NCBI RefSeq assembly: GCF_001194135.2
Contig: NC_068983.1
Coordinates: 134,246,462-134,310,461, forward strand
From: Octopus bimaculoides
Lineage: Eukaryota
Direction: 5' to 3'
DNA length: 64,000 bases
Shown here: positions 1 to 64,000 of the stretch, one piece after another
Layout of the letters: each line of letters starts with the position of its first letter
How positions within the stretch are numbered: position 1 is the first letter of the stretch
Translations under genes and position numbers: made by a program
Notes under the pieces: generated by a model
What the model saw: only the letters and a program-made list of their open reading frames with translations
What the model was told of the DNA's origin: nothing
Database searches by the model: none

Positions 1-150
1 TTTCGTTTCTTGTATTTGAAAAGGGGAACTATTTTCCCGAAATATTATAGGATCATTCGACAATCTACGGAAGGCACTACAATAGCTTTCTGTTTTTCAT
101 TCATTGATATCATCTTACATATTCTGCGTAACTCCTCATCTACGTTGCTC

Positions 151-190
<40 letters not shown>

Positions 191-1187
191 AATTAAAAGT
201 TTTGAATGGTACAACAGTGCACTATAATACAAAAAATGGACTATATACCTGTTGTAATTTANNNNNNNNNNNNNNNNNNNNNNNNNNNNNNNNNNNNNNN
301 NNNNNNNNNNNNNNNNNNNNNNNNNNNNNNNNNNNNNNNNNNNNNNNNNNNNNNNNNNNNNNNNNNNNNNNNNNNNNNNNNNNNNNNNNNNNNNNNNNNN
401 NNNNNNNNNNNNNNNNNNNNNNNNNNNNNNNNNNNNNNNNNNNNNNNNNNNNNNNNNNNNNNNNNNNNNNNNNNNNNNNNNNNNNNNNNNNNNNNNNNNN
501 NNNNNNNNNNNNNNNNNNNNNNNNNNNNNNNNNNNNNNNNNNNNNNNNNNNNNNNNNNNNNNNNNNNNNNNNNNNNNNNNNNNNNNNNNNNNNNNNNNNN
601 NNNNNNNNNNNNNNNNNNNNNNNNNNNNNNNNNNNNNNNNNNNNNNNNNNNNNNNNNNNNNNNNNNNNNNNNNNNNNNNNNNNNNNNNNNNNNNNNNNNN
701 NNNNNNNNNNNNNNNNNNNNNNNNNNNNNNNNNNNNNNNNNNNNNNNNNNNNNNNNNNNNNNNNNNNNNNNNNNNNNNNNNNNNNNNNNNNNNNNNNNNN
801 NNNNNNNNNNNNNNNNNNNNNNNNNNNNNNNNNNNNNNNNNNNNNNNNNNNNNNNNNNNNNNNNNNNNNNNNNNNNNNNNNNNNNNNNNNNNNNNNNNNN
901 NNNNNNNNNNNNNNNNNNNNNNNNNNNNNNNNNNNNNNNNNNNNNNNNNNNNNNNNNNNNNNNNNNNNNNNNNNNNNNNNNNNNNNNNNNNNNNNNNNNN
1001 NNNNNNNNNNNNNNNNNNNNNNNNNNNNNNNNNNNNNNNNNNNNNNNNNNNNNNNNNNNNNNNNNNNNNNNNNNNNNNNNNNNNNNNNNNNNNNNNNNNN
1101 NNNNNNNNNNNNNNNNNNNNNNNNNNNNNNNNNNNNNNNNNNNNNNNNNNNNNNNNNNNNNNNNNNNNNNNNNNNNNNNNNNNNNNN

Positions 1188-1220
<33 letters not shown>

Positions 1221-1399
1221 ATATATATCTTTACGTACATATACACTCACCTATTACAGTGCGTGCACACTCATGCACAAGCATACACATATACACATGT
1301 ACAGGTGTATATGTGTGTCTAATCGAAACAACATGATGCCTAATGAAGCGTTACTGTCATTATTTATTTTGTCCTACTTTATGTAATTGAATAACAAGT

Positions 1400-3290
1400 A
1401 GACAGAGGCGACAAAGTGTAGACATTTTGTCTCCTTGTTGACGGTATAGCAAAGGGTCCTTGGCCAAGATACATAATATTCGAATTTCACTGGACGTCTT
1501 GTCTATATGCTCCATAAGGAATTAACGCTGTGAAACTGACGAATGTCCTATTAGCTTGAATGGCTTGACGCAAATACTAACCAAATACTCGTATGTAGTG
1601 TCCACTTTTATCTCTAAATAGAAAACGAAATAAAAATACCAATAAGAACGCGCTTTTCAAATTTAAGATATTATTTTCTACATTTTATATAATAACTAAC
1701 CTACTCGCATTATTCTAATGATATCTATCTGACAATTGTGACCTATATACTCTACTTGCATTTCCTTCAAATAGTATAAACTACTTAGTAAACAGACTAA
1801 ATATTATAGATTGTGTTTAACCAGTCAACAAGAATAATGTTACGCAAATATAGTCCACAACAACAAACTGCTAATGTGATCTATAAAGGCAGTTAGCATA
1901 TATTGTGAATATAGATATATTTAGGTCGCCCAAGAGCAGCCTGCTCAAGCTGTCCTTTATTACGCAGCTAGTTGACTGAACGGCAAAGCTGGACCCTCGG
2001 AACTATATTCCCAAGTCTTTGCTAAGTTGAGAATGTGACAGTCTGGGTTTGTTACACTCCTTCCGCCGTTTCGTTTATTCATCTTCTCCTGTAGATCCAG
2101 GTAGTGAGAAAATGGATTCTGACAGAGCGAGGCAATTGTCCTTCTGGATTTATTTCGAATGTATACATCGCAACACACTGTTTTCTACTAGTGTGACTAT
2201 TGATGTAGCAGCTATTTACCCTTTCATGCATCATTTATACTTGACTGTGCTGCGTGGGAGAGATAGTAATTTTAGATTGAATCTGCAGTAGTATTCTGGG
2301 ATGTTGTATATGTTTGAGTGTTTGGAAGTGGGTTTTCACGTTGTGGCAGGAATTGTGAAGAGAAAGGTTAAAGTTTGCTGTGGCAACAGACTGTGCCCTC
2401 GCATCACCAGGTTGTGTTTCAATATTGGAATTTTTCTTTCGTTGTATTGGGGACGGGTGCTTATGGATTTAGTAACTGTACAGTCTGTTAGAATACGCTG
2501 TATAGCGTCTTGAAAACTCATAGTTTATCTTAGCTTGATATAGAGAAATTCGGAGCCCGAATGGGAGTGATGTAGTCTATGATAGGTCTAATGAATTGTT
2601 TTTATACTCCATTGTTGTTTGCTTCTGTTGGTCAAATGTAATACCTGAGTTTGGTCTAAGTAAATTTGTGCATTGTCTTATTTTTTTTCTTTGCTGTGAA
2701 TTATGTTTTTTGCGAATATTATCGAGGTGTTATGCACAACTCCCAGTGAATTCGTATTCTATGTGTTTGTGATATGTTTATGTTGTAGAGTGCGATAGTT
2801 GATTGTATTCGATGTTCGATGTTCGATGTTCTTGGTAAGAAGAGATACGGAGGATTTGATACGCTTAAATCTTTTGATGTGGACACCTAGGTAATTTATA
2901 ACGACTTGGAGTAGTTGTGCAGCAATTTCTGGAAAAGGGTGGGAGGCATCTATATTTTGCAGATGAATGAGAAAATCGTGTGAATATGGACTGATAAGAG
3001 AGGTTGAGAGGATGGACTCTGCAGCTCTTCACTCGGAAAATTACTAATTATGAAGCCTTAGTGTTCTTGTTATTGACAGTAGAAATTACTCTATACAGTG
3101 TTTCATTGATAATTTATGTTTTATCTTGATACAAATATTTCTGTTTCTCTCTGGATTATTTTTTCTGCTATTTCTTTGCTTGATGGTGAGTTTCATTTTT
3201 ATGGGTGCTGGTGTAGGGTATTTGAAGATTTTGTTTATGTGGTTGAGTATTTCTGGTGTGTAATTAGGGATACGTTCCCTTTACGTTAAC
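1400..3290 (-). other. Decayed, coding-looking repeat-derived segment of unknown class
   Basis: Higher complexity than its surroundings; weak minus-strand motifs (LLLGDLN resembling an AP-endonuclease GDFN; PPFSRN and LYQAKI resembling PLE motifs) in broken frames; 2961-3070 has an inverted homologue at 4382-4491, which supports a repeat origin. Confidence 0.3.
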
Positions 3291-4170
3291 TTGAAGAATG
3301 TGTTTATAAGCATGTGTATGTGTGTGCGCTCGTGCGCTCGTGTGTGTGTGTGCTGGTGATAATTATAGTGTTGCTATGCAAGTATATATATGTGTGTGTG
3401 CGTGTGTGTAAGTGTGTGTATGTGTCTGCGTGTAGGTGGGAGGTGTGTGTGCGTGCATGTGTATTTAGCTTAAGCGCGAAAAACTCACGTCTATGTCGTT
3501 GACATAAAGTTATTGATTTTAAGAAGAGGAGAAGGGGGTCAAAGAAGAGAAAGGGGGAGAAAGGGGGGAGAAGAGAAAGAAGGAGGGAGAGAAAGATCGG
3601 TTATGCATGTGTGAATCTGTGTGGAATCATGTGTCTAAAAATGCGTGGGATGTGAAAGAGAGAGAAGAGAGGAAAAGAGGTGTACTTATACATTCTATAA
3701 TACTGTTATATAAGAAAAATTCAATACCCATCTCGTTTAAATTGAGCTCACACCTTTTACAATTAGCGCACAAAAGATTCATTGCCTTTACGTGAGCAAA
3801 CAGCGTTCGACGAAAGGAAATTGTACGACATTGTGACTACTAAAAATTAGAAGGAATATTGTAATAAGTAGCATGTAGATGCTGTTGTTTAGTTCCAGGT
3901 CAACTTGACTCTGGCTTTATTTTCAATATGTCTTTCTGTTAATACTGTAGAGGGTGTTTTGGGGGATTTGTTCGCTACCTCAAGCAAGGCCAACGACCAC
4001 GTAGAGACTCTCTCATTGGTTCGTGTAACGTATACTTGTTATCATTGATTCAAATGCAGCAGAGTTTGATACTACGAGAATATTTTCAGACATTTTAATC
4101 GGTTGGTTAAGCAACAATTTCTGCAACTTTTATAAATATCTCCAGCAGCAATAAAACCAATTTACGAACC

Positions 4171-4380
4171 GGCGAGCTGGTAGAAACGTTAGCACGCCGA
4201 GCGAGATCCTTAGCGGTATTTCGTCTGTCTTGATGTTCTGGGTTCAAATCCCGCCGAGGTCGCCTTTGCCTTTTATCTTTTCGAGGTCGATAAATTAAGT
4301 ACCAGTTGCGTACTGGTTCGATCTAATCGAGTGGCGCCCTTCCCAAAATTTCGGGCTTTGTGCCAAGAGAAGAAAAAAAA
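4171..4380 (+). mobile_element. tRNA-derived SINE, family 1
   Basis: Head gagctggtagaaacgttagcacgcc, B-box-like gggttcaaatccc, core tcgataaattaagtaccagtt, A-rich tail. Confidence 0.85.
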
Positions 4381-4518
4381 TACAAGAACACTTAGCCTCA
4401 TAATTTGTAACTTCCCGAGTGGAGAGCTACAGAGATTCATCTTTTCAACCTCTCTTATCAGTCCATATTTAAACAACTTTCTCATTCATCTCTCTCTCTC
4501 TCTCTTTCTCTCTGCATG

Positions 4519-4573
<55 letters not shown>

Positions 4574-5666
4574 CAACCAGACCATCAGATATACACTGTT
4601 GGTAACCATGCGCTTCCAATTCTGTTTTGATTGCGTCCTTTTTTTCCATCTTGACCCAAATCGCTAAAGTAAATCGTCTTCCTATTGCCGTGGAGGACTT
4701 TGAAATGGTCTTTTCAACTTTCTCGGATACCACTCAGAAACTGCGCTGGTCCAGTGGAACTGGCGCTGTCGGTATTCTGCGATCACATCGTTCCTCGGCT
4801 ACGTTCTCGAATAAATGAGAACATATATACATTTATATAATATAATATAATATAATATAATATAATATATATATATAATATGACGAACGAAGTTGATAAT
4901 TTACTCCAATTTTGCCGCTTGTATGCGTTCATTGAGATACTGCGTTAAGTCTCTGTCGTCGTTCCGTCCTATATGTAATTTGTTGCAGTTAGAGAAAGTA
5001 AGCACACTACTGTAAATCAAGGAATAATCCACGTTGCTACAGCTAATTACAAAAGTAAGCATCACTCACGTTACCCATTTAAAAGTACATGGAGACGATT
5101 CTAGTGTGAAATGTCTTGGTTACGAACACAAAAGAACACCCGATAGTATACTACTAGATGGACTTATGGCAGGTTGTTTAATAAACCTATCCTTTCAGAC
5201 ATTCATACACTCTGATATATGTATGTAATCTGTCTAAATAATCGATTTTCTATATCGTGAATATTCACATATTCTGACTCTATTGAGCAACTCTATGTAT
5301 ATACCTAATTGATCAATACATGTTGCGTCAATGTAGTTGACAATTGCAGAATCTGGGTCGAATAACATGTTTGGGTCATTGTGCATGAAGAGAGAAGCAT
5401 ATGGCCCAGATCGCCTCTTTTTTTATGAAGAATTATTCAAATATTCATTGATAAACTTTGAAGCCAGCAAAAGAATCTAACGAAACATGCGCCAGTTTTA
5501 CAATAGCCTTACCATTTTGTCTTACCTATTGACGACCAGGCAAACCTTTCTGTTGAAAAAATGTCATAACCATGTACACATATGAGTGCCGTTAGTTTCA
5601 TATAAATCACCTACCTTTCTACTAATAATCTAGCACCCTTTCTTCTCAGCCAACTGTCTCTCGACT

Positions 5667-5755
<89 letters not shown>

Positions 5756-7391
5756 ACACATTTGCGCGCATACGCACACAGTGTGTTTATAGCATGTTCA
5801 TTTCAGCTGAGCATGTGCAACTTCAGTATACATAAACTTAAGTGTTATAATTTAAGTGATAATCATTAAAATGCACGGAACAAAGGGGGTTAAATAACTG
5901 AATGAGACAAAAAGATCAAAACACGAAAGGAATTATATCGCTAATGGAAGGAGACGAAATGCTTAATATGAACGCCGGGTTTGAACAGAAATATATAACA
6001 AATCACCAGGTTTATATGAAAAAAAAAAAGAAGCGGAAGGGGGAAGGATGGAAAACAACGGAATTCACTGAAACGTATAAAAATAGCATAGAGATGTGAT
6101 AACCGCAATAGAAGGAGAATAAGGAGACGTATGATAAAAGAAAAAAAAAAAGATAAATGAATAATAGGGAAAAAATAAAATAAAATAAAGTTTGTCGGGT
6201 TCGGGTCCACAAGCAATGTCGTCAACCGGAAATTGTTCACATTTGGCTAATTAAATAAATACCACAAGTGGTGGTCCGGCGTGATTCTGGACAGATACTA
6301 AAGCCAAGTCAGTCGGTTGGCGGTTGTCGTTTTTTCTGTTGACTCGGCAATCACATTACAGGCAACTGAAAGCCCAAGGACAAACAATATGGAAGCAATG
6401 ACTGCAGCTGATTACACAAGAACTTCTGTGGCGCAGCATTATCATAGATTTCACTACTTACCCTTACCACTTTATCACTAACACCACCACTGTTCTACTA
6501 GGACTAATACTATCACCAATATTAGAACTACTATCATTGTCACCATTATTATCACCATTGTTTTTCTTCCGCAATTTGAACTTCTCCAGCGACGTGACAA
6601 ATACCAGTTAGAAGGGCATGAGCATCACAACTTCTCATTTTCTCCGCCTTTATACACCAGTGGCATCCACCCTCCAACATAAATCTGTATCACCACCACC
6701 TCCATTATCATCACGATCATTAACCTCATGACTCCATTTTCGGTCGCCATTACACTAGCCATTCACTTCTTTATTCGCAAGTACAAAGTTTCTTTCCCTT
6801 CTTAAATTCTCCCCTTATATTAATTCATTTAATAAGATCAACCATTTCTCTTCGAACCTTTCCACAATTCTTTCTCATTAAACCTGACGTTTGTTAGTTT
6901 TGGGGTTATATTTTCGTGTTACTTCTATCACCCCGGCCACTTTCCTTTTCTCATTTCTCCTCACCTATGTCTAACTTTCTATTTCACCCACTCCCTTTTT
7001 CACCTTCATTCTCTGTCCAAAATCTCTTTGCTTTTCACCGGAAGTTGATTAAACAGCCGACACCCTGACTATGTATGTATGCATGCATGCATGTATGTAT
7101 GTATGTATGTATGCATGTATGTATGTATGTATGTATGCATGTATGTATGTATGTATGTATGCAGGCAGGTAGGTAGGTAGGTAGGTAGGTAGGTTTATGT
7201 ATGTATATACAATACATATGTACAGAGAGGTTGGAGTGGGCGTGAATGTGTACAGCTAACCGAGTAAACACTACAATGTCTATAATTACTTGGTTCATTC
7301 AAGACAGTCTACAGCCACAAACTTAGATATAACGTGCTATGTGTACAATACGACCAACGAAAATTGTCACTACTACTACTACTACTACTAC

Positions 7392-7510
7392 TTGAGTCGT
7401 ACTTAATTTATTAAACCGGGAACGATGAAAGCCGAATCTGACCACGGTGTGATTTGAATCCCGAACGCACGCAGAGATGTGACTAAACACTGCAAGGTAT
7501 CTGTCTGAAA
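7392..7510 (-). mobile_element. Diverged SINE family 1 head/core fragment
   Basis: gtacttaatttatt...gatgaaagc...gatttgaatcccgaacg resembles the reverse complement of the family 1 core and B-box. Confidence 0.55.
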
Positions 7511-7780
7511 TTCTGAGATGTCAACCATCCATCATACATGACGACAACGTTAATAACCTTTTCTTTTTTTTTTCTTTCTACATTGTAAACGTAGAGTTAT
7601 ATATATATTTCTATACAATTATAGAATTATATTTAATCTATAAATGTAATAATTGACATGAAAAGGATTTATTCGACGCAAAACGAAAAAAGGCTGGGTC
7701 AAACTGAAACTCTTCTTAATTGTATTAGAGTCGTTAGTCATCTTTCTTGGACAACTATTGATGATGATCGGTTCGACAAA

Positions 7781-7905
7781 TGGGGTTCGATAAACTATAT
7801 AGCATAATGAAAGAAGTAATGGGATCGATGTAATCGACTAAACCTTCGAGGACAGAGTCCCAGCATAGCTACAGTTAAAGAGTGAAACCAGTAAAAAAAT
7901 AAATG
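7781..7905 (+). mobile_element. SINE core plus tail type 4 fragment
   Basis: gatcgatgtaatcgactaaaccttc...cccagcatagctacagt...gtgaaaccagtaaaa; the tail is related to 21470-21550 and 34252-34320. Confidence 0.6.
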
Positions 7906-8426
7906 AAGGATTGCATACATATATGTGCACGTATACGTTGACACTTTGATATCGCGGGACGCGTGGTTCTATTGTCCAATCAACTAAACTACTAACTCGG
8001 TGCACCATGAAGCATTCTTAGTGTAAATCTTCAGAGAGAATCAGCTGTCAAATCACAAGTTGAGAGTCATGTGACGAGCTTCCCCTAGTTTCTATCTACC
8101 AAACATTACTTCCCTAGCTTCAGCTTCGACCAGCAAAAAATACACACAAAAACTGTTATTTTTACTTTTTGTTTATTTCTTAAAGGTAAACGTTATATCT
8201 AAGTTTGTAGAAAATTTTCACCGCTCATCAGGAATCTGATAACTGATGCAACTCTACACGAGTTCTAGTGGAATTGTAGCAATGAGCAAGTCGAAGTGTT
8301 ACGAGATCTCTCGCTAATTCATGACTGACTTGACTTCTAATAAGTAAACAAGGAATTAAAATAATAGTTTTTCCTTGATGTAATTGTTAGTTTTGGCATA
8401 TTGTCAGATATCAAGACACTTGCAAA

Positions 8427-8504
8427 GTATGTACTTTCGACAGCATGTACCTTCGACAGTATGTACCTTCGACAGTATGTACCTTCGACAGTATGTACCT
8501 TCGA
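8427..8504. repeat. Minisatellite, 16-bp unit CTTCGACAGTATGTAC, about 5 copies
   Basis: Direct reading; head-to-tail with no spacers. Confidence 0.9.
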
Positions 8505-8956
8505 TACACACACGCACACATACATACACACACACACACATACACACATATGATCAAGCAAACACCAAAGACACTGATGTTAGTCTGCATCGGCAAGACA
8601 TATTTTATGTTGCAGAGTCAATAAATAGAATGTTTGTTTCTATATCGAGTTATAATAAAAATAATTTTACAATAAGTTGAAGGATTACTCGTTTCTTTTT
8701 GTAGATTAAATATTTATTATTCTTTATGAAGAATAGCGATGACAGTGATTTCCAAGTTTCGACCTGCTTAGCCTCACTACTCAGATGTGTGTGCGTGTGT
8801 TTGTGTGTGTATTTGTGTATATATATATATGTATATATATATATTGTTGTACTTGGGGATGGTCATATTGCCAGTTTAGCCAATAAAAACACACGCACTG
8901 TATATTTGGTGTTAATTTGCTTCAGCTTTATATTACATTAATCTTAATCTTATTTC

Positions 8957-9001
8957 GGCCAGAGTTCTTTCGTCACACTTCTGTGAACTCATCAGTGGTC
9001 C
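8957..9001 (-). ncRNA. Candidate minimal type I hammerhead ribozyme
   Basis: Minus strand reads GGACCA-CUGAUGA-GUUCAC(AGAA)GUGUGAC-GAAA-GAAC-UC-UGGCC: intact core, G-C first pair of stem II (6 bp with one bulge), stem I CCA/UGG plus GG/CC, CUC triplet. Stem III has only 2 bp and a 2-nt loop. Confidence 0.5.
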
Positions 9002-9239
9002 TTTGTTTCCTTCCTTCTTATGTGTGTCTCACCTTGCTAACTATCAGCCATTTTGTATTTTGTATTCCTATTGTATGTGTCTACGCATGCGTGTCCTTCA
9101 ATGTGTCTGTGTCTTTTGTAAGTGCATGTGTGTATGGGGAGTGTCTATATCACCTATATTCTCTGTTAATACGTGTTCGTTTGTATTTGTTTTTATTTAT
9201 TTATTTGTTCATTTGTTCATTTATTTATTTTCAAAACAA

Positions 9240-9291
<52 letters not shown>

Positions 9292-9330
9292 GTGTGTATG
9301 TACGTATGTATGTATGCATTTATGTATGTA

Positions 9331-9661
9331 TTATGTCATTATTCAGTTTTATTTTAAGGTTTCTTGCCAATAAAGCGTCGGTTTCTAACCTAGATTCAAG
9401 GCTCCTTTATTCGAATTTCAACACCAACTACAGGGTGTTTTTTTATGTATGTATGTATGTATGTATGTATGTATGTATGTATGTATGTGTGGAGNNNNNN
9501 NNNNGTATGTATGTATGTATGTATGTATGTATGTGTGGAGATGTGTATGTTTTGTTTTATGTATGTCTTCTCATGCATATAGTTGCATATCTAGACATGC
9601 TCATATTTACTTAAATGATAAACTTCTCGGAAGTTTTACAGATTTGTACAGTTCCAGTGAT
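9331..9661 (+). repeat. Unclassified interspersed repeat with an internal (TATG)n tract, copy 1
   Basis: ggtttctaacctagattcaaggctcc...ttcaacaccaactacagg-(TATG)n-gcatatctagacatgc...aaatgataaacttct...acagttccagt is collinear with 22216-22540. Confidence 0.8.
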
Positions 9662-9894
9662 AACTTGCATCTGTCGTTTTCGAATCATCTTTCTCCTATC
9701 TGCTTTTGAGAAGATTGATTTCTCAAGATTGGTATTCAGGCAGTGTGTTACATATCCCAGTACTCCAAATAATTACAGGCATAAACCTGAACTTGTAATT
9801 AGGAAAGAGTAACTGCAGATTTCTCAATAGTTCAGGGTAGATATTCTCTTTTTCACTGTATGTATGTATGTATGTATGTATGTATGTATGTATG

Positions 9895-9933
<39 letters not shown>

Positions 9934-10103
9934 GTCTGATTCTCTGGCTACCTCTGTGTGCTTTTATAGATGTGTTTACGCATACATGTATGTATGTACG
10001 GTTGCTCATTATTGTTGTTAAATTTTTCCTAACAACTGTTGCATTCAAGCATGGATAATGGGATGTTTGTATAGTAGTCTACAAGCATTATTATCATGAA
10101 TCG

Positions 10104-10330
10104 AAGGCGGCGACCTGGCAGAAACGTTAGCACGCCAGGCGAAGTGCTTAGCGGTATTTCATCTGTCTTTACGTTCTGAGTTCAAATTCCGCCGAGGCCG
10201 ACTTTGCCTCTCATCCTTCCGGGAGTCGATAAATTAAGTGCCAGTTTCGTACTGGGGATGATCAAATCGACTGGCTCCCCCTCCCCAAACATTTGGGCCT
10301 TATGCCTAGAGTAGAAAGGATTATTATTAT
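10104..10330 (+). mobile_element. SINE family 1 with a 19-bp TSD
   Basis: Full head, core and tail; attattatcatgaatcgaa (10087-10105) vs attattattatgaatcgaa (10320-10338), one mismatch. Confidence 0.9.
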
Positions 10331-11360
10331 GAATCGAAAAAGCTGTGAGAGATGCATCTCAACTTTTGTCTTCTATACATTTTCTCTCTTTTATCTTTTC
10401 TATCTTCCAGATAAAGGGTGTGTCCAGAACGTTAAGGCATTTCTATTTCTCCGAGCGTCGTGCGAAAAACTATAATTTTTTAAAAATTTTATTGTCTTTT
10501 ATCNNNNNNNNNNNNNNNNNNNNNNNNNNNNNNNNNNNNNNNNNNNNNNNNNNNNNNNNNNNNNNNNNNNNNNNNNNNNNNNNNNNNNNNNNNNNNNNNN
10601 NNNNNNNNNNNNNNNNNNNNNNNNNNNNNNNNNNNNNNNNNNNNNNNNNNNNNNNNNNNNNNNNNNNNNNNNNNNNNNNNNNNNNNNNNNNNNNNNNNNN
10701 NNNNNNNNNNNNNNNNNNNNNNNNNNNNNNNNNNNNNNNNNNNNNNNNNNNNNNNNNNNNNNNNNNNNNNNNNNNNNNNNNNNNNNNNNNNNNNNNNNNN
10801 NNNNNNNNNNNNNNNNNNNNNNNNNNNNNNNNNNNNNNNNNNNNNNNNNNNNNNNNNNNNNNNNNNNNNNNNNNNNNNNNNNNNNNNNNNNNNNNNNNNN
10901 NNNNNNNNNNNNNNNNNNNNNNNNNNNNNNNNNNNNNNNNNNNNNNNNNNNNNNNNNNNNNNNNNNNNNNNNNNNNNNNNNNNNNNNNNNNNNNNNNNNN
11001 NNNNNNNNNNNNNNNNNNNNNNNNNNNNNNNNNNNNNNNNNNNNNNNNNNNNNNNNNNNNNNNNNNNNNNNNNNNNNNNNNNNNNNNNNNNNNNNNNNNN
11101 NNNNNNNNNNNNNNNNNNNNNNNNNNNNNNNNNNNNNNNNNNNNNNNNNNNNNNNNNNNNNNNNNNNNNNNNNNNNNNNNNNNNNNNNNNNNNNNNNNNN
11201 NNNNNNNNNNNNNNNNNNNNNNNNNNNNNNNNNNNNNNNNNNNNNNNNNNNNNNNNNNNNNNNNNNNNNNNNNNNNNNNNNNNNNNNNNNNNNNNNNNNN
11301 NNNNNNNNNNNNNNNNNNNNNNNNNNNNNNNNNNNNNNNNNNNNNNNNNNNNNNNNNNNN

Positions 11361-11427
<67 letters not shown>

Positions 11428-11906
11428 AATACACACACACACACACACACACAAAACTGGAGAGCCAGAACCGACTCTCTCTCTAATTATTTTTCCTATG
11501 TGTGAGTGTTTGCGCGCACGTGTCAGAGAGCAGAGATAGAGAGTATGTATGCAAAGAAATGTGGACATGAAAGGCCAGTGCATTGTTCACGATACAATAG
11601 TAAACAAACTCTCCATGCTGGGACTGTCCTTGAAGGTTTAGTCGATCACATTGATCCCAGTACTTATTTCTGTTGCTGTAGTGCTTGTTTTCACTATCGT
11701 ATAATTGTCTGTACATATGTCTTCTGGAAAGATTCACATGACATGATTTGATGGTGTGTTACGTGAGTGTACCGCAGAAGTGTAATGCAGTACAGTGTTT
11801 TGTTGAAGATGTTGATGTCTGGTACTGTGTTGTATAGAGTAGTATTGTTGTTTTGCCTTTTGTCAAAAGCATGTTAAAAGCATAACCCGAACTACATAAA
11901 CCAATG

Positions 11907-11937
<31 letters not shown>

Positions 11938-12417
11938 CAATGCTAAGATATAATCTGAAGGAGCTTTGAATCCTATTTCTAGCATAAACGCTCATTCATT
12001 GGCGTGTGTAGTACAATGTAGCGTTATTTCGTTACATTTTATTCTGCAATATTTTCGAAGAATACATAAACCGCTTTGGTGAAAATAGAACAGCTGACGA
12101 AAACCTTAGTCTTGTTCCACGAAGTTCAAATTTAAATATGGTCGCCAGTTATTTTATATCCCTTCCGGTGTCGTTTAAAAGAGTACTTCACTTTAAATGT
12201 ATTATTGTCAACTCCATAAACTGTAACGCCAACCTACAACATGCTTCCATCCTAAATCCCATGCAATATATAGATATGCGTGTACCTCTCTCTCTCTCTC
12301 ATATATATATATAATTTTTCATAGAAAATCATGTAATCGTTACCAATATAGCAGGAGATTTCACCGCAAAAAGTCTAAATTAGACTCCTTAAGGAGCGTT
12401 CTCCTTGTTTATATATC

Positions 12418-12545
12418 CAAAGTTTTAAATTTAAATTTAAGAGACAGATTTGACGCAAATATCCATTATTATTGTAATTTATTCCTGTCAATAATAATGG
12501 ATATTAGCGTCAAATCTGTCTCTTAAATTTAAATTTAAAACTTTG
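12418..12545. repeat. Near-perfect 57-bp inverted repeat with a 14-bp spacer
   Basis: Arms 12418-12474 and 12489-12545 match at 56/57; spacer taatttattcctgt; TA runs on both sides. Confidence 0.9.
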
Positions 12546-12577
12546 TGTATATATATATATATTGATAATAATGGTAA

Positions 12578-12670
12578 GACAACAAAAGAATGAATGAGAC
12601 TCGATATTATGTAAATAGAGGAATTTATCTGTAAATATATGTGACAATTATTCGGTAACCATGATAAGTT
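12578..12670 (+). repeat. Interspersed repeat also found at ~53929-54018, just upstream of the second PLE remnant
   Basis: aacaaaagaa..gagac.tcgatattatgtaaatagaggaatttatctgtaaa..tatgtgaca.ttattcggta.ccatgataa is shared by both sites. Confidence 0.8.
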
Positions 12671-13296
12671 TATATATATATATNNNNNNNNNNNNNNNNN
12701 NNNNNNNNNNNNNNNNNNNNNNNNNNNNNNNNNNNNNNNNNNNNNNNNNNNNNNNNNNNNNNNNNNNNNNNNNNNNNNNNNNNNNNNNNNNNNNNNNNNN
12801 NNNNNNNNNNNNNNNNNNNNNNNNNNNNNNNNNNNNNNNNNNNNNNNNNNNNNNNNNNNNNNNNNNNNNNNNNCATAGGTTAATAATTTGGGTTAATAAA
12901 TATATATATAGGTTAATAATATGGGTTAATAATTTTCGATAATGTCAGTTTTTCTATGTAATCATAATGGTGAATCTCGTGCAAACACTGCTAAGTTGTT
13001 AAATATGTATTTTCCTATCAAAGAAGATGGATCGTGATTTAAGGGAATTTGGTTGCCATAGCCAGCAGGACGTGTGACCACATACAGGGTGCCTCATTTG
13101 GTATAAACTTGAAGTAGGTTGGTGAAGCTGTTCTGCATACTGTTTTGCAATAATAGACATCTTGTTAGATTGATAAGGCCCGAAATAAAACCATTTAGCG
13201 GTTATATCAGGAGAAATTTTGCAAAACTATATTCCATGAAGTTTTTTTACCTGTGAATCATTACATTCCGTCATTCGTTTCTTTTCTTTTGTTTAT

Positions 13297-13339
<43 letters not shown>

Positions 13340-13846
13340 NNNNNNNNNNNNNNNNNNNNNNNNNNNNNNNNNNNNNNNNNNNNNNNNNNNNNNNNNNNNN
13401 NNNNNNNNNNNNNNNNNNNNNNNNNNNNNNNNNNNNNNNNNNNNNNNNNNNNNNNNNNNNNNNNNNNNNNNNNNNNNNNNNNNNNNNNNNNNNNNNNNNN
13501 NNNNNNNNNNNNNNNNNNNNNNNNNNNNNNNNNNNNNNNNNNNNNNNNNNNNNNNNNNNNNNNNNNNNNNNNNNNNNNNNNNNNNNNNNNNNNNNNNNNN
13601 NNNNNNNNNNNNNNNNNNNNNNNNNNNNNNNNNNNNNNNNNNNNNNNNNNNNNNNNNNNNNNNNNNNNNNNNNNNNNNNNNNNNNNNNNNNNNNNNNNNN
13701 NNNNNNNNNNNNNNNNNNNNNNNNNTGTGTGTGTGTGTGTGTGTGTGTGTGTGTTCGAAGGAAGTATTATGTGTTTTTATTTTTAAATGCATACTAGCTT
13801 TGGTTGTTTTTTTTTAATGTCGTTGGTATTGTGTTCTCTCTCTCTC

Positions 13847-13880
<34 letters not shown>

Positions 13881-14224
13881 CGTGTGTGTGTGTGTGTGTA
13901 CCTGTTTTTAGTTAAGCCACTATCATTTACTAGTTCTCTAACACCGTCATCAAATATCTCTTCTTTATGACGAACCGTGAAAATTTTTTCTTTCTCACAC
14001 ACTATCGAAATACATATTTCTTCTTTTTTTTTTTTTTTTTTNNNNNNNNNNTTTTTTTTTTTTTGTTTTGTTTTATTTCTTCACTATCTTCATCTTTCCC
14101 TTTTTTTCCCCTCTTCTTCTTCTACAACTACTTCTTTTTCTTCTTTTTCCTTCTGCTTCTTCATATTCTTAATTATTTGTCTTTTGTTCTTTGTCACGGA
14201 TCTCTTGTCATTGCTGATATTACT

Positions 14225-14376
14225 ATTATACTACTACTACTACTAATACTACTATTACTACCAACAACAACACCCCATAACAGCAGCGGTAAAAGCAGTA
14301 GCAGTAGTATTTGTTATTACTTTTGTTGTTTTTCTTATGGTTCTTGTTGTTGTTTTTGTCGTTGTTGTTGCTGTTA

Positions 14377-14420
<44 letters not shown>

Positions 14421-14620
14421 GAAGTTGTGTAGCCGTAGCTATTGTTGTTCTTCTTGGTGTTTGTGGTTATGATGACATTGATGATGATGATGATGATGAT
14501 GACATTGATGACGATGATGATCATGACATTGATGACGATGATGACGATGATGATGACGATGATGGCAAGAAATTGGAAGTGGTAGTAGTGGGAGTACTAT
14601 TATCATTGTTATTGTAAACA
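14225..14620. repeat. Compound trinucleotide microsatellite (TAC, TTG, GAT/GAC, TAG blocks)
   Basis: Successive triplet tracts read directly; a similar GTT-GGT-GAT array lies at 23180-23290. Confidence 0.85.
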
Positions 14621-14782
14621 GACACATGCCGACACTCACACATATATAATGCAAATGTTCGAGCATAGGTGCATATAGATTAGCAGTCAAAGACAAATCG
14701 TGTGTATACACAAACATATAAACATTCAATCATATAAACGCATATAACTACACTTACTTTACACTTATTTGCTCGCATATAC

Positions 14783-14861
<79 letters not shown>

Positions 14862-15661
14862 ATGGTTTGCCGTTAAGTTAAATGTTTTTAGGAGGTTAAC
14901 TTTGAAAGTTGCATTCCCTCACTTTCGGTAAATATGTGCTTATTTTTGGTAGTTTTGGCTTATTAAGTCCCTCTAAGCGTGAGGCATTACTATATAGTAA
15001 TTGCCCTTATATAAATTATATATATTTATGGAAAAAAACGATGGGTTTATTTTCCTTATGAGGTTTTTTTCACGCTAACTACTTGATANNNNNNNNNNNN
15101 NNNNNNNNNNNNNNNNNNNNNNNNNNNNNNNNNNNNNNNNNNNNNNNNNNNNNNNNNNNNNNNNNNNNNNNNNNNNNNNNNNNNNNNNNNNNNNNNNNNN
15201 NNNNNNNNNNNNNNNNNNNNNNNNNNNNNNNNNNNNNNNNNNNNNNNNNNNNNNNNNNNNNNNNNNNNNNNNNNNNNNNNNNNNNNNNNNNNNNNNNNNN
15301 NNNNNNNNNNNNNNNNNNNNNNNNNNNNNNNNNNNNNNNNNNNNNNNNNNNNNNNNNNNNNNNNNNNNNNNNNNNNNNNNNNNNNNNNNNNNNNNNNNNN
15401 NNNNNNNNNNNNNNNNNNNNNNNNNNNNNNNNNNNNNNNNNNNNNNNNNNNNNNNNNNNNNNNNNNNNNNNNNNNNNNNNNNNNNNNNNNNNNNNNNNNN
15501 NNNNNNNNNNNNNNNNNNNNNNNNNNNNNNNNNNNNNNNNNNNNNNNNNNNNNNNNNNNNNNNNNNNNNNNNNNNNNNNNNNNNNNNNNNNNNNNNNNNN
15601 NNNNNNNNNNNNNNNNNNNNNNNNNNNNNNNNNNNNNNNNNNNNNNNNNNNNNNNNNNNNN

Positions 15662-15697
<36 letters not shown>

Positions 15698-15711
15698 ACA
15701 TATGTATATAC

Positions 15712-15780
15712 TTTGATACTTTGATAGGTTTCGGGCCGCATTGGCCCAGGCCATGTCTAACTTAATAGCACCACCAGGCA
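15712..15780 (-). mobile_element. Short fragment of the same mariner-like element (5' non-coding region)
   Basis: gatactttgata...tggcccaggccatgtctaacttaatagcaccacc is near-identical to ~38846-38906. Confidence 0.7.
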
Positions 15781-16164
15781 TATGTATATGTGTGTATGTA
15801 TGTGTGTGTATGCATATGTATATATATATGTATATGTATATATATGTATGTAAATATATATACAACCATACAATCATGCATGCATATATATATATATATG
15901 TATGTATGCATGTATGTATACATTCATATGTAGGCTGTCATATGTATTCGTATATTAGACTTGCAGCCATGTAGTGATAGCTATAACTACACCAAATATT
16001 AATCCTGTAATATAAACAGTAGACAAGGCAATAAATTATGAACATAAATTGTTATGTGACATATTTCCGGTATGGACAGGTAGGAATATGGACAGGTAAG
16101 GGAACGTAGGTAGAGAGCTACACAGACAGAAAGACAACGGAGATAGGTAGATAGGTAGACAGAC

Positions 16165-16220
<56 letters not shown>

Positions 16221-16411
16221 GTCAGAAGAAACGAGATTGAGAGGTAGAAAGGAGGAATGTAAGCGAAAATGGGTAGATAGGTAAATGGATGAAGGATATG
16301 TGTGTATACACGTGTGTACGTGTGTGTGTGTGTGTATGCGTGTATGTATGTGCAAGTAGATATAGATATAGTGATGTGTGTGTGTGGATCTATTTATATG
16401 TACATATGCAT

Positions 16412-16442
<31 letters not shown>

Positions 16443-16585
16443 CGCGCGTGCACGCTTATTTTTATTGTTTATATATACAAACGTTTGTGTGTGTGTGTAC
16501 ATGTGTGTGTACATGTGTGTGTACATGTGTGTGTGTGTGTATATATATATATAAATACACGCACACAAACACACACACACACACA

Positions 16586-16616
<31 letters not shown>

Positions 16617-17290
16617 GCGCCGGTGGGCATTTGCGTTTACAAACAGACGCACACGCACACACATACCACACACACACAACCACACACACACACACACAAC
16701 ACACACACACACACAACACACACACACACACACACACATACCACAAACACACGCACACTACACACGCACACACACTTATAATGAGACAAAGACAAACAGC
16801 CAGACTAATAGTAGGTAAGTTGATGGATAGTGAAAGACATTGACAAACGAGCAGTAGGACACACAGATACACAGGCAGACATAAAAGAAGAGAATGGCAA
16901 TCAGATAGGAAAGAGAAAGAAATAGCAGGAGAGATAAGATTGATAATGAAGTGTATGTAATACCTCGAATAATAAAGCAAAAGACAACCATTCATATAAT
17001 CTGAATACCGAATATATAAAACAGGTGAAAATATAAACAAAGGTGAATAAAGATGAACAAAAACGCAGGTAGCTTCTACGCACTTCACACACACACAGAA
17101 ATAGGTGATGTACGCATGCGTGGACAATCGGATTTAGAAATGGTTGCTGGGTTCGCGAGTATTCCCCTTATGCTTAGAAAGTTGCAAGGAACGTCTTTAA
17201 TGTCGCTTTAAGTGGATTTTCGTTTCTCATCTCAAAGATCTTGTGGGGACGAGATCTTCTGAACAATTTTTGTAAATTTATTTTTTCAAA

Positions 17291-17447
<157 letters not shown>

Positions 17448-18320
17448 GCATGCGTGTGTCTATGTATCAAAATGGCGGTTTATAGATGTATTCACTCTTT
17501 ATAGCTTAAACACACATTTCATATAATGTAGGTAATTTTATGAGGAATGTATTTATATATATTTTCTTACACTGTGTTGAGAGGAAATTTTGAACTAAAG
17601 TTATTATAACCTATTATTTTTTATGCTTAACATGACAGTTTAATGACACATTAACATATGAAACGTGAAAAAATCCATGCAGTTTATAAGACAGCATTAT
17701 TCAGACACAAAATGAGGGAAAGATTTGAAAGAAAATACCCTTTTGATACATAATGCAAAGTGGCTGTGAAATATAGTGTATTTGTTATATCGTTTTCACA
17801 GCTTTATTTGTATCAAAAGATTTTCATTTAGATTTTTCCTGTTTTTTTTTTTTTACTTTGTGATATTCTTTCAATGAGGATCCACCTTAATCTTTAATTG
17901 GACTGTGTCAAACCCTAAACCACAACATAGATATGGAAGAGTCTGGAAAGCGTGCACCGCCGCCCACTTAATATGTCTAGAAATTAGCTATTGAAAATTA
18001 ATGGATATCGATATGATATAACTTCTTGTTATTAAAACATTCTCGCTGTATTCTGTTTAAATTTTTATAAATAAATATGTTGGATTTATGTCTATAATTA
18101 TTAATGTGTAATAAATTTGTGTATTAAAACTTGACCATTACGAAAATATATGTTCACCCTTTACGATTAATCAAGTCCCACCGGGAGTAAGTATATTGGC
18201 TACTAGTCTGGAAATGTTTACTAATCATTCCTACAACAGGCATCGTGTTTGCCCACTCGCTATGGCATTTTCCTCTTAAAATAACGAACTTTTTCTGAAT
18301 GATGTTAAGAGCAATAATAT

Positions 18321-18495
18321 AGGATGCAGGCGTGGTCATTTGGTTAACAAGTTCAATTCGTAATATAGTGGTTCCGAGTTTGACACCACTTTATTACGGT
18401 ATCATGGACAAGTTTCTTCTACCATAAGTCCGAGTAGAACCAAGCCCCGTGAGGAAATTTCGGTAGAAATTAAAACTGTTCTAAATCCCGATGGA
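18321..18495 (+). mobile_element. SINE family 2, diverged
   Basis: gcaggcgtggtcatttggttaacaag...ggttccgagtttgacacc...ggtagaaattaaaactg aligns loosely with the reverse complement of 34731-34890. Confidence 0.6.
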
Positions 18496-18958
18496 CTGTA
18501 CTTGTTGAGCAGCGAACTTAACCGGTCGCTTGATTCGACACCATTACCTCGCTCATGGATGCTTTTAGCAGAGACCATTTATTTACAAATATGCAGTCTG
18601 AGAATAACTTGTAAGTTGCTGTTCTTCCCCTCACCTTCTTCCCAGTTTCGGAAGCCATTCTTTCTCTAAACGATAAATATAATTTTTGAGCCAATTTCAC
18701 CATACATAAAATGTTTAGATTTTTAATTTTATTTTTATTTTCTCTTTCTCAATAATCTCCTTGGCAGATACGATGTCTCAACTCTATTGTTGCCAAAACA
18801 CCCCTATCTCATCAGGTATGTCCAGTGCTTAACAATTGGTCTGACCATAAAGTAGGGATTTACATTAGATTTTTCTCTGAATTGTCTTTTCTCACTATTT
18901 TTTAACCTTTCTAACGTATTCTTGTCCAATACACTACCTGTAAAAATTTTAATTTATA

Positions 18959-18996
<38 letters not shown>

Positions 18997-19180
18997 CACA
19001 CACACACACACATATACATACATGCATACATACATACATACATATATATNNNNNNNNNNNNNNNNNNNNNNNNNNNNNNNNNNNNNNNNNNNNNNNNNNN
19101 NNNNNNNNNNNNNNNNNNNNNNNNNNNNNNNNNNNNNNNNNNNNNNNNNNNNTATTATGGCTTATTGCATTATTATTAAT

Positions 19181-19410
19181 GAGGCAGCAAGCTGAGAGAA
19201 TCGTTAGAGTGTCGGATAAAGTGCTTAACGGCATTTCTTCCGGCTCTTTATGTTCTGAGTTCCCATCCCACTGATGTCTGCTTTGCTTTTCGTTGTTTCT
19301 GGGTCGATAAGAACGTACAAGTTAAGTACTGAGGTCGATGAAATCGACAAGCCCCTCCCCACAAATTTCAAGTCTTGTGCCTCAGTAGAAAGGATTATTG
19401 TGATTATTAT
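19181..19410 (+). mobile_element. SINE family 1, diverged copy
   Basis: Aligns with the 10104 and 20365 copies along its length; (ATT)n-like tail. Confidence 0.8.
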
Positions 19411-19419
19411 TTTACAAAA

Positions 19420-20320
19420 CGCTTTTTGAGTAGGAAGGATAGAGTAAAAAGTTTTAGTGCAGTGTTTCCAGAACGAGACATAACAGATTGGTGGAAAAAG
19501 TAAAAGCAGTTGCAAAAAAATTGCAAAAGCAGTCTTCGTTGAAGATGGTGTGCGAATTCAAAATAGCACTCATAATTATACAACTTCTAGAAGAGACAGA
19601 AAAAATAACACATCAGTGGTGTGAGTCTGCCAATCAGATGAATAACCTTTTACAAATGAGATCTACGATGTTTTCGTGCATAGCAGCATAATTGATGTAT
19701 ATATGTGAGCAATACTCCAGTGCGAGCCTTAGCTGAATTTTGTAAATAGATTCAGTATTTATCAAAGTATTTTCTAGATCTGTAGATAATATTTAGCCTC
19801 TGAAGTGTAGTTTTCGAAATCTTATATATTTGAAGTCTCACAAGACACTTGAAGAAATCATCAGGCCAAGCATTTGTTAAGAATGTGAGCATTTAGTTAG
19901 CTGTTCGTTGTACGTGAATAAGGAGAGAGAAGTTTTACAAAATTATTTGCTTGACATTTCTAGAGACTGGTTTTGGGCAATGTTGTCAAGTTCCTAACGG
20001 AGGATGTTTTTGAAGTCGCCATTCATGGGAGGCAACGTATGAGGAACACACATTGTCTACGCCGTGTGCAGATGGCGGTCGTTGTAAGAGAGATTTTGTT
20101 AGAAGTGACAGCATGAAGGTTATTAATGTTCAGAAGAAGAACTTTAGGGCACGAAGTGAACTCTAGAGTGCAATCAGAGCAAACATAATGTAACGCAAAG
20201 AAGGCCATGTCAAGAAGCGGCCATACAAAAAACTTTCTGTCGAAGATGAATAGGTGAAATACAATGGCTAGCAACATAGTCTGAAGGATCTTGTGCTAAA
20301 TTAGGTCAAAGGCTACTCTG
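19420..20320 (-). mobile_element. Highly decayed CR1/L2-type LINE RT 3' fragment
   Basis: Minus-strand QLRLALEYCSHI resembles the CR1/L2 'IRPxLEYCSHIW' motif; upstream HLFIFD resembles 'LFLxFIND'; many stops and frameshifts. Confidence 0.45.
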
Positions 20321-20364
20321 ATTGCAAGTGCAACCACATTGCTTTTGCAGAAGATCTCAAAAAG

Positions 20365-20581
20365 AAGGTGACGAGCTGGCAGAAACGTTAGCAAGCCGGG
20401 CGAAATGCTTAGCGGTATTTCTTCCGGCTCTTTATGTTCTGAGTTCAAATTCCGCCAAGGTCGACTTTACCTTTCGTCCTATCGGGGTTGATAAAATAAG
20501 TACTAGTTGCGTACCGGGGTCGATCTAATCGACTGGCCCCCTCCCCCAAAATTTCAGGCCTTGTGCCTATAGTAGAAAGAA
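20365..20581 (+). mobile_element. SINE family 1 with a 16-bp TSD, inserted beside the CR1/L2 fragment
   Basis: agaagatctcaaaaag (20349-20364) vs agaaaatctcaaaaag (20582-20597), one mismatch. Confidence 0.9.
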
Positions 20582-21249
20582 AGAAAATCTCAAAAAGTTA
20601 GATACTATTTATGCGTGCGTGACGCAGCGAAGCGGTTATCGAAAAGAACTCGTGCTATTAAAGTATCTACGTACAAGAAATCTACAAGAAATCACGGAGT
20701 AAGACATCAGTTTGATAAAGCTAATTAATTTGCAAAAGTCTTCATCGGTCAATAGATATTTGTATCATGTGGGAGTAGGCATACGTGTATGTGTATAAAG
20801 GGGTGGTAGCGATAGACAAAATACTTTTACATTCTTGGTTCATTATCTACTAGGGTCGAATTTGCTGTTTCTTCTTCTGAGTCGCTAAATACTGGATTGG
20901 ACATGATTGACTAAGGCATCTTAGATCAGAAATCAATGTCCTGTGCGTGTAAGGAATCCGAATATTTTAAGAAGACATCAATCGCTAACTGCCACTTTTT
21001 CACGCCACCGCCACTGTAGTCTAGTCTAACTGAGCTTTATAAGCGAGCAGTGTGTTGGTTTACTAATTCCCCGGGCATTTTTATTCTGGCTACTAATACC
21101 TGTAATTAGTCATACTATTGTGACATGTGATGATAGACACACACAAACACACTGACATCATAAGCACACACATAAACAAAACACGCTGTGAAAGAAAAGA
21201 AATACTGTGATACACAGAGATAGAGAAACAATGAGGGAAAGCAAGTGAG

Positions 21250-21286
<37 letters not shown>

Positions 21287-21319
21287 AAACAGCCTCTGAG
21301 TTTTCTCAAAAAATGTAGT

Positions 21320-21360
<41 letters not shown>

Positions 21361-21469
21361 AAAGGACGTGTTATAATACTATTCCATATATACAAAAACA
21401 GCCATACTAGCAATCCAACATACATCCATCATCTGTTTCCCCACGGATATCATTAAGGTTTCGATATAT

Positions 21470-21550
21470 CTTTTATCTTTTACTTGTTTCAGTCATTTGA
21501 TTGTGGCCAAGCTGGGGCACTGCCATGAAGGGTTTTAGTCGAACACATCT
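21470..21550 (-). mobile_element. SINE 3' tail fragment (type 4)
   Basis: cttttacttgtttcagtcatttgattgtggccaagctggggcactgcc, near-identical to 34252-34320. Confidence 0.7.
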
Positions 21551-21605
21551 ATATAACAAATAACGAATATAATTACATATATACATACATACATACATAC
21601 ATACA

Positions 21606-21636
<31 letters not shown>

Positions 21637-21987
21637 TCATACACTACACGTATACAAGATTCTATAGCTATAAGCATCGACGTTTGTTTACTTGTTTTGA
21701 AGCAATGTAGAATTTACCTCCAAATAAAAACTGTCCCACAGTAATGTAGGAAGAAAAAATCTCGAGTTCGAGATCCCTCTAGCGTATAACAGGAAGAATT
21801 TTTTTAAAAAAACAGATGTCGAAAAGCTGTCTTTTGTAAAGGAGTGATAGTAGATCAGAAAGGTGTGAGACGCAGGATATTGGTCACTTTGTTCTTAACT
21901 TCTCTTAAATTATCGCTCTTTCAACATTGCCCTTCAGTTTCTCTGTCTCACTCCATTTCCTTCCCTTTTCACATACACACACATACA

Positions 21988-22021
<34 letters not shown>

Positions 22022-22037
22022 AATGAACAAACACACC

Positions 22038-22068
<31 letters not shown>

Positions 22069-22215
22069 TCAAACACACACATGCACACAAACACACATAC
22101 GCAATCTATTAGCAGTTTATTTTCAAACTTATTAAAGTTCCATATTTATTTGTATGTGCGCCTATATGTTTATATATACATACATATTTGTATGTGTGTG
22201 TGTGTGCGATGTATG

Positions 22216-22540
22216 TATGTCATTGTTAGTTTTATTTCAAGATTTCTTACCAATAGAGAAAGAGCCGGTTTCTAATCTAGATCCAAGGCTCCTTCATTCG
22301 AATTTCAACGTCAACAACAGGGTATGTATGTATATATGTATTATGTATGTATGTATGTATGTATGTATGTGTGTATGTATATATGCATGCATGCATGTAT
22401 GTGTGTATGTATGTATACGTGCATATTTTTATGCTTTTTATGTACGTCTTCTTATGCATATACTTGCATATCTAGACATGCTTATATATACTTAAATGAT
22501 AAACTTCTGGAAAATGTTACAAAGCTTTACAGTTCCAGTA
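22216..22540 (+). repeat. Unclassified (TATG)n-carrying repeat, copy 2
   Basis: Same two unique modules, in the same order and around a TATG tract, as 9331-9661. Confidence 0.8.
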
Positions 22541-23215
22541 ATGGCATGTATATGTGTATGTACGTATGTATGTATGTATGTATGTATGTATGTATGTATG
22601 TATGTATGTTTCTGCTCTTGTAATGCAACAAATCAATATTTTCTATGTTTCTTCAAACCAATGTAAATTAAGGACTCAGAAATAAGTGAAGTTTACCATA
22701 AAATATGCTAAAGTTTTGAAACCCAAGATAACTGGCGGGAGTGTACATCAGAGTCAGTTAATCCAAGAGTGGGTTTCGTAGAATTTCAATGCGATCGATA
22801 GTCGTGAGAAATGGAACAATCATTGTTTTGAACTCTTGTACTTGAGAAAAGAGTAAAAAAAGACGAAGGTTTAGCTGGTTTTGTTATAGGCAGTGAATAA
22901 TTGCAATGGAGAAGAGATATCTGAGGGTGCTCATTCATGACCGTCAGCTTTGCCTACGACGGCTCATCTTTCTCTGTTCTCCATTGAAAAGCACAATCTC
23001 AAAATGTTAATATTTCCACTCCTCTCGGCAATCGAAAACACCGAAAACCCTATTCTGTGTAATATATTCACGTAGCAATAGCAATCGTTTCACTCTGCTT
23101 ATCGTCAAAGTGAGTCACTCTGTTCGACACTGTGAGGAGGTAGTCCAAGTTTCGAAGCTTGTGGTTGAGGTAACAATCATCTTTGTTGTTATTGTTGTTA
23201 CTGTTGTGGTTGTCG

Positions 23216-23247
<32 letters not shown>

Positions 23248-24268
23248 GGTGGTGGTGGTGGTGGTGGTGATGAGGATGATGATGATCCAGCAGATATATA
23301 ATGATAGACATTCAACCATCATCATCATCTCGTCTTTTCAGGACGCAGCATGTCAACGACTTATTCAACATGTCCTCCTTCATAAAGTCTGTGGTGCGAT
23401 TTAAAGATTTAGCTGCTATTTGTAGCAGATCGAGCGACCCCATAGACACGCTTTCATTGGTTTATGAAGCTCCTTCGCTGCTTTGTCCTTTTTACATTTG
23501 CTTTTTAACATCAGAATATAGGCCACTGAGCAAAGCTAAGAGCAAAAACAGCCCAACTCTCACGTCATTTGCTTACAGACAGCTTATCCAATATGACCTC
23601 CCTTTCATTTTTTTAAAAGTTAATAGGTTTAGATTTGAGAGGTATTTGGCTGCCAGTTTAAGGGGAATTTGATTTCCAGGAGTCATCGTTGTTGTTATCG
23701 CCGCCCTCAATATTGATAATGTCATCGTTTTAGTTAGATAACGGAAATAGCAAAATAAATAAGGTATTTTGCAAACCAGTTGTGATTATTTTACGACAAT
23801 TGAACAACATTTTCAGATTCGTCATTATTTTCTAAATAAACAATTTCTAGTGAATGTGATGCACAGAATTGTGTAAATTTCTTAAACGTAATTTTTGTGA
23901 ACAGATAAGTTTGCTTGTCAGTAAACTGACCGCAAAAGAAATATAGAAAGCTTTGTTAGAAGCAAATAAATTCTCGACTAAGGAGTGGTATGTAGTTTTA
24001 TGTGTATATGAATGTAAGTGTATGTAAAAATGTATAAAATGATATATATATATATACATACATACATTCATGCATACATACATAATTGTATGTATGGGTG
24101 TGCATATATAGTTATTCAATCGTCGCTTAAATAATGGCGAGGTTATACACGTCTAAGCACATAAAGACAGGTGTACGCATATATATGTGTGTGTGCGTGT
24201 ATGTATATGTGTGTATGTGCGCGCGCGTGTGTGTATATGAGTGTGTGCGTGTGTGTGTATGTATATAT

Positions 24269-26048
24269 ATTGTCATCAAACCGGCCGAAAAGGGTGGAGC
24301 TGTAGTGTCATGGTGCGCGGACCTTTATAAAGCTGAAGCTCTCCGCCAACTTCAAGACATCTTCTGTTACCCTCTGCACTCCAACCCCACGTGTAACTAC
24401 CAACAGACTTTGTCATCCACTATTCGTGACCTCATTTCCTCCTCCCGTCTCTCTCCTACCTCCTCCAACCTCATTGTCCGTACTCCGCGCATCCCCACTA
24501 TTTACTTCATTCCCAAAGTTCACAAGACAACAATCTTGGCCTCCCCATCGTCTCCGCCTGCAACTACCCCACGGAAATGATCTCCAAATACCTCGACCGT
24601 GTCCTTGCTCCCCTAGTGGCTTCCCTCCCGCATCTACAACACCAACCATGCTCTCTGTCTGGTTAACTCTTTCTCCTTCCCTTCTGGTCCCTCTTAACTT
24701 CTGTTCATTCTTAATATCAAAAGTTTATGTACGATGATCCCACACAACGAAGGACTTCTTGTGCTTAAACACTTTCTAGACCTTCGGCCTGACCCTCAAC
24801 CTGCCACCTCCACACTTCTTCGACTGGTCGAACTTGTCCTCTTCCTCAACTGCTTCTCGTTCGCAGGGGAGTTTTACCAACAAAAATTCGGCTGTGGCCA
24901 TGGGAACGAGAATGGACTTCAGCTATACGAACCTGTTTGTTGGCTACGTTGAGGCTCAAATATTCTCACAATTCACTGGTCCCACTTCTGAGCTATACGG
25001 TCATTATATCGATGACTTTATTGACGCGACCTCACTCCCCCACGAACAACTGGAATCCTTTCTCTCCTTTGTCCAATCTTTCCATCCTGCCCTCAAATTC
25101 TCGTGCACTCTCTCTAACTCTTCTGTTGAATTTCTCGATATTTGTCAACATCCACCACTCCGCTCTCAGAACCCCCATCCACTACAAACTCACTGACTCA
25201 CACTCCTACCTTAACTTCTCCTCTTCCCACCCTACCCACACTGAGCTCTCCTTCTCCTACTCCCAATTCCTCCGTCTACGTAAGCTCTACAATGGCGACC
25301 ATGACTTTCAGACTCAGTCTCAACTCATGACTCGCCACTTCCTCCTACGTAGATATCCCTTCACCATTATCCACACTGCCTTTATCCGGGCACAATCTGT
25401 AGACCGTGCCTCTGCTCTTTCTCCTCATACCCGCCCCACCCATACCCGTCTCCTGTTTCCCCTCACCTACCCCACCTCTACCCTACCCCTCCAACGTACC
25501 ATTCTCTGAGCCTTCCCGCGACTCCAGACCTACCCTTCCACCTCGTACATATTCTCTAACATACCTCTTCCCTCCTTCAAACGAGCCCATAACATGCGTG
25601 ACCTCGTGGTCCACAGTTTCTTCTGTACCCCCGCATCCTAGTCTGGCGCCTTCCCTGCTCCCACTACACTGTCGCACCTCTCCAACACCACCATCGTCAC
25701 AGGCACTCATCACCGTCCTTATCATATCACCGACTCCTTTACATGCACTTCTAGTAATGTCATTTACTGCATCTCCTGCTCTCTCTGTCCTTCTCTGTAC
25801 ATTCGTCGAACAAGATGCCGCTTGGCTGACCAGTTCGTGGAGCACTTCCGGGTCATCAGACTCGGTAATGACACCCGGTCTCGTGCTATTTCCGTTCTAT
25901 CAGTCATTCACTACAACACCTATCTGTTTTCGGACTGTCTCTGCACAGGGGCCACCCGGGCTCCTGTCTACATCGTGAAGAGGAATTAATCTTCTCTCTT
26001 CGTACCTTAGTGCCATATGGGCTCAACTCACCTCCTCTCTTCATTTGA
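24269..26048 (+). mobile_element. Penelope-like retroelement remnant (probably Neptune-type): frameshifted RT plus GIY-YIG endonuclease
   Basis: PLE motifs in order across frames: IVIKPAEKGGAVVSW, IYFIPKVHK, AMGTRMDFSYTNLFVG, YIDD, HYKLTDSHSYLNFSSSHP, YSQFLRLRKL, CTSSNVIYCISCSLCPSLYI..T...L...F.EH, C-terminal EELIFSLRTLVPYGLN then TGA at 26046-26048. 5'-truncated at a TG/TA microsatellite. Confidence 0.92.
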
Positions 26049-26699
26049 CACCAATCCGACACGGATTCCCACTCACCTCCCACACTCTCCACCTACACAC
26101 CCGCATACCACCCACCTCGGTACCTTCACCCACACTACCACTATACATACACCCATACACACCGTCCACTCCTCACTCATTTCACACGCCATTACACACA
26201 CACACAAAACACCTTCCCACTCCACACACACTTCTCAGTAGTCACACACACTGCTTAACTCAGTACAACACCACACACCATCATGCATACTCCCACACCC
26301 ACACAAGCACATAATACCTGAACACAGACAATATATACACATACACACGCAATACACATAAACACACGCAACACACATAGACAAAGAAAACTTTCGTCTA
26401 CATACATGTATTATACACATACACACTATTTGGTCACAGTGACACACACACACACACACACACACATACACACACTACGTGAAAAAGCACACATCAACTG
26501 CTGCACACAACACACACACGTCACACATGCATATACGTCAAACTCACTCGTTCCCATTCGCCCATACACACTTACTCACATACACCTTTCTCACATGCAT
26601 AGACACATCTAGCACACTTCCTCTTGTTGAGATCACCGTGAATTATCTCCCTTTCATCCAACCCCTTTTTCTTTCAAATCACTCGCCATGCTGGACCAC

Positions 26700-26870
26700 T
26701 GAACACGACACGTTTTTCTTCACCCTCTCTCTATTTATTTCTTGTTATTTCTTTCTGTCGAAGAGCGTGGGCTCGGAGGGTAAAAGACATTTCTGTTTTT
26801 CCCGAGCATCAAATTAATACACTTGCTTGTTGTTCCTACACCTGTCTTCGTATTTGTTTTTTATTAAAAT
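26700..26870 (+). mobile_element. 3' terminal repeat of the PLE with a decayed hammerhead-like motif (26750-26787)
   Basis: tctttctgtcgaagagcgtgggctcggagggtaaaaga aligns with the 34644-34680 motif but GAAAC has decayed to GGAGG; same strand as the PLE ORF; separated from it by ~550 bp of CA-rich low-complexity DNA. Confidence 0.6.
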
Positions 26871-26880
26871 TAAAATACAT

Positions 26881-27016
26881 TACTTAATTTATAGACCCCG
26901 AAAGGGATGAAAAGCAGAGTCGACCTCGGCGGAATTTGAACGCAAAACCTAAAGGCGGACGAAGTACAGCTAAACGTTTTTCCCGGCGTACTGACGATTC
27001 TGCTGCTCACCGCTTT
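26881..27016 (-). mobile_element. SINE family 1, 3'-truncated, minus strand
   Basis: Reverse complement of head and core (gtcgacctcggcggaatttgaa ... tcaccgcttt). Confidence 0.85.
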
Positions 27017-27044
27017 CATTGCTCTTAATGTTATGCTAAAATAT

Positions 27045-27343
27045 AAAGCGATGAACCTGACAGAAACGTTAGCACGCTGGACGAAATACTTAGCGGTATT
27101 TCGTCTGCCGTTGCGTTCTGAGTTCAAATTCCGCCGAGGTCAACTTTGCCTTTCATCCTTTCGGGGTCGATAAATTAAGTACCAGTTACGCACTGGGGTC
27201 GATGTAATCGACTTAATCCCTTTGTCTGTCCTTGTTTGTCCCCTCTATGTTTAGCCCCTTGTGGGCAATAAAGAAATAAGAATCGTTAGCACGCCGGACA
27301 AAATGCTTAGCGGCATTTCGAGGCTGACTTTGCCTTTCATCCT
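27045..27343 (+). mobile_element. SINE family 1 full copy (27045-27282) followed directly by a partial, internally deleted copy (27280-27343)
   Basis: Head/core, then an alternative tail cttaatccctttgtctgtcc...gtgggcaataaagaaataag; a second head gaatcgttagcacgccgg runs into the N gap. Confidence 0.88.
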
Positions 27344-27989
27344 NNNNNNNNNNNNNNNNNNNNNNNNNNNNNNNNNNNNNNNNNNNNNNNNNNNNNNNNN
27401 NNNNNNNNNNNNNNNNNNNNNNNNNNNNNNNNNNNNNNNNNNNNNNNNNNNNNNNNNNNNNNNNNNNNNNNNNNNNNNNNNNNNNNNNNNNNNNNNNNNN
27501 NNNNNNNNNNNNNNNNNNNNNNNNNNNNNNNNNNNNNNNNNNNNNNNNNNNNNNNNNNNNNNNNNNNNNNNAGTCTATGTAAGAAAAAAAAGTTGATCTA
27601 TTATCTAATCTAATAGAACAACCTTCTATTGGGGCTGTAAGAGAAAAGGTAACAGGCGATAAATCATATTAGATATCACATTAGGTATGAATTGGAGCAA
27701 AATCATGAATATGGGGGGAAAACAATAGGTGCAATCATTTTTATATGTATTTCTATGTGACTTTAAATGTGTGGGGGTGTTTGTGTGTGCGCGTGTGTGT
27801 GCGTGTGTGTGTGTGCGTGCGTGCGTGCGTGCATGTGTGTGTGTGTGTGTGTAATCAGATATATTTCACGTGTGTCCGCCATTATTTTATCTGATACAAA
27901 GATGACATTTCAGTCAAACACTAAATCTTGTTTGCATACATACATATAGTCGAACAAATATAGGTCTACATAATAAAGATGATGATGAT

Positions 27990-28190
27990 GATGATGATTA
28001 ACTCTAGGCTAGTGCTAACTGAGCTGACTCATAATCAAAGGCATTCCAGCGTGAGCACCATACCTTTTGAGTGATATGTAGTACTATATTATCCAATATG
28101 TCCCTTCCTTATTCAAGGTGGTAGGGTTTCATTTGAGGATGATTTGACTGCTATTTCAAGCAAGATGAACGACCACGCACATATTTCATG
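27990..28190 (-). repeat. Interspersed repeat family 4 (SINE/LINE 3'-like); related copies near 3880-4020, 32210-32290, 40880-40980, 57390-57560 and 59640-59820
   Basis: Shared motifs (g)ctagaaatagcagccaaatctcc and aaaggcattccagc...atgagcaga...ttgttgtt in both orientations. Confidence 0.6.
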
Positions 28191-30042
28191 ATATAATGGC
28201 CTATGTTATATAATGTGTATGTGTGCTTTATTGCTTACCTACACATAAATAAATATTCACAAGATATGTATATTGGAATCTTTAATATAGATGGGGTATT
28301 TTGAGGGTCTCTATTATACTCTCTCTCTCTCTTTCCCTCTTCTCTGTACACACACGCACGCGCGCCAAGGAAATGGAATCTAATACATAATGCGGATTAT
28401 ATATATATTTATTTGCCTAGAAGCTACGGAAGTGAATTAAGAGTCCAGAGTTTCATGTCACAGGAATTGTAAAACAAATATTAAGTACTACTCATCTCAA
28501 ACACATTGATGAAAAACATTTTTTTGCATCCGAACTGAAGTGTAACTGCTCACAGACAGAAATAATATTGAAAATTTTCTTATGTACGTAATAGTTTGAA
28601 ATGTGGCACTTCTACTAACTTAATAAGAAATATTCAAAAATACATCCACTCTTTTTTTTTTTTTTCTAATTTTAGTTTAGAAAGTTTGATTCAGAAACAG
28701 ATCACTAGTTGACAAAAAGTTCCAAATTTCGATAAAATTCAAGAATTTCTTCAATCTTAATTGAAAAACACCGAACCCCCAAGAAAATATAGATCGTAAA
28801 ATAGTATGCATTTCATTAAAATTTTTAAAGCATTTGCTTCAATTTACGAGCAATATATATAGCTTTGTACGTATTATCTTCAAATAATGAATGTTTATTC
28901 CATACGTTTTCTTTTCCACTTATATTATTGATATAAGTCGTGTGGGTTTTACTTTCCAAATGTTCATCCACTAACCTTCAGAGACATTGTTGTTTGTTGG
29001 CATACTGCATAACCTAAAACGCTTAACAAATACAAACAGGATGTTATATTTTTAATTACATATCAATAAATTTTTAATAGAGTCTAGTGATATATGAGGA
29101 CGTATAACAAGGGAAAAGCAATTCAGTAAATGCACATTTGTTAGTTTAATTTAGATGGTATGTGTGGAACTTAAATAGACCATAGTAAAGTGTTAGTGTA
29201 TTAATATTTACAGAACGCTATAAGTGACCTCGTATTAACTAGTGGAAAATTTGTTATGTCAATGAATTGGAGTGCGAATGGATCCAGAGGTTAATAATTC
29301 TATCACCTTATCATTGCTGAACAATTCTCAGTTGTCATGATCTGTAGTTATGAGCAGATACTCACACTACAATAAGCATCATATATAGATAAAAGTTCAC
29401 TGCTGAGTATGTTGCATAATTAACGTTTCGATGGCTGGCAGAGGGAAGTATCAAGTCATCACACAGGTCTGTGCCAAAGCCCTCACACTGTCACATGTTC
29501 AACTAATGCTGCACAACCATGTCTCTTCCTCCTACTCCTCCTCTTTCTCCTTCTTTTTCTTCTATATCTTTTTTCTAAGAGGTAGTCGAAAACGTGTACT
29601 CAGCACTGGACGATCAGCTTTCTCCTCTGGTCCCTACCCATTGCAAGATCAACAGCTGCACCACATGGCAGAAATAACACAATATAACAAGCCGTTAATC
29701 AGGAATGATTCACATCTGAATTAAAATCCTCAATTAAGAAAAACTACCTACACTATATTAGTATGTTATCCATGAGGGGGCAAATATCTTATAACCAGCC
29801 AAATTGCTATGGAAGCTGGAGTTAAGCTGTCAATCCTATGAATCCCTCAGGTGTGGGGAAGTGATAAGCTTCAGGTACAATTTTATTCAATTCTTAATTT
29901 TTCTTTTTTTTTTCTTCAATCACCGTGCCCCTTATACCGCATTATACGTAACAATACTACAGATGTAAGTGAAGTGAAATTGGACCAAACTCGACTTCTT
30001 TGATTTGGTATGAAACAGGTGTGAATGCAACAACTCTACCCA

Positions 30043-30098
<56 letters not shown>

Positions 30099-30691
30099 CA
30101 TTCTTTTCTGCATTTATAAAAGGTGGTCTGAACAATAGCTCAGTGAGAGATGGGCTCGGCCTGACACACTTTATAGAAAAAAATGAATATATTTAGTGTT
30201 GTCCTATAATCCGTAGTATCGACGGAACATGCTTTTTCTAAAAAAGGAAAATTATCTTTTGCTCTTTTCTTAATTCATTTTATTTTTTTAATGCCTGTTG
30301 AATTAGACAGAGTTAGGCGGAGACAAGCGGAGACAAGCGGAGACGGGCGATCACAGTCGACGACAGGTGATGACAGGCAGTGGCAGATTCCTTTATTTAA
30401 CAAAAACAAACGATGACTTTTTTTCTTTTTGTCTTCTTCAGGAATAATTCTATAACAATTAGTGAAAGACAATCTCATTATATCTCATTGACTTCTGCAC
30501 TTACTGTCTTAGCATGTCAGGAGTGGTGTATATATATATATATATATATATATNNNNNNNNNNNNNNNNNNNNNNNNNNNNNNNNNNNNNNNNNNNNNNN
30601 NNNNNNNNNNNNNNNNNNNNNNNNNNNNNNNNNNNNNNNNNNNNNNNNNNNNNNNNNNNNNNNNNNNNNNNNNNNNNNNNNNNNNNNNNNN

Positions 30692-30748
<57 letters not shown>

Positions 30749-31565
30749 CATACATACAAATACACATACATTCATACATACATACTTGTCACCGACCTAC
30801 CTTTCTACTTGAGAAACAACTCAGACCGCTTTCTAATATCAAATGCACTATTAAAGATAACAGAAACAAAAGAACAGAAGGGCGAAATATATCCACTACC
30901 TAGATTCGAACCTCTTTGCTCTGAGTTCATATCCAGCCAGAAACCAATTTTGCTTTCTATCTCTCGTGTCTTCATAAAATAAGTCTCAATAATATAGTTT
31001 ACATAATACAGTTAAAAGCAAGTTGATAGAAACAGTGTAGTTACTGGACTGATCTTTCTTTGAGTTTTAAGTTAAGATCTTGCTAACGTTCACTTTGGAT
31101 GTCATCATTCCCATGTCTATACAATAACTATCGGTAATATACTAGTTTCGATTCACTCAACAAACATAGAAAGAAAACAATCCAGACCTCTTTTTATACC
31201 TGTGTCCCTCTTATAATTTGACCAAACTTAAACAAAAAAAATAAGTTGTTTTACAATAACGGCAATATAACTTCACTGATTAGTCAGTTAAACAATCATT
31301 TAACTTGTGATTCAATAAATGCAGTTAGAAAATATTTTAAAACACTTGTAATCATATAAATTAGTTAGTAAATACAGTTAATATGGCGTGTATATTTAAT
31401 AATAGTTAGGCAGTTGATAAGTAGTGTATGTTTAAATGCTAGTTAGTAATAGATATAATTTAATCAATAGACCTTAATAGTTTACAAGAGTTGTTAATTA
31501 GCTGGTTGGGTTTATTGGAGTAAATTGGGAATGCACTTCAGCTGTTACTTATTTGTTAAGTACTG

Positions 31566-31610
<45 letters not shown>

Positions 31611-32778
31611 CATACATAAATATATATATATTCACAATCATATGTACGTGTGTGTGCGTATGTGTATATATGTGTGTATAAAAAATATATGTGTGTGTAT
31701 ATATATATATATATATATACAGAGAGAAAGGCGGGAGGAATATAGTTTCTAAGCAGAAAGTTAGTATAGCTTGTTATAGTTAATTTTCAGCTACTATAGT
31801 TAGAGCAATAATGGCTGTTATTTGTTAAACGGTCTTGTTAGCAAGTTAGTTTTGTCGTTAAGCATTGTTATTTCCTAAGTTCATACGGACACACATACAG
31901 ACATGCATACATACATACATACATACATACATACATACATACATACATACATACATACATACATACATACATACATACTTTCTATCTTGAAATAGTGAGT
32001 ATAATTGCTTTGCATTTTGTTTCCTATCCTTTGCTCAAAAAGAGATGTGCTAACTCTACAAAGAAGTATGTTTAAACGAGCCGCTTTAATTTTTTGTAAG
32101 TTACTCAATATTTTGTTCTTAATAATAACCTTCATATTATCCACTGCCGCAGTTGTGTTAGTTCGCGCATGTCTCAGCCTTGTGGAATTGGTTTTATTGT
32201 TGCTACTGTTGTTGTTGTCCAAGTCGACTCTGAATGAGCAGAGCCGTATATGACCAAAAGGCATTCCAGCCATGATCGTCTCACTTTTGTTATTATATTC
32301 TTCAGTCACTGTGTACATTGGTTTACATTACGCAAGATGTTTTTTTTTCCCTGTTTAAGATAGTAAAGTGTGATTTCAATGAGACTAGGCTACTCTTTCT
32401 AGGAGCTCGAACGACTACATGGAGTTTGGTAGTGGTGGTGATGGACGAAAAATGTGAAAGAAGAAGCAAAAAGAAAAATAGAAGAGAATTAGAGACAAGG
32501 AGGGAAAGGGGAGTATAAGAGGGAGTGGAGGAAAAAAGGGGAGGGACGACGATGACAATAACGACGTCGATGATGATAATGATGATGATGATGATGATGA
32601 TGATGATGGTGATGATGATAATCATTGGTGGGTTGGCGGATTGGCATTTTACAATTTTAGTGGGTGGGCGTGGAGACGAGATCAAATATTGCATGCACGA
32701 ATACATAGAAAGAGACTCGGTTGTGCTGCTGACTTCAGTTAGATTGGGGGAAAGAGGAGTAAGTAAAAGAATTTTATA

Positions 32779-32832
32779 GTGATGAGAGATGGCAGAGTGA
32801 TGAGAGATGGCGGAGTGATGAGAGATGGCGGA
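32779..32832. repeat. 18-bp tandem repeat x3 (gtgatgagagatggcRga)
   Basis: Direct reading. Confidence 0.9.
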
Positions 32833-34251
32833 GGTAAAAGGCGGGTTGAATAGAGAGTGGTAGGAACGGAGGAACGGAGGGACGGAGTCTTTTAGGTTGT
32901 TAGTGAGTGAATGGCTGGGTGTTAATGATGGGGTATGAGAAGGAGTGAACATTAGTGAAGGAAAGGAAGAAAGGTGAAGGAAAGGAAGAAAGTAAACGAG
33001 AATGGGAGAGGAAGATGGAGAAGAAATGGGTTTAAAGAAAATGGGCGTGGTTTTCTGTTGATGGAAACCTATAACAGTTTGTCCTTGTTTATAGACTGCA
33101 TAGCATAGGCTGTCTATAGATGAGAAACGAATTCAATGACGCTAGGGATAGTCTCTGTCGGCACTATTCGAAAAGTGAGGACTCACCTCTCGTCACTGTA
33201 TACGAACTCAATATAGTTTTACAATATTGCCTTAGCGGAATCAGAAATCTAATTTAGCTTCAGTAAAAGCTTAATATACAAAAGAGAATATTAATATACA
33301 GGGTAGGGACTTCAGTATTTCAGCTTACAAATCCAGCATAAAGAATGCCTCACTATTGCTGTATATCATCAACTCGACCTCTGTATTGTTAAGAATTCTT
33401 CGTGGATGAGACAGTTGATTGATAGCTATGGGTGTAGTGTACACTTCCATCACAGGCAATTCACAATCAAAAGGTGAATTTGGATCCAGTCGTTAGACAA
33501 ACCGAGTCTATTGATGCTAGACATCGTTAGATGATCAGATTCACATTCCTGACTTCTAGATAAACTAACACAATAAAGAGTGAAATGTTGTGAGCAGAAC
33601 CACAACGAATTACCAACATCAGATTTTCACTCATGATCCATGAATCTGTTATCTTATCATAATATATCTAATCGGAATTTTACTCAATATTTGAGTATTA
33701 TCACATATAACTATTTCAGTTAATTCAAATACAAATAATTATTTTGGTTTCTGGTCTTAATCTTTCCAAATAATTTTAATCTTTCCTCAATATTATTTTA
33801 TACAAATTCCATTGAGAACCGCCGATTTATGACTTAGTAAATAATATGATGTTTGTTGAGGTTATTCGTTTGCGTTGTTTTCAAAAAAAGAAAATAGGTT
33901 AACATCCTCCTGTAACTATAACTCTAATTCGCAATAAATAGAAAATTAATCTAAAGCCATACCGAACATAGGAAATATATGGCAACATCCAATCTATGGG
34001 CTTGCCTCTTCAATGTTTTAACTAACCGGCCACTTTGACTACACGTATTAACCTTTAAAATATATGAAGGCAATAATCTTTCCCTTTATTTGTTATTAGG
34101 GCGGTAAGGACAACACACATTTTTTTTATATAGGACATTTTTGAGGATTAGAAACGTAGCATAATTAAACCGTGTGTATTATTGCCTGCATCTAATGCTG
34201 GGTCCAAAAAGTGTTGCCAGTATAATACTCAAAGCATTAGGACACATGGTA

Positions 34252-34320
34252 TATTCTTTTATTCTTTTACATGTTTCAGTCATTTGACTATGGCCATGCT
34301 GGAGCACCGCCTTTAGTCAT
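34252..34320 (-). mobile_element. SINE 3' tail fragment (type 4)
   Basis: cttttacatgtttcagtcatttgactatggccatgctggagcaccgcctttagtc. Confidence 0.7.
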
Positions 34321-34522
34321 TTGACAAAATATCAGTGCCCCGATGTATCTCGTTATCCATTCATATAACAGTTTTATTTATATTGATAAGCACACACAGT
34401 TTCATTTATACTTAGACATGATTTTCGTCTTATTTCATCTTCTGTAAACACACCAACACTTGTTGTCAAGTAGTGGTGAGGGATAATTAAAACGCAGACA
34501 GAAACGCGCGCGCGCACGCACG

Positions 34523-34555
<33 letters not shown>

Positions 34556-34560
34556 GGGAG

Positions 34561-34680
34561 AATATACGAAAAAACAACAGACGAGAACAGGTGGTGTAAA
34601 TAACAAAAGGATGTATTAGTATGACGCTCGGGAATACGGAAAGTCTTTGACGTTTCGAGCTACGCTCTTCAACAGAAAGA
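34561..34680 (-). mobile_element. Solo Penelope-like terminal repeat (pLTR) fragment with a minimal hammerhead-like motif at 34644-34680
   Basis: Minus strand UCUUU-CUGUUGA-A-GAGC(GUA)GCUC-GAAACGUC-AAAGA; aligns by eye with 26750-26860, downstream of the PLE ORF. Confidence 0.65.
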
Positions 34681-34730
34681 ATACGGAGACATGGAGAAAA
34701 ACACGGAGAAAAAATATATATAATATATAT

Positions 34731-34890
34731 ACAACGGGCTTCATTCAGTTTCCGTCTACCGAATTCACTCACAAGGTTTTGGTCGGACTGAGGCTATAGT
34801 AGAAGAGATATGCCCAAAGTATCATACAGTGAGATTGATCCCGGAATCATGTGGTTAGGAAGTAAACTTCTTATCACATAGCCACACGCA
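34731..34890 (-). mobile_element. tRNA-derived SINE, family 2
   Basis: Minus strand tgcgtgtggctatgtgataagaag...ccgggatcaatctcactg...ggtagacggaaactgaatgaagcccgttg followed by (TA)n; directly adjacent to the PLE pLTR fragment. Confidence 0.8.
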
Positions 34891-36054
34891 CACATGTCTA
34901 TATACATATACACGCGCGCGCGCGCGCGCGCACACACATATATATATATATACAGAGAGAGAGAGGGAAAGAAAGAAAGAGAGAGAGAGGGGGAAGAAGA
35001 CATGAGCAGTATATATTGGGACATTTTTAATTTGTGTTTCATAAACAGACTAATGAGGTTGAAAAAAGCTAATATCTAAAATCCAATAATGAATTCTTAG
35101 AGTAAATGAGGAACTAAACGAAAAGATACTGTAAAATATTACAAATAGCATTTATTAACATAAAACATATTAAATATATCTAATTGCCTAATATATATAT
35201 ATATACATATACATACATACATACATACATACATACATGCATATCTACATATATGTGCGTATATATCCAATTAAAATGATAAGACGTATGTGTGTGTGTG
35301 TGTTTGTGAGTGAGTGTGTGTGTGTGTAAGTGTGTGTGTGTGTAAGTGTGTGTGTGTGTATGTATCTGCCTATCTGTGTGTGAGTAGACAAACACACATC
35401 AACCTAGATAATGCAATCTTACTTCATCTAACTGGTTGTGCACCGCGACTCAACAGGTAATCCGTGCTATGACGTTATGTCCATACAGATTGATCAAACA
35501 GGAAGAATTAGCCACAAACAGACCACATAAAAAAAAAATGAAATATTTACAACTTCTCTCGTGGAACATCAAGATATTACAATGATCGTTCATAATATGT
35601 ATGCACTATACATATTAGTTGTAGACCTCACAAGTGTCTACATATATATACATATATAAAATATACAAGAATAAGGGCAGGGAATCGTCAATTAATAATA
35701 GAATTAATAATTAACAATTTTGCCAAGTAGTTCAGTATGAAAAAACCTTTATCGGTAAAACCATTTATCATCATAAATATACAGGGATTAGCATTGAGTT
35801 GCTTCTCCAACATACTGAAAATTTAGAAATAGCAGTCAAAGAACTACTGATTCTAAACTACAAATTTTTCTCTAAACGGATGGCGATATTTATGGCACAC
35901 CTAGAACAAAAAACCGGAGGGAAAAGCATAAACAAAACAAGTCTTTAGTTAATCGGATACGATCGTTTCATGGTTAAGAGAATGAAAATTTCTCTATTCC
36001 AAATCTTCAGTCCGATATTCTGATAAATTTGAAAGTGTCTATATATATATATAT

Positions 36055-36692
36055 GTAGGAATAATAAATCTCTGAGCGAGATGTAAACAGTAGCAGCACG
36101 ACATCGTGAAGTATATTTGCCACCTAAATGAAGCTAACCCATATGGGACGATGCTACTGTAGTTTATAGCCCCAGGAAAACATCTCGTTTAGCTGGCTAA
36201 CGACACACTGTCTGTGCCCGATCAGTATTTGCGAAGAGAAATCATTGAGAAGGGATGAGAAGTGATTCCGAACGCAAAATACTGTTTTTCCAGTGACAAA
36301 CCGTCGCTGATCTCGAAAAAAAGAGAAACGTCACGAAGTTGTGCTGCTACTGTTTACATCTCGCTCAGAGATTTATTATTGCTTGTTTCTCCTTTTTCGA
36401 GATCAGCGACGGTTTGTCACTGGAAAAACATAGTATTTTGCGTTCGGAATCACTTCTCCTCCCTAGCCGGTGATTGCCACACGCTGATGACGGGTGACTA
36501 CCCAGAAACCCGGGTCTGTGTGTATCACGTAAGGGTAGAGATGGAAATGATGATTTCCCTTCGCAAATGCTGATCGGACACAGTGTCTCGTTAGCTAGCT
36601 GGAGGAGATGTCTTCCTGGGGCTATAAACTTATAAACTCTAGTAACATCGTCCCATATGGGTCAGCCATATTTAGGTGGCAAACATACTTCA

Positions 36693-36696
<4 letters not shown>
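36055..36696. mobile_element. Non-coding fold-back element with three interleaved inverted-repeat pairs and a hammerhead ribozyme, inserted in a (TA)n tract
   Basis: A 36060-36109 / A' 36331-36380 (48/50 identical); B 36103-36245 / B' 36550-36696 (roughly 85% by eye); C 36251-36329 / C' 36385-36464 (near-perfect, small indels); flanked by (TA)n at 36040-36054 and 36695-36758. Mobility is inferred; there is a single copy in this window. Confidence 0.7.
36470..36528 (+). ncRNA. Type I hammerhead ribozyme (dimer-type stem III), predicted cleavage after C36516 (GUC)
   Basis: Stem I CACACG 36478-83 / UGUGUG 36517-22 plus distal GUGAU 36470-74 / AUCAC 36524-28; core CUGAUGA 36484-90; stem II GGGU-GACU-ACCC 36492-36503 with a C.A mismatch at its base; GAAA 36505-08; palindromic ACCCGGGU stem III; GUC triplet. 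Confidence 0.8.
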
Positions 36697-36760
<64 letters not shown>

Positions 36761-37861
36761 CCCAGGAACAGATAACAGAATAAGTATTCACCTTAAATAT
36801 AATCGAAAAAACATTGTTAACAAATAATGAAAAATATTCTCAGCGTGCTTTAGTGATGCAATATAAGGTCAAACACATACCACTATATCATGATCATAGA
36901 CAGATGTAAATGAACTTAGACAACAGACTAGATATGCAAGTGTATAACAATATGCAGTCGATACTATAATTTTATGTTTATGAGGATTAAACAAACTAAA
37001 AGAACGTACCTTAAATATGTCATTAAGAAAACGTAAAACATTTAACAACAATGACTTGATGAATAATCTAGCCGTTTCAGTGACGATTCATCTACTCGGC
37101 TGTTGTTGAACTCGTTTAACCACCTAATAGGCAGCAGTGGTTGACATAACACAAATGGTTGGTATAAAATTCGACTAAGAAAGTACAACTGAACGAAATA
37201 GTCACTAAATATGATACAAAAAATAAATAACTGACTTATAAAGGTGTATATATGTGCATATATATATGTGTGTGTGTGTGTGAGAATTGGCGTGCTTCAT
37301 TCATAAACATAAATCTTGAGAGCATGTGTGTGTGTTTGTGTGTGTGCGTGCGTGCGCGTGTGTGTGTGTGTGTGTGTGTGTGCGTGCGTGCGTGTGTGTG
37401 TGTGTGTTGAGTCAGATTTAACATGTTCGGGTGTATTCGAACCTGAGAAGACCTTCCACTGCAGAAAAAGTCCCAGGGGAGAAAATGCATGCGAATACAG
37501 CAAACCATTAAGACATTTTGTCTAACCCTCTAGTGATTCATTAAGGAGAATTGCTATAGGGTATAGACAGATAGATAGACAGACAGGCAGATAGACAGAC
37601 AGACAAACAGACAGATGTTGTCCACGAGAAAGCTGAGATTCGATGCCGCATGACATCTCTGTTATTACAGGAAAAATCAGATTGTAAAGAGCGAGAAAAA
37701 ATAATAATTTTGCTAATCCACCATGTTCTAAATAGAACTAATGATAAAGTTATATTTTAACATCAACAGAATTATTCTATCAATGGGAAACAAACATAAT
37801 ATAATATCACTACATGATATTAGATAAGATAAGATAAGATAAGAAGATACATGAATGTATG

Positions 37862-38910
37862 TATAGGGTGCATCAATTTTGTTGAGGTCATTTGTATAAA
37901 TTTAGAAACCTCATAACTCATAAAAGAAAAAATGGATTTGAAAACAAATTTGTGCAAATAATCTTGAGAATTCTTTTATCTATGTAATGATTCCAACGTT
38001 ATCATCAATGGCTACTTCAATGCAAGGTCGAAAGCGTTCACGTGCCCGAAACAGATGATCTTTATCGATTTTGGACATAGCGCTGGTTATGGCAGACTTG
38101 AGAGATTGTAGGGTGTTATGGACGTGTTGACTGAACTCTCTCTTGATTACGCCCCAAACGCATTAATGCAGTGGATTGAAGTCTGGTGAACATAGAGGAA
38201 ATGAGTCATGGAAATCGGCACGTATCCACTTCGGTTATTCTGATCTTATAAGACTGCGCAGAGTCATGTAAGAAGACTCACAGTCTATCTCTGTCTTTTC
38301 AGAGCCACACAACTTTCTCCAACACCTCCTGTGTAGACAGCAACATTAACTGTTAAGCCTGTGAAAAAAGGAGGAAGCATGACAGCTCCCTCGTTGCTGA
38401 CTCACAGAACCATCACAGTTGCTGGGAACTTAGTATGCATGGCTATTGGTACCTCATTTGGTTTGAACAATTCTTTCTTGCCACATCCGACATGAACTGA
38501 ACCTTCTGCATCAAATAAGACTTGTACCGGATGTCTTCATGCACAATTCATCTGATGGTGCATTCTGAAACCTTGAGGTCCTTTGCAATGGATCTGATTG
38601 ACTTACCGACGTTTTTCTCGATTTTCTTGGACTTATGTATTTTGATGGTATTAAGACCCTGTACATGCATCTTGCGTTTATCTGCTGATGTTGGATCACT
38701 GTCAGTAGCTTCCAATTACTTTCTAACTTTGACAACGAAGGATCGGGCTACCTTCAAGAAGCGAGGTATCTCTGTATTACTATGCTGCGCTTTCAAGGCA
38801 ACGATTGCAGCATTCATTTTCAATTGCTGAGTTAAGCTGACTTCTGATACTTTGATAAGCTTCGGATAGTACTGGCCCAGGCCATGTCTAACTTAGTAGC
38901 ACCACCTGGC
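37862..38910 (-). mobile_element. Decayed Tc1/mariner-superfamily DNA transposon with an internal deletion
   Basis: Minus strand: MNAAIVALK (from 38817), SIRSIAKDLKVSECTIR*IVHEDIRYKSY (HTH-like), HTKFPATVMV..VSNEG, FPLCSPDFNPLH*CVWG (WPPxSPDLNP motif, ~38152-38200), SLKSAI. TIR-like TA-TAGGGTG at 37862; the other TIR was not identified. Confidence 0.8.
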
Positions 38911-39179
38911 GAAGTTATTCAAATCTGGAATCGGACAACATGGCCCACTAGGGTAGAGAGTTATTGTTTACGGAGACATATCCAGGTGTTGGAGGTTTAT
39001 CCTGGATTTCTTGAAGGAATTTGACCAAACACTTCTTGAACTTTATGGAACCTGTTTCTACTTTAATGTGTTGTGGTGTAATATCTGAAAAGTAAGGTAA
39101 AAAAAAAAGTTAGAAGAAAGCTAGGGGTCTTTAAAAGAAGTGTTCTCAAAAAACTGACACATCTTGTATAAAATATGCG

Positions 39180-39244
<65 letters not shown>

Positions 39245-39575
39245 TACATATATAAGATATACAGTTAAAGGGTGTTTGTATAAATATAAAAAAATACGTA
39301 AACAACTGGGAAAACAACTCACTCTAAAGTACAGTGCAAGATATTTTTGATAATTTTAAAACCAGGGACTTCGCAGTTTCATCAATGGTTGGTCTCATAT
39401 ACATGTTCACACATATACACTTACAACACACACTTGCACACACATATAAACATATATATATATACTCAAAATCTGCTATAGGTTACCGTGTCCTAACCGG
39501 GATAAGCTTCAGTTATGTTGTAAGACATTCCAGTAATAGTGAAATAACAAAAGTGTGTCTAAGTATGTAAATGCA

Positions 39576-39606
<31 letters not shown>

Positions 39607-41466
39607 CAAGCCGGCAGGTAGGCAGGCAGGCAGACAAGCAGAAGTCAAACAGACAGACATACACCCGACAAACAAGTCAATAGTAGTGTTATTTATGGAA
39701 GAAGCACAAGGAGATGTTTCGTAAATAAACAATAAATTAACGGTAGACTCTTGGCTATAATGGCAGGCACGTGGCTGCAGTCGATGTCGTGATATGATAG
39801 TGCTGGTTATAGTAGTGGTTGAGGTGGTGAGTATTCTGGTGTTGGTGGAAGTCATTGTAATATTTTATTACAGAAACGTAGTGGTCGGTTGGGTTGTAGA
39901 TTGTTTGGTTGAAACCTTGAAACATTCATTGATGCTGCGGTTAGCACGTAACAAGTTAAATGGACCGGGACTTGCTTGGCGGGAGTACTGGTCGAACTGG
40001 TGGTCTTCTCCACAGGCACTCTAGTCAAACCACCCACTAGACAACAACATTTATTCCCCCCCCCTCTCTCTCTCTCTCTTCGTAGTCGTCTTTTGTTATT
40101 TTGTATAATCCTGATAAATGGGTTGTCTGTAAATGTCTACGACTGTGTCAGCATGTATGTATGTGTTTTTGTGAATGTGTATGTGTATTTGTGTGTCAGT
40201 TACTATTGCCCATTCAATACAAGTAAAAGTGTAACGTTCCCTTACCCCACTTCTGACGAAGAAACCGGAACATTCATTTCCCAACGCACAAGTAAAACCA
40301 ACACCGCCACAACCACCGTTACAGAACATATATAAATCTCATTCACATGCGGCCGACTCCAGAAGGATGAAAGGAAAGTTGATTTCGTTCGGATTCGAAT
40401 GCTGAGCGTAAGAGGCTGTAACCAAATACGACATGCATTTTAATTTGTTGCCAATCCATTGTTGATCTGACGATTGACTTGCAAGAAATGACAGTCACAA
40501 CCCCCTCAAATCACACGCTATCGCTGCGATTTTGATTTCCTTGTGGTACACTGTACTAAAAATTACTGGTGAACTTCGTAAGAAAAGTTAAAGAAGCAAA
40601 CTGTTTTCGAGTGAAAAGATATTGAAAAACTGTTGCTTACCATCATAAATTATTCATACTTGTGCGTAACAACATTATGAATAACATTTTTCAAGACTCA
40701 AATATCTGTATGGATTTTCTAAAGCTTTCAATTATATTTGATAATAAAAAAAGCAGTGCACTTAGACACCCATCGTGTCACTTCTAAACACCACCTACAT
40801 TGCACCCGGACATCCATTAAGAAACAATGCTTGAAAACCAACACCCTAGTATCTTTGTGAAGGAACACATTAACGTTGTCCAGGATGCACCGGGTATGAA
40901 AAATGATATGATAGCAATGGCCGGAGTGTCTTTAGTCATGGGTCGTCTCGATCAGTGCTGAACTGGTGCTAAACATAAAAGAAAAAGCTTGCACAGTCTA
41001 GATTCCCTATACTTGATGCTATTCTCACAAATATTGGTTTCTTTTTAATAAGCAAAGTACTGTTGCGTTTGATCATTACTTCTACATGATTGTTACAAAT
41101 TTGAGTCAACCACCATCACTTGAGAAAAAGGTGCGAATGTAAATATAGTGATCCACGTAAAAGTCGAAACCTCAATCCCTACACTTACGAGAGCTTACCA
41201 ATCCATAAAAGGCAATAAATTCATAGAAACGAAAGAAATAGGAAAAGATATTGGGTTGTATTCAATAGAAAATACAACAGTGAAGCAGCAAACTAAAATC
41301 AATAAGTTCTTCGGAAATTAGTACAAACTGAGCCAACGGTGGTATTTGTATGTTTGGTTTATGACGTAGCAATGGGTTCGATCCCACTGTGTAGCACCCA
41401 AGAAAGTATATTTTTCTAACGCATTTTGGGTGAAGTTTCATAGACAGAAATAGCGAATGCCCCTGT

Positions 41467-41508
<42 letters not shown>

Positions 41509-42589
41509 GTGTGTGCGTGTGTGTGTGTGTAAGCAAACCAAAATGCCGTGGGTTTGCAATAACGGCTGAGTGTTCTACAGACAAGCATACCTTGACGTAA
41601 TTTTCAAGTAGCATCAGCGTGATATTTGTATGAAATTCTTAAGTATTATATGCCCGTGCACCTTTAAACTTCATGTGTGTGTGTGTGTGTGTATGTGTGT
41701 GTGTATGTGCGCGTGCGTGTGTGTGTGTGTGCGTGCGTGCGTGTGTAGATACTTATGCCGCCCTCCAATAAAGAAAAACTAGGTCTTAGTGAGTGTATGT
41801 GCGTCTGTAGGCGATTATGTTGTGTTGGTTTTGTTATAACAAAATTTGTTGAACATTTCAACAAAAGGAAAAAAAGATATTTCGTTTTTAACTTTCGTGA
41901 CTATAGCCCACAACGTACGTGAGTCAATGTACGTGTGTATATATTTGTGTGAGTTTGTTGATATTTTTTTAATGTGATGGAAATATGCAAGTACGACTGT
42001 GCAAATGGTTACGTATATGCTGGTATTTTGAAAGTACAACTTTCAGTAAGAAAATATACGGGTTTCTATGAGGAAAATTTACATTTGAATATAGGAAGAA
42101 AGCATTTTTTTTTAAAGACACGAAATCGACATCAGTTCAGAATTTGAAAATACAACTGGAGAGATTTTTGTTTTCTACTTCTCTTGTATTAAACACGTTT
42201 CTTAAAGCCTTTAACTAAGGTTAAGTTAGCATTACACACACACACACACATACATACACATACGTACATATAATAGATATATAAAGATTCCAGTCGAGTG
42301 TTTTGTCAATTATTAAAATGAATCCGCCATTAATCGTCTAATATATGAAAATACAAAATTTAGCTAAAATATTAGTTGATAATTATATTTGCATCAAGTC
42401 GCGAGTAGGAGACATTCGAACATGTTGACGCAACCCTAGCTATAAGAGTGCTTGTATGTACGTGTTTTTATATGTGTGTCTCTCTCTTTCTCTCTTTCTC
42501 AATATATGTATATATATATACGCACATTGGTATATACATATGTATGCTCAGGAAAGGAGAATGTGATAGTCTATTAATAGAGAGTAATA

Positions 42590-42804
42590 ACGGTTTCAAA
42601 TTTTGCCACAAGAGCAGCAGTTTTGGAGGAGGGCATGAGTCGATTACATCGACCCAATGTTCAACTGGTACTTATTTTATCGATCTCGAAAGGATGGAAA
42701 GCAAAGTCGACCTGGGCGGAATTTGAACTCAGAACGTAACGACGAGCGAAATACCGCTAAGTGTTTCGTCTAGCGTGCTAACGAATCTGTCACCTCACCG
42801 CCTT
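42590..42804 (-). mobile_element. SINE family 1, minus strand
   Basis: Reverse-complement head (gcgtgctaacgaatctgtcacctcaccgcctta), core (aactggtacttattttatcga) and a different tail (ttttgccacaagagcagcagttttgg). Confidence 0.88.
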
Positions 42805-42860
42805 ATAATAGAGAATAATAATAATAATAAATAGACAGCGAGATCTTTTTTATTATTATT

Positions 42861-43089
42861 AAGGCAGTGAGCTGGGAGAATCGTTAGCACCTCGGACAAA
42901 ATGTTTACCAGCATTTCGTCCGGCTTTACGTTCTGGGTTCAAATTCCGCCGAGGTCGACTTTGCCTGTTATCTTTCGAGGTTGATTAAATAAGTACCAGT
43001 TACGCACTGAGGCTGATATAATCGACTGGCCCATCCCACCAAATTTCAGGCATTGTGCCTATAGCAGAAAGGATTATTATTATTATTAT
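42861..43089 (+). mobile_element. SINE family 1, plus strand, flanked by (ATT)n
   Basis: Full head, core and tail; tattattatt before and ggattattattattattat after. Confidence 0.88.
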
Positions 43090-43686
43090 ATGACATAATT
43101 TACTTTTAACTGACTGTCATCTCTTCTTACTACAATCTCATTCTCATATAATAATATCAAATATATAACTGGCTCCATTTTCTCCTTATAGACACTTTAA
43201 AAAATTACAATGGTACACAAGTTGATAGCTAACACGAATTGAATAAAATGAAATAGACAGAAGGTTATAGAAAAACGGCAAGCGTCCGACGTGTGTTAAG
43301 AAGGGTGTTTTCAATTTTTACTGCAAGCCGCTGTATTAAATAGGAAGGTGAATGTGTATGCATGCATGTGGGAGAGGGGTGAGGATATAGACTCTAATCT
43401 AATGACTGAAACAAGTGCAAGAAAAATTTAAGGTACAAAGATCTAATATATCTAAATAAATAGCACACCTGTTTTTGTTTCTTCTAAAGTGATTACAACG
43501 GCGGGAGTAAACCACCATATGCTGTCGGATCCGCTGCTGATATTGGGGGCTCCATTCTATGCCTTGACCCAAGCATAGACCGAGGCTTGCCTCTTTGAGC
43601 TGGGAAATGAATGGAATGTCTGGTGTATGTCTTGCTGTGGCTACCCCCTCCAAAAACATGGGGAGTAGACCTGAGTATATGATGGT

Positions 43687-43734
<48 letters not shown>

Positions 43735-44062
43735 NNNNNNNNNNNNNNNNNNNNNNNNNNNNNNNNNNNNNNNNNNNNNNNNNNNNNNNNNNNNNNNNNN
43801 NNNNNNNNNNNNNNNNNNNNNNNNNNNNNNNNNNNNNNNNNNNNNNNNNNNNNNNNNNNNNNNNNNNNNNNNNNNNNNNNNNNNNNNNNNNNNNNNNNNN
43901 NNNNNNNNNNNNNNNNNNNNNNNNNNNNNNNNNNNNNNNNNNNNNNNNNNNNNNNTCGAAGAGTAGGGCAGGACGCATCGTTAAAATGGCTCTTCCCATG
44001 GATCACAAATTAAATTTGTATACATAAATTAAACTGTACCATTGAGGAATGTAGTGGCGGAC

Positions 44063-44149
44063 AGAAAACAAGACAGGAAAACAAACGGAAAAGAAAACAA
44101 GACAGGAAAACAAACGGAAAAGAAAACAAGACAGGAAAACAAACGGAAA
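44063..44149. repeat. Tandem repeat, 29-bp unit x3 (agaaaacaagacaggaaaacaaacggaaa)
   Basis: Three perfect copies starting at 44063, 44092 and 44121. Confidence 0.92.
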
Positions 44150-44970
44150 AGGCTATACGGCCAGACTAGAAAAATTATGTGTATGTGGAACGCTATACAC
44201 GCACATAATAATTGGAGCACTAGGTTTTGTTAAAGGAGAATCTGGATAAACTGAGATTTTCAGAAAGAGGAACTGACCGGCTGATTCGTACATTACAAGA
44301 GCAATCTGTGAGTGGAACAGTAAAAATATGCATCACTTTTCTCATGTTCCAAATGTGGATTTGTCTGTGTTAACTACATCCCAATGATGGAGCCTTGTGT
44401 CTTTGTTGGAAACCGGTCTCCTCCTCAGTGGAAGATTTCTAATAATTAGAAGATAGAAGAGACATACACATACGCATACATATAATATTTATTTAAACAA
44501 TTTCTCTAAAGAGAGAAAGGTGGTCTTGTACGTGTGTACCAGAGTGTATGTGTGTGTCATTTGCATACGTATGTCAGTGAAAACAAAAGCGTTAGACAGT
44601 GTGTTCTCATTAAGAGAGAATAAGAGAAAAAAGAGAAAGAAATGGGGAGGAGTCCAGCATTTGTTATTGGTATTTCATTCAAACCCCTCTCGTATGCAAA
44701 CTAAAAAAGATAACACGATCCTTACTTACACTAACTGTCTTTCAGATGCCCACTTCTGTACACGTAAACAGACACACGCACGTGCACGCACACTCACTCA
44801 TATACACACACATACCTACATGCATACATACATACATACATACATATATTTCCCTTTTGCATTTTTCAAAATATTTTTGCAAAAATCCTTTCACTAATTC
44901 ACTGTAGATAAAAAGATTGATAGCCAGACAGGCAGACAGACAGGCAGACTAACAAATAGTCAGAGAGTCG

Positions 44971-45002
<32 letters not shown>

Positions 45003-45419
45003 TACAGACACACACACACACACGCACACATACACACACACACACGGACAGACAGACAGACAGATAGACACACAAACACACACACACACACACACAGGTA
45101 GATACAAAGATAAAGGTAGTTAAATTGACACAGATATACAGACAGAAAGAAACGAAATACAAAGCACCCATCACAATGGGAGAGAAAGGATGTGTGTATG
45201 TATGTGCGCGTGTGCATGCGTGTGCGCTTGTGTATGAGTGTGCGCGTGTATATATGTGTGCGTGTGTATGTGTGTGCGCGTGTGTTCGTGCTTGAGACAG
45301 AGTGAAAGAGAGAGAGAGGGGGAGAGAGAGAGAGAGGAGGAGAGAGATGAGACATGAGTAAAGACATTAAGATTATATTGAAGTCTGCTGAGTGCAGTGA
45401 CGCAATAAAATACGCTTCA

Positions 45420-45472
<53 letters not shown>

Positions 45473-45542
45473 TACAAATCCATGACACAATTGTGCAGTG
45501 TTTGTTTAAAGTAGTCACTATCATCGACTGGGAGAAATGTCA

Positions 45543-45585
<43 letters not shown>

Positions 45586-46480
45586 CTAGTTAATAGTTTG
45601 AGTTTTAGCGAAGAAGTAACTAATGGCCTTCATTTTTGTTTCCTCTTTTGTACATGATTCCTCCTGGCATCTTTCTTTTGAAGGAATCCCAGAAGCGTAC
45701 GTTTCTAGAGATGAATGATTAGACGATAAAATTCAATATCTGATGGGTGTGATTGCGCAGAGAAGTATGAGGATAACTAGTTTCCTTGGAGCAAATGCAA
45801 TTCTAAATTCGGAATTAGAGGCAAAGAGAAGAAACAACGCCTCGGTGAGTAGTTGTTGAATGAAACTACCAATGAGCCAAATGGCCATCTGGATATTTGT
45901 TAATATAGTAGCAACAATATCTCAGATATCTGAATAAGAGGATCTTGAATTTTGCTGAGTTAGTGACTGATCAGATATGAAATATCTTCAGACATTCTGC
46001 GGCAATGGGAACACTGGAATTCAGTGTCTACAATGTTATACGTGTCTGCCATGAGAAATTATGATGCCAAGCAATTTAACAACTTTGAGTTAGTTTTAAA
46101 AGGAGAGAGGATGTAGTACAAGATGGTTTCATTGATATGTGTATATAGTGTATTTTGGTGCTGCTGAAGGAGACTAAGTTGTCATAATTTTGAAGGTGTT
46201 TTATTGTAGTACCAGCACAAGAGCGAGATTTTCATATAGGACTTAGAGCTCCGTCAAGCTAGTATACGAATTGATTGCATTTCGGATAGACCAGAGTCCC
46301 TGTCCGGTTTTCACTACTGTGGTAGAAGCCATATCGTCCCTAGGACTATTCTTCGATAAAAATTTGAAAGGCTACCAGAAGAGAAGGATACTCGGAGAGA
46401 TGAGAAAGAGTGGGGAGAGGGGGTGTAAAATTGAGTGTGAAAGCAGAAAATACAAGGGAAAGTAAAGGAAGAAGACGATT

Positions 46481-46540
46481 AAGAAGACCAACATTAAAAG
46501 CTTGCAAGTGAAGAAGACCAACATTAAAAGCTTGCAAGTG
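46481..46540. repeat. Perfect 30-bp tandem duplication
   Basis: aagaagaccaacattaaaagcttgcaagtg x2. Confidence 0.92.
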
Positions 46541-47800
46541 AGTATCTGAAAACATACAAGAGAAGTTAGAAACCTCATTTTAGTAGGCGAAATTTCGCCC
46601 GCATTTAAATTTAAAACCGTCGATAACGTAGTTAATCACAATTGATATGAAAAAAGAAGTAACGACTCGTACAGGTCTATAAAGTTTAACGGTAATTTAA
46701 CAAACGTTCGAATTTGTAAAATAAAGCATTTTTCAGAATGGATGCACCGACACAGGTTCTTATGCACTTGCAGTTCGCCCCTGGCATTAAAAAGATTCCC
46801 CCGTCCCCGTAGAATAAAGACATAGGAGTTAAGTCTAGCAATTAAAAATGTGCATGAAAAGGAAAAATAAGCAGGGCAAAGGTAGTGAGAGGGAAGCGAC
46901 GGGAATATTTGAGAAACTAATATAACTAATATAACTATTTAGCAGACTGGTAATGTGTCGAATGACACGAACACACATGCGCGCTCGCGTGTGCGTGTGT
47001 GTATGTGTGTGTGCGTGTGTGCGTGTGTGCGTGTGTGCGCGCGCGTGCTTGTGTGTGTGTAAATAGATACATCCATACATACATACATACATGCATGCAT
47101 ACAAAGTTAAAGGGGAAGACTGACCGCTTTCTCAGATCTTGGTCTTGCCTGAGTTACTCATCAGTAAAACCAGATATTCGTTATTAAATATCTCCTACTT
47201 AATTTTAATTAGCACACTAAAATAGTGGCTTTGTTATGCATATCTAAATTCGTATAGACACATTATATATGCGTGTGATTGTGTATGTGTACCTAACATG
47301 TAATATGCCATTTCTGGAGTATTCTTACTTATGTATGCATTTTATCTCTTCAACATATCAACAATTGTAGGAAGAAACAGTTTGTCTACAAGGGACTCCA
47401 CCGCCTTTTTGATAGATTTTGATTTTTAATATTCAGGCATCCTACTCAAACTGGAAAAGATTTCTGTGTGGTGTTGCCGAACCGAACATGGTTAGATTGT
47501 ACCGACATACGTAGTGCCACTTGCAGACGATTAAAAATCCAAACTGTCTTTTCTTTATTGTTTATTGCTTGAAACTATTTACCATCCTTGTTTAATTAGA
47601 ATCAGTTGCAATTATCACTAGGAGCTTCTTCACCTTTCTCTCCGACCGAAAATAATTACGGTAAATCAAGAATTTATCGATATATTTTTGTTTGTACTTG
47701 GTATACAATTCATCAATTCATACCGTATGCATGTATCTATGCATATATTTATGCATGTATGTAGGTATGTACCTGTATGTGTGTGCGTTAGTATTTGTAT

Positions 47801-47859
<59 letters not shown>

Positions 47860-47920
47860 CAGATAGAGAGTGAGAGAGAGAGAGAAAGAGAGAAAGTGAG
47901 AGAGAGATGCGTATGTGTCA

Positions 47921-47951
<31 letters not shown>

Positions 47952-48162
47952 NNNNNNNNNNNNNNNNNNNNNNNNNNNNNNNNNNNNNNNNNNNNNNNNN
48001 NNNNNNNNNNNNNNNNNNNNNNNNNNNNNNNNNNNNNNNNNNNNNNNNNNNNNNNNNNNNNNNNNNNNNNNNNACGTAAACACACCAAACATTAGTTGTC
48101 AAGCGACAGTGCATATATTGTCAAGCGACTGAATATATTGCCTACACCCTGGCAAGAGATAC

Positions 48163-48241
<79 letters not shown>

Positions 48242-48551
48242 TGTGTGTGTAAGTGAGTGAGTGTCAGCTTCCTATGTGGTTACCGTTCCGACATATCAGG
48301 TGAACAGGTCTACATCTAATCGTCAATAAGTGCACGAAGGAAGGCGACGAGATATCGCCTTGTGTTCTCCCCTTCGATCTTGTGAAGGAACTCTCCACCA
48401 ACCTGATAGCGCAAGCAAAGATATCTTAAATACTCCTAATACACTCCAAAAGTTTAGATATTTTCAGCTGGGATTCACTTGATATATAAATAGATCTGTC
48501 CGAGCCAAGGTTTACACCTAGGTTTAAACAACAAAAACAAAAATGTCTTTC

Positions 48552-48591
<40 letters not shown>

Positions 48592-50899
48592 GCACATGAG
48601 TGTGTATGTATGTATGTATGTATGTATGTATGTATGTATGCATGTATGTGTGTATTTGTGTGTGTGTATCTGTAAGTATATCTATGCATATATTTATCTA
48701 TGTACGTTTATATGTATCTGTATATATACGTATGTATGCTGTTACGTTCATATACATGTATGTGTATATATATATATATATATGAGCATAACAGCATACA
48801 CGCTTATACACAAAACATACATACAAATATAACATGTAACAGGTTGCCGTGCCAATGTATACACAGGTGGACGGTAAGTCATGGCACGAATCTGTTATAT
48901 TTTCATTGCCGCTTCATTTTAACTACTATACAGGTGTCCAATCAATGGCTGCTTCAGAAGGTTAAAAACATGTGTGTGTGTATGTGTGTGTGTGTGTGTG
49001 TGTGTCTGTGTCTGTGTCTGTGTGTGTGCATGTATATATATATNNNNNNNNNNGTCTGTGTCTGTGTCTGTGTGTGTGCATGTATATATATATACATGTA
49101 TGTATGTATGTATTTGCGTGTGTGTACGTGTTTGTACGTGTGCGTATATGTATGTATGCACCAAGGTGTGTGGTTGCCTGTCGAGAGTGGGGGCAATAGC
49201 CTATAAACCTCTTTACAGGTGTACAGCGCTGTTTCAATTCGAGCTACATCGTGTTTAAACAAAGCGCGCCCACCACCGCCACCGGCTCCACCTTTACCAT
49301 CGCCATTACCACATCATCACTGTGTTTGAGATATAAAACTTTACACGTGACTGCAGCCCACCGTTTCAATGCTAAGGGTTCAGTCTTTAGTCTTGTTAGG
49401 TTGATTAAGAGAAAGAAAAACAAACAAAGCAAAGAAACAAAAAAAAACAGCAGCAACAAACTTAAAAGAAATAAAGCAAACGAAAATGGGAAAGGTATAT
49501 GCAGGAGTGTAGAATGCGAGNNNNNNNNNNNNNNNNNNNNNNNNNNNNNNNNNNNNNNNNNNNNNNNNNNNNNNNNNNNNNNNNNNNNNNNNNNNNNNNN
49601 NNNNNNNNNNNNNNNNNNNNNNNNNNNNNNNNNNNNNNNNNNNNNNNNNNNNNNNNNNNNNNNNNNNNNNNNNNNNNNNNNNNNNNNNNNNNNNNNNNNN
49701 NNNNNNNNNNNNNNNNNNNNNNNNNNNNNNNNNNNNNNNNNNNNNNNNNNNNNNNNNNNNNNNNNNNNNNNNNNNNNNNNNNNNNNNNNNNNNNNNNNNN
49801 NNNNNNNNNNNNNNNNNNNNNNNNNNNNNNNNNNNNNNNNNNNNNNNNNNNNNNNNNNNNNNNNNNNNNNNNNNNNNNNNNNNNNNNNNNNNNNNNNNNN
49901 NNNNNNNNNNNNNNNNNNNNNNNNNNNNNNNNNNNNNNNNNNNNNNNNNNNNNNNNNNNNNNNNNNNNNNNNNNNNNNNNNNNNNNNNNNNNNNNNNNNN
50001 NNNNNNNNNNNNNNNNNNNNNNNNNNNNNNNNNNNNNNNNNNNNNNNNNNNNNNNNNNNNNNNNNNNNNNNNNNNNNNNNNNNNNNNNNNNNNNNNNNNN
50101 NNNNNNNNNNNNNNNNNNNNNNNNNNNNNNNNNNNNNNNNNNNNNNNNNNNNNNNNNNNNNNNNNNNNNNNNNNNNNNNNNNNNNNNNNNNNNNNNNNNN
50201 NNNNNNNNNNNNNNNNNNNNNNNNNNNNNNNNNNNNNNNNNNNNNNNNNNNNNNNNNNNNNNNNNNNNNNNNNNNNNNNNNNNNNNNNNNNNNNNNNNNN
50301 NNNNNNNNNNNNNNNCATGCTATCATTCTATGTTAGCAGGAAAACAAATATTTTGCAAACGAACGAGGAGGTAAATTAATTTTATATATATATATAATGG
50401 GACGCCCGTCGAAAACGACGAATGAATATTCAATAATGAATGGAGAAGCAACTCCAACAAACTCGAAGAAATAAGAATACGGCCCATTCAGACAAATGAC
50501 CCCGCGAACTGAAAAGTCACAAGGTATAAACACAAGAATGGTGCACGCAAAAAATCCCTATCCACGGATAAAAATCTTGCAATATAGTTAATTTATTTTC
50601 CCTTATTTATAATTTTATGTTGGTACAAAGCATTTTATTCGATTTGATGACTACACATATGTATTTTCAGTCCTGAAAGTGTTTTACACACCCGATTACA
50701 AGTTGCACATGCCAGATTTACGTTACTTCAAGCAGAATGAGCACACTCATAATTGAGACAGTGATAGTTTACAAGATTATTCGTATTTCTATAATTTCGC
50801 TTTCTGTTTTCATGCAACTAGTTATGGCGATGGATTCTTTGTGCTTCAAAATTTGCTTGTCCTGTATGACACTATATTCTCCAACCATTTCGCCTTTTT

Positions 50900-51582
50900 G
50901 CAATATACACCCAGTGGATAATTTTTTTCTGTTGAAGTATCTTAAATGACCCCTAAATATGTCTTTATCCCTTAGTATATAGTATACCATAGTAATGGTC
51001 TGCCAACCTTATATCGTAAGGTTTTTAGTTGTCCATAAATGACTTGCTTTGCAATTCTATCATCATTCATTCGCAAAATATAACCACAACACCCCAGTTT
51101 AACCCTGATCAGGAAATTTCCTATGCCAGGGAAGTTACACATAGACAAAATATCACTGTTCCTCACTATATCATCCCATTTTATTTTGCATATTTGTCCC
51201 AGGCTTCTCATATGAAGGCCGTTTCCTTTATTACTACCCCATTTATTTCATTTATTACTACCCCATACAAGAGAGTTGTTATGACGACTGCTTTATAGAT
51301 TTCAATTTTGGTTTTAATAGAAACTTCATGATTATTCCATAGTCTCTGGCACGGTTTGCCAAAAGCTGAACAAGCTTTGCCAATACGTGTTTCAATTTCT
51401 TTATAAAGCTTGGAGTACTGTTTGTCACAGTAGGGTCAAAATAGGTGAAAGAACAGGCTGTTTTAAGAACTTTTCTTTCAATAAACACTCTAGGCATAAT
51501 CTTTGGAGTATTACCGAGACAAGGATGAAAGAAAGGGTCGTTCTTTTTAATGCTTATCGTCAGGCTGAAGGATCTGGCAGCT
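50900..51582 (-). mobile_element. RTE-clade LINE fragment (C-terminal RT region)
   Basis: Minus-strand peptides AARSFSLTISIKK, FTYFDPTVTN, RSLGQICKIKWDDIVRNSDIL, GYILRMNDDRIAKQVIYGQL...GRP match the RTE/BovB pattern FGLxISxKKT...F.YLGS...LRRILxIxWxDxVxN...GHVxRMxDxRIPKQLLYGEL...GRP. Confidence 0.85.
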
Positions 51583-52268
51583 GAGTAAGATTACAATTAA
51601 ATTTACATATGCACGTTTAACAAACATCTCTTTAACTTCGCTCTGGGAACAGGCCCTTTTGGCCAGAGGGTTTCTCTGGAACGCTAAACCTATTTATCTA
51701 TTTTCTATGTCATAAATTGAGGTGAGTTCCTAAGTAATTCAACCAATGTCAAGTATAAAAGTGACCATTTAAAAACTAATACAATCAGCCAGAAATACAT
51801 TTGTGAATAAATAGAAATAAACTTTTAGCATTCGCTGAAATACCTTGTTATATTATCAGCATCTTATGGCTTCTTTGACGTCATAAGTCTCATTCCAGTG
51901 ATCCTAATAACTCTGAAGCACTTTATTTGTACTTAATGAACGCTTGTAGAAATCGGATCAATGAGTGGTGGCGGTCATTGAAAAGAATAATACGTGCGAA
52001 ATCTGTACTATTTCTGAAATAATATATTCTATACTCTTGTGATTTTAGTTTTAAAATCATTAAAATGTCCCAGTGTTTCCGTGAAGTGAGATGACTGGCC
52101 ACATCACAAAATTAATGGCCATACTTTACAATTACAGATAAACACTAGAAACAAAACTAATAGTAGCAAAATTTCTTCAAACCATACCCTACCGTCATAA
52201 AACAGAAAAATCGTATTGAGCATCATAACTTGAAATGATCATAGATCCGTTCAATTAGGGTTGACTAG

Positions 52269-52655
52269 TTGTTGTTGGCATTCCGTCGCTTACGACAACG
52301 AGGGTTCCAGTTGATCCGATCAACGGAACAGCCTGCTCGTGTAATTAACGTGCAAGTAGCTGAGCACTCCACACACACGTGTACCCTTAACGTAGTTCTC
52401 GAGGAGATTCAGCGTGACACAGTGTGACAAGGCTGACCCTTTGAATTACAGGTACAACAGAAACAGGAAGTAAGAGTGAGAGAAGGTTGTGGTGGGAGAG
52501 TACAGCAGGGTTCGCCACCATCCCCTGCCGGAGCCTCGTGGAGCTTTTTAGGTGTTTTCGCTCAATAAACACTCACAACGCCCGGTCTGGGAATCGAAAC
52601 CGCGATCCTATGACCACGAATCCGCTCCCCTAACCACTGGACCATTGCGCCTCCA
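52269..52655 (-). mobile_element. Full-length tRNA-derived SINE, family 3 (~390 bp), with a 10-bp TSD
   Basis: Minus-strand head tggaggcgcaatggtccagtggttaggg (A-box) and ggtttcgattccc (B-box); (AAC)n tail; TSD ggttgactag at 52259-52268 and 52659-52668. Confidence 0.92.
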
Positions 52656-53226
52656 CAAGGTTGACTAGAGCTAAGCAACAAAACAACAACGAGAAATAAA
52701 CATGAAAATTTAGGGTTTAAGTGACAACCTCTATACAGTATTGCCTGTCTTTTTCTCTCTCAATAGGTATGTTACTCGAAATATAAGGAATTAATAAAGT
52801 TTACTTTGTTTGCATTGTACACCGTGCACGCGCGCAGCTAGAGAGAGACAGATTGATTGATTGATTGATTGACAGAAAGAGATAAATACATAGACACATA
52901 CCTACATACATACATACATACATACATACATACATACATACATACATTCATACATACATGCATACGTACATACATACATACATACATACATATATACATA
53001 CATCACCGCTGCCTAACAATGTTTTGTTTCAACACATCGTTTTTGTATATAAAGACAAGTATACACAGCTCTCGTTGCATTTCACGTTGACTAAAAATCT
53101 ATAGATATATTCTGGAGTTTAGTATATATAATATGATGTGTATGCGTATGTGTGTGTATGCGTAAATATGCTATTATGCGCATAAATATATAATGTAAAC
53201 AGTTGAATTGTATAAAGTCTCATACA

Positions 53227-53260
<34 letters not shown>

Positions 53261-53395
53261 ACGTGGACACACACACACACGCACACACACACACACACAC
53301 ACGGACACACCCTAACATTAAAAACGCTTCATTGAGTACTGACATAATAGAATGACACATGGTATGAAATAGTTCTGTGGCTCTGACCCAGACTT

Positions 53396-53457
<62 letters not shown>

Positions 53458-53461
53458 ATAA

Positions 53462-53512
<51 letters not shown>
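53396..53512. repeat. (TAG)n microsatellite with a short TAA interruption
   Basis: Direct reading. Confidence 0.95.
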
Positions 53513-54109
53513 ATATGAAAAATAGTGGGTGTGTCATATGGAAAGGTTTGTACACGTTATGCTTTAGCTACCTCAGTAGTAATAATCTGAAAATATTCAC
53601 TCTACTTATTTGCTCTTTACTCGCGAGAACGTGCACCAACTCAGACACATACAATTAACCTTCTATCCCTTGTCTCTTTCTCCCTCTCTCTCTCTTTCTC
53701 TCTCCCTCCCCTCATCTCACTCTATCTCTATTAATCTACCTGTCTGTGTGTTTAACTATTTGTCTATCCACCTACCTATCTATCTACCTATCTATTTCTC
53801 TATTTTTTTTACTCGCTATTTTTATCCATTTTCTCGAATACATTAAGGTATATTTTCTTATTTCGATTCATGTATATTTTCTCCGCTTTTGCTATGGACG
53901 AACGCGTATATATATTAATAGAAAGAACAACAAAAGAAAGAAAGAGACTTCGATATTATGTAAATAGAGGAATTTATCTGTAAAAATATGTGACACTTAT
54001 TCGGTAGCCATGATAAAACTCCTAGTTAGGATGTTAGGAATAATAAGCTTAGGTTGGTTAGGAGTAATAAAAATAAAAAAATTTATGATCATAGGTATAA
54101 TCGTAATAA

Positions 54110-54980
54110 TGTCATGCGTAATTCTAAATATTTTAGGTATTTTGCTAAAGGCTTTAATAATATTAATGATGGTTATCTTCGGTTTATTTTACCATTTGAT
54201 AAAAATGTTAAGTCGAATTTGGTAGCTCAGTTTAGGGAGGTAATTAGTAAGCATTTCCCTGCAAATTCGCGTTACGGTAAAATTATTAATACGCATAGTG
54301 TTAGGTTTGGTTTTTCCAATACTAAGAACCTATAGCAGATTATTGCAGCACATAATTCTAAAGTTCTTAAGACAGGCATGAATGGAATGAATAGGGATGA
54401 GGACCCTCACTTAGTTAATAATATTATAGGTGCTAAAATTGAGGTAACCAGGAGGTTAAAGTTTGAGGGTCCGAACGTGAGATTAAGGAATATAGTGTAT
54501 CAGTGTAAGGTTAAGAGTGATACAGATGTTAGTGTTCATGTGGGTTGTTCTTCGGATAAGATTTGTAGGAGAATTTCTTGTCACTTTAATACGTTTAGAG
54601 ATAGGAGTAAAATAGCTAGTACTAGTCTTNNNNNNNNNNNNNNNNNNNNNNNNNNNNNNNNNNNNNNNNNNNNNNNNNNNNNNNNNNNNNNNNNNNNNNN
54701 NNNNNNNNNNNNNNNNNNNNNNNNNNNNNNNNNNNNNNNNNNNNNNNNNNNNNNNNNNNNNNNNNNNNNNNNNNNNNAAGAACAAAATAAGAACTTTTCG
54801 TTAGAATGGTCTATTATAGGGAGAGATTTCCTATACGATAAGGGTAGGAGGTATTGCAACTTGTGCAATCTTGAGTTGTTTTTTATTCTATTTTCTAAGC
54901 ATAAACTAATTAATAAACTAACATATAATGGGTTCAGATGTGTTCACGTTCGCAAACATACTTATTTTTGGTTTAGATAA
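54110..54980 (+). mobile_element. Penelope-like element 3' remnant of a second clade (GIY-YIG with a C-terminal Cys/His tail, possibly Naiad-like)
   Basis: PFDKNVKSNL..F..VISKHFP, IIAAHNSKVL, NIVYQCKV...VHVG, LEWSII, CNLCNLE...LINK....CVH resemble the invertebrate PLE pattern PPxSKNVxTN/KHFP...IY...YIG...W.I...CNLC.EK...CRH. One in-frame stop; N gap at 54630-54777. Clade assignment is tentative. Confidence 0.75.
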
Positions 54981-55254
54981 TTTCATTGTTTATTTCTCCT
55001 ATAGCAGAACTTTGTTATGATCGGGTATTAAGGTCTGGGTTTTAGTATTTTTAGTTCTGCTATTGCTCTATTTACTTATTCGTACATCTGTTCATATACA
55101 TGTGCAAGTGTATATACATATGCATAGGTATACGTGGGAAAATGTGTGTATATATGTGTATGTATGTATGTATGTGTGTGTATATATGTATATGGGTATG
55201 TGTATGTATATGTATGTGTGTATGTATGTATATGTGTGTATGTACTTATATGTA

Positions 55255-55287
<33 letters not shown>

Positions 55288-55692
55288 NNNNNNNNNNNNN
55301 NNNNNNNNNNNNNNNNNNNNNNNNNNNNNNNNNNNNNNNNNNNNNNNNNNNNNNNNNNNNNNNNNNNNNNNNNNNNNNNNNNNNNNNNNNNNNNNNNNNN
55401 NNNNNNNNNNNNNNNNNNNNNNNNNNNNNNNNNNNNNNNNNNNNNNNNNNNNNNNNNNNNNNNNNNNNNNNNNNNNNNNNNNNNNNNNNNNNNNNNNNNN
55501 NNNNNNNNNNNNNNNNNNNNNNNNNNNNNNNNNNNNNNNNNNNNNNNNNNNNNNNNNNNNNNNNNNNNNNNNNNNNNNNNNNNNNNNNNNNNNNNNNNNN
55601 NNNNNNNNNNNNNNNNNNNNNNNNNNNNNNNNNNNNNNNNNNNNNNNNNNNNNNNNNNNNNNNNNNNNNNNNNNNNNNNNNNNNNNNNNNNN

Positions 55693-55728
<36 letters not shown>

Positions 55729-56115
55729 ACATAAATAATATATAAATATATCCATACATATATGTACATACCAACATCTATATGTATACATACATGCATA
55801 TATGGGTACAGGACATCACAAAAAACGTTAAACACATTGAGAAACAAAAACATAAAGTGTAATGTCCATTCAATGTGATAAAATTCTTATTTGCCTCTTT
55901 TCTTTCACTCATATATTTAAGGTATTGACATGAAATCTTTACAACATTATTGCGTTATTTATTCAAGGCCAATAGTAAAATAAAACAACAATCGTCTGAT
56001 ATTGTCAATAATGATAATAACAACAACAGTAACAACAACAACAACAATAATCTTACGATTCAATACAATTCAATAACTGAATTTAATTTGTTTTATTTAC
56101 ATCTGTGTTTTACAG

Positions 56116-56309
56116 GCATTCAAAGAAGCCCAATCAGCGTTGGCCCCTGCCTATGGAGGTGCTACAACAGGAGCGGCTGGGGCTGAGATTATTTCAGAGC
56201 AAAAACCCAAATACCTTAAGAGACGCCGATCACAAAGTACCGTGAACATAAAAGGACAAATCGCTGGGACTGAAAAATTACATGGATCAAGTGTCGTTAT
56301 ACCAAAATT
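56116..56309 (+). CDS. grh: Probable coding exon upstream of the Grainyhead DNA-binding domain (AFKEAQSALAPAYGGATTGAAGAEIISEQKPKYLKRRRSQSTVNIKGQIAGTEKLHGSSVVIPK)
   Basis: Acceptor tgtgttttacAG at 56114-56115, donor GTaagt at 56310, 194 nt open in frame 0 (ends in phase 2), non-repetitive and coding-like. Assignment to grh rests only on position and strand relative to the downstream exons. Confidence 0.6.
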
Positions 56310-56699
56310 GTAAGTAGATTTTTGAGAATATTGATTTTATATTTTGGCTATTTTTATGGCTAAGATACAAAAATCTAGAAACCCCCACCCTGAGATAGGC
56401 TGACAGTTAGTATCCTGCCCTGTCATCAGCAATGTGCTGTATCCTTGACAATGACCTAGTTTATAACCATGACAGAAGAGCCCTTCTGTAATTAAGATAT
56501 TTCATTAGCTTGTGGTACTCGATTCAAGGTTATCAATATAGCATGATAAAAATACATATGCTCTTTCTTGAGTTTCGGTTGCAGGCACACCTAGAATTTG
56601 TTTACCATTTTAAAGTGATTCTTTGTGAATATAGTAGGAATAGATATGATTTAGATTAACGAGGAATTGCTACTGATTGTAGTCATGTAATATACATAG

Positions 56700-56745
<46 letters not shown>

Positions 56746-56892
56746 ACTTACATACACATGTACACATGCACACACATGCACGCACACATGCACGCACACA
56801 TGCACCCAACACACACACATATCCATTCATCCATCCATACATACATACATGCATACATACATACATACATACAATTTATGTATGTATACATG

Positions 56893-56989
56893 CTGATGTT
56901 GAAATTTCAATGGAGTCTTGGATCTAGGTTAGAAACCGGCTCTTTCCCTATTGGCAAGAAATCTTGAAACAAAAGCGAATAATGACATA
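56893..56989 (-). repeat. Unclassified (TATG)n-carrying repeat, copy 3 (first module only)
   Basis: ttggatctaggttagaaaccggctctttccctattggcaagaaatcttgaaa is the reverse complement of module 1, embedded in (CATA)n. Confidence 0.75.
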
Positions 56990-57608
56990 TGTACATACAT
57001 ACTTACATACATGCATACATAATACATACATACATACATACATACATACATACATGCATATATACATACTTGCATACATAATTATCTGCTTCCCATATCA
57101 GAATTGCGTTCTCGGGTTTGTAACCACAACGTTGAAATAATCCACACTTATGAAGTGTTCAAGCAAAAAGATATGAATATCAGTTTGCCGCGAGAAAATA
57201 TTCATATTTATCATTTTCTACTTTACAATATCGATATTTTCGGCCACTAGCCTCTTCGATTTTCAGTTATTATTTATAGCCGATTACCTATAAACTATCT
57301 CTAGTTGGTATCATCAAGGTGTGTCTAGATATGCAACTTTTTCTGTTATCTACAACAATGTGTGGAGTCACATCTACAAATATGACCGAACGAAGGAGTC
57401 ATTGAGTAATCACTCTACCCGCTAGAAATAGCAGCCAAATCTCCTTCGGTTACCCTCCACCATCGCCAAATGGGAAAGATGTGTAGGGTAATATGGCCCT
57501 AGGTGCATTGTCTGAAAAATATGATACTATCTGAAATGACAGCGTTCAACAATCATATAGATAACTGCAACGTCTTTAATTTCTCTATCTGTAATCTATA
57601 TAGAAATG

Positions 57609-57765
57609 ACAATGTGGTTAAAAAGATTCCTTCGCAATCGCGTGGTTCCTCGTTTCGATCTCACTACATTATATATTGAACAAATGTATTCTGTCACAGC
57701 ATCGAGTGAACCCAAGACCTATTAGTCAGATTTGATGAATGGAAACTGTGTGAAAACCCCATCGA
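57609..57765 (+). mobile_element. SINE family 2, diverged, intronic
   Basis: atgtggttaaaaagattccttcgcaatcgcgtggttcc...gatttgatgaatggaaactgtgtgaaaaccc. Confidence 0.55.
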
Positions 57766-58107
57766 GTCGACAGCACCCGTTCTTGACTTAATCTATCAGC
57801 CATCAGACTCCTAAGTGACTTTAGTGGTGACCATACATGCGTTCTTCACAGGCCGGAGACCTGGTCTCCAGTCTGAGAATAACCCATGCTTGGTTTCTTC
57901 ATCATTTTCCTTCATCGGTCTTGAGGATCATGCAGAATATCTCGACACTGTCCTTCTTCTTCTTACACAGCCATATTAAAGTCAAAACCTAGACAAGGAC
58001 CATTAGCTTTCCTGATGACGTAATCCTTCACCTAATACACAGACCCTTCATTTTTTAAATACCACGCACATAGATATTGTCAGACTCTTTACCGCCCCCA
58101 CCACCAT

Positions 58108-58147
<40 letters not shown>

Positions 58148-58628
58148 NNNNNNNNNNNNNNNNNNNNNNNNNNNNNNNNNNNNNNNNNNNNNNNNNNNNN
58201 NNNNNNNNNNNNNNNNNNNNNNNNNNNNNNNNNNNNNNNNNNNNNNNNNNNNNNNNNNNNNNNNNNNNNNNNNNNNNNNNNNNNNNNNNNNNNNNNNNNN
58301 NNNNNNNNNNNNNNNNNNNNNNNNNNNNNNNNNNNNNNNNNNNNNNNNNNNNNNNNNNNNNNNNNNNNNNNNNNNNNNNNNNNNNNNNNNNNNNNNNNNN
58401 NNNNNNNNNNNNNNNNNNNNNNNNNNNNNNNNNNNNNNNNNNNNNNNNNNNNNNNNNNNNNNNNNNNNNNNNNNNNNNNNNNNNNNNNNNNNNNNNNNNN
58501 NNNNNNNNNNNNNNNNNNNNNNNNNNNNNNNNNNNNNNNNNNNNNNNNNNNNNNNNNNNNNNNNNNNNNNNNNNNNNNNNNNNNNNNNNNNNNNNNNNNN
58601 NNNNNNNNNNNNNNNNNNNNNNNNNNNN

Positions 58629-58703
<75 letters not shown>

Positions 58704-58711
58704 AAATGCAT

Positions 58712-58747
<36 letters not shown>

Positions 58748-58810
58748 ACACACCCACACACACCCACACACACACATAAATGTTTGAGGGTGTACGAAGA
58801 CCCTACTATT

Positions 58811-59009
58811 ACTATAGGCACAAGGTCTGAAATTTGGGGAGAGGAGATAGTTGATTAGATCGACCCAAGTGCTCAACTGGTACTTACTTCATCAACTGCG
58901 AAAGGATGAAAGGTAAGTTTGACCTCGGCGACATTTGAACTCAGAACGTAAAGCCAGAAAAAAATTCATTTTGCCCGGGTCGGTAACGATTCTGCCAGCT
59001 CACCGCCTT
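58811..59009 (-). mobile_element. SINE family 1 in a grh intron
   Basis: Reverse complement of tail, core and head (ttctgccagctcaccgcctt). Confidence 0.85.
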
Positions 59010-59918
59010 TACAAATACGAAGTATAACGATGAAAATAAAGTTGTACAGTGTTACTAAACTCTTCGTTCCTGATACTGCACTCGCTTGCTGGTACTGATG
59101 TTGCTTGCATCGATGCTGGAGTTAGATGAACGATATCGTGAGGGTGGATATGACTTGCTACCAGAGTTCAAGAAGCAGCGATTGGGAATGACTTAAAGGG
59201 CTGTATAACATAGATATCGGTGGTATTTATTCTTATTTGGCTTGCCTCTTGTATCCTACTCTCAACTTCCTTGAAAAAATATCCATCAAAAAACTGTCTG
59301 CTGAGATAATTTTTTCTTTTCTCCATAAATTTTCTTGTAACAACCAATAGCTTTATTCCGAGTCGCCTCATCAGTATTATATAGAACCTGGAGCAAATAA
59401 ATACACTGAGCTCTATAATATATATTTATAGACAGCAACAACATACATGGATCAGAATTGGGTCCGTACGCCCGTGATGCTCCTGGTTAATTACCCAATA
59501 TACCTATGTTTATATATCAAAGAAGTACAACTTAGGAAGCCTTTCCATTCATTTTTATGTTGTCCAAGTTTGAGTAAGCCATAAATCTGTGGATTCAAGC
59601 ATGGCTAGCTATATGTCCTAACAACGAGTTAACAATAGAGCATCAATATGATGGTGAAGTTTGACTTGCAAAAAGTAGCAGCCAACTCTCCCTAAACTCA
59701 CATCATTATTGTCTTAAAAGGGGGAATGTAGTAGCCTCTGGTTTACAACAGGAAGTCTTTTGTTCATAGCTCTACTCAATCATGACTGATCTGGGTTAAA
59801 CAAGTTGCTAATAACAATCAATAGATGATTGACTAAAAAACTTCCAGATTGAAAGAATCTTCAGATGTTAATTTATTCTAACTTGTCATTTAATGTTTTC
59901 CTCCATATAATTTCACAG

Positions 59919-59986
59919 GTCAATATTACACATTACTAATGGAGAACACAAAGAAAGAAAAACATATTAAGAACATCACTGTTACG
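59919..59986 (+). CDS. grh: Grainyhead-like exon (G)QYYTLLMENTKKEKHIKNITVT
   Basis: Acceptor tttcacAG, donor GTaaga; 68 nt, phase 1 start and phase 0 end; only one frame is open; matches the Grh 'KGQFYxITL...TV' segment and splices in frame to the 61705 exon. Confidence 0.85.
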
Positions 59987-61704
59987 GTAAGAATGTCTGT
60001 TTTACTTAAATACTTCGATAAATAGCTTAACAAGTTGGTATGCTACCGTTAATAGTAATGATCCTTAACTGAAACTTTGAAATGAACCAGTCTATCTAAC
60101 TATAAGTACATAGAAAATACAGTTCAATACTGTATTCATCGAGGATGCTGTGCTTTGTTATATTTTCAGTATAGATTAAATCTTTCCATGGACTTGGAGG
60201 AAAGAACGAGGATTCAATCCATAGTAATGTAAAAATGTTGACTATAGTGCATATCTGTATGAGTAATATCATCACAGAGATACTAGAATTTCAGGTTGTC
60301 TTTACTTTCGTTCAGTTTCATCTGCCTTCTAAATCGTATAAATCTATCTCTTTTACATGTCCTTTTTACCCTTTCACTTCTGACTTTTGAGTTCATATTT
60401 CTTTGTTTTTCTTATATCCTTATCTCGATAGGCAAAAAAAAAACGTAAATTTCATGAAAATTAATGAAAAGCTTCATTAAAATCATCGTTTAATCATTGT
60501 ATTACATTGCATTTTCATGTGCACTGCACTAGAATAATTAGCAATTAGTAGTTTTTACCTGTAGATAGGGTAGATCAAACACACAATGGACAACCTTTGG
60601 TAATATAAACATTACATTATAATCCGATGATAGAGTTAATCAGTTGCCCGATTTAACCTGGCCCTTAAATGTTTCTAGCGAAACGCACTCCTTTATGAAG
60701 ATACTTTCCTCGCACCACACCTGAAGTCTCTGAAAAGAAAATGTCAAGGGATCTACATTTCCTCCTCTGACTAAATCTTGTGGGGGAAAAAATATGTTTA
60801 TAATCTCAAAAAACAACTTGAAACTAAAACCAGTTATTCGGATCAATTGTAAATTCAACCAAATCATCCTCATCCTTTTTTAAAGAAACTTTGCTACTTA
60901 CAAATTGTATTTAAGTTTTTCATATCTAACACAGATTGAAATCTTGAATCTCACCTTAGAATTAAGAGTTTTTCTTCAAAGACAAGTTTAAGGACTTGTA
61001 ATTCCTTGTATCAAATTTCCACTAAGTTTTCTCATCATCATTTTAGTCGCTGTGGCTATGGTCAAAAGACAAGATTCGCTGGCTTAGTAGGCTTTGTGTT
61101 ATGAAAAGCACGAAATTCCCAGCATTACTGAATCAATTATATTTCCATAGATTGCTACATTGAGCTCAAAATTTCTCGTAGTCAGAAGAGATGAGGTACA
61201 CCTATCGCACCTCTAAGTAACTAGAATTGACTACCCATTGAAATATGCAAGATGTTGAAACTAAAGAGGATTATATACAACCAAAACTGAGAATCTATTA
61301 ATTGTTTTGAAACCAAGTGTCACATTTTTAAACAGTTTTAAAGAATAGGAATTAATTTGTATCCTAAATATGTATTGACTTGAAATGTTTTCAAAATACA
61401 GCGAATGCCGTAGTTTTTTGTTGAATAATAAGATAGGATTCTAATAAATCTGGATGCAGGTTTTCTTCTTGGATGTAGTCCATTTACAGATGTAGTAAAT
61501 ACCCTTGAGAATTATATATAAATTCTTTAATCTAATTCCTATTCACATTACTTGTGTGTCTATATAAAGATATCTTTGAATGCAATTTAATGTTTGAAAG
61601 ATGCATTTTCATTTTGGACGACATAACGTTCTCAGTGAAAATTGAGGAAGCTAATTCTAAACTAATTATGAAATAACTTCACGTATTTTTTTTTCTGTTC
61701 GTAG

Positions 61705-61816
61705 ACGTTGATATTGGTCAACTTTCGGGAACCGATGTCACTTGAAAAGAATTTGATTGCTTGGGAGCTTTGGAGTGATCGACAGCACAGCACCAAAACA
61801 CGCATTCTTGATATAG
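61705..61816 (+). CDS. grh: Grainyhead-like exon TLILVNFREPMSLEKNLIAWELWSDRQHSTKTRILDI
   Basis: Polypyrimidine tract plus ttcgtAG acceptor, donor GTcagt; 112 nt (phase 0 to 1); matches the Grh motif 'FRE...WxxWxxRQHSxKxRILD'. Confidence 0.92.
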
Positions 61817-62614
61817 GTCAGTACTTCTTAATTCTCCATATAAAGTTATATATTTTTCATACTTTTTCTCTCTTTTCTTATCATCTTCTTCATTTGTGGC
61901 GGAATGCTTCTGAGAAACATTTTCCAAGAAACTATCGTTCTAATGTTAGTAAACAATAATGGTTATTCGTCGTTATATCTTTCAATTTCGGTAGAATTTT
62001 ACCGACAATTTTAAGAATTCTCAGCTGATTGAATATGCTACACTGATATAATCTATGATATGCAGATATCTGAGTAAATAGAAATGTATTTCGAAACAGC
62101 TACCAAAAAAGTATACATAGTTTTTCTCATTAACATGAGATAAAAAATTAGAAGAAAATAGTTGGGTTTATATGGAATATTATCAGGAATAATGCTCGTA
62201 ACACATGTATAAGGAATCACAGAATGGATGTTTTACAATATTTGTTTAAAGAATACCAGTAAATAACATTGTGGCAGATTGTGTCATTAAGACAAACTAA
62301 CACTAATCTAGAGTAATATTTCTTGTGAAAGGATGGTATGAAGTACAATGTTAGGCCGTAGCGTTTCGCTTAAGTCGCTAACGTTCTTGGAAAAGGTATG
62401 AATGTCACGACTTCAACTTTTCCCCTCTATAGTTTGTATGCTTCATGTCAATAAGAGATCATTTATGTAAATATCTATCTTTCATAAAAGAAAAAGGTGA
62501 CGTAACATAGATGATGTATATAATTTTAGATATGTTTCATCCAAAGACTGGCCCAGGCCAAGTATATGTTTGTATTTCTTTCTAATTGTTTTTTTTTTAA
62601 TTCTAAATTTCTAG

Positions 62615-62712
62615 ACACTAAAAACGGCCAAGGAATCCTGTCAAATTCCATTGAAGAGTTGTCACACAATGCTGTATCTGTCAAATGGAAGCCAAGTGAA
62701 ACCCCATCACTG
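62615..62712 (+). CDS. grh: Grainyhead-like exon (D)TKNGQGILSNSIEELSHNAVSVKWKPSETPSL
   Basis: Acceptor tttctAG, donor GTaagt; 98 nt (phase 1 to 0); matches Grh 'DTKNS.G....IEE.SHNA..V.W.P'. Confidence 0.92.
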
Positions 62713-63429
62713 GTAAGTCTTTTGGAGAATTTGATATGAAAGAATGAGGAGCCCATGTGTAAATTCAATAAACTAATTTCCAGGTCTGACAAGTAGCCTC
62801 TAATCGTCAATCAGTGTAAGAAAAAAAAAAAAGACGGATCAGATTTGTTGAAACTTATAATTTTTGCATGAGTTAAATTATTAGAAATAAAGGTGTTCTC
62901 AGTCATATTCCATCTCTAAATTCCTCTAGTTATCTTGAGTCTTGTAAGAAATATTTCCCTGGTAACAGACTGACAAGCAACGTTCTTTCAAACTGAACAG
63001 AAAACTGGATATTGTGTGCATCTCTTCATGCTCTATTAAATATTAAAATTTCCATGTTTAATCAAATAAAAAGTCTGACTCACGAATGATATACTTCATG
63101 ATCGCAACAAAGGCATGCTGTGAAGAGTGGTGAGGCTTGGTTTGAACATTATAATAGAGTAAATATAAACATTTTTAAAAGCTAGATATTATCGCTCATT
63201 CTCATAAAAATGCATATTTTTTTGAAAAGCAAAGACAACGTAGAAAAGCTAGAAATTGTGTATAAGTAACACACCCTTAACTATACATAATATATTTTAT
63301 GTAACACTGCATTTATTATGCTAATTCTCTGGGGTGTGCCCTGATATACTCTCTTGCTTAAATGATATACTAAGATTTTAATATTGCACTTGCTACAGCT
63401 TAACACTCCATCTTTCTCTCTCTCTTTCT

Positions 63430-63492
<63 letters not shown>

Positions 63493-63800
63493 TTCAGTTT
63501 CGATCTATCTATTTATCAATATCTCTGTCTAGCTATCCGGATCTAGCTTTTTCTCTACCTAACTAGCTAGCAATTTCTGACTCTCTACGGGTCTTTGTCA
63601 CTTTATCGCTCTCTCTTCCCTACACTGAATGCGGCTCTATATATTATATATGGGCTATACGCTGTACATATAGCCAAAAATCTATTTTTAACAATACTTT
63701 GCGGCTGCAACAGTAGTTTATATTTACTAGAAACTGTTTAACCCAAATATCTGAAATTGAAAGGAAACTTAAATGTGTCATTTTAAATTTATGTTTTCAG

Positions 63801-63857
63801 GTGAATATTGCAATTAATTGCCTAAGTACAGACTTCAGCAACCAGAAGGGCGTTAAG
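63801..63857 (+). CDS. grh: Grainyhead-like exon VNIAINCLSTDFSNQKGVK
   Basis: Acceptor atgttttcAG, donor GTaagt; 57 nt, phase 0/0; contains the Grh-subfamily signature CLSTDFSxQKGVK. The gene continues beyond the window. Confidence 0.95.
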
Positions 63858-64000
63858 GTAAGTAATCAGCAGCAGGCAGTCACCATTTTGTGTAAAAAAA
63901 AAAAAATGATACACATTTCTTCTAAATGACATTTTTATAAGTAAAGATGATGCACAACTGTACGATAAAGGCGCTTTGTGGTAGTGTGTGTGTGTGTGTG

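What the first reader, a model, noticed from the sequence alone, without database searches (positions are those of the whole stretch)
36055..36696. Ribozyme-bearing fold-back element: three interleaved inverted-repeat pairs plus a hammerhead in 640 bp, inserted in (TA)n
Seen: the order is A(36060-36109), B(36103-36245), C(36251-36329), A'(36331-36380), C'(36385-36464), hammerhead(36470-36528), B'(36550-36696). Only about 40 of ~640 nt lie outside a pairing segment. There is no convincing ORF, and both ends abut (TA)n. B/B' closes a ~145-bp stem that contains two branches, the ~75-bp C/C' hairpin and the ribozyme. Established: hammerheads in animal genomes are associated with Penelope-like elements and with non-autonomous retrozymes that replicate through highly base-paired RNA. 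Inference: this may be an undescribed non-autonomous, RNA-mediated mobile element, retrozyme- or viroid-like in structure, mobilised in trans (for example by the PLE families also present here) and targeting TA microsatellites. A simple MITE does not explain the A/A' pair or the ribozyme.
Basis: partly seen in the sequence, partly recalled or inferred. Interest (0 to 1): 0.92.

Follow-up and report, generated by a model that had tools for sequence, protein, structure and literature searches.

The report
Head-to-head hammerhead retroelement copies
The "triple fold-back" is two copies of one ~359-base, non-coding repeat with a hammerhead-ribozyme motif, joined head-to-head inside a (TA)n microsatellite as Penelope-like retroelements typically insert, so it is a new family of a known kind rather than a new kind of element.

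Summary
All three inverted-repeat pairs, the hammerhead-like motif and the (TA)n flanks are at the stated coordinates. A generic type I hammerhead descriptor hits the window once and hits none of 1000 shuffled windows.

The interleaving has a simpler cause than an RNA fold. The reverse complement of 36057-36329 aligns colinearly (92.5% identity) to a head-to-tail dimer of 36328-36696. The locus is therefore two copies of one ~359-nt unit (A'-C'-HHR-B'). They lie in opposite orientation with their 5' ends abutting, and they are opened at different points of the unit. The inverted copy has lost the 85-nt hammerhead segment.

Three related loci from one unrelated sequencing run carry the same unit. 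Two are solo copies. One is a head-to-head pair with different breakpoints and no interleaving.

An inverted upstream copy, a read-through of the unit junction (a short "tail"), a microsatellite target and a hammerhead are published hallmarks of Penelope-like-element insertions and of animal non-LTR retrozymes.

Verdict: a new member of a known kind. Rfam does not recognise the ribozyme, it has a C·A mismatch at the base of helix II, and its activity is untested.

The parts
36040..36054 (.). Left flank: (TA)7.5, a remnant of the target microsatellite
   Evidence: Read directly.
36057..36329 (-). Inverted copy of the unit. Its sense strand is the minus strand, its 5' end is at 36329 and its 3' end at 36057. 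It covers unit positions 36385 -> 36696 -> 36338 -> 36383, which is once around the unit, minus the hammerhead segment.
   Evidence: colinear alignment to a dimer of the right copy, 248/268 identical. Searches show the inverted repeats.
36057..36102 (-). This is the start of the next unit (the equivalent of A'), read through past the B' end of the inverted copy. It is a 46-nt 'tail', or tandem/circular junction read-through.
   Evidence: left(rc) 36102-36057 aligns to right 36338-36383 directly after 36158-36103 aligns to 36641-36696. PLE tails of 30-40 bp are described in PMC8557442.
36246..36250 (-). Scar of the 85-nt deletion that removed the hammerhead segment from the inverted copy
   Evidence: One search shows a gap opposite 36465-36549. 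All four related copies have this segment in place.
36328..36696 (+). Direct copy: one full unit A'-C'-HHR-B' (359 nt, 36338-36696), preceded by 10 nt (36328-36337, ACGTCACGAA) that repeat its own 3' end (36687-36696, ACTTCACGAT)
   Evidence: The L015 direct copy starts at the same point, about 5 nt before A'.
36470..36528 (+). Type I hammerhead-like motif. Helix I is 36470-74/36524-28 plus 36478-83/36517-22. CUGAUGA is 36484-90. C36491 and A36504 form a C·A mismatch. Helix II is 36492-95/36500-03 with loop GACU. GAA is 36505-07. Helix III is A36508-U36515 and C36509-G36514 with the palindromic loop CCGG. C17 is 36516 and predicted cleavage is 36516/36517.
   Evidence: No Rfam hit.
36695..36758 (.). 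Right flank: (AT)32, the target microsatellite
   Evidence: period 2, 32 copies, 100% matches.

Best explanation
The locus is one old insertion, into a (TA)n microsatellite, of a ~359-nt non-coding retroelement that carries a hammerhead motif. I call its parts A'-C'-HHR-B'. The element has no ORF, so it must be copied by a reverse transcriptase/endonuclease supplied in trans, most likely that of a Penelope-like element (PLE). That makes it an animal 'non-LTR retrozyme' or PLE-dependent, SINE-like repeat.

Shown here:
- The insertion consists of two copies with their 5' ends abutting in the middle and their 3' ends facing the microsatellite.
- The right copy is one unit plus 10 nt.
- The left copy is inverted, runs across the B'->A' unit junction, is also about one unit long, and has lost the ribozyme segment.

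Inferred mechanism:
- Both nicked strands of the target primed reverse transcription on the same kind of template (twin target-primed reverse transcription).
- That template was either a circular RNA, a multimeric RNA, or a linear RNA with end-to-end template jumping. Any of these lets a copy read across the unit junction.
- Each cDNA stopped after one turn, when it met the already copied stretch.

The interleaved inverted repeats are a by-product of this permutation and are not a functional RNA fold.

The hammerhead has a 2-bp helix III with a palindromic loop, so it probably acts only in dimeric or multimeric transcripts, if it acts at all. The two copies have since diverged by about 7.5%.
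For: - Permutation: rc(36057-36329) aligns in one colinear path to a dimer of 36328-36696, from 36385 round to 36383, 248/268 identical, with a single 85-nt gap at 36465-36549.
- A family exists elsewhere. A spurious-ORF search led to three contigs of Logan run SRR11869391 carrying the unit at 68-79% identity.
- Arrangements in the relatives. L015 is a head-to-head pair, with the inverted copy upstream, different breakpoints and no interleaving. L017 and L018 are solo copies without inverted partners.
- The L015 direct copy begins within about 5 nt of the same unit start as the window's direct copy.
- The ribozyme segment sits between C' and B' in all four relatives.
- The hammerhead helices are 85.5% paired over five copies, against 8-56% when the partners are slid.
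- The descriptor is unique in the window, with 0 hits in 1000 shuffles.
- Literature on PLE insertions: they form partial tandems, often with an inverted 5'-truncated copy at the 5' end and a 30-40-bp tail at one end. They prefer (TA)n and carry hammerheads in their pLTRs (PMC8557442).
- Literature on hammerheads and retrozymes: animal type I hammerheads have helix I of 6 bp, helix II of 4 bp, and helix III of 1-2 bp with a palindromic loop (PMC4209133). Animal non-LTR retrozymes are 170-400-nt, low-GC, ORF-less units. One axolotl family has a mismatch at the base of helix II (PMC7229834). Retrozymes are related to PLE pLTRs (bioRxiv 10.64898/2026.07.22.740005).
- A decayed PLE-type reverse transcriptase lies at 24131-25986. 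Its best relatives carry RVT_1/HTH_animal domains and sit next to a GIY-YIG gene.
Against: - No autonomous PLE with a matching 3' end or pLTR was found. The PLE relic in the window and the PLE in L014 share nothing with the unit.
- No head-to-tail array with two ribozymes was seen, so the defining tandem layout of retrozymes is only implied by a single junction read-through.
- No Rfam hammerhead model matches.
- The usual G10.1-C11.1 pair is replaced by C·A.
- The MFE fold prefers an alternative pairing, CGGGU/ACCCG, over helix II.
- There is no significant covariation with five sequences.
- Only four independent loci were available, and the source genome itself could not be searched.
- (TA)n flanks occur at this locus only.
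- Twin priming and once-around termination are inferred from a single locus.
Confidence: 0.7

Rival explanations
1. One reading: the whole 640-bp fold-back, with three interleaved helices plus the ribozyme, is itself a new retrozyme- or viroid-like mobile RNA element.
For: The composite folds extremely well (-366.7 kcal/mol, z = -30). Its ends abut (TA)n.
Against: The fold follows trivially from the inverted duplication. The order does not recur in any of the three related loci. A/A' is topologically incompatible with B/B' and C/C'. The permutation explains all three pairs with one relationship. The ribozyme is present in only one arm.
Confidence: 0.04
2. Two independent insertions of the same family, in opposite orientations, into one (TA)n hot spot.
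For: The arms differ by 7.5%, and by 18-28% in L015. PLE endonucleases favour microsatellites (PMC8557442).
Against: No (TA)n remains between the copies. They abut, and overlap by 2 nt, at 36328-36330. The same head-to-head order, inverted copy upstream, recurs in L015. It is also the published single-event PLE pattern.
Confidence: 0.1
3. A fragment of a tandem hammerhead satellite that was rearranged at the DNA level, for example by fold-back template switching during replication or repair, rather than by retrotransposition.
For: The permutation shows that a tandem or circular progenitor existed. Hammerhead satellites are known in amphibians and schistosomes (PMC7229834).
Against: There is no array in the window. 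The relatives are dispersed solo copies sharing the B' 3' end with variable 5' ends, which is a retroposition signature. Both copies are almost exactly one unit long.
Confidence: 0.1
4. A MITE or foldback DNA transposon with ~145-bp terminal inverted repeats (B/B') and TA target duplication.
For: Long terminal inverted repeats lie next to TA repeats.
Against: A lies outside the supposed left terminal repeat yet is homologous to internal sequence. L017 and L018 have one arm only. Copy ends do not coincide with the ends of the supposed terminal repeats.
Confidence: 0.03
5. Assembly artefact, such as a chimeric palindromic read or a collapsed repeat.
For: The window is a draft with 5603 N. PLE tandem/inverted structures are known to trouble assemblies (PMC8557442).
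Against: The arms are 92.5% identical, not 100%. They are permuted and differ by indels, which read artefacts do not produce. An analogous head-to-head pair is present in independent assemblies of two runs (L015 and L016).
Confidence: 0.03

Closest known systems
Animal non-LTR retrozymes (Cervera & de la Peña 2020, PMC7229834; Li, Clavereau & Pollet 2026, bioRxiv 10.64898/2026.07.22.740005)
   Same: An ORF-less unit of 359 nt (published range 170-400). GC is 45.7%. It carries one type I hammerhead with helix I of 6 bp, helix II of 4 bp, and a 2-bp helix III capped by a palindromic tetraloop. A mismatch at the base of helix II has a precedent in axolotl HHR_Amex2. A PLE is present in the same genome region.
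   Different: It is not seen as a head-to-tail array; only one unit junction is read through. Copies are dispersed, or paired head-to-head. Rfam does not detect the ribozyme. Circular RNA and self-cleavage are untested.
Penelope-like element insertion architecture (Craig et al. 2021, PMC8557442) and PLE hammerheads (Cervera & de la Peña 2014, PMC4209133)
   Same: An inverted copy lies immediately upstream of the direct copy. There is a junction read-through, or 46-nt tail, at one end only. The target is (TA)n. The repeat contains a hammerhead, and helix III is palindromic.
   Different: There is no RT/GIY-YIG ORF in the element. No sequence similarity was found to the PLE relic at 24.1-26.0 kb or to L014. 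PLE min-hammerheads have one unpaired base 5' of a conserved G10.1-C11.1 pair, whereas here there is a C·A mismatch.
Schistosoma Sm-alpha, a SINE-like repeat with a hammerhead (Ferbeyre et al. 1998, cited in PMC4209133; the comparison rests on my own knowledge)
   Same: A non-coding repeat of roughly 335-360 nt carrying a type I hammerhead, dispersed in an invertebrate genome.
   Different: As far as I recall, Sm-alpha has a tRNA-like Pol III head. No tRNA-like sequence is present here. The two share no sequence.
L1 twin-priming inversions (Ostertag & Kazazian 2001; from my own knowledge, not checked here)
   Same: Two cDNA segments joined 5'-to-5', with both 3' ends facing the target. Both nicked strands prime on the RNA.
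   Different: In L1 the two segments are different parts of one linear RNA. Here both are the same whole unit, which needs a repeated or circular template or a template jump.
Plant LTR retrozymes (Cervera et al. 2016, PMC4918200)
   Same: A non-autonomous retroelement with a hammerhead, thought to move through circular RNA.
   Different: The plant elements have type III hammerheads inside real LTRs, with a PBS and PPT. They are 600-1000 nt, have high GC, and are mobilised by Gypsy elements. None of these features is present here.

Membership tests
Hammerhead ribozyme, type I | Invariant core C3-U4-G5-A6-N7-G8-A9 ... G12-A13-A14, the A15.1-U16.1 pair, and H17 at the cleavage site | tested here: met
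   CUGAUGA 36484-90, GAA 36505-07, A36508-U36515, C36516. One descriptor hit in the window and 0 in 1000 shuffles.
Hammerhead ribozyme, type I | Three helices around the core, with helix I open | tested here: met
   17 pairs, with 85.5% of cells paired across five family copies against 8-56% for slid partners. There is no significant covariation, and the MFE fold prefers an alternative to helix II.
Hammerhead ribozyme, type I | G10.1-C11.1 closing pair of helix II | tested here: not met
   C36491·A36504 takes its place. The same C...A is present in three of five family copies.
Hammerhead ribozyme, type I | Match to a curated Rfam hammerhead covariance model | tested here: not met
   No hammerhead hit at gathering score or at E <= 10 on 1.8-kb and 121-nt slices. 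No positive control could be run.
Hammerhead ribozyme, type I | Self-cleavage at the predicted site | not testable with these tools
   This needs in vitro transcription of monomer and dimer constructs, or mapping of RNA ends.
Animal non-LTR retrozyme | Short (170-400 nt), low-GC, ORF-less unit carrying a type I hammerhead | tested here: met
   359 nt and 45.7% GC. No credible ORF. The hammerhead is as described above.
Animal non-LTR retrozyme | Head-to-tail tandem copies, each with a hammerhead | tested here: inconclusive
   Only the B'->A' junction read-through in the inverted copy and the 10-nt terminal redundancy point to a tandem or circular progenitor. No array is present in the window or in L015-L018.
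Animal non-LTR retrozyme | Expressed as linear and circular RNA of unit length | not testable with these tools
   No transcriptome data were accessible.
PLE-mobilised insertion | Inverted 5'-truncated copy immediately upstream of the direct copy; partial tandem or tail | tested here: met
   Window and L015, with the inverted copy upstream in both. The 46-nt tail is at 36057-36102.
PLE-mobilised insertion | Microsatellite target, typically (TA)n | tested here: inconclusive
   (TA)n lies on both sides here. In L015 the flank is (GT)n(GC)n. L017, L018 and the 3' side of L015 have no clear microsatellite.
PLE-mobilised insertion | 3' end or pLTR shared with an autonomous PLE of the same genome | tested here: not met
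   There is no similarity to the PLE relic at 24131-25986 or to the PLE locus L014. The rest of the genome could not be searched.
MITE / foldback DNA transposon | Conserved terminal inverted repeats at both ends of every copy, with a target-site duplication | tested here: not met
   L017 and L018 have a single arm. A lies outside the supposed terminal repeat.

The most novel reading that the evidence does not exclude
Both copies are 'once-around' cDNAs: 358 of 359 unit positions are spanned by the inverted copy, and 359 + 10 nt by the direct copy. They were primed at two different sites of the same closed template. If that template was a ribozyme-processed, ligated circular RNA, this locus would be a direct genomic footprint of circular-RNA-templated, twin target-primed reverse transcription by PLE machinery. 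That step has been proposed for animal retrozymes but never documented. The family's conserved C·A at the base of helix II would then define a hammerhead variant that current models miss.
Probability: 0.2. Interest if true: 0.6.

Novelty: new member of a known kind. Interest (0 to 1): 0.35.

Why it matters
This corrects an attractive but wrong reading. What looked like a new, densely base-paired ribozyme element is the standard tandem/inverted scar left by PLE-type retrotransposition. The example is very compact, so the whole scar can be read in 640 bp.

The locus is a useful annotation case. Permuted head-to-head copies can mimic pseudoknotted RNA structure. The ribozyme family escapes Rfam, so hammerhead-bearing repeats of this type are probably under-counted in this genome.

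The near-exact unit length of both copies gives a testable prediction about the template (circular, or linear with template jumping) used when retrozyme-like repeats are mobilised.

Tried and rejected
- Rfam on the whole window at gathering score, and on 1.8-kb and 121-nt slices at E <= 10, gave no hammerhead. The only hits were generic hairpin miRNA models on the inverted repeat and on (TA)n.
- Rfam on the second hammerhead-like site at 8920-9040 also gave nothing usable, so it could not serve as a calibration.
- BLASTN and an nhmmer family profile against the window found no further copies.
- An 18-mer scan of the metagenome contigs gave 13 loci. All are chance matches of 18-22 nt.
- A protein search with the 103-aa plus-strand ORF gave no hits.
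- A profile search with the alignment of spurious ORFs returned only the two proteins already known.
- Pfam on ten window ORFs gave nothing relevant.
- The organism could not be identified. The run accessions are in no held paper, window ORFs are not on record, and the cluster look-up returned no names.
- There is no tRNA-like SINE head. The bacterial-type promoter and terminator scan was uninformative.
- The unit on its own is not rod-like or viroid-like (z = -1.9 to -3.5, about 62% paired).
- Covariation support for the hammerhead is not significant with five sequences.

Full report
**1. The observation**

- Inverted repeats were found at 36057-36112 / 36328-36383 (93% complementary).
- A further set at 36103-36168, 36161-36211 and 36212-36245 pairs with 36631-36696, 36580-36630 and 36550-36583 (88-91%).
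- A third set at 36240-36320 pairs with 36393-36475, including a 38-nt perfect core. BLASTN of the element against the window confirms all of these.
- (TA)7.5 precedes the element and (AT)32 follows it.

The hammerhead motif has every invariant core base.
- CUGAUGA is at 36484-90 and GAA at 36505-07.
- The A15.1-U16.1 pair is 36508/36515, and C17 is 36516.
- Helix I has 6 + 5 bp and helix II has 4 bp (GGGU/ACCC).
- Helix III has 2 bp and is capped by the palindromic loop CCGG.

A generic type I descriptor finds this one site in 64 kb, on both strands, and nothing in 1000 dinucleotide-preserving shuffles. I wrote that descriptor after seeing the motif. No Rfam hammerhead model reports the site, even at E <= 10.

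**2. What the three interleaved repeats are**

I aligned the reverse complement of the left part (36057-36329) to a head-to-tail dimer of the right part (36328-36696). It forms a single colinear path.
- The path runs from right-copy position 36385 to 36696 and then straight on from 36338 to 36383.
- 248 of 268 aligned bases are identical (92.5%).
- There is one large gap, opposite 36465-36549.

The three pairs are therefore one relationship. Two copies of one 359-nt unit (A' 36338-84, C' 36385-464, ribozyme segment 36465-549, B' 36550-696) lie in opposite orientation and are opened at different points of the unit.
- The right copy is one unit plus 10 nt that repeat its own end (ACGTCACGAA / ACTTCACGAT).
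- The left copy spans 358 of the 359 unit positions and lacks the ribozyme segment.
- The ribozyme lies on the plus strand of the right copy, so the two copies meet 5'-to-5' and their 3' ends face the microsatellite.

As RNA, A/A' could only coexist with B/B' and C/C' as a ~50-bp pseudoknot inside a 55-nt loop. The huge folding energy of the composite (z = -30) is simply the inverted duplication. The unit alone folds only modestly better than shuffles (z = -1.9 linear, -2.4 circular, -3.5 for the minus strand; about 62% paired).

**3. Relatives**

The element is unique in the window. Neither a metagenome 18-mer scan nor a search with the plus-strand ORF found relatives.

An exhaustive protein search with the 98-aa minus-strand reading frame over the ribozyme region found three spurious ORFs. 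These led to three different contigs of Logan run SRR11869391, and an identical one from SRR11869385. The organism is unknown.
- All carry the unit at 68-79% identity.
- L015 has a direct copy that starts about 5 nt before A', as in the window.
- L015 also has, immediately upstream, an inverted copy truncated inside the ribozyme segment. Together they form a plain nested inverted repeat, 72-266 / 408-616, flanked by (GT)n(GC)n.
- L017 and L018 each carry one solo C'-HHR-B' copy and no inverted partner.

All four relatives have the ribozyme segment between C' and B', so the window's inverted copy lost it by deletion.

In the five-copy ribozyme alignment:
- The core is intact in three copies and mutated in two (L017: A6C and G12A; L018: C3G).
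- The helices are 85.5% paired, against 8-56% for slid partners, but without significant covariation.
- A C...A flanking helix II, in place of G10.1-C11.1, is present in three of the five copies, so it looks like a family trait.

**4. Mechanism**

The following points are established in the literature.
- PLE insertions form partial tandems. They often have an inverted 5'-truncated copy at the 5' end and a 30-40-bp tail at one end.
- PLEs prefer microsatellites, (TA)n for Naiad and Neptune, and carry hammerheads in their pseudo-LTRs (PMC8557442).
- Animal type I hammerheads typically have a 1-2-bp helix III with a palindromic loop and work as dimers (PMC4209133).
- Animal non-LTR retrozymes are 170-400-nt, low-GC, ORF-less hammerhead repeats expressed as circular RNA. 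One axolotl family has a mismatch at the base of helix II (PMC7229834).
- Retrozymes are related to PLE pseudo-LTRs (bioRxiv 10.64898/2026.07.22.740005).

A decayed PLE-type reverse transcriptase lies 10 kb upstream at 24131-25986. It shares no sequence with the unit.

My inference is a single PLE-mediated event in (TA)n. Both nicked strands primed cDNA synthesis on a closed or repeated template: a circular RNA, a multimer, or a linear RNA with end-to-end template jumping. Each cDNA ended after one turn.

Five of the six family copies end at the B' end. This favours a preferred priming site, or a defined 3' terminus. The 46-nt read-through in the left copy would then be the known PLE 'tail'. 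That the left copy's 5' end and the end of its tail fall within 1 nt of each other on the unit is what suggests once-around copying. This rests on one locus.

**5. Comparison with known elements, and verdict**

The locus fits the animal non-LTR retrozyme / PLE-dependent repeat class in unit size, composition, lack of ORF, ribozyme architecture and insertion scar.

Several defining features are unmet or unproven.
- There is no tandem array and no Rfam match.
- The closing pair of helix II is non-canonical.
- No partner PLE was identified.
- There are no RNA or cleavage data.

It is not a MITE, not an assembly artefact, and not a new structural class. I rate it a new member of a known kind, of moderate interest. 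The main open point is whether once-around copying is general in this family.

Noticed in passing
window 8939-9002 (-): A second hammerhead-like site: ggaccaCUGAUGA-GUUCACAGAAGUGUGAC-GAAA-GAAC-UC/UGGCC. Helix II is 6 bp with one bulged U, and helix III is 1 bp. This resembles published PLE 'min-HHRs'. (TA)n/(CA)n lies about 100 nt downstream on that strand. Rfam does not recognise it, and it failed my strict descriptor.
   Followed up: partly
window 24131-25986 (+): A frameshifted relic of a Penelope-like element. It has RT motifs (AMGT..., YIDDF...) whose best relatives (55-59% identity) carry RVT_1/HTH_animal domains and sit beside a GIY-YIG gene. It also has a weak GIY-YIG-like stretch (VIYCISC...YIRRT...EH) at 25642-25986. 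No hammerhead was seen next to it, and it has no similarity to the 359-nt unit.
   Followed up: partly
window 50975-51590 (-): ORF fragments that, from my own reading of the sequence, look like the C-terminal part of a non-LTR (LINE-type) reverse transcriptase. Pfam gave no hit.
   Followed up: no
whole window: This is a draft assembly with 5603 N in several gaps. It has very frequent (TA)n, (TG)n and (ACAT)n-type microsatellites, and many long 'ORFs' that are only translated microsatellites.
   Followed up: partly
window 36057-36696: A read-through transcript of the locus would fold into a hairpin of about 270 bp of near-perfect dsRNA. That would be a plausible substrate for Dicer or ADAR. 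No expression data were available.
   Followed up: no
L015 1-60: At the outer end of the inverted copy the terminal B' motif (GG..GCAAACA) appears twice, about 25 nt apart, before (GC)4(AC)7. This may be a short terminal duplication or a tail. It was not resolved.
   Followed up: no

What the first reader, a model, noticed from the sequence alone, without database searches (positions are those of the whole stretch)
36060..36384. Terminal extension A is complemented by A', which sits exactly in the loop of the C/C' hairpin (DIRS-like geometry)
Seen: the loop between C and C' is 36330-36384 (55 nt), and A' (36331-36380) fills almost all of it. A lies outside the B/B' inverted repeat, so A/A' pairing would cross both other stems (pseudoknot or kissing geometry). 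Established: DIRS tyrosine-recombinase retrotransposons have inverted terminal repeats, a terminal extension and an internal complementary region (ICR) near the extended end. Inference: read on the minus strand, the layout is ITR ... ICR - ITR - extension, so this could be a miniature non-autonomous DIRS-like element or a convergent priming/circularisation device. Caveat: A' complements only the extension plus 6-7 nt of the adjacent repeat, not the opposite terminus as a full DIRS ICR would.
Basis: inference. Interest (0 to 1): 0.7.

Follow-up and report, generated by a model that had tools for sequence, protein, structure and literature searches.

The report
Inverted Penelope-type retroelement insertion with tail
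The odd "extension pairs with hairpin loop" layout is real, but it is most likely the ordinary scar left when a small hammerhead-ribozyme-bearing, Penelope-type retroelement was copied into both strands of a (TA)n microsatellite, not a DIRS-like element.

Summary
A (36057-36112) is 93% complementary to A' (36328-36383), and A' fills the 55-nt loop of a 590-nt hairpin (B+C / C'+B').

The 640-bp element has the form A-X-A'-X', where X is B plus C. There is no unique sequence. The right half is a circular permutation of the reverse complement of the left half. The element sits between two (TA)n tracts.

The only asymmetric segment (36465-36549, right arm) holds a type-I hammerhead-like motif on the + strand. 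My descriptor gave one hit in the window and 1 hit in 300 shuffles. Rfam does not call it.

Five features match published Penelope-like element (PLE) and retrozyme insertions:
- head-to-head inverted copies;
- a partial tandem;
- a short "tail" at one end only, equal to the sequence that follows the repeat internally;
- a (TA)n target;
- a hammerhead motif.

The DIRS reading fails two defining tests. There is no left ICR or circle junction, and there are no NTT termini. No RT/YR partner shares the termini within the window.

No second copy could be found in any collection I could reach, so family membership is untested.

Verdict: probably a new member of a known kind. Confidence is about 0.6 and interest is low to moderate.

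The parts
36040..36056 (.). Left flank: (TA)7 followed by TGT. Presumed half of the (TA)n target.
36057..36102 (-). A proper: a 46-nt one-sided extension (the 'tail') at the 3' end of the inverted (antisense) copy. 44 of 46 nt match the sense tail at 36338-36383.
36103..36329 (-). It lacks the ~85-nt hammerhead segment; 5 nt (TGAGA) stand in its place.
36328..36337 (+). A 10-nt sense copy of the unit's 3' end (ACGTCACGAA against ACTTCACGAT at 36687-36696). Its first 2 nt (AC, 36328-36329) can be assigned to either half, i.e. microhomology at the head-to-head junction.
36338..36383 (+). A' proper: the tail sequence in its internal, sense position. It occupies the loop of the long hairpin.
36384..36384 (+). 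A single T between the tail and the start of X'. It is either the unit junction or a non-templated base.
36385..36696 (+). Its 3' end abuts (TA)n.
36465..36549 (+). Right-arm-only segment. It is absent from the left arm and encloses the whole hammerhead-like domain.
36470..36528 (+). Type-I hammerhead-like motif. Helix I is 36478-83 with 36517-22, plus an outer GUGAU/AUCAC pairing. CUGAUGA is 36484-90. Helix II is GGGU/ACCC with loop GACU. GAAA is 36505-08. Helix III is 2 bp plus the palindromic loop CCGG. The predicted cut is after C36516.
   Evidence: not called by Rfam
36696..36758 (.). Right flank: (AT)32, the other half of the presumed (TA)n target.

Best explanation
The 640-bp element is the product of one Penelope-like-element (PLE)-type retrotransposition of a small non-coding unit into a (TA)n microsatellite. 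The unit is about 360 nt and carries a hammerhead motif. It is either a solo pseudo-LTR or a retrozyme-like unit, written X'-tail in sense.

Shown: the right half (36328-36696, + strand) is a sense copy that runs one unit plus 10 nt. Its order is the last 10 nt of X', then the tail A', then X'. The left half (36057-36329) is an antisense copy that runs exactly one unit and ends outward with the tail. The two copies meet head to head at a 2-nt microhomology. Both outer ends abut (TA)n.

Inferred, by analogy with the anole PLE studied in vitro:
1. The endonuclease nicked both target strands, and both 3'-OH ends primed cDNA synthesis.
2. Reverse transcription started at one of two internal sites 46 nt apart. 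That puts the tail on one side only.
3. The template was tandem or circular, or the RT jumped from a 5' end to a 3' end. That gives the permuted, roughly one-turn copies.
4. One cDNA switched onto the 3' end of the other to close the middle.

On this reading A' lies 'in the loop' only because the direct copy is 5'-truncated just 10 nt before its internal tail. The A/A' complementarity is a by-product of two opposite-strand copies of one sequence. It is not a device selected for pairing.
For: 1. The layout is A-X-A'-X' with no unique sequence. A/A' homology continues 10 nt into X, and X' starts from the very last base of X.
2. The three repeat pairs have statistically indistinguishable divergence: A 7.1%, B 10.1%, C 2.6%, Fisher p = 0.06-0.10. 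That fits a single origin.
3. There is a type-I hammerhead-like motif on the + strand, with helix sizes 6/4/2 bp and a palindromic loop 3. These are the proportions given for metazoan type-I HHRs in PMC4209133. It is the only full-descriptor hit in 128 kb of real sequence, against 1 hit in 300 shuffles. It fixes the polarity with the 3' ends pointing outward.
4. (TA)n lies on both flanks, although (TA)n tracts cover only 1.5% of the window.
5. The literature describes the same features. PLE insertions are partial tandems with an adjacent inverted 5'-truncated copy and a 30-40-bp tail at one end only, and Naiad-clade PLEs prefer (TA)n targets (PMC8557442). The tail continues the sequence that follows the pLTR, and head-to-head is the commonest arrangement (PMC3846280). 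The tail is the stretch between two RT start sites, and the enzyme cuts and extends both strands (PMC11167929). PLE pLTRs carry HHRs (PMC4209133). Metazoan retrozymes are 170-400-nt, self-paired, HHR-bearing, PLE-derived units (PMC7229834; bioRxiv 10.64898/2026.07.22.740005).
6. The unit is 359 nt and 46% GC. Folded as a circle it gives z = -2.6.
7. The window also holds a decayed RT relic whose homologues carry RVT_1, so retroelements of this kind live in this genome.
Against: - No second copy and no autonomous partner sharing X' or the tail was found. The window has none, the two metagenome scans, the viral scan and the prokaryote-genome scan gave only chance 20-mers or nothing, and an ORF-as-protein search found nothing. 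No eukaryotic genome collection was available.
- Rfam does not report a hammerhead, even at E <= 10 on a 96-nt slice.
- The motif has an extra C after A9 and an extra A before G12 (equivalently, a C.A closing pair in helix II).
- My descriptor was relaxed after I had seen the motif, and I had no positive control for it.
- The tail is 46 bp, longer than the published 30-40 bp.
- The antisense copy lacks the hammerhead segment, which needs a second event or an RT skip.
- There is no ORF between the tail and X', so a solo-pLTR or retrozyme-like template must be assumed.
- The decayed RT relic at 24-26 kb shares no nucleotide similarity with the element.
Confidence: 0.6

Rival explanations
1. DNA-level rearrangement. 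A hammerhead-bearing repeat that was already in the genome (a tandem or solo retrozyme/pLTR unit) was turned into an interleaved inverted duplication. The mechanism would be replication template switching or fold-back repair at the fragile (TA)n tract, with no reverse transcription at this site.
For: Long (TA)n tracts form cruciforms, and 36693-36760 is itself a perfect 68-nt palindrome (I6). There is 2-nt microhomology at the centre. The arms are equally diverged. Nothing in one copy can distinguish a cDNA copy from a DNA copy.
Against: It needs at least two precisely placed switches to give A-X-A'-X' with each half exactly about one unit long. It does not predict a one-sided 46-nt extension ending exactly at the microsatellite. 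It does not predict that both outer ends are 3' ends of the sense unit. The PLE literature predicts all of these.
Confidence: 0.14
2. A foldback or MITE-type DNA transposon. X/X' are long terminal inverted repeats of a non-autonomous cut-and-paste element inserted at TA, and A/A' is an internal or adjacent duplication.
For: The long inverted repeat reaches the right end of the element, and its left arm starts at 36103, 46 nt inside the left end. The AT/TA dinucleotides at both ends of the hairpin and the (TA)n flanks fit a TA target. By eye there are mariner-like transposase fragments 1.3-2.3 kb to the right, but Pfam gives no support.
Against: The termini are asymmetric: A is on one side only. 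The second half is circularly permuted rather than mirror-symmetric. No TIR or nucleotide similarity to anything else in the window, including the putative transposase region. A hammerhead-like motif is unexplained. The TA 'TSD' cannot be told from the palindromic AT at the repeat ends.
Confidence: 0.1
3. One reading: a miniature non-autonomous DIRS1-like tyrosine-recombinase retrotransposon. A' would act as the ICR, templating restoration of the extended terminus and circularisation.
For: On the minus strand the order is ITR - internal complement - ITR - extension. A 10-nt motif is shared by both ITR ends and the internal complement, which recalls the >=10-nt block shared by ITRs and ICRs in DIRS1-like elements.
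Against: The left ICR is absent: the bases next to A' do not complement the other terminus. So there is no circle junction. The termini are not NTT. No RT/RNase H/YR coding sequence and no sequence sharing A, B or A' exists elsewhere in the window. DIRS elements are not reported to carry hammerheads or to target (TA)n.
Confidence: 0.03
4. Whatever its origin, the locus now acts as a hairpin-RNA (endo-siRNA or miRNA-like) gene, or it is an assembly artefact.
For: The hairpin is very stable. There are sub-threshold matches to long-hairpin miRNA models, e.g. MIR447 at 76 bits against a gathering score of 200. The assembly is a gap-rich draft, and PLE structures are known to upset assemblies.
Against: All Rfam matches are far below gathering and reflect only a generic hairpin. 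The arms differ by 7% plus indels and an 85-nt asymmetry, so this is not a chimeric-read palindrome. The nearest N gaps are more than 5 kb away. No expression data are available.
Confidence: 0.08

Closest known systems
Penelope-like element insertions with an inverted pseudo-LTR and 'tail' (e.g. Pen2a_Av of Adineta vaga; Penelope of Drosophila virilis; Poseidon PAc of Anolis; Naiad)
   Same: Head-to-head inverted copy next to a direct copy. Partial-tandem (permuted) direct part. A short extension at one end only, whose sequence is what follows the repeat internally. A (TA)n microsatellite target. A hammerhead motif inside the repeat. Short overlap or microhomology at the inverted junction.
   Different: No RT/GIY-YIG ORF lies between the repeats; the tail abuts the next repeat directly. 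The tail is 46 bp rather than 30-40 bp. The hammerhead core carries two extra bases and is missing from the inverted copy. No family copies are known. Among PLEs, (TA)n preference is reported mainly for Naiads, which lack canonical hammerheads.
Metazoan non-LTR retrozymes (tandem 170-400-nt units with type-I hammerheads, expressed as self-paired circRNAs; proposed non-autonomous PLE derivatives)
   Same: Unit size of about 359 nt, GC below 50%, no coding capacity, a type-I-like hammerhead, a moderately self-paired circular fold, and a permuted copy that fits a circular or tandem template.
   Different: This is not a direct tandem array. There is only about 1.03 sense units plus one inverted unit, and only one hammerhead. 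The locus therefore could not release a monomer by double self-cleavage.
DIRS1-like tyrosine-recombinase retrotransposons
   Same: Inverted terminal repeats, a one-sided terminal extension, and an internal region complementary to that extension plus the outer 10 nt of the adjacent repeat.
   Different: No second (left) ICR, no 3-bp circle junction, no NTT termini, no coding region or partner, microsatellite flanks, and a hammerhead-like motif.
Foldback elements / MITEs
   Same: A short, non-coding, AT-flanked element dominated by a long inverted repeat.
   Different: Asymmetric ends, interleaved rather than nested repeat pairs, no demonstrable TSD and no known family.

Membership tests
DIRS1-like retrotransposon (non-autonomous derivative) | Inverted terminal repeats | tested here: met
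   X 36103-36329 against X' 36385-36696
DIRS1-like retrotransposon (non-autonomous derivative) | Terminal extension complementary to an internal region (rE / right ICR) | tested here: met
   A/A' are 56 nt and 93% complementary
DIRS1-like retrotransposon (non-autonomous derivative) | A second ICR complementary to the opposite terminus, abutting the first at a 3-bp circle junction | tested here: not met
   The bases beside A' (36384-36420) belong to the C' stem and do not complement the 36696 terminus. Definition from PMC3266345 and PMC7192593.
DIRS1-like retrotransposon (non-autonomous derivative) | Element begins and ends with NTT, complementary to the circle junction | tested here: not met
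   The minus-strand termini read ATC... and ...CCT (Table 3 of PMC3266345)
DIRS1-like retrotransposon (non-autonomous derivative) | An autonomous partner with RT/RNase H and a tyrosine recombinase sharing the termini | tested here: inconclusive
   None in the 64-kb window. The genome was not available.
Penelope-like element (PLE)-type insertion | Inverted 5'-truncated copy adjacent, head to head, to a direct copy | tested here: met
   Antisense copy 36057-36329 and sense copy 36328-36696. The polarity is set by the hammerhead-like motif.
Penelope-like element (PLE)-type insertion | Partial tandem (pseudo-LTR) organisation of the direct part | tested here: met
   The sense half is the last 10 nt of the unit, then the tail, then the unit again, i.e. 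one turn plus 10 nt
Penelope-like element (PLE)-type insertion | A 30-40-bp tail at one end only, equal to the sequence that follows the repeat internally | tested here: met
   A 46-nt extension at the left end only. 44 of 46 nt match the internal copy that follows the 10-nt repeat end. It is slightly longer than published.
Penelope-like element (PLE)-type insertion | Hammerhead ribozyme motif in the repeat (canonical EN+ clades) | tested here: inconclusive
   My descriptor gives 1 hit in the window against 1 in 300 shuffles. Rfam is silent. The core has two extra bases.
Penelope-like element (PLE)-type insertion | Insertion bias for microsatellites such as (TA)n | tested here: met
   (TA)7 on the left and (AT)32 on the right. 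TA tracts make up 1.5% of the window.
Penelope-like element (PLE)-type insertion | RT + GIY-YIG ORF in the element, or in a partner sharing the repeat | tested here: inconclusive
   No ORF in the element. The RT relic at 24.1-26.0 kb has no nucleotide similarity to it. Not testable genome-wide.
Metazoan non-LTR retrozyme | 170-400-nt non-coding unit with GC below 50% | tested here: met
   The unit is 359 nt and 45.7% GC. Criteria from PMC7229834.
Metazoan non-LTR retrozyme | Direct tandem repeats, each with a type-I hammerhead (at least 2) | tested here: not met
   Only one motif and no direct tandem array
Metazoan non-LTR retrozyme | Expressed as a self-paired circRNA | not testable with these tools
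   Only a circular-fold z of -2.6 is available
Type-I hammerhead ribozyme (Rfam Hammerhead_1) | Core boxes CUGANGA, GAAA and UH, with three helices | tested here: met
   36484-36516 with helices of 6, 4 and 2 bp
Type-I hammerhead ribozyme (Rfam Hammerhead_1) | Covariance-model score at or above the gathering threshold, and a canonical G10.1-C11.1 pair directly adjoining A9 and G12 | tested here: not met
   No Rfam match even at E <= 10. C36491 and A36504 are extra bases.
Tc1/mariner-type MITE / foldback element | Matching TIRs at both ends, flanked by a TA target-site duplication | tested here: inconclusive
   TIR-like arms exist, but the left end carries 46 extra nt. The TA duplication cannot be told from the palindromic AT ends and the (TA)n tracts.

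The most novel reading that the evidence does not exclude
The complete A-X-A'-X' composite, rather than the ~360-nt unit, is the replicating entity. It would be a non-autonomous retroelement whose terminal extension pairs with the loop of its own long hairpin to prime, template or circularise its cDNA. Functionally that is a one-sided ICR-like device, here in a hammerhead-bearing, PLE-mobilised background. It would be a convergent solution to the end-restoration problem that DIRS elements solve with their ICR.
Probability: 0.06. Interest if true: 0.7.

Novelty: new member of a known kind. Interest (0 to 1): 0.3.

Why it matters
If the reading is right, the finding is ordinary. It is a decayed, probably non-autonomous, PLE/retrozyme-type insertion in an SSR-rich eukaryotic genome.

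Its modest value is as an unusually compact 'fossil' of the poorly understood PLE integration reaction. In 640 bp, with no ORF in the way, it shows four things together:
- two outward-facing 3' ends that differ by a 46-nt tail, which points to two RT start sites;
- copies of 1.00 and 1.03 unit lengths, which points to a circular or tandem template or an end-to-end template jump;
- a 2-nt microhomology at the head-to-head joint;
- a (TA)n target.

It is also a caution for annotation. 'ITR + extension + internal complement' is not diagnostic of DIRS. PLE insertions with an inverted pLTR and tail generate the same pattern.

Tried and rejected
1. Looked for other copies of the element.
- BLASTN of the element against the window found only (TA)n hits.
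- Exact-pattern scans used the A core and the C core. The metagenome scans gave 0 hits for the A core and two chance 20-mers for the C core. The viral-contig scan gave 0. The prokaryote-genome scan gave two chance 20-mers.
- The 103-aa ORF spanning A' was searched as if it were a protein. It found no homologue, not even itself.
- Ten window ORFs are not in the protein collection, so same-genome contigs could not be fetched.
- Contigs carrying relatives of the window's RT relic come from unnamed ENA metagenome assemblies and hold nothing like the element.

2. Rfam. Nothing reaches gathering in the whole window. The E-value runs gave only generic long-hairpin miRNA models far below gathering and no hammerhead. 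There are no tRNAs.

3. Pfam on ORFs of the RT relic, on putative mariner-like and LINE-like pieces, and on other ORFs found nothing usable. PDB sequence searches of the RT and GIY-YIG-like pieces found nothing.

4. A second hammerhead core-only match just left of the element (36010-35987, minus strand) passes only the loosest descriptor. It has an AU/GU helix II, and the surrounding 440 bp have no similarity to the unit. I treat it as probable chance.

5. Helitron (no 5'-TC or CTRR-3' ends), Crypton/Ngaro (no split direct repeats) and a simple nested palindrome A-X-X'-A' were rejected on reading the sequence.

6. The organism was not identified. The penaeid-shrimp impression from the SSR load is memory only. 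The lack of close NCBI-named RT homologues does not support it.

Full report
**What is there**

The window is a gap-rich, microsatellite-rich eukaryotic draft: 17 N runs, 36% GC over the non-N bases, abundant (AC)n and (AT)n. It has no tRNA or Rfam family at gathering score.

The finding sits in a 640-bp element, 36057-36696, bounded by (TA)7TGT on the left and (AT)32 on the right.

The repeat finder and a gapped alignment give three complementary pairs:
- A 36057-36112 with A' 36328-36383: 56 nt, 93% complementary, 40-nt perfect core.
- B 36103-36245 with B' 36550-36696.
- C 36251-36329 with C' 36385-36464, including a 38-nt perfect stretch.

As single-stranded DNA the element folds into one long hairpin, 36103-36696, at -221 kcal/mol with z = -29. 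A is left as a free 5' extension and A' occupies the apical loop 36330-36384. The overlap of A with B is 10 nt rather than 6-7.

**Anatomy beyond the finding**

Write X for B plus C. The element is then A-X-A'-X' with no unique sequence at all.
- X' begins at 36385, from the complement of the very last base of X (36329).
- A' begins immediately after X.
- A single T (36384) separates A' from X'.
- The second half is a circular permutation of the reverse complement of the first half. The left half is 'tail + unit' in antisense. The right half is 'last 10 nt of unit + tail + unit' in sense.
- The bases AC at 36328-36329 can be assigned to either half.
- Substitution divergence is 7.1% (A), 10.1% (B) and 2.6% (C), not significantly different. 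One origin for all three pairs is enough.
- The only asymmetry is an ~85-nt segment, 36465-36549, present in the right arm and replaced by 5 nt in the left arm.

**A hammerhead-like motif sets the polarity**

The right-arm-only segment reads, on the + strand: helix I (CACACG with UGUGUG, plus an outer GUGAU/AUCAC pairing), CUGAUGA, helix II (GGGU/ACCC, loop GACU), GAAA, helix III (A-U and C-G, capped by the palindromic loop CCGG), then C17. The predicted cleavage is after 36516.

The helix sizes of 6, 4 and 2 bp and the palindromic loop 3 are the proportions given for metazoan type-I hammerheads. An extra base between positions 9 and 10.1 is reported as typical of PLE hammerheads (PMC4209133).

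Statistics and caveats:
- A descriptor I wrote finds this site and no other in both strands of the window. It finds 1 site in 300 block shuffles of the window.
- The core alone is expected 0.03 times per window.
- I relaxed the descriptor after seeing the motif, and I had no positive control for it.
- There is an unexplained extra A before G12.
- Rfam reports no hammerhead, even at E <= 10 on a 96-nt slice.

I therefore call it hammerhead-like, possibly decayed.

**Comparison with published architectures**

PLE insertions are described as follows:
- They are partial tandems forming pseudo-LTRs, often with an inverted 5'-truncated copy at the 5' side.
- A 30-40-bp 'tail' is present at one end only, and Naiad-clade PLEs prefer (TA)n targets (PMC8557442).
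- In Adineta vaga the tail continues the sequence that follows the pseudo-LTR. The inverted and direct repeats overlap by a few bases, and head-to-head is the usual arrangement (PMC3846280).
- In vitro, the anole PLE cleaves and extends both target strands. It starts reverse transcription at two internal sites, and the tail is the stretch between them (PMC11167929).
- PLE pseudo-LTRs carry hammerheads.

Each of these features has a counterpart here:
- sense and antisense copies head to head, with 3' ends outward;
- a 46-nt extension on one side only, 44 of 46 nt identical to the internal copy that follows the unit's 3' end;
- a permuted sense copy;
- (TA)n on both sides;
- a hammerhead-like box;
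- a unit of 359 nt and 46% GC, with a moderately stable circular fold (z = -2.6).

On this reading A' lies in the hairpin loop only because the direct copy is truncated 10 nt before its internal tail.

**Mechanism, shown versus inferred**

Shown: the layout, the junction microhomology, the flanks and the motif.

Inferred by analogy:
- dual-strand nicking of (TA)n;
- target-primed reverse transcription from both 3'-OH ends, starting at two sites 46 nt apart;
- a tandem or circular template, or an end-to-end template jump, giving copies of 1.00 and 1.03 unit lengths;
- closure by one cDNA switching onto the other's 3' end.

The absence of the hammerhead segment from the antisense copy could be a later deletion. 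It could also be an imprecise jump across the self-cleavage site, since the deleted interval encloses 36516/36517. That is speculation.

**DIRS test**

DIRS1-like elements need two abutting ICRs that complement both termini across a 3-bp circle junction. They also need NTT termini.
- The sequence next to A' belongs to the C' stem and does not complement the 36696 terminus.
- A' copies A plus the first 10 nt of B contiguously, so it is not a junction.
- The termini read ATC and CCT.
- Nothing else in the window shares A, B or A'.

Two defining features fail, so the element should not be filed as DIRS-like.

**Limits**

No eukaryotic genome collection was available, and every route to a second copy failed. 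Family membership, copy number, the conservation of A/A' among copies and the existence of an autonomous partner are all untested.

Rivals that remain:
- a DNA-level rearrangement of a pre-existing hammerhead-bearing repeat at the fragile (TA)n tract;
- a foldback or MITE-type DNA element;
- secondary use as a hairpin-RNA locus;
- misassembly, which is unlikely given 7% arm divergence, indels and the 85-nt asymmetry.

**Verdict**

The best explanation is a PLE/retrozyme-type head-to-head insertion with a one-sided tail, at confidence about 0.6. This is a new member of a known kind, and interest is low to moderate.

Noticed in passing
window 24100-26000, + strand: A frameshifted retroelement relic. 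A composite RT translation with a YIDD box has 249 homologues at E <= 1e-10 (best 69% identity), many carrying RVT_1, PF26215 or PF28514. A downstream frame shows a GIY...YIG-like box with internal cysteines (VIYCISCSLCPSLYIRRT...EH), which by eye is the PLE endonuclease signature. Pfam and PDB searches of the fragments are silent. It has no nucleotide similarity to the 640-bp element.
   Followed up: partly
window 35987-36010, - strand: A second hammerhead core-only match (CUGAAGA, 4-bp AU/GU helix II, GAAA) lies about 30 nt left of the left (TA)7, in the same orientation as the antisense copy. It passes only the loosest descriptor (3-bp helix I, no helix III). It is probably chance, but its position next to the element is odd, given 0.03 core matches expected per window.
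   Followed up: partly
window 35631-35647 and 36032-36048: The direct repeat AAGTGTCTAYATATAT occurs twice, 401 bp apart, each time leading into a TA-rich tract. It may be the target-site duplication of a separate ~385-bp insertion immediately left of the element. That segment has no similarity to the 359-nt unit.
   Followed up: partly
window 36657-36696 continued into the tail (rc of 36057-36102), and 36262-36573: In sense, an ATG at 36657 reads through the unit's 3' end and the tail (MGQPYLGGKHTSRCRAATVYISLRDLLF). On the permuted right copy the same frame stays open through the hammerhead to a TGA at 36571-36573. That stop codon is also present in the left-arm copy. The reading recalls PLE ORFs that start inside the pseudo-LTR, but the frame is short and has no homologues.
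   Followed up: partly
window 37983-39021 and 50975-51590: By eye, there are mariner-like transposase fragments (37983-39021, both strands) and LINE-type RT C-terminal fragments (50975-51590, minus strand). Pfam gave no support for the pieces tested.
   Followed up: partly
window 36693-36760: The right-flank microsatellite is a perfect 68-nt palindrome, CGA(TA)nTCG, and so a potential cruciform or fragile site next to the element.
   Followed up: no
whole window: There are 17 N gaps (5.6 kb) and very dense AC/AT/TG and tetranucleotide repeats. None of ten window ORFs is in the 15-billion-protein collection, and the closest RT relatives come from unnamed ENA metagenome assemblies. The source organism was not identified.
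   Followed up: partly
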